DNA of 63,156 nt, counting the filler. It is 12 parts of 12 records of this genome, joined end to end, with 100 filler letters (N's around TTAATTAATTAA, not from the genome) between each part and the next. Parts side by side here need not be neighbours in the genome. Positions count along the whole stretch, not along the records: positions 50,964 to 56,470 come from SRR7504441_22834; 11 more parts are not named here. One strand, 5' to 3'. The translations under genes and the position numbers were made by a program. Of this stretch, positions 1-63,156 are shown in pieces (position 1 is the first letter of the stretch; the number at the start of each line of letters is the position of its first letter). The notes beneath the pieces were generated by a model that was given only the letters and a program-made list of their open reading frames with translations, did not search any database and was not told the DNA's origin.

Positions 1-106
1 GGCCGGGAGGAGCCACAGGCCGGGAGGAGCTGGTCGGACTGTTGGACCCAGCGCACAGGCCGGTAGGAGCTCGTCTGCCAAACCAGCCGCGACCAGATCA
101 CCGGTG

Positions 107-2923
107 ATGCGGTGCTCCCGGGCCCTGGTGTGGCTGGTGCTGGCGGCCTGCTCCGGCTCACCGCAGTTCCTCGCTGGAGCCCAGCAGACCCGCCGCTCAC
201 TGAGCCGAGCCGACGACCCAGCTGATGCAAAAGCGCCCAGCTCCAGTCCCACACAGGGGTGCCCCATAGAGCAGTACAACTTGAGCCAGGTGCATTGCAC
301 CATGACTTACCTGCAGGATGGTTACTTGGGCAGCAAATATCCATACAAGGAAGAAGAGTCCGGTGTAACTTACATCGACTTGTGCGACCGGGTGGCCAAC
401 GTAGACAACTGCCTCCTGGCAGCCAACAACTCGGCCATCCAACATATCGAGTCGGCTCTGGAATGTTGCGAGCTAGTGGTCTTCGACCAACATTGCTTCA
501 ACTTTGAGAAGAGCCGCACATTTTGTGAGCGTGCAGATCTCGAACGGTTGAGAATAAACCTCACAAAGTTGGACTATCTCAGCCGTTCGAGATCACTAGT
601 CATGAGCAACGCGGTTCGGCTTGTCAACGGCACATTCGATATTCCACAATTGAGGCGCCTTCCGAATTTGGAATTCCGAGGCGGATTGATCACAATAGAT
701 TCCATTGCGCCGGACTCATTTCGCGGCCTGGTTGGACTCAGGAGCCTCGTCATGTCTAACAACACAGTGAACAGTGAGCTGGCGGTAGGCGCCTTTCGCG
801 GCTTGGACAACCTGACTAGCCTGAACATCTCATGGAACAAGATAACTAATATAGAAAAAGAGGCGTTTTGGGGCCTCACCAATTTACTTGAGCTCAAACT
901 CCAAGGCAATGCACTGTGGGCTCTGCCTGTGGGGGTTTTCTCGAAGCAGTTTATGCCTAAGCTCCAAAGTCTGGACATTCGGGACAACGCAATGACTGCG
1001 CTGGGACCAGAGATGTTTGCTGGCGTGTCAGAAGCGCTCACAACACTCAAGACCTGCTCACCGAGTCTATGGTACATTGGCTTGGACACCTTTCCCGCTG
1101 GAGTGACCCAATTAGATTCAGACGACTGTTTGCACGACTCCCATGTGCTCAAACGTTACACCTCGCTATGTAGGAGAACCGAAGCATCAGGCCACATCAT
1201 CTGCAGTTGCAGCAATGTGACTTACACCTCGGATGACACACGCCTTGTGAATCCTGGAACGGTTTCCCAAGATTCACAAATGGAAGCCTGCACCTGCCCT
1301 TCCGGAACCCGCATCAAGGACATCTATGCAAACACGATCTCAATTAGTGATACTCCACAGGCAGGCACGGCAGTCTCGTGTGTGCGCTGCGAGCAGGGTA
1401 CATACAGCAGCAAGCATGGCAGCACCAATTGCACCAAATGCCCGGCCACAATCTCAACCGAATATGGCGACATCGCTGCCACCACAAACCCTTCCAAGCC
1501 TGCAACAGATTTAGCTGATTGCATTCCAGACCCTCAATTGGTTGCTGAGCGTCAAAGCACCCAGGAAATGCTAAATGCGGCCCAAAAGGAAAGGGAGCAG
1601 CAGAAAACAATCGAATACATAACAATCGGCTGTGGCTGCGGGGTAGTAGTTCTCATCGTGGCAGCGGGTTATCTGATTTGGAGAAGCAACCGTGCGCTGA
1701 GCAGAGCACAGCTCAGCGAAAAAGAGCGGGAGATCGACTACTTGCGGGACTGGCGGATCGACGAGCGAGATGTGACGCTCCAGACGAAGCTCGCACAGGG
1801 AGGGGAGGGCGCTGTCTGGTTAGCAACAGCTCGTCTGCCAGGCCAGCGTTCAACAGATGAAGTAGAAGTGGCAGTCAAGGTATCGCTAGCTTCTCTCGAG
1901 CACGCGGTCTGGGATGAAGCCGAGGTAGCATTCTTGTTGGCAATGCCACACCCTACGTTAGTCCGGTTCTTAGGGGCGGGCGAAATGGCCAACCCTTCGG
2001 ATCCGGAAGAGCGCGTTTTGTTCCAGGTGCTTGAATTCATGTCTGGTGGTTCAATCGATAAACGGCTGTGGGACACGCCCCGAGATTCTGTTAGCAATTG
2101 GGAGAGAACTCAGTGGGCACTCGACACGGCTCGGGCACTTTCCTTTCTTCACACAAAGGGCTTTGCTCACAGGGACCTCAAGTCCATGAATGTACTCTAT
2201 GATGCTGCAACTGGCTGTGCCAAAGTGGCTGATTTCGGAATGACCAAGCGTGTAAAAAGGACGAGAAGAGCTACAGTGGCAGTAGAGTCCAACGACACAT
2301 CGATGATGACTAGCGCACTGGGGACTCCGGATTGGATGGCACCAGAGTTGTGTGAAAGGCAGTGGAAGGTCAGTGAAAGATTTTCGAAGGCTGACATTTT
2401 GACGGGACCTGCAAGGCGAGCAGCCATAGCTGAAGCCCGAAAATATGGTGATGAATTGTCTCATGTTCGATACGGCATGAAAGTTGACCAGTACGCATTT
2501 GCGATGGTCATGTACGAGTGCATCTCCCACACTCCGCCCTGGGCTGGTCTTGAAGCTGCTGATGTGTATCGCAACGTGCACCTCGGCCAGCGGCCGCAGG
2601 TGGATGCACAGGCAGAGGCGTTGGCACCTCCCGGATGGATTCGGCTGATGGAGTTGTGTTGGGACCCAGACCCAGGCGAGCGCCCGGACTTTGGTGTTAT
2701 AGCTGCTCATTTGGAGACCATGCAAGACCTCCAAATGAGACCCACGTTCCGGTCTGGCGAGACCCACGTCTTGCGGCCAACACATAACGACAGTACAGAC
2801 GTAGGATTTCAGCCGCAATCCACTGGGCTTTGGTTTCGGGGCCGTCCGCAAACCACCATGCCACTTACCGAGACATACTATAGCTTGGAAGACGAGAGGT
2901 TGGAAGATCCATTTGTGAAATGA
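107..2923 (+). CDS. LRR receptor kinase (signal peptide, LRRs, Cys-rich GCC2/GCC3-like module, TM, TKL-type kinase)
   Basis: Hydrophobic N-terminus; LRRs such as LTSLNISWNKI, LLELKLQGNAL and LQSLDIRDNAM; CVRCEQGTYS...CTKCP module; TM ITIGCGCGVVVLIVAAGYLIW; kinase motifs VAVK, HRDLKSMN, DFG, WMAPE. Appears intronless. Confidence 0.92.
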   Translation: MRCSRALVWLVLAACSGSPQFLAGAQQTRRSLSRADDPADAKAPSSSPTQGCPIEQYNLSQVHCTMTYLQDGYLGSKYPYKEEESGVTYIDLCDRVANVDNCLLAANNSAIQHIESALECCELVVFDQHCFNFEKSRTFCERADLERLRINLTKLDYLSRSRSLVMSNAVRLVNGTFDIPQLRRLPNLEFRGGLITIDSIAPDSFRGLVGLRSLVMSNNTVNSELAVGAFRGLDNLTSLNISWNKITNIEKEAFWGLTNLLELKLQGNALWALPVGVFSKQFMPKLQSLDIRDNAMTALGPEMFAGVSEALTTLKTCSPSLWYIGLDTFPAGVTQLDSDDCLHDSHVLKRYTSLCRRTEASGHIICSCSNVTYTSDDTRLVNPGTVSQDSQMEACTCPSGTRIKDIYANTISISDTPQAGTAVSCVRCEQGTYSSKHGSTNCTKCPATISTEYGDIAATTNPSKPATDLADCIPDPQLVAERQSTQEMLNAAQKEREQQKTIEYITIGCGCGVVVLIVAAGYLIWRSNRALSRAQLSEKEREIDYLRDWRIDERDVTLQTKLAQGGEGAVWLATARLPGQRSTDEVEVAVKVSLASLEHAVWDEAEVAFLLAMPHPTLVRFLGAGEMANPSDPEERVLFQVLEFMSGGSIDKRLWDTPRDSVSNWERTQWALDTARALSFLHTKGFAHRDLKSMNVLYDAATGCAKVADFGMTKRVKRTRRATVAVESNDTSMMTSALGTPDWMAPELCERQWKVSERFSKADILTGPARRAAIAEARKYGDELSHVRYGMKVDQYAFAMVMYECISHTPPWAGLEAADVYRNVHLGQRPQVDAQAEALAPPGWIRLMELCWDPDPGERPDFGVIAAHLETMQDLQMRPTFRSGETHVLRPTHNDSTDVGFQPQSTGLWFRGRPQTTMPLTETYYSLEDERLEDPFVK

Positions 2924-3205
2924 ACATTGTATGAACACTGTTTTTAGACTCGTGAACGGCTTTATTCAAGTAAAGGTCCCACTGTACTAATTACCGGGAT
3001 AATCATCAGATTTCATGGCTAATGATGCCTTCGCGGGTGACCATGACGCGAGCTCGTACCCCAAACCCCAATCCGCGGAGCGCATGCAAGTAGTCGGGGA
3101 TCCGGACTCCGCGGACTGCAGCATCTTAGCAGCATCTAACATTATTGCGGCTGCGACCGGCAGCTGGGATATGATATTTCCCCTTCCAACGGTTTGAGCG
3201 CCGTT

Positions 3206-4456
3206 ATGCAGACAGCACCAGACTGGCACAGCCCCAGCGCCCATACGTACGCGGGAGCAATGCCGGGGGGCGACATACGGCTGCGGCTGGGGCTTCCTCC
3301 CAGCCCTCCACGCGAGGCCTACCCGCGCAGCTTGGTCCACAGCTCGCCCTCCCCGACCTACCGCCCGCGCAGCACTAGCCCGCGCCCACTCAGCCCGCCG
3401 CGCCGCCAGCACGGCCCGTCGCTGCCGCACTCCTCGCCTTGCTACTCGCCGTATCTGCCGGTGCGGTCAGATTCGCCGGAGCGGGGCGCCAACAAGGACG
3501 CCCCGCTGCTGCCCAGCTCGGTTATCGAGGGGCTCAGCGGGAACGCTCTGAACCCGTCCGCAATGGCCAATGCGCTGGCGGTGGCCCAGCGAGAGCTGAG
3601 CGAGCACGGTCCTGGCTCCGGTTCGAACGCCTCCAACAAGCAGATCCGACTGCAACAGCTCCGAAGGGCGCGGGACGCCTCGCCACCAGCCGGCTCGTCT
3701 TCACCTCCCAGGAGGGTGCACGCAGCTCAGGCCGTCGAGGCAGCATCCAGGGCTCGGGCAAAGGCGGCTGAGGAGGGGTCTGCCACGGCTCAGGCGGGTC
3801 CTGCTGCTCAGGAAGGCGCCGCCCGCAAGCCTTCAGATCTTGATGCGGCGGTACAGCACGCAGCTGAGAGGAAGGCAGAAGCAGCGGCCGAGCTGGAGCT
3901 GGCCAGGGCAGCCGAGCAGGCAGTGATGGAGCAGGCCGCCGAGGACCGGGCGGCTGGGCGGGGGTTGGGCCAGAGGCGGGCCGAGCCTCAGCCAGTGGCT
4001 CCCCCTGCACTAGTGTTTGCGCCAGCCAAAGGTTCGTCAGGGGGCCGACAAAGCATGACTCGGGCAGAGGAGATGCGGCGCGAGCTCGAAGGCGCGCAGG
4101 ACACGCTGCCGCTCGAGCCGGGCGATCGGGCAACGGTGGTCGCGGAGCTCTGGGGTGCATGGGGGGCTGCAAACGAGGCGAGGCGTTTGGGAGAAGTCGA
4201 ACAGAAGGCCGGGATGGATGTGGAGGCGGCTCACGTGGAAGCGGCACAGGCCACCACCCGGGCCGAGCAGGCAGCAGCGCGGCTGCACGCAGCCGAGGAG
4301 GAGGCGGCCCGTTTGAAGCAGGAGCAGGAGGAGGCAGCCAGGGCGATGGGAGAAGCAAGAGCTGCCGAGAGACTAGTGATTGCTAGGGCCAAGGCTGTCG
4401 AGGAGGAGGCAGCAAAGGCCAGGGCCAAGGCTGCTGCTGAGGAGGCTGCCAGGGTG
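3206..4456 (+). CDS. Pro/Ser-rich then Ala/Glu coiled-coil protein, 3' truncated by contig end
   Basis: Long ORF with low-complexity SP repeats and an AEEEAA coiled coil running into the linker; start codon uncertain. Confidence 0.6.
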
Positions 4457-4556
4457 NNNNNNNNNNNNNNNNNNNNNNNNNNNNNNNNNNNNNNNNNNNN
4501 TTAATTAATTAANNNNNNNNNNNNNNNNNNNNNNNNNNNNNNNNNNNNNNNNNNNN
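4457..4556. other. Artificial contig linker
   Basis: N-run + TTAATTAATTAA + N-run, 100 nt. Confidence 0.99.
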
Positions 4557-6264
4557 GACTGGCCTGGACGCGGCCGTGGAGGAGGCCCTGTGCGCCTATG
4601 GACGCGAGGGCCCAATGTACATCGCCGACCACGTTGACGCGCTGGCCGCTGGGCAGCGCCCGTCCCTCTTCCTTGTGCCGGGGCTCGAGGCCTCGCCCGG
4701 ATGACGTCAGCCCGGAGCAGCCGCTCCAGCAGGAATGGGACGTCATCCGGGCCGAGTTCGAGCAGCTGCTCCGGGCTGACGTCATCCGGGCTGAGGCCGT
4801 CCCCATCCGGCGCGGCGTGCAAGGCCAGTGGGCGACGTTGGCGCTGCTCGAGGAGGGCGAGTGGCATCAGGCGCACTGCGCGCTGTGCCCCAGGACCTGC
4901 GCGCTGCTCGAGCAGCTGCCCCTCTGCGACTGCAGCCTTGGGACGGTGTGTTTTAGCATCTTTGGACCAGAGACTCGGGTGGCCCCTCACTGTGGGGTGA
5001 CCAACGCCAAGCTGAGAGGCCAGTTGGCGCTGGTTTGCCCTGCCGGTCCCGGCTGCAGCCTCCGTTGCGACCAGAAGACCCACAGCTGGCGGGCGGGCGG
5101 GGAGGCAGTGCTGATCGACGACTCGTTCGCGCACACGGCCCAGAACAGCACCGGGCAGGAGGAGGCCTGGCTTCTGCTGGACCTCTGGCATCCGCAGCTC
5201 TCGTCCACTGCGACTCAGAACATCAGAGCCGCCTTCCAGCGCACTCCAGCCCCCGCCCGGCCAGCTGTGCGGCGAGCGGTGCTCCAGAACAACCGTGGGC
5301 TGCTCGAGTACCTCCTGAGCTGCCTGCCCGCGGCCCAGCTGGCCATTGCAAGCAGGGTCTGCCTCGCCTGGTGCCAGGCAGCGCACGACGACCTGCTCTG
5401 GGCACCGCTGTGCCAGGCCGATTTCGGTCGGGACCGTATCCGAGCGGCGCCGCCCGAGGGCGAGTGGATCCGGGAGTACCGCAGGCTGCATCTGTTGCAA
5501 TTCTCTGAATGCCGAGTGGGCCGGAAGGAGTGGGAAGCGCACTATGGCAGCGGGGCTGGAAGCGCTCGGTTGGTTAATGTGGTGCTAGTCGGAGACTCCG
5601 GGGTGGGCAAGTCCAGCTTCGCGCTTCGGTTTGTAGACGACATGTTCGTGGACGACATGGTCGACATTTCTGTTATTGGGGTCGATTTCAAGGTGCGCTG
5701 CGTGCAGTGTGCAGGCGCTGATGTCGCTCTACGTGTATGGGTGCGCACCGATGGCCTGAGCGTGCTGTAACTAGATGGCATGTGCAGGATCTGCTTAATG
5801 AGAGTGCGCGCTTCCGGAGAATCAACTATGCATACTACAGGATGGCACATGTGTTGCTGTTCGTGTATGATATTACCGACCGACGGTCGTTTGATAACTT
5901 AATCAGTTACGCCAGAATGGCTATTCAGTATGCAAACCATTCGCGTCCACCGGCTGTGGCCCTGGTTGGTGCCAAGCAGGATCTGCATAGCAAGCGGTGT
6001 GTCAGCCACGAGGAGGGGGCTGCCTTTGCGCTGCAGCTTCAGGGTTACCTGGCTGACGAGTGGCCGGAGACCGCTGGCAACGAAGTGTGGTTCGGTGAGG
6101 TGTCGAGCAAGCTTGGCCATGGGCTAGATCCGCTGTTGGCATCGATCATTTCCGAGGTGGTCTTGCTCCGCGGCCTTACTAACGAGGAAGGGAGCAATCC
6201 CGGGGTGGATTTAAGACCTATGGACAAGAAGGACAACACGTGCAAAACTTGCATTGTCTCCTAG
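4557..6264 (+). CDS. Fusion: Asp/Asn beta-hydroxylase-like domain + F-box + Rab/Ras-like GTPase (5' partial, apparent frameshift near 4700)
   Basis: AspH-like motifs QRPSLFLVPGL, PHCGVTNAKLR, DDSFAH, LDLWHP; F-box LLEYLLSCLPAAQL..ASRVCLAW...DDLLW; G1 GDSGVGKS, IGVDFK; intron 5741-5787 (GT-AG); then YYR, YDITDRRSF, AKQD, EVSSK and C-terminal CIVS. Confidence 0.85.
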
Positions 6265-6426
6265 TTTGAATGCTTCGTCACAGCTGTGAATACAATAGGT
6301 AGAGTCTAGAGTTCGAATTCACGTGCGTTAGACTGCGTACCTATTGAGCCAGCTGGTTGAGCACATAAAAATGGCAACCTGATCTCGATAACGGAAAGCT
6401 AGCCGCGGTCGAGCCACTCCATAGAC

Positions 6427-7497
6427 ATGCGCTCGGGACGCGTCCTGCTTGCACTAGTTCTCGCTCTGGCCGGATGCACATCCGGCGCGCCGCTATCCGC
6501 GCTGCCGTCCACGATGCAGGCGGTCCGCTCGAACAGCCTGACCGGCTGCAGCAAGCCGGGGTTCGACTGCGTGCAGCCGGTGAGCGTCAAAGTGCCCCGG
6601 CCGCTGCTGGGCGAGGCCTTGGTGCGGATGAACAGCTCGTCGGTCAACCCGTCCGACGTTGACATTGTCGAGTCCAAGCTGGTTGGGAAGCTGTTTGGCA
6701 CGCTTGGGGTCGACTTTGCGGGCGTGGTGGTCCAGACCGGCCCGCTGTGTTCCAACCTCAAGCCGGGGGATGCGGTCTGGGGGGCGACCAAGGGAGCCTA
6801 CGCTGAGTACGCGATCGTGATCTGCGCTGTGACGGGCAAACTCGGGGATGTTTCTCCGCGGGCGGTGGGCACCCTGCCAGAGGTGTCGATGACCAGCGGC
6901 GAAGCGCTCAAGAAGGCGGGCGCACCCTGGGACCCGAGCAAGAACTTGACCGTTGTGGTGACCTCCGGCTCGGGCGGGACCGGATTCGCGGCCATCCAGC
7001 TGGCCAAGGCTTACGGGGCCGGCCGGGTGGTGACGGCTACCAGCGGAGCGAACGCGGAGTTTGTCCGTTCGATCGGGGCTGATGTCGTGGTAGATTACCA
7101 CGAGCACGCGCTGTTCGACGTGCTCGGTAACAACACGGTTGACGTGGTCTACGACAACTATGGCGCCAAGGGCACCGCAGGTGCGGGGTGCCTCTGAGAT
7201 GGCCACTGACTGGCCGGTGCAGACAAGGCTATGGGCTGTCTCAAGCCCGGTGGGGTTTTTGTGTTCCTGCCCGGCAAGGGAGGCCAGCTGTCCAAGCATC
7301 CCAAGCCGGGGGTCAAGCAGATCAACTACGGGCTAATGGTGCCGTCTGCCAGCCTGCTGGATGAACTGCTCGAGCTATACACCTCCAAAAAGCTCCGAGC
7401 GCACGTCCAACACGAGTATCCGCTGTCCAACGTCTCCGGAGCGTTCGGAGAGTCGGCGGCAGGGCACGTGGTCGGGAAGCTAGCCATCGTGATGTGA
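6427..7497 (+). CDS. MDR-superfamily NADPH:quinone oxidoreductase-like protein with signal peptide
   Basis: SSVNPSD, GVDFAGVV, GSGGTGFAAIQLAKAYGA, GADVVVDY, GHVVGKLAI; intron 7181-7222 with a CTGAC branch-like site joins the two ORFs. Confidence 0.9.
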
Positions 7498-7854
7498 GAG
7501 TGTAGTCCTGGCAGCCATGCGATGCATATGGCATTTGTCACTAACACCGCAACAATGTCATGTACGAGGTCATCTTTAGTTTTTGATCCAGGTTTGAGAG
7601 CTAAATGAGTAGATGTACAAGCCTGTATCTTCTTCGAATTCAATGACCTACACTACACTACCTAAAGCTCTATCTAAATAATGTATTTGTCTGCTCACGC
7701 CAAGTCATGCTCACACCCCAAGAGTCGCGATCTCAGTCATGATCATGAATGCTCCGGCTACCTCCGGCTATGCTCCGATCCGACTTGTTGTGATCAGTGT
7801 GTTCGTACGATACCTCGTTGTTGTCCTACTGTTGCCCTATTGACATCCTATTGA

Positions 7855-8260
7855 TCAGCAGCCATCGGCAGATTTCACGCATTGGGAGTGCCACTGGTTC
7901 TGCATATCACACCTGAGTCCGGGACCACAAGTGGTCGAGCCAGTCCATCCGCTGCCGCCACACTTCTCATGGTTGCCCTGCTGCCCTGCCGGCGGAGATT
8001 GCCGCTTGCACACGCTGCTGCCCCAGGCCTGGCGCTCGCAGGCGCACCCGGCAGCGCATTCGGCAGTGTTCTCACAGGTTTGCCACTCGGCCACACTTCC
8101 AGATCCACCGGCCGCGGGAGGCGGCGGAGCAGCACGCCGCCTCCCGGCCGCGGGAGGCGGCGGAGCAGCAGAAGGCTCCATGGTCGGTTCCATGGTCGGT
8201 TCCACGACTGGGGGGGTTGGGGTCGGAGTCGGGGTTGGGGTCGGAGTTGGGGTCGGAGTT
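7855..8260 (-). CDS. C-terminus of a secreted protein with Pro/Thr linker and CBM1 cellulose-binding module (5' truncated)
   Basis: CGGSGWTGSTTCGPGLRCDMQNQWHSQC matches the CBM1 consensus; a second degenerate Cys module and a TP-repeat linker precede it. Confidence 0.82.
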
Positions 8261-8360
8261 NNNNNNNNNNNNNNNNNNNNNNNNNNNNNNNNNNNNNNNN
8301 NNNNTTAATTAATTAANNNNNNNNNNNNNNNNNNNNNNNNNNNNNNNNNNNNNNNNNNNN
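8261..8360. other. Artificial contig linker
   Basis: N-run with TTAATTAATTAA. Confidence 0.99.
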
Positions 8361-8519
8361 GTGAGCGACATGTCTACGAGATGCCGCGCGCGGAACACCC
8401 AGGGCGTGACGGGCTCACATTCCGTTGCCTTCCGAGAAGGGCTCCGGCGCGGCGTGAACCAGAATGGCGGTCGGGGGCGGTGGGTGACGCACGATACCTG
8501 GGGCTCGGGGGTGGACCAC

Positions 8520-10130
8520 ATGTGGCCCGGGGCGCGGGCGCCGGACCCTGCCGACGTGGCGGCGGTGCTGGCCCGGATACAGGCTGGGCACACCCCACTG
8601 ATCGGCGCGAGCTCCCCGCCTGTCATCCTGGTGGTGATAGGGGCCGGGCTGTCGGCCAAGCGGGCGGAGGTTCTAGCCAACGCCTGTCGGAGCCACGGCT
8701 GCAGCGTGCTGGGCCCGGTCCGTGCGGTCGATCCGGGGGCGGTGGCTGAGTGCAGCCACGTGCTCGCTGGTACGGTGCCGGGGGCGCTGGCCAAGCCGGT
8801 GCACGCAGCGTCGCTGGTGCAGGAAGCGCTGATCAAGCTGGGCGACGGCGACTGGAGCCGTGCCCAGCTGGATCAGATCGGCCGGCAGCACAGACTGGAG
8901 CCTGCAGTTCGGCCCCAGCCCCAGCCGGAGCCCGCCCCCCCAGACAGCCGGCCTGCTGACGAGCAAGCGCTGATGGACGCACAGGGCCGGGCGGTCCACT
9001 ACCCGCTGGATCCGCACCCTGGAAATCTGAGCTTGGTGGGCGCGCTCACCCAGCTGCTCAAGTACGAGAGAGCTGTGAGTGGTCTGGAAGGCCAGGCGCT
9101 CAGCCAACACAGGCCGGGCGTATCGCGCGAACTGACAATCGCCAGAGGGCTCGCAGCTGTCCGGCGGTATCCGGACAAGCTATCTTCGGCCGAGCAGCTG
9201 GCACACCTGCCGTACTGTGGCACATCGTTCGTGAAGATTGTGGAGCAGTGGCTTGAGAGCGGAGAGCTCGAGAACATAGTGCGCGCCGAGAGCCACAGGC
9301 CGATGGTCTCGACCATGATGCGCCAGGGGGCCGAGCGGCCCGGGAGCGAGTTGGCTGCCCGAGTGGCAGAGCTCACCCATCTCCCCGGCGTGGGGCCCAA
9401 GACAGCCGCCCAGCTGATCGCGGCTGGGGTTCAATCTATAGCAGAGCTGATCGCCAAGCGGGCGCAATTCCCCAAGTGGGAGGAGTCCTTAAGGGTCTGG
9501 CAGGCCCGAGTGGAGGTGAGCCGGCACCAGGCCGAGCAGGTAATGGACTCGCTCCAGCAGCTGCTCGCTGGCGAACTCGCCCGCCGTCTCGATCTGACTG
9601 GGAGCGGCTGGGAACTCGAGCTTGCCGGTGGGTTGCGGCGGGGCAAGCCGAGTGGGCACGATATCGACATCCTGGCCACCCACCAGGACCTGCTCCCGGG
9701 CTCCCGGGTGGCCGCTGTCCTCCAGACGGCGCTTGTGGAGGCAGGACTGGCAGAGCGGCAGCCGGCGGTGACTGAAACCCACCGGCCGACTACCGACGAT
9801 ACTGAGCTGCTCCGAGTGCTCTGGAGGGTGGGCGAGGGCAAGCTGGTCGGCGTGGACATCGTGCTGCACCTCCGCCGACACAAGCCGTTCGTGCAGCTAG
9901 GCTGGACCGGCTCAAAGCAGTACGAAAAGTTCCTGAGGTGCTCACTCGCGGTGCTGGCTGTGAGCGGCTGGCAGGGCGTACAGCAAGCACTGCCTGCGGC
10001 TCAAGCTGTCCAACAAGTGTTTCACCAACGAGCAGACCGGCGAGGAGTTCGGGCTTGAGTTTGAGAGCGAGGCGCAGATCTTCGAGTTCATGAAGCTCAA
10101 ATACGTCGAGCCCAGGTACCGAGAGGCCTA
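8520..10130 (+). CDS. Family X DNA polymerase (pol mu/TdT-like)
   Basis: HhH LPGVGPKTA, GGLRRGKPSGHDIDIL (two Asp), VDIV (third Asp), GWTGS; intron 9938-9974 gives the thumb ESEAQIFEFMKLKYVEPRYREA*. Start could be the ATG at 8370. Confidence 0.9.
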
Positions 10131-10397
10131 GCGGCATGATACTTGCATGGTACTTGCATGACACACTAGTTACAGTAGATCTAGCGGCCGCCTCGAGGTT
10201 TGGAACATGCGGATACGTTCTAATTATAAATGTTACAATAGATGTTACAGTATGCTTACATGTATTTCATATATTTCTGGGGCGGCTGGTGCCACTTTCA
10301 TGCTCTGGCTCTCTCTATCGTTTCGAGCATACTCGTAATTTACAGTATTCAAATAATGTACAATGATTGTGTCATGATCATGATTGTCGCGTCCAGA

Positions 10398-11219
10398 TCA
10401 GTTGCAACGTCCCGTACTCTTGTCCGCACAGGTGCAGTAGCCTGAGCGAGCGCACCGGACACAGCCCGAGACCCCGCCGCAATCGGAGTCCGAGCTGCAC
10501 GTCGGACCGCGCTTGCCGGAGCTGCACGACAGGCCCGGTGTTGGAGTTGGCGGTGTTGGAGTTGGCGGTGTTGGAGTTGGGATCGGGTTGGGCGGGCTCG
10601 AGCCGCACTGGCTAGAAAAAGCAGAGACTTCAGCCAGCTTCCAGCTTCCGTTGCCGGAGCTACAGGCCGAGAGGTAGATCTGCGAGTTGGAGCTCGAGTC
10701 CACGTGAAAGACAGGGTAGCTTTTCTGGGTTAAGTCGGTAGCCATCTGGCTCAGCCCGCCCCCATTGGCGTGGATCGAGCTCATCGCCTGGATCGGGGCC
10801 GCCGCCAGTCCGCAGAGCATTGTGAAGTAGCTCTGCGCGTCCTGCGCTCCGGCGCACACACCGTGCTTTGACCACTCGTGTTGCTCGAACGAGAGGTCGT
10901 CGTAGCAGCTGGTTGCGGAGCCGGAAGGAATGGACGAGTCCGCCGGTTTCAGGCACTTGGAGGATCCATACGAGCCGGTCTCCGGCCACAGCCCGTGCAC
11001 CGCCGGTCCGTTGTGCGAGTACGCGCCCGAGCCGTCGCCGCTCTCGAGCACCAGAACCCCGCAGAGGGGCGCGGTCCCGCAGTCCATAAAGTTGGCGCTG
11101 GCGTGCAGGCTCGCGTTGACGAAGCGGACAGGTCGAGCCGTCCGGTTGCTGGGCAGAGGCGCGGCCAGGGCGGAGAGCGCCAAGAGCAGGAGGTCGAGAG
11201 CGAAGAAGGAGGCGTGCAT
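10398..11219 (-). CDS. Secreted ribonuclease T2 with PT linker and Cys-rich C-terminal module
   Basis: Signal peptide; CAS I VHGLWP; CAS II FEQHEWSKHGVC. Confidence 0.92.
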   Translation of the reverse strand: MHASFFALDLLLLALSALAAPLPSNRTARPVRFVNASLHASANFMDCGTAPLCGVLVLESGDGSGAYSHNGPAVHGLWPETGSYGSSKCLKPADSSIPSGSATSCYDDLSFEQHEWSKHGVCAGAQDAQSYFTMLCGLAAAPIQAMSSIHANGGGLSQMATDLTQKSYPVFHVDSSSNSQIYLSACSSGNGSWKLAEVSAFSSQCGSSPPNPIPTPTPPTPTPPTPTPGLSCSSGKRGPTCSSDSDCGGVSGCVRCARSGYCTCADKSTGRCN

Positions 11220-11409
11220 GTGTCCTCTGTGGTCGGGGCAATGAGTTCAGTTCGTATTGAATTTGGTCGGCTGAGATTCGCTGTTCTCACTTGAGCAGAG
11301 CTTCAGTTACAACGGCATAGTCAATCCCACGGGTGGTGGCGGGAGAGGAGTGTGGAGAGAGCACCGAGATGTCGTCGGCCCACAACACGGGTGCGGCTTA
11401 TCTGGCCGG

Positions 11410-11509
11410 NNNNNNNNNNNNNNNNNNNNNNNNNNNNNNNNNNNNNNNNNNNNTTAATTAATTAANNNNNNNNNNNNNNNNNNNNNNNNNNNNNNNNNNN
11501 NNNNNNNNN
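11410..11509. other. Artificial contig linker
   Basis: N-run with TTAATTAATTAA. Confidence 0.99.
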
Positions 11510-11706
11510 GTTGGCTATGTGGCAATCCGTGTATTGTAAAAGTAAAGAGATAGAATAAAAGTCCGTTAAAACGTTCAAAGCCCGGACGGCGGGATCGATG
11601 CGCAAGTGTGCTGACGAGTGAGGAAGAGCTGCCGCAAGGCTGAACAGACAGTAGGTGAGCCGTTTGGGGTACAGCTGGAGGGAGCTGCCGCCCGGCTAAA
11701 AGCGCG

Positions 11707-14700
11707 ATGAGCGGGTTCTGCTTCATCACCGCGGACCTGATCCGCCAGACGGGCAAGCCTTCTGGGGCGGCGCCCTCCGAACTCAAAACGGTCCGGTTAG
11801 GGAGCCCGAGCTCGCCGGGGCGGATCAAGACGATGGAGGGGCTCGAGAATCTGACCGGGCTTGAGTGCCTCGACCTGAGCAACAATGCGATCGAACGGAT
11901 AGATAAGCTGGACCGGCTGACCCGGCTGACGGAGCTCCACCTGCAGTCCAACGCCATCACCCAGCTCTCGGGTCTCCAGCGGCTGCACGCGCTTCGCGTG
12001 CTGAATGTGGACTCGAACCGGATCGCCCACTTGCCGCGCTCGCTGTCCGCTCTGCGGGCGCTCCGCACCCTACGGTGCCGGAGCAACCGCCTGGAGACGC
12101 TCCAAGAGCTGGAAGCGCTGAGCCCACTGGCCAACCTGACCAGCCTGTCGGTGGTGGGCAACCCGTTCACTGAGACGCCGCACTGGCGGCTCTGGACAGT
12201 GTACAAGCTACCAGGGCTTGAGATTCTTGACAGCGAGGCAGTGACGACAACCACGCGAGAAGAGGCGACCAACAGGTTTGCCAGGGACGAGTACCAGCTT
12301 CTGCAGCACAAGTGCCCGCAGCCCCGCCGATCAAACTGAATCGTGTGTGCTGCAGGCTGGCCGAGTGTGTGGCTGAGCGGGAGGACCTATCCAACCAGCT
12401 CGGGGCTCAGCAGGCGCATGTCCTGCACTTGGAGGCCAGGCTCACGGCTGCCGAGCATCAGGTTCGACACTGGAAAGGGCTGAACGCCCAGAACAGCTGC
12501 GACTTGAAATTGGCGCGGTCGCTGTCGGACCAGCGGATGAGTGCGCTGAGTGCCACGAGAGACAGGGTGTGTGAACTCGAACAAAACATAGAGTTCCAGA
12601 GGATCGAGGGCTGCGAGCGGGATATTCAAACGCAGGGCCCCGAGACCGGCGAGCTCGAAGGAAATGTTCTCCTGCTGTCAAATGAGCTTAACCAAGTCAG
12701 GGTGGAGATGGAAGGCTTGGAGGCTCAGTTGCTAGCATTGCAGGCCACTGCCCACAGCAAGCGCGCTGCAGTGACGGCACCCAGCACTAGAATTGACGTG
12801 GATGCGCTAACCGATGCTGTGGCGGAGGCTGCAGATCGTCAGTGTCAAAACTCACAGTTTACTGTGAATGAGATCTGCACCTTCCTGGACGAGCGAACTC
12901 CCTTTGATAAGTTTGCACAGTGGCTGACGGCTGATGGCCGCTCGAGATTTAGGCATTTTAACCTCGAGCACAGTGGTTCACTTAGCCGTGCTGATCTGAA
13001 GGATGCACTAGCTGCATATGTCAATGAGCTATGTGAGGACCGCAGCGATGGTGCCAGGAGGGAACGATACAGGCTGGCGCTGGCAATTAATGTGGACCCC
13101 GTAGACGATAGGGGGGAAACTGGCATGGAGGAATCTGAGATCGACGCTGCTATCGGTGCACAACTGGCAGAGCTCCAGCTGCGTGAAGCTGAGCTCGTGG
13201 CCGGGCTTGAGCGGGCGCACAAAGTGCTGAGCTTGCGAGCTGGCAGGGAGCAGAGAGAGGCAATCTGGGATGGGTGTGAAGAGCTCGGCCAGGCGATTAA
13301 GCACAAGTGGGACACCGTCACAGTGCCAATGACTGCGGTGGGAAGCACTGTGGACTGGCTCTGGGCAATGGCAGAAGAGGTCCGTACTGCAGTGGAGGCG
13401 CCACTGGTCGCACTTGCAGAGGATAAAGAGGCACCGGGTCAACAATTTACTACCACTGGTGCAACAGACAATGATGCAGCTGCTGTACTCAGAGAGTTAC
13501 TTGAGCAAACCATTCTACTGATTCCAGACTCCGGCAGGAGTTGGAACTCCGAGACGCAAGTAGCCGAGCTTTGTGCAACCGTGCAGGCTCGGATGAAAGT
13601 GATTTGCGAACAGAATGTGGATCTGCAGAGACACCTAGTGGCAATCGCGGCTGCTGAGCCAGGAGTTGTCACCAGCACCCAGGTTGAAGGTGATTTAGAT
13701 GCCTTGGGGCATGCCATAAATCAGTTTGCTGAATTGGCTGCAAAGCAGCACGAGGAGGGATACACCTCAGCCATGTCAGAGCTTGAAGAACTGCACATGC
13801 AGATAGCTGACGGTACGCGGGTGCGCAGCATGTTGCAGGAGGAGCTGCATTTGCTTAAAAATGAGTGCGACATTGTCGATGAACGGCTGCACTCGAATCC
13901 TATGGAGAAGGAAGAAGGCCCTGGCGAGTCTGCGTCGGCGCACGTGCAACAGGAACTCTTTGCAGCTAACAAACAAATAGAAATGTTGCTCACGAGGGAA
14001 CGCAACAGGCAATTCCTGTGGCATGGATAATTATTACCATCCGCTGTGATGCAGGTGTGCCCAGTTTGCGGAGGAGTGTGCAGCCATGAAAAAAGAGCTA
14101 ATGTCAGCGAAATCAGAGCTCAAAACCCACCAAGAGGCAAGGCTGGTCATCAATGACAGCTGCGCCGAGACGCAACGACTCAGTGCTTGTCAGTCGGAGC
14201 TCGATTCTTTAGAAGTTACAAAGGCACACAAGGAGCTTGAGGTTGCCCTAGGTTCTACTCAGTAGCAATTATCTACTGTCTTGTGCAGGTGCAAGATTTC
14301 ATCAGGGAGATGGTACTCAAGTTGCAGGAGTGGAGAAATGTAAAGGGGCAAATTGAAGCCGATATCAAACTGTTTAAGGACGAGCACCAGCTGTGGTCTG
14401 ACGAGTGTAGATCCACGGTATGCGATCCCACATAGGCTGCCAAGATTGATGGGATGCACAATATAGGAAATCAAGCCAGAAGCCAATGAGGCTGGGCCAG
14501 AAGATTATTCCGCAGGCATCTGTATAGTTGGCGATCGTGTATCAAGCTCTCAGGATGTGGATCTGCTGCGCATCGAGCTGGACCAATTGAGGCAAGCGTG
14601 CAAGTCTGAACAGATGAAGCTAAACACTTTGAGATTGGAGTGCCAATCCACAGTAGAATCTGCAGGCCAGCAAAGGGATATGGAACAGGTGCTCCGCCTA

Positions 14701-15765
14701 TCATTGCATTGGTCTGCCAAACATCTGATATTTGCTTGTCAGGTGGCAAGAGCTGCTCAAGAAACTGTCGAAAGTGCCAGAGCAACAGTATCAGAACTCA
14801 AGCAAGAAATATGTGCCCTGGAGCAGCGCCGAGGCGAGCTGCAGCATGAACTCCGACCAATCCAGCCTGAGCCTCCACATGAGCAACCTCCTGGTTTGGA
14901 TGATGGGCCTCTTGCTTGCAAACGCGAGTTCGTGACATTGGATTCAGCGTTGCTTGACGCAGACAGTCCTTTGGTTGCTGGCCCACGACATTTTGAACTT
15001 CCGAAAGGAAGCAGAGAGGGAGGCAGTGATCTTGAAGCACGACTTCTTGAGGCTGAGCAGACGCTAACTGCAGACAGGCTGCACATGGCCGAGCTGGAGC
15101 GTGAGCTGCAAGAGACAAAAGCGCAGCTCAGTGGGAGTGCAGATGTCCCTCGTCAGAGACAGTCTGAACTGGCGTTGAAAGAGCTCAAAGAGAGCCAAGC
15201 AAGCGAAAGTGAGTGCAAACAGAAGATGCAGACCCTTGTCCAAACTGTCAAGGATTTAGAGCAGGAGCTGGTGCGAGTAAGAGAGCAGAACCAGCTAAGC
15301 AGCGTAGCAATACCAGACAAGGAGAAGCCAGCCGATGGACAGGATGGCTGTACCAGTATCGACAAATCAGTGGAAGTACCGACCTATTCTGACGCAGGTG
15401 CTGCTGATAAAGTATCTACAGAACAGGAGCAACAACAGCGGAATATGGATGAAAAACTTGAGAACCTTCGCCTCCAAGAACAAGAAGCACATGATCGAAT
15501 CGACGCACTGGTGCGTATAGCTGAAGAGCACGCCTGCATGGACCAAGCTAAACATCAAGCTTTAAAGGCCGATCTCGACATGTTGACACAGGAGCTTGCT
15601 GCATGTCAGTTGAAGTTGCATGAAGGGCAGATATCCGTTGCTGCTCGGATTAAAGATCTTGAGTCCTTACAGAGGTACGCATCCCACTGCGTGCCCATCT
15701 ATACGGGTTGCATAATTGTGAGCATGATGACTATGAAAGTTACACTTGAACTAGGATCGTGCGAT
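11707..15765 (+). CDS. SDS22-like LRR + long coiled-coil protein (centriolin/LRRCC1-like), multi-exon, 3' truncated
   Basis: EGLENLTGLECLDLSNNAIERI LRRs and LRR cap GNPF...WRLWTVYKLPGLEILD; coiled-coil exons joined by short GT-AG introns (e.g. about 12312-12355). Confidence 0.75.
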
Positions 15766-15865
15766 NNNNNNNNNNNNNNNNNNNNNNNNNNNNNNNNNNN
15801 NNNNNNNNNTTAATTAATTAANNNNNNNNNNNNNNNNNNNNNNNNNNNNNNNNNNNNNNNNNNNN
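15766..15865. other. Artificial contig linker
   Basis: N-run with TTAATTAATTAA. Confidence 0.99.
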
Positions 15866-16295
15866 TCTACAAGATCTTCTCCCTCCGAGCAGAACAGCCA
15901 GCTGACAGCTGCAGTGCGACTGTGCCAGCCGGTGGAGGAGGATGGGCAGGGGTCGGAACTCGGACTGGTTCTACCGCACTGTGGCCACAGCACGCCCGAG
16001 CACTGGCGGCAAGCCGCCCGAGGTAGCTCGGCAGATGAAGCTGGACTGGGAGGCCAGACTGAGGGCCAGTGGCATCGATCCGAAGACTGGCAGAACCTAC
16101 GGCCGGTGGGACGAGAAGGGTGCCTGGATTCGGGGCGACCCGGGCAAACGGCGCCCATATAGCGGGCCTGGGGCCGAGCCAGCGGCAGCGGAAGGCGAGG
16201 AGGATGCGGAAGGCGAGGAGGATGCCCCGCGGCGTGTGACGAGGAGCATGACGAGAGCTGGTGACGGAACCGTCGTAGCGGCTACGTGTCCTTGA
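15866..16295 (+). CDS. 3' end of a hypothetical protein
   Basis: ORF with coding-like codon usage ending before an AT-rich spacer; no family recognised. Confidence 0.4.
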
Positions 16296-16528
16296 CGCCC
16301 GCCCAGTGCTGACCATCGTCACCGAGCTCCTCAGACAATTGGCACACGGACGGAGTGTGGGCACACAGCCCAATGTACGCAGCAATACGTACCCTGACAC
16401 CGTACTCACATAGTAGATCTACGAGTACTGCATAAGCCATAGAGTTAAAACGCATTGAATAGTAAATGATAGTTACTCGTATGGTCTTCAATAAGTGTTC
16501 AGACGTTGTACATGCGCAGCCAGCGCAC

Positions 16529-17998
16529 TTAAAAGCTCTTAAATGCCTTGACACCATCGGAGGTCGGCTGGACCCGCCAAGTGGTGAAGTCGCGAAGCTG
16601 CTCCAAGAATCCACTCGACGGCGGCTTTTCGTATTCTCGCACCGGCACCTTGGCAAGTTCGGACGGCTTCAGGTCGCCTATATAGAACTGCTCTAGATAC
16701 TGGAAAGACCGACGGGACAGATGGTACATTTCAAAGAATGTGGTGGCGTCCATGTTGATCGCTTGCTCCGGGATAATTGCCGATCCGCCCGGGTGCTCCG
16801 GCAGCCATCTGGTCACATCGAACACCATCCCGTCTATCACGATCAGCACCTCGCCGTCCGCGTTCCGGGACATGACCTCCAGGTAGTCGAGACCTTCACG
16901 ACGGACTCGCGACTCGAACTCGCCGCCTCGCTCTCGGCACAAGTCGGCCAAAGGCTGGCACCCGAGCGCCTCGGCCGCGGCCTGCAGCTCGGGCAGATAC
17001 TCGAGATCAAACACAAAGTTGTGTCCGTTGCCGATCATGGCTTGCTCCAGGAAGAGGAGCACTCGATCCAGCGTGAGGCAGCCAACCTGGCAGTGCACTT
17101 CTGGGATCTGGCCAGCCACCGACTGCTCGTCCTTGGAGAGCACCCACTTGGTCAGCTTGATGCAAGACTGGAGCATCCGCTTCTTGACCGGGAAGTGCTC
17201 GGGCTCAGGGTCGTTCGAATACAAGTGAAGTACCTCTTTAGGCACACGCGAGCTCTCTGGGCTGACAGGATTGATCAGCTCCAGCGCCCCCGGCCCGTGC
17301 AAGTGCGTGTCCACCCCGAGATACACCACCGTGTCCGCGTCGACTAGCCCCCGCCGGGCGGCCTGCCCTGTGCAGTACAAGTCCTCCTCCTCCTCCTCCG
17401 CAGAGGACTGGCTGAGCTCAGTTACAGTGGCTACGAAATGCTCGCCGTCCACCTCCAGCCCAAACCGCTGGTGCACCGTCACGCACTTCTTCCACAGCTG
17501 CTTGCCTAGCGCCTGGCTCACCCGCCGGCTGTCGATCCTGACCGGGCCTTGGCACGGCCGCTCGCGCGGGGTGATCTCAGCAGTGAGTGCGCACAGCAGC
17601 GGCACCGGCTCGGCCCAGACGGCCCACTCGTAGCTGGACTGGGGCACCACCTTCAGGTTGAACTGCTGCACCTCCGACAGGCAGATCCGGCCGGCCGGCA
17701 CCCGCGGGTCCGGTCGGGCGGTGAGCAGAGCCTTCGGGAAGGCGCCTTCGTAAAGCAGGAGCGGCTGGTCGGGCGGATGCTCCGGGAAGCAGCCCGGCGC
17801 GACGTAGGCCAGGGCCGTGTCGGTCACCTCGAGCTGGCCCGGTCGGAGCACCTCGAGCCGGGCCGCAGTGCGCTGGGAGGTGTCCCAGGCCGGGATGGCG
17901 GTCTGCTGCCGGGCCTTGGCGGTGGATGGGGCCTCGTTGGCCACTCCGTACCGCTGGTGGGCCGCCTTCTCATTGTGGATCCCCCGGGCCCACGCCAT
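16529..17998 (-). CDS. CDC48/NSF-N-like + SKP1/BTB-like + cytochrome b5 domain protein
   Basis: C-terminal cyt b5 IDGMVFDVTRWLPEHPGG...FEMYHLS...LEQFYIGDL is clear. The N-domain-like GRICLSEVQQFNLKV and BTB-like TLDRVLLFLE..AAEALGCQPLADLC are inferred. Confidence 0.8.
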   Translation of the reverse strand: MAWARGIHNEKAAHQRYGVANEAPSTAKARQQTAIPAWDTSQRTAARLEVLRPGQLEVTDTALAYVAPGCFPEHPPDQPLLLYEGAFPKALLTARPDPRVPAGRICLSEVQQFNLKVVPQSSYEWAVWAEPVPLLCALTAEITPRERPCQGPVRIDSRRVSQALGKQLWKKCVTVHQRFGLEVDGEHFVATVTELSQSSAEEEEEDLYCTGQAARRGLVDADTVVYLGVDTHLHGPGALELINPVSPESSRVPKEVLHLYSNDPEPEHFPVKKRMLQSCIKLTKWVLSKDEQSVAGQIPEVHCQVGCLTLDRVLLFLEQAMIGNGHNFVFDLEYLPELQAAAEALGCQPLADLCRERGGEFESRVRREGLDYLEVMSRNADGEVLIVIDGMVFDVTRWLPEHPGGSAIIPEQAINMDATTFFEMYHLSRRSFQYLEQFYIGDLKPSELAKVPVREYEKPPSSGFLEQLRDFTTWRVQPTSDGVKAFKSF

Positions 17999-18146
17999 CA
18001 CCCCGCACCCGGCGGCGCCTGACCCGTGCAAGGCGTCCGGTGACCGACTGGCGAGTCGTCGAGCCGTTGTTGATCTTCGGCGGACGGCGGACGGCGGTGC
18101 CTGATCTCGGCGGTGACCGCACTCGGCGGTGCCTGATCTCGGGGCG

Positions 18147-19379
18147 ATGTGGCGGCTGATCGGTGCGTTGGTGGCCCTGGCGGCGGGGTTGTGGGTGCCC
18201 CACTGGCTGGCCCGCATGCCCCACCCGTTCGACGATACCACCGCCGTTGCCATCCCCCCGGCCCGGCTCGCGCTCTACCCTGGCGGCCCGGACGGCGCCC
18301 CGGTCCCTGCGCGTTTCGAGGGAGCCCTGGCGCTCAATAGCCGGCTGCAGGCGGCCACCCGGCTGTTCCAGGGCGCCGTGTTCGGCTCCGAGTCGGTCGC
18401 GGTCACCCCGTCGGGCGCGCTGGTGATGTTGGATCGCTATGGCTGGGTGCACTTCGCCCGTCCCACTCGGGCCGGGGCTACCAGCCTGTACTCAGGCAGC
18501 GGGAGTGCGGCCAACGACGCTTGGTCGCTGAGTCAGGCGCAGTATGTCGGGCCGGGCCGGCCACTCGGGTTCCATTTAGTTGGGGAGGAAACCCTGTACA
18601 TCTGTGACTCGCTCAAGGGGCTCACCCGGCTCGATCTCGGCACTGGCAGGCTGGAGGTGCTCTCAAATGCAGTGCACTCGGAGGTGCGGGCAGGTCAGCA
18701 ACCGGCCATGCCGCTGTACTACGCAAACGATCTAGACGTTGCCGCCGATGGCACAGTGTACTTTACGAGCTGCACACATCACCCGGTCGCGCTGAACCGG
18801 TTCGGGTTCTACGACACGATGCGCTCGTATCTGCTGTCTACCCTACACGGCGCAGCCGATGGCAGGCTGCTGCGCTGGGATCCAGTCACGCGGCGGACGC
18901 ACGAGCTGCTGGGCGGGTTGAGCTATGCGAATGGCGTGGCGCTTAGTGCCGGTGAAGACTTTGTGTGTGTTGTAGAAACGAACACCGCGCGAGTGCACCG
19001 TCTGTGGCTCAGCGGGCCAAAGCAGGGCCAGACCGACATACTGATACCCAGCCTGCCTGGGATTCCGGACGGCATCAGCAGGAGCCCCGATGGTGGCTTT
19101 TGGGTGGCCCTAGTCGCCCCAATCAGTCCTCTGATGGCTGCAATCGGGCCCTACCGGTGGGCGAGGCAGCTGCTCAGTCATTGGGTGGAGCAGATGGTGC
19201 CAGTGGTGGCCAAGCCCTGGTCCGGCGCAGTCAAGTTCTCGCCGAATGGGACAGCGGTGCAGGCTCTGTACGACCCAGACGGATCGAGGGTTTCGACGCT
19301 GAGCGCTGTGACCGAGAGCAAGGGCAAGCTATTCTTGGGCAACCTAGGCGGGGATTATGTCAGCGTCGTTGACTTGTAG
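18147..19379 (+). CDS. Strictosidine synthase-like / APMAP-like beta-propeller
   Basis: N-terminal anchor; GRPLG, YANDLDVA.DG.VYFT, YANGVALS, LPGIPDGI, LFLGNL. Confidence 0.92.
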   Translation: MWRLIGALVALAAGLWVPHWLARMPHPFDDTTAVAIPPARLALYPGGPDGAPVPARFEGALALNSRLQAATRLFQGAVFGSESVAVTPSGALVMLDRYGWVHFARPTRAGATSLYSGSGSAANDAWSLSQAQYVGPGRPLGFHLVGEETLYICDSLKGLTRLDLGTGRLEVLSNAVHSEVRAGQQPAMPLYYANDLDVAADGTVYFTSCTHHPVALNRFGFYDTMRSYLLSTLHGAADGRLLRWDPVTRRTHELLGGLSYANGVALSAGEDFVCVVETNTARVHRLWLSGPKQGQTDILIPSLPGIPDGISRSPDGGFWVALVAPISPLMAAIGPYRWARQLLSHWVEQMVPVVAKPWSGAVKFSPNGTAVQALYDPDGSRVSTLSAVTESKGKLFLGNLGGDYVSVVDL

Positions 19380-19549
19380 CTTTTTAGTTGACATTCATAC
19401 TTTATTTCATAGTCATACTCGTACATAAGCTACAAAAGGTTGAGCCAAGCTTTGATCCTTTTATACCGTAGAACATTATTTGAATATTCTACTCCGGATC
19501 TACCAAACCAAAGGGACTGTAGCTATCGGCACCACAAGTTAGCCTGGAG

Positions 19550-20716
19550 TTAGCCGCACTTCTTGCAAGCCGGGAGCGAGGTGTTGTAAAGGTTTTTCTC
19601 CACGTTGATGATCGCTTGGAACATTGTATCAGTCGCCATCACAGCATCGTTGTTTATGACACTGTAGAGCACTTCAGCTGACAGGCTGTCGCTGCTATTT
19701 AGTAGCTTCTCAGCCCCAATCCTGCGGGGATGGCCTATTCCCTTGACCCCTGTCGGGTCGAAAAACTCCTTGATGTCGTGGTAGATATAATCGAAGTTGG
19801 TCATGATGATGTACCGGTCCTTTGGAGTCAAGTCTATGTTGTAAACCAGCCGGTCCGGGTCTCTGGCCAGAATCGTGCCTTTGCGCACCCCACTGATGAT
19901 ATTATACTCAGTCGCAGCATACGGCATCGTGGACATAGCGTGCACCGCGTCCTCATACTCTGAGTAGTTTTGCAAGATCTGCCGCTTGACCCAGCCACTG
20001 GTCGGCCGCTTGTCCTCAAACACATTTTTGATCATCAGTGCATTTCCTCCCTTATGGCCATAGAATCGTGTGTTGACCTCAAAGCTGTATCCGTTCTTCC
20101 CTGGCCGAATTCCTGTCAAAATCGCTTGGTATGCCGCGATCATCTGGGCCGTGTAAAGGTATTTGCCGCTCCGGCTGAACTTGGCGTTGTACGCCATCGG
20201 CTGCAGGTACTCTGGGAGCGAGAAATCCAGGTTGCGCGCGTGAATCACGCTTCCGTCTGGGCTTCTGGCGATGATTCCGGTGCACCCGAAGCCCCAGCGG
20301 GAACCAGCTGCCGCTGTGAGCGCCGCCGACTCGTGCGGGCTCAGGAAGGGCAGGCTGATATTGGTGAGCGGGACCATCAGGGTCTGCAGCTCGTACAGCA
20401 GCTGGGCGGCATGCACCGTTGACACGGGCCAACCCAGCTGTGCAGCAATCCCATTGACCTCGCCCATCAGCTCGGCGTTCTCCGGCCCGCGACGGGCGGC
20501 CAACTTGGCGGCGATCCCCTTGACCAGGAAGTTGTCCACCAGTTTGCTGTACAGTTTGTTGAGCGGAGCTCGGAAGTGCTCGATCACCGCGACGAAGCGT
20601 TGCTCCGGCGGCAGATCCAGGTCGATCACAAACTCCGGGAGCTGGGCCGGCGAGCGCGGTGCGGGCGCGGCCGTGGCGCAGCACACCAGCAGCCCGAGCA
20701 GTGCCACCGGGGACAT
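19550..20716 (-). CDS. Acid ceramidase / NAAA-like Ntn hydrolase
   Basis: Signal peptide; IDLDLPPEQRF; catalytic Cys in G-CTGIIA; HARNLDF; TNFD. Confidence 0.92.
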   Translation of the reverse strand: MSPVALLGLLVCCATAAPAPRSPAQLPEFVIDLDLPPEQRFVAVIEHFRAPLNKLYSKLVDNFLVKGIAAKLAARRGPENAELMGEVNGIAAQLGWPVSTVHAAQLLYELQTLMVPLTNISLPFLSPHESAALTAAAGSRWGFGCTGIIARSPDGSVIHARNLDFSLPEYLQPMAYNAKFSRSGKYLYTAQMIAAYQAILTGIRPGKNGYSFEVNTRFYGHKGGNALMIKNVFEDKRPTSGWVKRQILQNYSEYEDAVHAMSTMPYAATEYNIISGVRKGTILARDPDRLVYNIDLTPKDRYIIMTNFDYIYHDIKEFFDPTGVKGIGHPRRIGAEKLLNSSDSLSAEVLYSVINNDAVMATDTMFQAIINVEKNLYNTSLPACKKCG

Positions 20717-20995
20717 GTGCGCCCTTTTGATGACGCGGGAAGATTTAGTAACGGCTTGTCGGCTTTCTTTGTTTTATCACTTTTTAGTTAAAACCAGGTA
20801 TTCAAGTACCAGGTACTAACCAGGTACAGCTGTACCGGGTATTGCAAGTATTGCAAGTACCGGTAGTCCGGTACTCGCGATCGTACTCGTATACATGACT
20901 TGATACAACTGGTACGGCTGTAGTACGGCTGTAGTTCTCTTCAAGACGAGGTGTAAACTGCAACAACAAGCAGGAATCAGCTAGCATTCTAGTTT

Positions 20996-33240: not shown

Positions 33241-34393
33241 TCATGCCCTAACCTCACCCTGGCACTATTCACGTCGTGAGACGGTGCAGGTTCAAGCGCG
33301 GGGCCACCTTGGGGAAGAAATCCAGGGTCGTCCCATTCTGAGCGCTTGCAGCTGCTGTGATGGCGTGCTCGGTCTTGGGTTTCTTATTCGACGGCTCCTG
33401 CCAAAGGCAGGTTCACATTTTGGTTCATGATAGGCCCAGCCGGCTCACCGCGCAGTCCGACTCGGGCTCTGATTCACCCGGCCGGGGCATTGACCGCTGC
33501 ACGCCACTCGTTCCTAGCAGCGTGTCTAGTGCTGAAGTGTTCTCGTTAGTGGCTTGGTTCTCAGCGTCCTCACTTTCACCAGCAAGCGATGCACTTGCAA
33601 GCGAGGCGAGGCTCGCCAGGCTGTGCGCTGAAGACTGGCGGCGGAGGGTCTCGTGCGAAGTCTCGCTCGAGGTCGGCTTGGCAAACAGCTCAAATGGTCC
33701 TGTGACGCCCCAGAAGGAAGTGATCTGCTCCTGGTTGGGCCCGAGCTCTCTCGCATTGACCCGGAATACGAACTGGCGACCGTTGTGCGCTTTGGACGTG
33801 ATGTTGGTGGCTAGTTTCATTAAAACTTCAACCCGCTGGGTCTTGCTTGCAATTGAAACCTGCCACGCAGCCAAGCTTAGCAACACGCTCTGGATGATGG
33901 CACGTGGGCCCCGCACCCGCATCAGATCGCGGATGGACAGGTTGGGCGGGGCCGTGCGACCCTTTAGGCACAACTGCGAGCCATGGCACGTGCTGATCGC
34001 GAAGGTGTTGCCCGGGGCGAGTACCACGTCGGTCTCTGTCCGCAGGATGGACCCGTCGAACTTGACCAGGTTGAGGCTATCGGGGAACCGCTTGCTGCCG
34101 CTCTTGGTCCCGATTATGGAGTAGTCGCTGTGTAGCAGCTCCACCTCGATCTCGAACCCCGAGCCATCCTCACAGCGGTCCGGCTGCCGGAAGGCCCGAA
34201 TCCAGCGGAGCGACTCATCATCGGTGAGTCCATGGAAGCTGAGTGCCATCACCATGGCGCGGTTGTTGCTCCGGAGGCGACCTGCGTCAGATGGATGAGT
34301 GGGCACGCTGGGCCCGGTGAGGGCGAGGGCACCTTCACAGGCGCCCACCCCCTGTTGCATTTGAATGGATATGGAACGCTTGCGAGTGTCCAT
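33241..34393 (-). CDS. Hypothetical protein, possible Ig-fold (CudA/STAT/Ndt80-like) DNA-binding domain
   Basis: Long ORF; motif KL..NITSKAHNGRQFVFRV...TGPFELFAKP, Ser-rich tail, spliced NKKPK. Family assignment is inference. Confidence 0.5.
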
Positions 34394-34919
34394 TGGAACG
34401 GAGGGGGCAATGCGGTCCAAGCAGGGGACAGGGCTAGCACTAAAGGCGGCAAGCAAACGGAATGGCCGACTGACTCACGCGATGCAACCGGCTCAGGCCC
34501 CTCTTCCCCTGAAGCTCTGGCGTATGAACCAGCCAATCGTGGTGGCAACAACCGCAGTAGCCAACGGTACAACGGACTCAGACCGGCCTGAAAACGCGCT
34601 GGTGGAAAACTGAACGTTTGCGCGATGGCAATCAATACAATACAATACATACAAGATTGAGGTACGTACATTTGAGCACACACGCATACACTCTCGACGA
34701 ATACTCGACACGTGTATCAATCGACCTGCGGGACCTGATCATTATCGAGGTCATGATTGGACAGATTGGTACGGTTAGCGGGCTCGCCAAGATCGTGATG
34801 CGCCGACACGCCGGCCTCCTCGAGTTGCCTGGCGAGTACAAAATCTATCACGCCAGCCAGCCAGCCAGCAGCGGCACCGCTCAATATGTCGGATTGCGTC
34901 CTGAATGGTGCCGCTTTCC

Positions 34920-35892
34920 CTAAGAAACTGTTCGTGCCTGCTCCGCACAAGCTCGCTCCGCCTGCCCAGCCACTAGCCGCCAGCCCGTCAGCTCCGGCGG
35001 CACCGGAACATTCGGTCCAGTCGCTCGAGCGACGCCTCGATCGCCGCGTCGTGCTGCATGTGCGCCTCCGCCTCGGCCGGCTGCCAGACATCGGCCAGCA
35101 GCCGCTGCTCGAGCCCAGAGTTCCCCAGATGCCCGCGGACCGAGTTGGCGTGCAGGAAGAGTTCCGAGCTGGCCCCGCACAGGATCTCGAGCACCTGCGG
35201 CCGGGGCAGCCTCGGCTTGCGCTTGGGCTTGCTCTCGCTGCCCGCCAGTCAGCAGCGGCTGGAGCCCGCAGCGCACGGCTCTTCCAGCCCCAAAGCCCAG
35301 TCCCCCGCCCCAGCCAGCAGCATCGACTGGGCCTGCTCCAGCAGCCGAACTGCCTCCGCCTCGGACAGGCCGCACCCGAACGCCCGGGCCTCGCCCTTGA
35401 GCAGCTCGCCCCCTCGCGGCTCGCGCGCCTGCCCCGGCTGAGCCCGGTACCCACCAGAACGGCTGCCTGGGAGCGGAGCACTACAATCCCGACCCGGAGC
35501 ACAGCCTGGGCCAGACCCCTGAGCTGCTGCGCCAGCGGCAACCTGCCCCAGCCTCACCGGCGCCCGCGCGCCCGGCACCCGGAGCCGTCCGACTGGCGGA
35601 GCAGCGTGGCCGCCAGCCCGAGCAGGCAGCTCCGGAAGCAGTCCGCAGCCAGCTGGTCGGCCGGCCCCGCCTCGCCGCTGCAGAAGCACCCGACCGGCCG
35701 CTCGCCCGCGGGCAGGCCGGCTCCGCTCCTGAGCAGCCCCCCGGCAGTGTCCCCGCCGGCGGTGGGCGGCAGCGGCTGGAACCTCTTGACCAGGCACTGA
35801 TTCCCCCACAGCTCCCCGTACAGCAGCCCGTTCTGCCCCGTCACCGCCGCCAGCCGCGCGTACAGCTCCTTCGGGAGCGACACCACCACCAT
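34920..35892 (-). CDS. Hypothetical protein (multi-exon)
   Basis: GC-rich ORF segments linked by apparent GT-AG introns; N-terminal GLLYGE..CLVKRF..VGCF is weakly MPN-like. Confidence 0.45.
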
Positions 35893-36410
35893 CAACCCAG
35901 TGGCTGCGGGTGCTGTGTCGTGTTGAGGTACGAGTACATGTACACTACCGGCGACTGACCCTTTGACTTGTAATGTTACGTACTTCGGAGGTACGTGATC
36001 TCGGTGCCTAATATAAGTGTATTCGTAGGTACGTGATCTCGGAATAGTGTAGCTCACACCTTTTAATTTACTTGTCGTGTAAGTCAATTAACTTGTTGTG
36101 TCTAACTACGAGTATGTCGTGTCCACGAGCACTCCGGTACGGAGTCTCGTGCACTTGGCAAGATGCGGATGATTTTTTGATGATCTCAAACCACCAACCG
36201 TCGGCCGACGATGGATCATAATTCTCCAGATCCTGAGGGTTCAAACGAGATCCACTGCCCGCATTATTCGAGATCCACGACTTGAATCCCGTCCATGGGT
36301 GAAGCCCTCCCAGAACGGTTTGGGCTGAAAGGCGAGGTTGGGCTATCATCATGCGGATCGATGACTGCTCCTGGGGCAGCCCTCGAGTCGATGTAGAGGG
36401 TCTTAATCTT

Positions 36411-36510
36411 NNNNNNNNNNNNNNNNNNNNNNNNNNNNNNNNNNNNNNNNNNNNTTAATTAATTAANNNNNNNNNNNNNNNNNNNNNNNNNNNNNNNNNN
36501 NNNNNNNNNN
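36411..36510. other. Artificial contig linker
   Basis: N-run with TTAATTAATTAA. Confidence 0.99.
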
Positions 36511-38851
36511 GGCGGAGCTGATTGGGCAGGTGGCTGCAGCGCTGCAGACGTGGGTGCACGAATTGAATGCACAGCAGCTGGCAGACACAGCAGCTGCGTT
36601 TGGGCAGCTTGAGGGTTTTGATGAATTGATGAGTCTAGTTGCCAAGCGAGTTGAGCAAGAGATTGAGGACTTCAAGCCGAGTGATGTCTGTAGAGTGGTA
36701 GGAGCGCTTGCACCGTGTAGAGCTGTTCGTGAATCGGCTGTGTTTGAACCAATGGCTGCAACACTGCGTCAAGTAATTGACGGTGGCATGCTCAGTCCAG
36801 CTGAGATGCTGGGGGTGAGCAACAGGCTCCTGACCAGGTTAACGTTCTTGTTTGCTAGGTGTGTCGTCTTTCACTTCAGATGGAACAGCTGCCTGCCTTG
36901 TCTTCTTTGCCCCTCAAAGTTGTTTCTGCTGCTACTCGAAAGTTGGATGACTTCCCACCCAACCTGCTCCGTCAGGTCGCTGCAATGGTGCCAGCGCTCA
37001 CTCACAATGCCGATCAGTTCTTTCAAAAGGTGGCTGGGTATCTTGACAGCAAGTTTGTCATCCTGGACCCCATTAGTCTCACCGTAGTGGCTGCCGAGCT
37101 GGTGGCAGCCACCGACCCCATGCCACACCTGCCACTGCTGGCGCGAATTACTGAGAGCCTGAGCGAGAAAGTGCCAACGCTGGCATTCGAAGCTCTTGCC
37201 GCGCTCGCGTTCCTACTCGCTCACCAGCCTGACAGCGAGCGGGACGCTGTGCTGCTAGAGAGTACGTTGAGCGCCCTTGCAGCAGCTTGTGAGCAGCTCA
37301 CACCTGAGTCTGCTCCGCATGCGCTTGCAGCATGCATCAAGCTGGGCCGGGTCGATTTGGTTGCAAAGCTAGTTGCAGCTGTATCGGGGTGGAAGCTTGA
37401 GACTGTTGGATGGAGCCACCAGATTGGGATCATGCAGGCACTCAGGTTAACGTCTCAGCAAATAGATGGCGCACCCCAGCTGCAGGAAAAGATTGCCGGC
37501 CAGCTACTCGGTGGGACAGAGCAGCTATCATTGGTCCTCTTAGCTGATGCTGCCGCTGTAGTACTACAGTGGGCATCACCTGCTGGCAGTGCTGCACGAG
37601 AGATGGGACGCAAGCTGCGCCCAAGACTGGCAAGCTTCACTGGTCGGCAATTGATTAAACTGGCCAAGGCTGTGTTCCGATTTGGTCGCGAACCACATCA
37701 TGAGATGATTGAGGAGATGCTACAGCATGTGGACTCCAAGCTCGACTCTCTTGTGGGGACAGAGCTACTTTCGGCTGCAGCTGTACTCACTGAGATTGGA
37801 CAAGCTGGCAAGCAGCTCACAGTCAAAGTCGCCGCCGCCGTGGAGAAGCGGCTCGGCATGATGAAGCCCGCAGAGATGCTCAAGACATTTTCAGTTTTTG
37901 GCGGCCGGGCACTGCCTGCGGCTCCTGCATTGCTCACACAAGCGACTGTGGCTACAGCAAAGAAATTAGAGAGCTTCACCCCAGATCAGATTGCGCAGCT
38001 TGTTGGGCTCTTGCCACTAGGGCAGAGCTGTAGTGGGGTGCTGCTCAATCAGATTATTGAGTCTGTGCATCGTCGCCTCGCTGGGTTCAATGGAGTGCAG
38101 CTCGCAAAGCTGCTTAAGGCCACAGCAGAGGCCAACTTGCACGTCGCCGGCTTTTTGCCCAAAGCAGAGTCACGAGTACAAGCAACAGCCAAGACCACTC
38201 CACTGCCCTGGGTCACGACAGCCATTCGCTCTTTGCAGCAGCTGGAGGCTCCCTGTGTAACACTCTGCCAGGTATTTTTGCATTGATTGATCTGCAGCTC
38301 AGCTGCAGTGGCAGGTTGTGGGACAGCACTTCACCTCAGAGCTGGCTATGCAGAGAATCGATGCGTTGCCAATGCTTGCAGCTGTGCTGGCTGTGCAGCA
38401 GGCCCAGTGGCCATGTGCATGGCAATTGCTCGAAAAGTGCCATCCCAATCTGGACAAACTCAATCAACAAGCACTCCTTGAATTTACCGTAGCACTTGAG
38501 CTTTGTAAGGACGAGAGGGCAGCAGGCATGGTCCCAGGAGTGTTATCAATGCTACAGCCAGACCTGCTGACCCAGGCCCAGCTGGTCAGACTAGCCTGGG
38601 CTGCTGCAACTCTTGGGAGCACAGACAAACAGTTTGTGGCAAAACTGGCGGCAGCATGCATTCGCAAGGTGGATTGCTTTTCTCAAGCTGAATTAGCGGA
38701 TCTCTCATGGTCAATCAATAGCAAATGGCATGCTCTACATAGTCCTGAGCTCTCCGAGCTAAGCCAAGCCATTCGTGGTCGAGTTGAGGTGAGAGGCTTC
38801 CATCGGTCCTGATTCAGCTAATATGGCCTTTGCTCGCAGGTCGAAATATGA
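36511..38851 (+). CDS. Alpha-helical repeat protein, OPR/FASTK-like (5' truncated)
   Basis: Recurring repeat boundaries FKPSDV, FTGRQL, MKPAEM, FTPDQI, FNGVQL, FSQAELADLSWS; short introns. Confidence 0.7.
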
Positions 38852-39456
38852 CCCAGGCCGTTGTACTTTGGTTTTTATTGTGTCAAAGTAATTGACCGAA
38901 ATTTCTCACACAATCTAAACTTATAGTCTACTCAGAAATGTAATGAATTTCAAAGAATTTCAAATCAAATACAAATACTTATCATTTTCAAACTCTTCAG
39001 CATCCCTTCCGTCCTCCTTTACCTTTGCCTCAGGCCCAACCTAGCCCTTGAATCTTGTAGTTCCTCACATTGACTCCGGTTTGCCTCACTAATTCTGGCT
39101 CAAGCTTTGGCTCCCCTGCCTCATCTCTCACGTTCACCATAGGTATAGGGCCTCCTGGATAGTACTCGGGGGAGAGGCGGCGTACAGCACTTGAGCAATC
39201 AGGGATGTTCAATATACTACTCCATGTACGCCTGCTTAATAAAAGCTTGATGTGCATGGAATCATGATGACAGAGACTCAGTCTGCCGTACGAAGTACGT
39301 AGTCTACGAAGCACGAATCAAATCATTGAACATGAGCATGGTGTTTCTATCCGTCTATCATGATGTCGATTACATGATTGTAATGAGTCCGGTGCTACGT
39401 ACGCGCTTGCGTGCGTGCTTGCAGTCATTTTGGGCGACGTAGCTGCGCGTGTACAG

Positions 39457-40297
39457 TCATGCTGCGCTGGGAGATGAGTCTTTCCAGATGTTGATAAACA
39501 TGAAGCTGTTGGTCCGGAGACAAGCTGTCGATGAGCTCACAAGCGGAGGCAACCACTCCGTCCTCTTCTCGATCCACAGCCAAAGGTTCCATTTCAGAAT
39601 CCTCGGGAATGATGGCAGTGCCAGGTGTGTGCCAGCAGCCAGCCCGAAAACTGCTCGGTGGTCTGAGATCTGAGCCCTTCGAGCGCGAGCCCGCAGCACC
39701 ACCCAGCCCGCGACAATGGCTCGTCCTCAGCTGGAGTCAGGTCTAGCCCAGCTGCCAGCTGGTCCAGTCGCCGGCTGGCTGTGCCAGCAACGGTCTCGGG
39801 CACCTCGCGGTCGGCATCGGCTGTCAGCACCCGGAGCAGCCACACGCCCATAGCCCAGCCTTGCCAGAAGCAGCTCGGCCGGATCGCGAGCACCGTGGGC
39901 AGCCCGTCCACAACAGCCCGAGGCAGCGCTGCCCCAGACAGGCTAGCTGCCAACTCCACCACAGCGTGAGCCAGGCCGCCTCCCTGGGAGCCCGACGGGA
40001 CCAGGCGAAGCATCAGCGCCACCACACCCAGCTCCACCAGCTCCTGGGCTGCCACCGGAGCCAGCCGGGCCACCGCAGACAGCACTGTGAGGGCCGGCGG
40101 GCGGGCCCCGAGCGCATCGGCTGCCGCGAGGAGCTGGGGGAGCACCGGCCGGAGCTCGTGAGCCGGGAGGGCCTTGATCGACTCGGCCGTGATTTGGAGC
40201 AGCTGCGGGTCCCCCGACTGGCCCAGCCAGCGCACCAGCGTGTCTGCCGTCATCTCTCCCGACAGGCTCAGCGCTAGTGCAGCGGCACCATGCGCCA
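39457..40297 (-). CDS. ARM/HEAT-like helical protein, 5' truncated
   Basis: Leu/Ala-rich ORF, e.g. AQELVELGVVALMLRLV. Confidence 0.5.
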
Positions 40298-40397
40298 NNN
40301 NNNNNNNNNNNNNNNNNNNNNNNNNNNNNNNNNNNNNNNNNTTAATTAATTAANNNNNNNNNNNNNNNNNNNNNNNNNNNNNNNNNNNNNNNNNNNN
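40298..40397. other. Artificial contig linker
   Basis: N-run with TTAATTAATTAA. Confidence 0.99.
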
Positions 40398-40626
40398 GCC
40401 CCAAATAGCCGCTGGATCCCCGGCCGCACCCCAGTTGCCTTGTCGGCCATCATCCAGATCTCCCTCCTTCACTAACGGCATTTGCAGTACAACTTGTACT
40501 TGTTAAATACCGGTAGAGGCTCGGAACTTGCGATTATAATTAAACCAAAAAAACATGGTCAATTTCGTAATATGACTATCGCGCAAATTAAAGGTCAAGT
40601 GATTGCTACTCGTAGCTACTCCGTAG

Positions 40627-43600
40627 CTATACTGCCAAAGTATGCTTGTCGTCCTTGTCGTGATCGGATGATTGTGAAATCCGGATCAATTGCTGCAGCT
40701 CGCTGCCTGGGTCCGCGCGAAGTTCAGCGACTGTCCCCCATTCGAGCACCTTGCCGTCTTGCAGCACCAATATCCGGTCGTAACCAAGAATGCTATCTAT
40801 ACGATGGGCGATGGTCAGTACTGTCACACCCTGCGGTAGGTGATCCTTGAGAGCCTGCTGCACCTTCTTGTCAGTCAGAGGGTCCACCTGGCTCGTAGGC
40901 TCGTCCATGCAGATAATACTCACGCACCGCAGCATTGCCCGCGCCAAAGTGAGGAGTTGTTGCTGTCCGGTGCTCAGATCAAGCACGTCGCTCTTCAGCA
41001 GCTCATCTGGCTCCGCATTAGGTTGCAGCAGTCCACAACGGGAGAGCGCCGTGGTATGTTCACCAAGCTGATACTCCTGGAACGGATCTAGGTTTTGCAA
41101 GACAGATCCAGATATCAGCATCGGCCTCTGAGGTATGACAGCGAGCCGACGTCGCAGCGTTTGAAGGCCCACCTGCTGGAGCGGCACGCCTCCGATGCTC
41201 ACTGAGCCGCTCACAGGGTCTCGCGACCTGAACAATACAGCAAGAAGCGATGATTTGCCTGCGCCGGTTCGGCCAGCCACGCCTACTCTCTGGCCAGCCT
41301 CGATTGAAAACGTCAGTCCGCGAAGAGCTGGAGGCGAGTTGTCGTTGTAACGGAGCACAACATCCGAGAAGACAATGTCTGCATTGAGAGGCCAGTCTTT
41401 GGCAAGAAGTTTGTCGGTGTCAGCGTGCCACTCCGGTTCTTGCGGTACGAGCTCAGACTGATACTGAAGCAACCGCTGTAGAGAAGCAAAGTACATGAAT
41501 GTACTGATGATGTTGAAGCTCAAGAACAGCAGAAAGTATGGGATTGTGAACGAATATGCGAGAGCAAGTCCAGCCTCGCTAGCATCAAAGCTATCCAGAT
41601 TGACCACTATAATGATACAAGAGCATGTCGATAGCAAGCCGGATACCAGATAGCTGCAATTCATCCCCCAGTTGAGGACTGCGTTTGCTGCGAGCTGCGC
41701 CTTATTGTAGTTATCCACAGCATGATCGAACCGAGCAGTACAAAAGCTGTGTAGATTCATGGCTCTCAGCATCACATGACCCGAGACTGTCTCTTGCACA
41801 GTGCCCATCACGGGTGCCATTGCGTGGTTCGCTATTTGCTTGCAAGCATGATTTGCCCTCCGTACGTAGAAAACCAGCACGCCGTAAACTCCCAGGCCAA
41901 CTAGCATCGCGGCCACCATGATAGGCATGACCCAGCAGACAAGCACCACAAGGGCTATCAGGGTTGCCGAAAACTGCAGCGTGTTATCGATATACATTGG
42001 TAGGAACGAGTCTACATTGGCCAGGTCTGAAGAAAAGCGCGACAGGATTCTGCCACAGGGGATTCGCTCAAACCATTCCAACGGAGCATGTGCAACGTGC
42101 TCCAAACAGGCCTCGTGCAGCCCTCGACCAGCCCTGACTGAGCCTTCCGAGAGCAGGAAAGACGAGATTATCGCAAAGGTAAGAAACCCCAGGCACAGCA
42201 GTCCGTAGACCATTGCATAATATCCAGTGTCCGCTTCTGAGCCAGCGTCGATCCACTTGGCAATCCAACGATCAGAGAGGAGCATAAAGGTGTAGGTCAA
42301 AAGGCAAGCAAGTGCCCCAAGCCACAGCCAGCAACCCATTGCACGAGCATATCTGCGTAGAGGCACGTCCTCATCTAGACCCAGTGAGTCCTGAGGTTCG
42401 TCGCCTCCGGCAACTGCAGCCTCGTCCACGCTCTCGCTTTCTTTCTTCTCGTCTTTGAGCAACTCAGAAGTGAGATCTTTGGAGACCACCCCAGTCAATC
42501 CCCCCTCCCTGAGCTCCACCACCCTATCGCATGCCTTCATCAGGTGCAATTGGTTGAGCGAAAGGACAACTGTGGTAGACGGAGTCAGAGCACGCAGCGC
42601 ATCAAATATTCCTCTTGCGACTCTCGGGTCGACTGCAGCAAGCGGGTCGTCCAAGATAAGCAAATGCCCAACAGTGTACAGCGCCCGTGCTATACCGATC
42701 CGAGCTTGTTGCCCACCACTTAACATCTGCCCACGCTCCCCCACCCGGGTGTTTAGCCCAGCAGGCATCAATGTCAAGTCATAAGCCAGTTGGCTCGCCT
42801 GCACGGCCTTGTTCAACGCGTCGCTGTCAAGTGGCCTGCCCATTAGGATGTTTTCCTGGACACTGCCGCTTATCACAAGCGGGATCTGCGGCACAAACCC
42901 AACTGCTCCACCTGAGCTTGCGGGTGCCCACCGGCCATCCACACAGTTCAGCTCACCAAGCATTGCACACAACAGGGCAGACTTGCCAGAGCCCACGGGG
43001 CCAATAACACCGAGCAGCTCGCCGCGCTGCACCGTGAGCGTTACGTGCTTAAGCACGGGAGCCCCCCCCCCACTCAAAGCTGGCCTGCTCGAACACAGGC
43101 ATTGCGTTGCTTGAACCGTCAGCAGCGAGTTCGCACATCTTCATTCCATCGTCTGCGCACAGCTCAGTGGTTGATCCATCAAACAAAGGGTTGGCTATCG
43201 CCGCTTCCTGGTCAAGTCGCAGAAAAGCGTCGAGCCGCTGAGTGCTCGCAGCAACCGCCCCGAGCAGCGCCACAGTCTGAGGCACCATGATTAGACCCAT
43301 GCGCATCGCTTGATAGACAGAAAGAGCTGCAAACACATGTGAAGCTTCCCAGTCATTGGAACCACTTAGTCCAAGGTAGAGGAAGCTGCCGCCGGCGCCC
43401 ACAATCGGACAGGCCCGGCCCATTTGGACGCACCACTGCTCCATGAAGCGCTTGCGCCGGATGTGCTTGCACTCAGTCTCTCGTTCCTGTTTAATGCGTC
43501 GACAGAAAGGTGTTTCCCACGCAGAAAGCTTGACTGCCGCAGCGCCGAATATCATCTGCTTCATCAGCTCCAGCCTGTTATCCGCGGCGGCCAACGACTT

Positions 43601-44326
43601 GCCCTCGGCCTGCTTGACGAAACTGGCCACTCCAAAGTTGACGCTGATTAGAAAAAGCATCGCCCCGACCCCGACCATTGCACTGGCCGCACCGAGAAGC
43701 CAGATCAGCATGCCAATCCCACCAGATATTTGAGCCAGACCCAACGGCAGGAACGAAATGAACTTGGCGTTCTCGAGCGCCCGGCAGAGGTCGAGCCCGA
43801 CCAGCTCGGATGCTGGGGTGCCGCTCCCCCGCCCAGCCAGGCTGCTCCGCTGCACCAGCTGCCCGGCGGTCACAAAAAAGGCGCAGCCCATCCGGTCCGA
43901 GAGCCAGTGCTTGGATATGGTGCTGGTGACGCCTTCCACCAGCAGCGTAACGGTCAACCCGCACACCAGCGGGCCCAGCCGGGCCGGGTCGTTGTCCCGC
44001 TGATCCACCGCTCGCACCAGCTGCATCAGCAGCCAGCTCCGCAGCACAGTGGCCAGCAGCCCGTGCACCACCCCAGCGATCAGCCCGAGCACCATCGTCG
44101 AGCTGTGCAGCCGGCTCACCACCCGCAGCACGCTACCCCGCCGCGCCAGCCCAGCCAGCGCGTCCGCCAGCCGGCTTGAGCTCAGCCCGCGCGGCAGCCC
44201 GGGCAGGTCATCGAGCTGGCTCGGCGGCCTGAACACCAGCCGGGTGCACCACAGCAGCAGCGCCTGCGAGAGCCAGCTCTCCTCGCCGACACCGGTCAGC
44301 CCGGCTTCGCCACCACCCGCCGTCAT
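40627..44326 (-). CDS. ABCC/MRP-type full ABC transporter with a frameshift in a G10 run
   Basis: TMD1 in ORF 43049-44326; NBD1 GPVGSGKS and LSGGQ; TMD2; NBD2 GRTGAGKSS, LSTGQQQLL, IAHRI. The frames join at the homopolymer 43062-43071. Confidence 0.93.
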
Positions 44327-45068
44327 GAGAAGTTGCTCGGCCGGCCGCGCCCGGCAATTTTGCGTCGTCGACTCGTGTGCTCATCACGGTGCGGAGGGCG
44401 CGCGGCGGGGAACGGTGGAGGGTCCGGTGGTGGCACTGGGCGACGCGCTGGTGGAGACCGGGGTGGCGGCGGTGGGCCCGGTGCAGCTCGGGTGCGACGG
44501 GGAGCACATCCACTCGCAGGTCTGGGGGGCTGGGGCGGCGCTCGGCGGCTGGCTGCTCGGGGAGGCCGGCCGGGCGCTGCTGCGCGAGTGCCCGGAGGTG
44601 GTCGAGCTCGGGGCCGGCACCGGGGTGGCCGGGCTATGCGCTGGGGCGGCTGGGGCGGCCTCGGTGCTGCTAACAGACCTGCAGCAGGCGGTGCCGACCA
44701 TCGAGCGCTCGGTCGAGGCCAACCGTCTGGCGCTGGGCCGGTGCGAGGTGCGTGCCGCGGAGCTGCAATGGGGAGACATGGACCGCGCGTTCGAGCTGTG
44801 CCCGAGCGGTGCGGATCTGATCATCGGGGCCGACCTGCTGTACAACCCTGAAATTTTTGATCAGTTGCTGGCGACGGTAAGCGCACTGGCGGCCGCGCGA
44901 GACGCACGGGTGCTCATAGCGGCGGAGCAGCGGTGGGACCACGTGGGCCAGGCGTGGTGGGAGGCGCTGGAACGGTCCGAGATGGAGCTTGTGGCCAAGT
45001 GGGAGCTGCCTGCCGATAAGAGGTTGCCCCGACCTGTGTGGTGCTCCGAGCTTCACCTCGCTCAATAG
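44325..45068 (+). CDS. METTL21/Methyltransf_16-type protein methyltransferase
   Basis: QVWGAG, VVELGAGTGVAG, LLTD, LQWG, DLIIGADLLY; start codon uncertain. Confidence 0.88.
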   Translation: MRSCSAGRARQFCVVDSCAHHGAEGARRGTVEGPVVALGDALVETGVAAVGPVQLGCDGEHIHSQVWGAGAALGGWLLGEAGRALLRECPEVVELGAGTGVAGLCAGAAGAASVLLTDLQQAVPTIERSVEANRLALGRCEVRAAELQWGDMDRAFELCPSGADLIIGADLLYNPEIFDQLLATVSALAAARDARVLIAAEQRWDHVGQAWWEALERSEMELVAKWELPADKRLPRPVWCSELHLAQ

Positions 45069-45215
45069 ACAGAAAATGTACACGAAGGGCCCAGGTGTGT
45101 GGTCTAGGCTCAATCGCTCGAATGAATGTAGCTATATGTTAATTTCATCATGTACTTATACTCGAGTACGTATACCGTATAGGGTTCGGGCTTACATCAT
45201 CTACCGGTAGCTGCG

Positions 45216-46026
45216 TTAGCTGCTTGATGCGGATGTGGCGAACAGCATCATCCACTCGTCTCCACCCTTTGGCCGGCCAAAGTCCTTTTCGATCCACTCT
45301 GCGGGCTTCCATGTATCCTTCCCCTCGTCGGATCCGTAAGGGAACTCAAGCCCCAGCTTGAATCGCTTCCCACCCCTCTTGGCATAAAGCATCCCGTAGT
45401 GCGGGTCCAGGATCCTGTATTCCAACTGCTCGCCCTCCCCGCGCACCCCGGCAATCGCAAATGCGTACGTCCCATTGTCGATTAGTATCGGCGCGTTGGA
45501 AGCGTCCAGGTGCCCGCGCACTCGCTTGCGCAGCGAGGCGGGCTCCGAGACCACCTTGAAGCTGGCCGTGCGCCCGGTGGTCGAGCTTGTCCGTTCCACC
45601 GAGTCTGCAGCCAGCTCGGGGCAGTACAGCTCGAGGCTGGTCCGGAGGCTCGGGAACGCCTCCGTAAAAGCGGCCGCCACATCGTGAGGTTCGACCCAGA
45701 GCGACCGGCGGAGCGATGAGTCCGCCTCCTGCAGGAACCGCTCGACCGCCGGGCCGCGGCCCATCAGGTCGGCCAGCCGCTGCAGCTCCGGGGCCGGGTG
45801 CCCGAGCGCGGTCAGCAGCGTCTGAGCACTCCTGCCGCACACCAGTAAAGCCTGTGTGTGAGCCCCTAGCCGCCAACCTATATACGCAGCCCCAACTGAA
45901 GTCGTCCTCGCCGCGCTGGTGGTACCGAAACACCGTGCAGGCGGCCTCCGGACCGGCCCCCGGATCGGGCAAGGAGACGATCTGACTGGCCGCCCGACCC
46001 TGGCGAGTGGCCTGGCGAGTCGGCAT
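45216..46026 (-). CDS. UFSP-like peptidase C78 (catalytic domain only)
   Basis: FRYH..GEDDFSWGCVYR|SAQT across a short intron; WVEP; ILDPHY (Asp-Pro-His). Confidence 0.85.
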
Positions 46027-46054
46027 TCCGTTCGTTCCGTTATTATCGGGTGGC

Positions 46055-46848
46055 ATGGGGAACGTTGGTGCGTGGCTTGGGTGCGCGCGGTGCCGAGGGG
46101 CGGGGGACAGACGGCAAGCTGACCGACGACGACGTGGCCCGGCTCCAAGCGGCCACGCCATGTGCCCGGCCCGGCCGGCCGGCTCAGTGGACGGGCAGTC
46201 ACATCCTCGGAGATCCGTCGGATGTACAAGCGGTTCTGCAAGCTGGACCGCCAGGGCAAGGGGAGCATCAAGATGGTAGCCAGCCAACCAGCGACCCGGG
46301 CTCACCCGGTGGGGCGGCAGGCAGAGTTCATGCGCATACCGGAGGTGGGCTGGCCGGTCTTGGTTCGCCTCCAGCGGCGGGCAGCTGGGGAATAATCCGT
46401 TAGCGGGTCATATTCTGCAGACGCTGGACGCGGACAGGGACAAGACGGTGGACTTTGAGGAGTTCGTTAAAGTGCTCTCGGCGTTCAGCGCCAACGACCA
46501 CAGCTCCAAGCTCCAATGTGCCCCGGCGGGGGCCTGGCCGGCCAGACCGGTGTGCAGATATATTCAGTGTGTATGATCAGGACAACGACGGCTACCTGAC
46601 CACGGAGGAGGTGCTCTCTGTGCTCAAGACGGTGCCGGGCCCGATCGGCTGGTCTGAGCTGTTGTTGCACAGATAGCGCCGAGTGACTTGCCCGAGGAGG
46701 AATTGCGCAGCGTGGTGGCCTTGACTGTGAGCACGGTCGATGCCGACGGGGACGGCAAGGTCTCGTTCGTAGAGTTCCAGCAGGTGGGCCCTGCGGCTGG
46801 GCTGGGGCTCACTGTGGCCAGTTGATGGACCAGCCGCTACACCAATAG
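46055..46848 (+). CDS. Calcineurin B-like EF-hand protein, many short introns
   Basis: MGN N-myristoylation start; EIRRMYKRFCKLDRQGKG, EFMRIPE|LGNNPL, DADRDKTVDFEEF, YDQDNDGYLT, DADGDGKVSFVEF. Confidence 0.88.
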
Positions 46849-47026
46849 GGCGCGTCTGGCTTTCTACCAGTAGAACTTTAGTCATAAGCTTAACAATTAA
46901 CGCATATGGTATAACAGTCTCATTTTAATTGGTTGCGTATGGTATGGCCGGCCGAAACCCACTCCGTACGCGTTAGAGCCACTCGCGTGTACTGCGTATT
47001 GATGCTGGCTCATGGCTGCAGCTGGA

Positions 47027-48131
47027 TCATTCCAGTTTGTCCAAGCCAAGCTCCTTCAGATGCTCCGCCAACTCCGGGTCCCCGCCCGCCTCGGTGAACT
47101 CCCGGATCGCTTTCTTGGCCGCATCCTTGTCAAAAGCAGACACACAGTCATACCTGCCTCCGCTCAGCCAGCTCAGCTGGCAAGGCTCACCCTTTATTCT
47201 TCAAATGCGCAGCAATCTGATTCGAGTTCTGGCCCTGCCGCCGGCTGGTCTCGGCCTCGTGCTTCTTGACCAGCTGCTCCAGCTTGTTCGGCTTTGAGGC
47301 AGCAGCCGGTCGCCAGCCGGGCTCGCCTTCCTTTGGTGGAGACATCGCTTTGCTGTTGTCAAATTTGGAGCCCCCGGCCGGCTTGTCCGCCTGGCGCGCC
47401 GGCGGTTCGGGCTTGCTGGCTTTCGGCCTGGCGCGCGGCCTCTGCCGGCCCTCGAGCAGGTCTATGCACGCACTGCTCCTTTTCTTGTGCGCGTAATCCA
47501 GCGCTGTCACGTTATTCTTACCCCGCAGGAACCTGTCGGCACCCCGGTCGAGCAGCAGCTCGACAACGTCCAGCTTGTTCTTGCACGCGGCCAGCATCAG
47601 CGCGGTCTGCCCCATCTTCTCCCGGTCGTCGACCCCCACCCCAGCGTCCAGCAGCACCTCGGCAGCTGCCGCGTGTCCGTTGAGGGCGGCGAAGTGCAGC
47701 CCGGTGTAGTCTGCCATGTCGCGCTGGAGGACGTTGCACCCGCTCTTGATCAGCATCTTGGCCGCCCCGGTTCGGCCCTTCATCGCGGCGTAGTGCAGCG
47801 GAGTCATCTTGGCCATATCAGTCGCGTCCAGCGCCGCCCCGCGTTGGATAAGATACTGGAGCACCTCCATGCTGTTGTGCTGCGCCGCAAAGTGGATTGG
47901 CTGCTTCTTCACACTGTGCGCCAGCACGTCGAGCGCGGCCCCCTGAGCCAGCGCGGCCTGCACCATCGGCAGATCGTTTGTCTCGGCCCCGTGCACCAGC
48001 TGCTGCACCGCCGCCACTGCCCGGCGGCGTCTGGCGCTCCGGACCGCCCGGTAGGTCATGTAGGCCGTCAGCGCCAGCGCCGCCCCGATGCACGGGTAGA
48101 GCATCTCGCTGCTCCCAAGGTAGTACTCCAT
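47027..48131 (-). CDS. Ankyrin-repeat protein with N-terminal membrane anchor
   Basis: PIHFAA, TPLHYAA, TGLHFAA, TALMLAA, TALDYA; last exon after an intron ends ELGLDKLE*. Confidence 0.88.
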
Positions 48132-48281
48132 GCCGCGATGACGAGCAGACGTGCGATGCCCTCGGCTCGAGCCCCAGGATTTTTTTTCCGGGGAGCTGTG
48201 CGGCGCTGTGCCGGTGGCGACCCGCACTGATCTGGGCCACCTCTGCCAGCAGTTTCTCGCTGGCGGCCTCCACGGCCGAGC

Positions 48282-49268
48282 ATGAGTGGTGAGCGCCCGC
48301 CCGCCGCTCCGGCGTCGGCTCTCGCCTTCACCTGCGACGCGTCGGATCACTGCGAGACAAGCCAGGCCGCGTACGCAGACATTGCGCCGATCGTGGACTT
48401 TGTGGTCGGCGGCAAGACCAAGCGGCCGTCTCTGGAGGTCTACGACCCGTACTACTGCCAGGGCGGCGCTGTCCGGCGACTCAACGCTCTCGGATTTGGG
48501 CGCGTGTACAACCGGAACGAGGACTTCTACAAGGCCATAAAGACCCAGCGGACCCCGGCGCACGATGTGCTTCTGAGCAACCCACCGTTCTCGGCGGACC
48601 ACATCCGCCGGGCCGTGCATTTTGCGTGTGCCCAGAAGAATAAGAAGGACAAGGCGCGCAGTATGCGGCGGCGGCCCTGGTTCCTGCTGCTGCCCAACCA
48701 CGTGTACTGCTCGGACTGGTTTCCCGAAATGATGCAGCGCCACGGAGAGCAGCCAATGTACTTATGCCCACGGTCGGGCAGATATCACTTTGACTCGCAG
48801 TACGACCTCGGGAAAGGCAGCGGATCTGGCCAGAAGGAGCAAGCGCGTCGAGCCAGCAGTGCTCGAGGCAGCAGCACCGAGGCGAGGGTTTGCCCATTCC
48901 CGACGCTGTGGTACATTGGAGGCCTCGGGGAAACAGTGCGTGCGGATCTTGTGCAATGGTTCGGGTCCGACGATGGCCGTGCGGCTCACGGAGATACGTC
49001 GACGCTGGCAGCCTCTACTGAGGAGCTGCCAAAGCGCATCCGGAAGCTCGAGCGGTATGCAAAGAAGAAGGGACGCAAAAGCAAGGGTAGGGGCAAAGAG
49101 GACGAGAAGAAACGGCAGCCGAGATTGGGCCAGCTGCAGCGGCAGCAAATTGCGAATAGCGGCAAGCCGGCAGAGAAGGGAAAGAGGAGTGTACCAACGG
49201 CAGGCGATGGCGACGGGAGGCAAAGGAAGTGGAAGAGAAGGAAGAGCAACAACGGGGTTTGCTCTTGA
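48282..49268 (+). CDS. NPPF-motif amino (N6-adenine-like) methyltransferase with basic tail
   Basis: DHCET, VYDPYYCQG (motif I), EDFY, DVLLSNPPF (motif IV), FLLLP, CPFPTLWY; Lys/Arg-rich C-terminus. Confidence 0.75.
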   Translation: MSGERPPAAPASALAFTCDASDHCETSQAAYADIAPIVDFVVGGKTKRPSLEVYDPYYCQGGAVRRLNALGFGRVYNRNEDFYKAIKTQRTPAHDVLLSNPPFSADHIRRAVHFACAQKNKKDKARSMRRRPWFLLLPNHVYCSDWFPEMMQRHGEQPMYLCPRSGRYHFDSQYDLGKGSGSGQKEQARRASSARGSSTEARVCPFPTLWYIGGLGETVRADLVQWFGSDDGRAAHGDTSTLAASTEELPKRIRKLERYAKKKGRKSKGRGKEDEKKRQPRLGQLQRQQIANSGKPAEKGKRSVPTAGDGDGRQRKWKRRKSNNGVCS

Positions 49269-49736
49269 ACGTAAATTTAGACTATTTTATTACAAGGATG
49301 TACATCGATGTCGTCTACAGACACTAAACCGTTAATATACAATCATGCTTGTACTCGTACAATCATAGACGTCCTTCCACTTATAACATTATATCGATTG
49401 GCATGGCGCTAATTAAGTATCAAGTCCTATTAAATGTTCACTCGGTTGCAAAATTTCATGGTAGTATATTTGTTCAATGTACATGATTGTAACTGAATTG
49501 TTTTCGTATCAGTTCGTATGTTTCATCATGATATCATCATGGTCACACAATGCCATACATGTGTCTACCAAGACTCTTGTGTCACTACCGTCATAACTAG
49601 ATAACCTCGTACTTCGTGCAGTCGAAAAGATCCACTGACCACAGCTTAGTACCAAGTACGTACTCGAGCTCATGCTTAGCCGATAGTTTACATGGCTAGC
49701 TCCTTCTCGACCATGAACTTTTCGTCCATTTCCTTC

Positions 49737-50805
49737 TCACAGGTGGCAAGTTCGCCTGCACGCCCCGGCATCAGCCGCCTGTGGCAAGGCCCGGATCACA
49801 TTTGATGATGCCCTTTTTGTGAGAACCCTTGTTTTCCATCTTGAACTGATTGCGATCCGCCTTGCGTAGGAAGGTTTGCTTCTGTTCGTTTTGGCCAATC
49901 TGACGCACCGGTCACACCCTGACATGTCGTCTGCACAGTCTCACCGGCTGGCCGACGTCCATGTAGTAGATGCCGGAGCCGTATCCGGTTTGCGGGTCGA
50001 TGGTGCTGATCTGCGCTCGCATTCGCATCCATGGACCAGCCAGCAGCCACACACCTTGAAGTACACAGGAATCCAGGAGTCAGAAACGGCCTTGTCGCTG
50101 TACGCAGAGGTAGCAGCCTGATTCACCCTGACTCGGACCTCCGTGATCTCGGCGACATCATCCATCTGGACTGTGGTCGACTGAGTGATCCCAACGAATG
50201 GCTTCCACATTGCGGCACGCTCCTGGTAATCTGTGTCGCTGACGTCGCACGGGCAGGAAGCATCCTCTTGCATTTTCTTGCCTGCCGACTCAGTCATGCC
50301 CACGAGCCCCGGCCGGTCGCACCGTTGATGGCAGTCATGCACCCGGCCGGCGTCTTGGCGGCGCACTTCATCCCGGGGTGGGTGACGAGTGTGAACCAAC
50401 CGGTGTTCGTCTCTTGGCCGGTGATCTTCATCTCGAAAGTGGCCTTGGAGCACCTGCCCCCCCCCCCCGGCTGAGCAAGCCGGCAGCCGCGGCTTGGCTC
50501 ACGCTCCCGCATCGCATTTTTTGTCGTCCGCCTGTGTGGCAAAGGTGATACGGTAGGCGGCCTTGCCGTCGGGGAGCGGGTCTTGGCCTTGCCGTCGACG
50601 GCTCAGCCGCCCCCCGGGCAGGCGGGACACCGGCGCGAACTTGGAGGAGCTTGATTTGTTCGTTGCGCGGCAGGTAGGACATGCCCTCGGGCGGGGGGAT
50701 CTCGGCCTCAAGGTCAGTGTAGTCGGTGTGGTACACCGCGGCAACCGTCGCCAGAACCAGGCACCCGATCTGCACCCCCGGCTCAGCGCCGCCGCCCAGA
50801 TCCAC
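49737..50805 (-). CDS. Secreted Cys-rich protein, possible PLAT-like beta domain (multi-exon)
   Basis: Hydrophobic leader; YRITFAT..., KITG..TGWF, EITEVRVR, SWIPVYFKV; exon boundaries uncertain. Confidence 0.45.
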
Positions 50806-50863
50806 CGCCAGCGGGCACCAGAATCTTCATTTTTTGGGCTTGGGAATAAGTCCTCAACGCTAA

Positions 50864-50963
50864 NNNNNNNNNNNNNNNNNNNNNNNNNNNNNNNNNNNNN
50901 NNNNNNNTTAATTAATTAANNNNNNNNNNNNNNNNNNNNNNNNNNNNNNNNNNNNNNNNNNNN
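50864..50963. other. Artificial contig linker
   Basis: N-run with TTAATTAATTAA. Confidence 0.99.
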
Positions 50964-51087
50964 ACGGGAACGCCATTAAATTTTGTCCTCACCTGCCACA
51001 CAACTTGGTGGCAACTGAACGAGGTGGTTGGTAGCGCATCGACGGCCTTGCACGAGGCCGCAGTGCAACCGATCGCCGACGTGTGCA

Positions 51088-54000
51088 ATGGGCTCATCGA
51101 GCTCCAGCTCGGCCGCCGACGGCTCGCAGCTGTCGGTGGACACGTGCGTCGGGCTTACTGACAGCCTGCAGCGGTGCCAGTCGACAGATCTCGGGCCCGG
51201 CCCGAGCCAACCGTCGGCTGGCCCCGGCGAGATTGCCAGCGGGCAGCTGAGCAAGATGGTGAAGGCCAGGCTCTCGCTGCTCGCCTGGGACGGGGGGAGC
51301 CCGGCCGCGGTGGACGCGCTGGTCCAGCAGGGGCTAGACTGCTCTGGGGAGCTCGGGGCCAGCTGCCTGCGGTCGGCGGCGGCGGCCGGACACAGCGGGG
51401 TGGTTCAGGGGCTGCTGGCGCACAGGGCGGCCCAGTTGCCGGACGATCAGGGCCGCGGGCCGCTCCAGCTGGCGATGCTGCACAAGCACCCGAGCTGCGT
51501 GGCGCTGCTGCTGTCGGCCAACCGGCAGCCCTTAGCGGCCGCGTGCGAGGCTGAGGACGAGGCCGGGGCTGAAGCTCCGGAGGCGCTGGCGGTGGGCTGG
51601 CTGGACATCTGCAAGCACCTGGCGGCCAGCTCGCTGGATCACGTCAACGGAATGCAGTTAGCTCCGAGTGGACTAGTCTGCCGGCAAAGCCAGTTCTTTG
51701 GGCACCAGTGGGTGCATCCGTCACACAGCACCGCCGACCCATTCGAGGCATACAAGCAGCGGTATGTGGCCAGCCCGGAGCCCGACGAGCAGCTGCGCAA
51801 GGCTCCCGACGGCCAGATGCGCTCACGGGCCGAATTTGTGGCTGCGCACGGTGGGGTGGCCGAGTGGTGCGCTGCTGCACCGACCGAATGGATGGTGGAC
51901 GTGTTTGACGGCCGAAGGGTCCAACTGGCCAAGGTCTGGGACATAAAGGTGCGGGACGGCTCGCCTCAGACCTCGCTGGCGCGGCTGCGCGGCACAGTCC
52001 GTGGCGAGACGGTGGCTCAGCTGCTCGGGAAGATGTTTGAGGCGTATGGTCCGCGGCCTTGCCTCGGCGAGGAGTCCGCGAGTGGCCGGTGGGAGTGGCT
52101 GAGCTTTGACGAGGTGCATCGGACAGTGGCCGGGGTGGGCGCGGCCCTAAGAGCGCTCGGGCTGAAGCCAGGCCAGTTCGTTGGGCTAGTGGCGCACAAC
52201 TCACGAGCTCACGTGCAGCTCATCCTCGGGCTGCTGCTGGGTGGCTTTGTGGTTGTGCCGCTCTCGTTGCACCTAACGGACGAGCATGCACTGGGCATCA
52301 TAGACGAGGCCGAGCTAGCTGTGGTATTCGCCTCGGAGGCGATGCGCCCGACCTACGAACGGCTCGTCCGGCAACACCGGCAGCGGACTGGCGACTCATG
52401 CCAGCTGGTTAGCTGTCTGGGGCATCCGAGCGAACTCGAGGCTTGGATTGCGGCCACCGGCGGCCGTCCAACCATGCCAACACAGCCAACTCGCACGGCG
52501 CCGCCGGCCACCACCCTGCTCCAGGGCACGCTTCAGCATCCGTTGCTCACCGATGCGCGGCCGGCCCCGTTTACTCTCCGACTGGTGACGCCTTTGATGT
52601 CGTCTGCGGGGGGCTGGATGCAGACGCGAGACCATCTCGGGATGAATCTGCACCGCACTTGCTCGGGCGGCGGCGATCCATTGTGTGACGGCGGGGCAGT
52701 CGGGCGGTGGCAGGCGCTAGGGCAGATTGAGGATGTGGCAGTCGAGGTGTGGCACCAGGACGGAGGCACAGTACGAGTGCTGGTCTCCAACGTCTCAGGC
52801 CAACTGCCTACCGTGCTCTCGTGTGATCAGGCCATGCTCGTCCAAACTGAGCATGCTGCGTGTCTCGGCCCGACGGCGGGATCGGTGCACCAAGCCGGCC
52901 GTCCGGGTGGGAGCTTTCAGCTTGAGCCGTTTGATGGAGGCAAGCTTGGCCAGCCCTGGCGATGCATCCATGGCGGGCTGCTAGAGGCCAATAGCAGCGA
53001 GCTGGTCATGGCCTGTGCCGTCTGCAACAAGCCAGTGCAGCCCGGAGCCGGGCTGGCTGGCTGTTGCCCCCGCTGCACTGCAGTTGATGAGTTTTTCCGG
53101 CCTCACGTCTGTCCACACTGCGAGCAGGCGGCCCCGCGATGCCCTGGTGGCCACGGACTCGCCCAGACAATCGTTGGCAAGCTGCATGCCATCCAATGCA
53201 ATGTCTGTGCCGCGCCTCTGCGTTCGGGCGCCACGGCTTTGGGCTGTCTCGTGTGTAACTTTGACGTTTGTCGAGAGTGCGCTGAGTGCCCTACTAGCAT
53301 TGGCCCACTGAAGAAGCACGTCATCGACATGAAGAGCGGATCACAGCCAGTTCTGATCAAATATACCAGTGGCAGTACAGGTCGCCCCAAAGGTGCAATT
53401 GTGACCGATGCAAGCTTCCTTTATCAACTGCAGAAGGCAGTAAATCTTTCAGAGAGCGCGGACTCTTCCGGAGTTGCCATATGTGACGAGCCTCTGAGTG
53501 TTTCGTCTGCATGCCGGAATATCCTGGTTGGGCTGCTAAACGGAGGCCGGCTGGCAGTGTACAGTGAGCTTTCCAGAGTATTTGAGGTCGCAAAGGCAGT
53601 AGGGCCCACAGGCATGTCTGCTGTGCCACAGGTGGCTTGCTCAGTCTCAGCCTGCACCTGCTTAATATATTGGACAGGTGTGGGCAACCTTGTACAAGCA
53701 ATATCAAGCCCGCATTCAGGCTGGAGAGGACCAATTAGACCTCGACGAAGAGTTTCGGGACGCGCTTGGGCCGCGCTGTCTGTCACTTAACTGTGGTGGG
53801 GCTACACCAATGCCACTCGTACAGGCCTGGTTGAAGCGAGTCTTTTCGCAATGCTGGGTGACAGAGAACTATGGCAGTACGGAAGCTGGAGGGATTACAA
53901 ACAGTTCGGAGGACTTGGATGGTGTTATCCAGGATGGCGTGTCAGTCAAGCTGGTCGATTCAGGAGATTACAAGTCGACAGATCAACCGAATCCGAGGGG

Positions 54001-56396
54001 CGAGATTCTGGTGAACCCAACATAGCCGTGTCTTAGATATAATTAACTATGAGGGGTTTAGCCTGTTCTGAGCTGTCGACCAGGTCAAGTCGCCCCAGAT
54101 GGTGCATGCATACCTCAACCGGCCTGATCTGACCATGGAAGCCTGGGACCCTGATGGCTACTTCCACACTGTGCGTGGCTGCATTTAGACTGCAGATCTG
54201 AGTGCACATTCAGGGAGATATTGGTGAGATGATTGGACTCGATCCGGAGCAGCGGGCGGAACTTAGTGAGCTCGAGGCGGAGCTCATTGCTTGGAAGAAA
54301 GGCGAGATCGAGATTGTCAACGACCAGCTTGATCCCAAGCAAACTCGCCTCAAGAACCTCCAGAAGCTGTCTCGACGGATCAAGGTGATTGATCGCATCA
54401 AGAACATTTTCAAGCTGTCAAATGGAGAATGGGTCTCGCCCGAGAACGTTGAAGCTGCTTACACTGGCGAGTGCCGCAGCATCGCACAGCTGATGATACA
54501 CAGCACTTCTCGTCACTCCCGCTGCATTGCTATCGTTGCACCAACGACAGAACTGGCTACAGAGCCGCAGGTGCTAAGCGAGATGAAGGCTACCGCCGAA
54601 AAGCTCCAGACCTTGCGACACTTTGAGGTACCAGTTGCTGCCTTCGTCACAAGCGAGCCATTTACGATCGAGAACGGCTGTCTGACTAAGACTAGCAAGC
54701 TTTGCCGTCACGAAATTCGCGGTGCGCTTTGCTGCATAAGTGCCATATTCTGAGGGTGGGGTCAGCCAAGTATAAATCTGAGATACATGAGCTACTGCAG
54801 CGAACGACAGAGATGGAGGCCGAGGTGGAAAGTGCGCGCACAGCACTGATCAAGCGAGTGTTGAGGCAATGTCTCGAACCTGGGAATTTGCCAACATCTG
54901 AGCACTTGGAGCTGTGGCGCAGTCTCGAATGGGCTTCGATTCATGTGATCCAAAATGCCCACATTATTCGATGCGAGTTCGATGTCGATCTTCCGATTGC
55001 ACAATTATACGAGGTAAAAGAGGACCTACCAAAACTTGTCGAGCTGATAAGACTCATACGTAGCGGTGGTAGTATCGAGGAAATTTCCATAGACTGGGCT
55101 CAAGAGTGCTTGCTGCCTGCAACAAGCAGCTGGCCCACCGCAGCTCCAGATGCTGTTCCGCGCGGCTCTTATGCGCTTCTCACCGGGGCCACGGGTTTTC
55201 TTGGGGCAGCGCTACTTCGAGAGTTGCTCGAGAGATACCCGAAAATGAAACTCAAATGTCTCGTGAGAACTAGGGACTCGTCATCAGCGGATAAAAGATT
55301 GATGTGTGCACTTCAGCAGCGGGGCCAGTGGACTGAAATGGTAGCTACTGCAGCTTCCGATGGTCGACTGCAGGCAGTGGAGGCCCAGCTCGGTGAGGAG
55401 CGATTCGGTCTAGACGCGCATGCATTTGAAAATTTAGCCTGCAGTGTCCAGACAGTCTTTCATTGTGGCAGCTGGGTGGACCACATTGCTGGTTACAAAA
55501 CACTCGAGCCAGTGAACGTCGGCAGTGTCATGCAGATCATTCAGATGGCCCAGGTGCGCGGCCAGCAAAAGCCGCTGCGTGTGCATTATGTTTCTACCAT
55601 CAGCGTCATCCAGAAGGGTCTTCCAGAATATACCTTGACTGAGCCAAGACAGCTGCAGGCCCGCGGTGGATACGTCCAATCCAAGTGGGTAGCCGAGTGC
55701 CGTCTTCGACAGGCCGCCGCCCAAGGGCTCTGCTGTGTGTGCAGTATTGTGCGGCCTGGAATGCTCACCCCTGACACTCGCTCCGGCGCTGCCAACATGG
55801 CTGACTGGATCATTCGGTTCCTCACTGGGTCGATCATGGCCGGTGGCTACTTGGTAGACGGGGTAGATCCAGTCATGCACCTCACCCCAGTTAACCATGC
55901 AGCAGCCGCAACTGTGCTTTTTGCCGAAATCTCCGGGGCGGCGCACGTGCCTTGCCCGTTCCACATCCCAACCACTGTACAGATCAAGACGCGCCAGCTG
56001 CTTGCTATGGTAGCTGGATCTTCTGAGCTGTGCGGCCGGCGGGTGAGGGCTCTTGAGAGCGAGGCCTGGCGCGTGGTTATGGACCAGCTGCCGTGCACCA
56101 ACCCGCTATACCCGTTCCGGGATAGATTCGTGCGCGGGCTTGGTGGACTTGAAGGTGGCTGCGCTGAGGAATCTGTCGCAGCACTCGAGCAGCACTGTGC
56201 TGCTGACGGGTTGCCATGGGCACACAGTCGAGGGTACACCAAAGAGCAGGTGGACTTAATTGTGCGTTACATTGTGATCAACTCGGACATTAGCGACACG
56301 GTGCTCATGAGCAGAACACGCAGCATAACTGGCCACGCGGAATGTCAATGGTTCTCTCGTACACAGTCTAGTGAGTCTACACACAATCTACGATAG
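51088..56396 (+). CDS. Carboxylic-acid-reductase-like adenylation-thiolation-reductase enzyme with ankyrin-like N-terminus and Zn-finger insert
   Basis: A motifs YTSGSTGRPKG, ENYGSTE, DGYFHT|GDIG, IDRIKNIFKLSNGEWVSPE, NGCLTKTSKL; T-like EWASI...EFDVDLPI; R domain LLTGATGFLG and GGYVQSKWVAE; introns 53632-53677, 54011-54083, 54171-54213, 54722-54765. Confidence 0.9.
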
Positions 56397-56470
56397 CTTG
56401 AGTCGATATTGAGTCGATAATACTATGATTGTCTTGTTAATTACACTGTATGGTGATAGACGGTTTAATA

Positions 56471-56570
56471 NNNNNNNNNNNNNNNNNNNNNNNNNNNNNN
56501 NNNNNNNNNNNNNNTTAATTAATTAANNNNNNNNNNNNNNNNNNNNNNNNNNNNNNNNNNNNNNNNNNNN
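56471..56570. other. Artificial contig linker
   Basis: N-run with TTAATTAATTAA. Confidence 0.99.
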
Positions 56571-57283
56571 CCCCCCCCCCCGGCCAGCCGGCTGGCAGGT
56601 GAGGCGGGTGCGATCCCGGAAAGTTCCGGGACGAATACGCAGCAAACGACTCGGCCGACTTCGCGGTGGCTGACTTTGACCAGTTCAAGCGGGACGAGTG
56701 GTCCACCGGCTACGTGCCCACCGTGGTGCTCATCGAGTGCCCCCCCCCCCCCGAGGGGCCGGCTGACCGGGTCGCAGCAACAAGGAACTTGTGGACAAGT
56801 TCGCCGGCAACGATCGGAGCAAGATCAGCGCTTTGCTCGGCTAGAGGCGCACCGTCCCCGCCGGCAAATGGCGCCACCCGCAGCGACCGGCTCCGAGTGA
56901 CGTCCCTGGCGCAAAGCGCAAGCTTGTCAGGGACAGAAAGGGAGTCTTGCCGCGGGTGGGGCCGGTGGTCGGCAACGGACCGACGGACCCGGGCGGCGTG
57001 AGGTGGCACGAGATAGTCGATTCGATCTAACCACGCGCATGCGACCCAATTCTAGACATATAAATGTATATTACGTTGATTTACGGCCAATTGCGGCTTA
57101 TTTGACCGTGTTAATACGAGTACGAGTGGGCGTGCTTACGATTATCTAATGCTTAGGAGTAGTACGTATCAACTAGAGTCAACGGCGACCGCGTGCATCG
57201 CATCTTTAGGCTAGATGTGCGAATGCGTGAAGAGTCGGCTAGTTGCGCTTTTATAATCTATATTGGTAGCTCCCCTGGTGTGA

Positions 57284-57748
57284 TCAGCTGTTGGCCGGAT
57301 CGCGGTAGCCTAGCTCCGCCGGGCGGCGCTGGCTGCCAGCGGGCGGGTCTATCTGGCGGCCCGGCGGCGAGTACAGCGCCCCGAGCTCGCCTGTCTGTTG
57401 GTCCACTGCTTGGACCAGCCCGTGCGCCAGCAGCTCCCGAGCCCGCGCGAGCCGCTCCTGGCCCCAACTGCCCGGGGCGACGGGTGCCCACACCTGGGCC
57501 GTGGGCGCCTGGTCCACCCGCCGGGCCAGCTGGGCCGCCAGGTACGGCTGCCGGTCGAGCAGCCGGTGGTGCATCGCCGACAGGTTGCGCAGCGCCACCC
57601 CAGACTGGACCCGCCGGCTCGGCCGGGCAGCAGCGGGGCGCACCGGCAGTGGCGGCGAGTCCCGGTTGGCGCGCCGGGGCGGGTGCGGACTGGCCTGGCG
57701 CGGCCGACAGTACTGCGCCAGCGGCCCGTCCCGGTGCAGGAAAGGCAT
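57284..57748 (-). CDS. Hypothetical protein
   Basis: 154-aa ATG ORF filling a GC-rich island between AT-richer spacers; no family recognised. Confidence 0.4.
   Translation of the reverse strand: MPFLHRDGPLAQYCRPRQASPHPPRRANRDSPPLPVRPAAARPSRRVQSGVALRNLSAMHHRLLDRQPYLAAQLARRVDQAPTAQVWAPVAPGSWGQERLARARELLAHGLVQAVDQQTGELGALYSPPGRQIDPPAGSQRRPAELGYRDPANS

Positions 57749-63156: not shown

Follow-up and report, generated by a model that had tools for sequence, protein, structure and literature searches.

A spliced protist gene for a putative multidomain reductase related to bacterial carboxylic acid reductases

Results and Discussion

A five-exon gene from a marine protist encodes a 1,700-amino-acid protein in which two to three ankyrin repeats and a 28-residue module are followed by an adenylation (A) domain with two inserts, a divergent carrier (T) domain, and a thioester reductase (R) domain. 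The gene structure, the domain identities, the homology to carboxylic acid reductases (CARs) along A-T-R, the catalytic Ser, Tyr and Lys, the ATP motifs, and the placement in a separate clade are all observed. We assign a probability of roughly 0.6 to the reading that this is a functional multidomain reductase, one of a clade specific to protists and allied to the type I CARs of bacteria. The protein is most likely an ATP/NADPH-dependent reductase that converts acids to aldehydes (or alcohols), and its substrates are probably aliphatic acids.

Gene structure

The window, meaning the entire 63,156-nucleotide stretch that was analysed, consists of 12 unlinked contigs joined by N/TTAATTAATTAA linkers. 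Because these contigs are concatenated, sequence beyond the 5.5-kb contig that bears the gene (50964-56470) is uninformative on its linkage. The first-pass annotation had placed a spliced eukaryotic A-T-R gene at 51088..56396, and this interval indeed runs exactly from the ATG to the stop codon of a single gene with Pfam AMP-binding and NAD_binding_4 domains (Table 1). An in-frame stop codon lies upstream of the ATG at 51016-51018. The four introns (46, 73, 43, and 44 nt) each have the form GTG...CAG (GT-AG class), and all four exon junctions align to homologues without gaps. By BLASTP, the spliced product matches the relative P0010 in a single HSP (query 297-1678, 35% identity, 1507 columns).

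Exon 1 remains open for 848 codons, an outcome with a chance of ~4e-12 for the same base composition, and each 300-nt block has a higher GC3 than GC2. Of 14 exonic differences from metagenome contigs, 10 affect the third position of a codon (p 0.004) and 9 leave the amino acid unchanged, a bias that points to purifying selection on the gene.

Table 1. Features of the gene and its protein product, with positions in the window
Feature	Position	Strand	Basis or content
Exon 1 (aa 1-848)	51088..53631	+	Single ORF; ATG, N-terminal extension, A domain first half with insert
Ankyrin repeats (aa 65-145; about two canonical plus cap)	51280..51522	+	Pfam Ank_2
28-aa 'RKAPDG..EF..GG..EW' module (aa 236-264), unnamed repeat unit	51793..51879	+	P0219-repeat HMM
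A domain, N-terminal part (aa 307-461)	52006..52470	+	Pfam AMP-binding stretch aa 333-442; aligns with all homologues
~290-aa insert within A domain, upstream of YTSGSTG (aa 462-750)	52471..53337	+	Homologue alignment
Two Cys-rich ZZ/DC1-like zinc-finger units (aa 643-734)	53014..53289	+	Weak C1_2 match, Cys/His pattern
ATP-binding motif KYTSGSTGRPKG (aa 758-769)	53359..53394	+	Invariant across homologues
DEPLSVSS (aa 800-807), CAR/acyl-CoA synthetase P-(M/L)-(S/A)-H position	53485..53508	+	Alignment; Val805 in place of His
Exon 2 (aa 849-959)	53678..54010	+	A domain core including ENYGSTEAG; Pfam AMP-binding
Exon 3 (aa 960-988)	54084..54170	+	A domain ...YLNRPDLT...GYFHT, from sequence reading; junctions match homologues
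Exon 4 (aa 989-1158, final codon split)	54214..54721	+	A domain C-terminal subdomain; CAR matches in PDB and NCBIfam
49-aa helical-looking hinge insert between A subdomains (aa 995-1043)	54232..54378	+	Unique to this gene
Exon 5 (aa 1158-1700 and stop)	54766..56396	+	ORF; linker, T and R domains, C-terminal tail
Carrier (thiolation) domain (aa 1178-1256)	54825..55061	+	AF2 fold, didomain superposition
Ser1215, presumed phosphopantetheine site, context EWASI	54936..54938	+	Invariance
Thioester reductase domain (aa 1293-1663): TGATGFLG, Tyr1460, Lys1464	55170..56282	+	NAD_binding_4
R-T-x-S motif, RTRS (aa 1674-1677)	56313..56324	+	Near C-terminus also in 8 of 12 relatives

Relationship to bacterial CARs

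By sequence, the closest named relatives across the full A-T-R length are bacterial type I CARs (EC 1.2.1.30; references Nocardia iowensis 5msc, Segniliparus rugosus 5msp, and Mycobacterium marinum 5mso; NCBIfam model NF041592), which agrees with the CAR-type architecture proposed initially. The relative P0011 aligns to the Nocardia CAR 5msc as one stretch (aa 526-1274, E 3.6e-77), and its top four PDB sequence matches are all bacterial CARs. NF041592 is the best NCBIfam model both for P0011 (389 bits, as a single match covering model positions 29-1015) and for P0132 (348 bits), and exons 1, 2, 4, and 5 of the window gene match it collinearly, with all NF041592 scores falling far under the 1300-bit cutoff, at less than one third of the curated value. 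Among 596 billion bases of prokaryote genomes, only five loci, all from Actinomycetota, are A+T+R relatives at E <1e-70.

The window protein shares with type I CARs the A-T-R order, collinearity over the full length, an ACSL/FadD9-type A domain with its C-terminal subdomain motifs, the carrier Ser, TGxxGxxG, the reductase Tyr/Lys, and a PCP-R superposition at Z 33. In contrast, identity is only ~26%, the gene is eukaryotic, contains introns, and falls in a separate clade in the A and R trees, and the protein has the added ankyrin part, 28-aa module, zinc-finger insert, and hinge insert, carries Val for the His of P-M-S-H, and has an R domain nearer the MxaA type.

A protist family

About 20 uncharacterised eukaryote-type relatives have the same A-T-R core (among them P0010-P0014, P0130-P0136, P0138, P0164, and P0194, from MMETSP, EukProt, JGI, ENA, and Logan), at 33-40% identity to the window protein over 890-1,500 aligned columns. 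The window protein and its relatives form one clade with an SH-aLRT of 99 for either domain (12 relatives for A, 11 for R), and both trees set the family apart from actinobacterial CARs, with the backbone unresolved. A literature search found no published study of this small protist enzyme group. The clade is distinct and apparently undescribed, as had been considered possible from the DNA. Like the window protein, the relatives have Val for His and the invariant Ser, and several members carry the zinc-finger insert. Unlike it, they are without the ankyrin repeats and the 28-aa module, 12 aligned rows are without the 49-aa hinge insert, and most have Asp rather than Ala before the Ser.

Among the entries listed in the sections of PMC5826065 drawn on here, characterised CARs are type I from actinobacteria and types II and III from fungi, and an A-domain stretch is described as present in type I and missing in types II-IV. 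Fungal CARs (types II-IV) and ATRR, an A-T-R1-R2 glycine betaine reductase, are eukaryotic A-T-R reductases like the window protein, and the R domain of Neurospora crassa NcCAR (8aep) superposes on that of the window protein with Z 31.8. However, the fungal rows group with NRPS-like A domains, apart from the protist family, and ATRR has a second R domain that the window protein does not.

Adenylation domain

The A domain (Pfam AMP-binding, E 3.7e-31) is of the ACSL/FadD9 type, as judged from its sequence, and contains YTSGSTGxPKG, ENYGSTE, HTGD, FKLSNGEWV, and the A10 Lys. Its N-terminal part is modeled by AF2 at pLDDT 83-95, and NCBIfam long-chain-fatty-acid--CoA ligase models match this region of exon 1. 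The ACSL/FadD long-chain acyl-CoA synthetases have the same type of A domain, but they are stand-alone enzymes without T and R, and they keep a His that the protist family lacks. The sole NCBIfam match of exon 2 (E 1.3e-8) and of exon 4 (E 1e-16) is NF041592, and exon 4 matches exclusively four bacterial CAR chains among PDB sequences (E 1e-13 to 5e-10).

This His is present in the three actinobacterial CARs and two FACS-type ligases displayed and is aligned in one fungal row, whereas the window protein and all four family rows displayed have Val. According to PMC5826065, alanine in place of the A-domain His abolishes the activity of Neurospora CAR. Because a His essential to CARs has been replaced, the handling of substrates may differ from that of CARs.

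The ~290-aa insert is common to P0010, P0012, P0013/P0130, P0135, and P0131 and missing in P0011 and P0014. It matches no Pfam family except for a weak C1_2 hit, ESM Atlas yields nothing usable for it, and AF2 models aa 462-640 at pLDDT <45. The C1_2 hit falls on the two zinc-finger units (E 0.0025, 18.6 bits, under the cutoff of 26; AF2 pLDDT 60-77), whose Cys/His pattern is kept in P0010, P0012, and P0013, and the homologue P0133 clears both Pfam C1_2 (36.2 bits) and ZZ (26 bits). The 49-aa hinge insert is missing from all five homologues aligned and from all 12 family members in the tree alignment, and sequence reading revealed no in-frame GT..AG pair able to excise it. The A domain must rotate about the hinge that bears this insert, which we count against our preferred reading. 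We also count against it the Val in place of His, the missing Pfam match of the carrier and the Ala before its Ser, the low NF041592 scores, the placement apart from actinobacterial CARs in both trees, the greater closeness of the R domain to MxaA/PKS reductases, and the N-terminal 296 aa, which match no homologue and are modeled at low confidence. The zinc-finger insert, the His-to-Val change, and the failure of the carrier to match its Pfam model go beyond the first-pass annotation.

Carrier and reductase domains

The segment first described as carrier-like is predicted by AF2 to fold as a carrier bundle with a Ser at the beginning of helix two, and the VIA-align superpositions on two T-R didomains include the segment: 5msp (model 26-507, Z 33.0) and 6vtj (model 23-509, Z 32.2). 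That description holds for the predicted fold and the family-invariant Ser but not for the Pfam PP-binding model, which gives no match to the segment up to E 10. This Ser is invariant in all 12 aligned sequences, window included, usually in the context WDSI. A pattern search located the motif in 10 listed relatives, of which eight have D immediately before the Ser, while P0132 has N and P0135 has C; the window protein has A there. An invariant Ser beside a variable neighbor is the pattern that a functional Ser would leave.

The single R domain matches NAD_binding_4 (Pfam, E 3.6e-47) and scores 199.1 bits on NCBIfam TIGR01746 against a cutoff of 213.35. The AF2 model of T-R (exon 5; mean pLDDT 81.8, pTM 0.79) superposes on CAR PCP-R didomains at Z 33 and on MxaA and PKS TR at Z 38. 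The best R matches in both sequence and structure are PKS/NRPS terminal reductases, namely MxaA (4u7w/4w4t; E 5e-36, Z 37.8) and a Streptomyces coelicolor PKS TR (8v1x; E 2e-30, Z 38.4), compared with E 4e-17 for CAR reductases and Z 33.3 for the CAR R domain 5msu. However, MxaA and PKS TR terminate assembly lines that include condensation or ketosynthase modules, whereas the R domain here follows a single fatty-acid-type A domain. The RTRS motif in the C-terminal tail is a possible phosphorylation site.

N-terminal extension

Ankyrin-like repeats had been read from two strings, and both (aa 89-110 and 122-142) lie within a Pfam Ank_2 match (E 1e-7, 32.8 bits against a cutoff of 27.3). Ank_4 and Ank fall under their Pfam cutoffs on the same protein. 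ESM Atlas feature matches for the region are exclusively ankyrin clusters (score 0.91), and its AF2 model has paired helices, but at a pLDDT of 45-60. The small module noted earlier (string at aa 236-260) has no Pfam family but is matched at aa 237-264 (E 2e-6) by an HMM built from eight repeats of P0219, an unrelated protist zinc-finger protein. That HMM finds nothing else at E <1 among the family members, the other collected proteins, and the other ORFs of the window. The view that ankyrin repeats are unusual for such enzymes is borne out by their absence from all 19 relatives scanned with Pfam, and by this comparison the ankyrin part is a trait of a single gene rather than of the family.

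Alternative explanations

Perhaps the carrier is unused, and the protein is instead a fused acyl-CoA synthetase and acyl-CoA reductase that reduces free acyl-CoA to the aldehyde or the alcohol in the manner of fatty acyl-CoA reductases, or else one activity is dead. The missing PP-binding match, the Ala in place of the usual Asp, and the acyl-CoA-synthetase type of the A domain, with its ligase models on exon 1, all fit this view, as does the structural match of the R domain to the plant fatty acyl reductase DPW (7eoz, Z 25.2). We nevertheless regard it as unlikely, given that terminal reductases match well above DPW (Z 38 vs 25), that the Ser is invariant beside a variable residue, that the predicted bundle and the PCP-R superpositions span the segment, and that the relative P0138 has a weak PP-binding match (E 5.6e-4). 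Less probable still is an NRPS-like reductase for an amino-acid- or betaine-like substrate, comparable to Lys2 or ATRR, rather than for fatty or aliphatic acids. The family 'AVSS' aligns at the NRPS 'FDVS' and not at the acyl-CoA synthetase 'SH', an NCBIfam alpha-aminoadipate reductase model matches the R domain (E 7e-39), and a preprint (10.1101/559534) reports ATRR-type genes from some protists. Yet the A tree separates the family (support 99) from the NRPS-like/fungal clade that includes Lys2 (P0118), exons 2 and 4 match only the CAR model in NCBIfam, the FKLSxGE(W/F)V of the C-terminal A subdomain is common with CARs, and there is one NAD_binding_4 domain rather than two.

A different doubt concerns whether the ankyrin and module part belongs to the mature enzyme, or whether a downstream start, an undetected intron or gene boundary, or a chimeric 5' end of the contig separates them. 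None of the 19 relatives scanned shares the ankyrin repeats, aa 1-296 have no homologue match and a low-confidence fold (AF2 pLDDT <60), an open frame of 300 codons would by itself not be unusual for this GC content (P ~9e-5 per start), GC3 within exon 1 drops from 0.90 to 0.54, and none of the metagenome contigs compared spans both the ankyrin repeats and the A domain. Set against this, a single frame runs without a stop from the ankyrin part through the module into the A domain, the GC3 drop is gradual, with no step and with GC3 above GC2 throughout, and the Ank_2 and module-HMM matches upstream of the A domain are independent. Furthermore, a contig from another run (X3, 51746-52093) covers the module and the start of A-domain homology, and the N-termini of relatives hold variable protein-binding modules at the same position (WW, DUF4116, ubiquitin, or ZZ/C1_2). 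A separate N-terminus thus seems improbable to us.

Proposed mechanism

If the protein is a functional CAR-related reductase, as we favor, then its A domain would use ATP to activate a carboxylic acid, most likely aliphatic or fatty, and the acyl group would be moved onto a phosphopantetheine arm at Ser1215. The NADPH-dependent reductase, using TGATGFLG, Tyr1460, and Lys1464, would then free an aldehyde, which possibly is reduced on to an alcohol. The ankyrin repeats, the 28-aa module, the ZZ/DC1-like fingers, the 49-aa insert, and the RTxS motif are non-catalytic additions, and from their domain content we infer, much as the first-pass annotation did for protein interactions, that they would most plausibly localise or regulate the enzyme via binding partners.

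Gene model and genomic context

The window of 63,156 bases is not a continuous piece of chromosome but is composed of 12 contigs of 3.0-10.5 kb, split by 11 copies of a six-frame stop linker (TTAATTAATTAA) lying between N runs, and as a result genes on other contigs are uninformative on linkage. The gene under study resides on a contig of 5,507 bases with a GC content of 0.59. Its four introns of 46, 73, 43, and 44 nt all conform to GTG...CAG, and splicing of the five exons yields a product of 1,700 aa. All four exon junctions are free of gaps in an alignment to five relatives, and BLASTP comparison with P0010, an uncharacterized protist A-T-R protein, returns a single HSP (query 297-1678, subject 450-1868, 35% identity). 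The first-pass annotation described a spliced eukaryotic A-T-R gene, and this description is borne out by the five exons, the gap-free junctions, and the collinear matches to a carboxylic acid reductase (CAR) model presented below. An in-frame stop precedes the ATG, and because only 124 nt of the contig lie 5′ of this start codon, a further upstream exon is possible. We conclude that the gene is real and looks intact, and that it encodes a CAR-like A-T-R reductase which belongs to a small protist clade and bears an unusual set of additions.

Coordinates of features in the window
Feature	Position	Strand	Basis
Linker sites, TTAATTAATTAA six-frame stop linker	4501-4512, 8305-8316 ... 60024-60035 (11 sites)
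Gene-bearing contig	50964-56470
In-frame stop upstream of ATG	51016-51018
Stretch of 42 nt 5′ of ATG	51040-51081
Exon 1	51088-53631	+	sequence read against reading frames
Exon 2	53678-54010	+	sequence read against reading frames
Exon 3	54084-54170	+	sequence read against reading frames
Exon 4	54214-54721	+	sequence read against reading frames
Exon 5	54766-56396	+	sequence read against reading frames
Span covered by a contig of another run	51746-52093
28-aa module	51793-51879
C-terminal R-T-x-S motif	56313-56324
Multi-ankyrin-repeat ORF	47187-48761	-
ORF with beta-hydroxylase, F-box-like, and GTPase parts	4559-5770	+

Elsewhere the window carries ordinary eukaryotic genes. Pfam matches were obtained for 12 of the 31 long ORFs, and these include a protein kinase, an ABC transporter, a cytochrome b5, and an ankyrin protein. 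The preceding, unlinked contig carries an ORF with multiple, strongly matching ankyrin repeats (Ank_2 E 1.5e-26). Another contig contains an unusual fusion, in which one frame joins an Asp/Asn beta-hydroxylase and an F-box-like domain to the beginning of a Ras-type GTPase domain.

Relationship to known carboxylic acid reductases

A passage of PMC5826065 assigns the characterized CARs, among at least 25 entries, to type I in actinobacteria and to types II and III in fungi. The window protein is like bacterial type I CARs in its A-T-R order and catalytic motifs. The best NCBIfam model for two full-length protist relatives, P0011 (389 bits) and P0132 (348 bits), is NF041592 (carboxylic acid reductase), which P0011 matches over positions 29-1015 in a single stretch. 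Exons 1, 2, 4, and 5 of the window gene are collinear on this model (positions 234-329, 355-448, 488-607, and 758-997), with scores of 48, 33, 60, and 88 bits when each piece is scored separately, and exons 2 and 4 matched no other NCBIfam model. The curated equivalog cutoff of 1300 bits is missed by a wide margin by P0011, P0132, and the exon pieces. Among PDB sequences, the best four matches to P0011 are all bacterial CARs, and exon 4 matches the same four and no others. The alignment of P0011 to the Nocardia CAR 5msc is a single stretch of approximately 750 aa (E 3.6e-77). A scan of prokaryotes (one genome per species, 185,579 species) recovered 221 confirmed relatives, five of which span the A, T, and R domains at E below 1e-70. 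These five, at 25-27% identity, are all Actinomycetota (Streptomyces, Nocardia, two Mycobacterium, and one uncultured organism).

The first-pass annotation also proposed A- and R-domain trees against CARs, and we built these with IQ-TREE (quick search, SH-aLRT support only) from rows that we selected ourselves, comprising the window protein, 12 members of the family, the five actinobacterial loci, seven bacterial A-T-R proteins, four fungal proteins, and four stand-alone ligases as the outgroup. The A-domain tree unites the window protein with its family in one clade (99), the actinobacterial CARs in another (99), and the NRPS-like and fungal rows in a third (92). This three-way split recurs in the R-domain tree (family 99, CARs 100). 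Both trees lack resolution in the backbone, and both place the window protein outside the clade of the five actinobacterial rows. They are compatible both with a sister relationship between the family and the actinobacterial CARs and with none. The window protein thus departs from the curated CAR family in score, clade position, and one key residue. In architecture and motifs it is CAR-like, it lies outside the curated family, and its activity, substrate, product, and regulation are predictions only.

A possibly undescribed subfamily had been suggested at the outset. This suggestion agrees with the distinct clade and with our literature search, in which no description of protist CARs or of ankyrin-CAR fusions was found (subscription journals and preprint supplements lay outside its coverage). 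A portion of preprint 10.1101/559534 describes an A-T-R1-R2 glycine betaine reductase that is said to occur also in some protists. Unlike this fungal enzyme (ATRR), the window protein has no second reductase; it carries one NAD_binding_4 domain and ends about 160 aa later.

Reductase and carrier domains

The reductase domain is evident from its Pfam match (NAD_binding_4, E 3.6e-47) and from the NADPH motif (T/SGxxGxxG) LLTGATGFLG and the motif GGYVQSKW (Tyr1460 and Lys1464), which are both nearly invariant in the family. In the Neurospora CAR (NcCAR), the catalytic R-domain residues are Tyr844 and Lys848, and the carrier Ser595 is essential (PMC5826065). Structural comparison of the R domain (Foldseek, VIA-align) yields the PKS thioreductase 8v1x (Z 38.4), the terminal thioester reductase of MxaA (Z 37.8), as well as CAR reductases (Z 33.3). 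At the sequence level, the R domain matches MxaA (E 5e-36) more closely than it does the CAR reductases (E 4e-17).

An R-T-x-S motif is present near the C-terminus of the window protein and of 8 of 12 relatives (P0010, P0011, P0012, P0013/P0130, P0132, P0133, and P0136). R-x-x-S is a consensus for basophilic kinases, and the motif may be a phosphorylation site.

The carrier-like segment noted in the first reading of the sequence is upheld by an invariant serine and a predicted carrier bundle fold, but not by Pfam, which finds no PP-binding domain (PF00550) in aa 1159-1312 up to E 10. In the five closest relatives, too, precomputed Pfam annotation contains no PF00550; the relative P0138 gives a PP-binding match at E 5.6e-4. 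Ser1215 is invariant in all 12 aligned sequences. Its context is EWASI in the window protein and WDSI in most relatives, where the residue preceding the serine varies (D, N, or C, versus A in the window protein). The AF2 model of exon 5, made from a 12-row alignment (mean pLDDT 81.8, pTM 0.79), places short helices at residues 44-51, 57-71, 77-83, and 87-98 (pLDDT 74-91) ahead of a Rossmann-type reductase. A carrier-like bundle precedes the R domain in the model, and Ser1215 opens its second helix (57-71). Superpositions on T-R didomains extend back to residues 23-40 of exon 5 and take in the carrier part (5msp, model 26-507, Z 33.0; 6vtj, model 23-509, Z 32.2). We regard this segment as a genuine, though divergent, carrier domain, with Ser1215 as the presumed phosphopantetheine site.

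An altered and interrupted adenylation domain

Pfam recognizes an AMP-binding domain in the window protein. The protein lacks the A-domain His that is conserved in type I CARs (P-M/L-S-H). At this P-(M/L)-(S/A)-H position it has Val805 (PLSVSS), as Val is also found in all four family rows displayed, whereas His occupies the position in three actinobacterial CARs, two FACS-type ligases, and one fungal relative. By motif position, the missing residue would be the counterpart of NcCAR His237. According to the abstract of PMC5826065, Ala at His237, Glu433, Ser595, Tyr844, or Lys848 abolishes NcCAR activity, and equivalents of Ser595, Tyr844, and Lys848 are present in the window protein.

Two inserts interrupt this domain. 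The larger, of about 290 aa (aa 462-750), breaks the A domain upstream of the YTSGSTG motif and carries two CxxC...CxxC...CxxC units in its second half. P0010, P0012, P0013/P0130, P0135, and P0131 have this insert with its Cys pattern, and P0011 and P0014 do not; the doubled pattern is kept in P0010, P0012, and P0013. Within the insert, a weak C1_2 zinc-finger match at aa 701-732 scores 18.6 bits, below the Pfam cutoff of 26, and the ZZ and C1_2 fingers of P0133 exceed their cutoffs. A search of the ESM Atlas with the insert gave no usable match, and the AF2 model of exon 1 (mean pLDDT 54) is too poor for judging either the insert or the ankyrin part. A separate protein, P0141 (1594 aa), consists almost entirely of repeated C1_2/ZZ-like fingers (C1_2 E 3e-50) and matches the second zinc finger of the window protein in 14 stretches.

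The smaller insert, of 49 aa (aa 995-1043), lies at the hinge that joins the A subdomains and is missing from the five relatives and from the 12 family rows in two alignments. We considered whether it might be an unspliced intron and rejected this explanation: the sole GTG donor (54224) leads to a frameshift and a stop with either downstream CAG. "Interrupted" NRPS A domains are known to accept methyltransferase insertions at a similar place. A distinct protist clade offers a case from nature in which an adenylation domain accommodates sizeable insertions.

Ankyrin repeats, the 28-aa module, and the N-terminal fusion

Ank_2 (PF12796) matches aa 65-145 at E 1e-7 and 32.8 bits when aa 1-201 serve as the query, and at 29.1 bits with the whole of exon 1, both above the Pfam gathering cutoff of 27.3; single-repeat ankyrin models score below their cutoffs. 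AF2 predicts paired helices at residues 72-159 at pLDDT 41-61, from an alignment that lacks homologues for the ankyrin part. Ankyrin repeats had been called unusual for A-T-R enzymes, and indeed none of the 19 relatives scanned with Pfam carries them. Conversely, the nine matches to the ankyrin region are plain ankyrin proteins, none with an A or R domain.

The small module quoted in the first-pass annotation (aa 236-264) is a diverged version of a unit measuring about 28 aa, eight copies of which are present in P0219, an unrelated protist zinc-finger protein, and the HMM built from those eight repeats matches the window protein at E 2e-6. This HMM finds nothing at E < 1 in the other proteins compared, family members included, or in the other ORFs of the window, and Pfam has no family for the module. 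MAFFT aligns the module with the conserved pre-A region of the family, yet the module HMM has no match in the relatives, and we rejected the idea that it belongs to that region. P0219 itself (963 aa) bears the unnamed repeat ExRxAPDGxxYTKxEFxEFYGGTxEWDxA eight times between CCCH zinc fingers, and none of its Pfam matches at E 0.001 or better corresponds to this repeat.

We estimate a probability of roughly 85% that the ankyrin part is joined to the enzyme as a true fusion. A single stop-free frame of 848 codons has a chance probability of about 4e-12, although a 300-codon open frame by itself is not rare at the present GC content. GC3 exceeds GC2 in all blocks, and the GC3 drop along exon 1 is gradual. 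Two independent protein-level matches (Ank_2 and the module HMM) lie upstream of the A domain; against this, residues 1-296 have no homologue support and AF2 is unsure in the N-terminal region. Metagenome contigs of 150-535 nt from four runs cover parts of the gene with an identity of about 98-100%. These contigs show 14 exonic differences, of which 10 affect the third codon position (p 0.004) and 9 leave the amino acid unchanged. One contig from another run covers the module together with the start of the A domain, but none of these contigs links the ankyrin region with that domain.

Several other features of the 5′ region were observed. The GC3 fall along exon 1 is strong, from 0.90 to 0.54 in the 5′-to-3′ direction, and later exons range from 0.57 to 0.62. 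The 42-nt stretch just 5′ of the ATG occurs once in the window and recurs in contigs from the sequencing runs X1 and X3 with unlike flanks on both sides, where both contigs run on as CGGCCGAC... beside it. This stretch could represent either a short repeat or a 5′ element common to the organism group. The N-terminal MGSSSS of the window protein resembles an N-myristoylation signal.

Variable front ends among the relatives

When 1.84 billion representatives were scanned exhaustively by HMMER with exon 1 as the query, 3,975 matches reached E 0.001 or better and only nine reached 1e-30 or better. In a word-index search with exon 5, five long AMP-binding plus NAD_binding_4 proteins emerged well ahead of the NRPS/PKS crowd; the sources of the five closest relatives are MMETSP, EukProt, JGI, ENA, and Logan. 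With exon 1, the same kind of search among longer proteins gave NRPS matches on the ATP motif only. With the family alignment it gave only P0011 and P0132, from words in the variable N-terminus, a result that is uninformative on family size.

The Pfam scan of the 19 relatives reveals differing front ends, including WW (P0133 and P0140), DUF4116 (P0134 and P0138), ubiquitin (P0134), and ZZ/C1_2 (P0133) domains. Thus, a variable protein-binding front end is a habit of the family, and the ankyrin repeats with the 28-aa module are the window gene's own version. The ankyrin fusion is probably one among several lineage-specific front ends.

Implications

It is tempting, although at present rather doubtful, to speculate that protists possess an old CAR clade of their own. 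Its members would differ from every characterized CAR: they would have lost the A-domain His on which CARs depend, implying another mode of holding the acid or another substrate class, and would be placed under signaling control through zinc fingers within the A domain, exchangeable N-terminal docking modules (ankyrin in the window gene; WW, DUF4116, or ubiquitin elsewhere), and the C-terminal RTxS. If true, the enzyme would supply aldehydes or alcohols when required and at a specific site in the cell, such as fatty aldehydes or alcohols for lipids.

CARs are sought-after biocatalysts for aldehyde production. A distinct protist clade, in which a key residue is changed and zinc-finger and protein-docking modules are built in, would broaden CAR sequence space, and it would raise the question of what role acid-to-aldehyde chemistry plays in marine protists.
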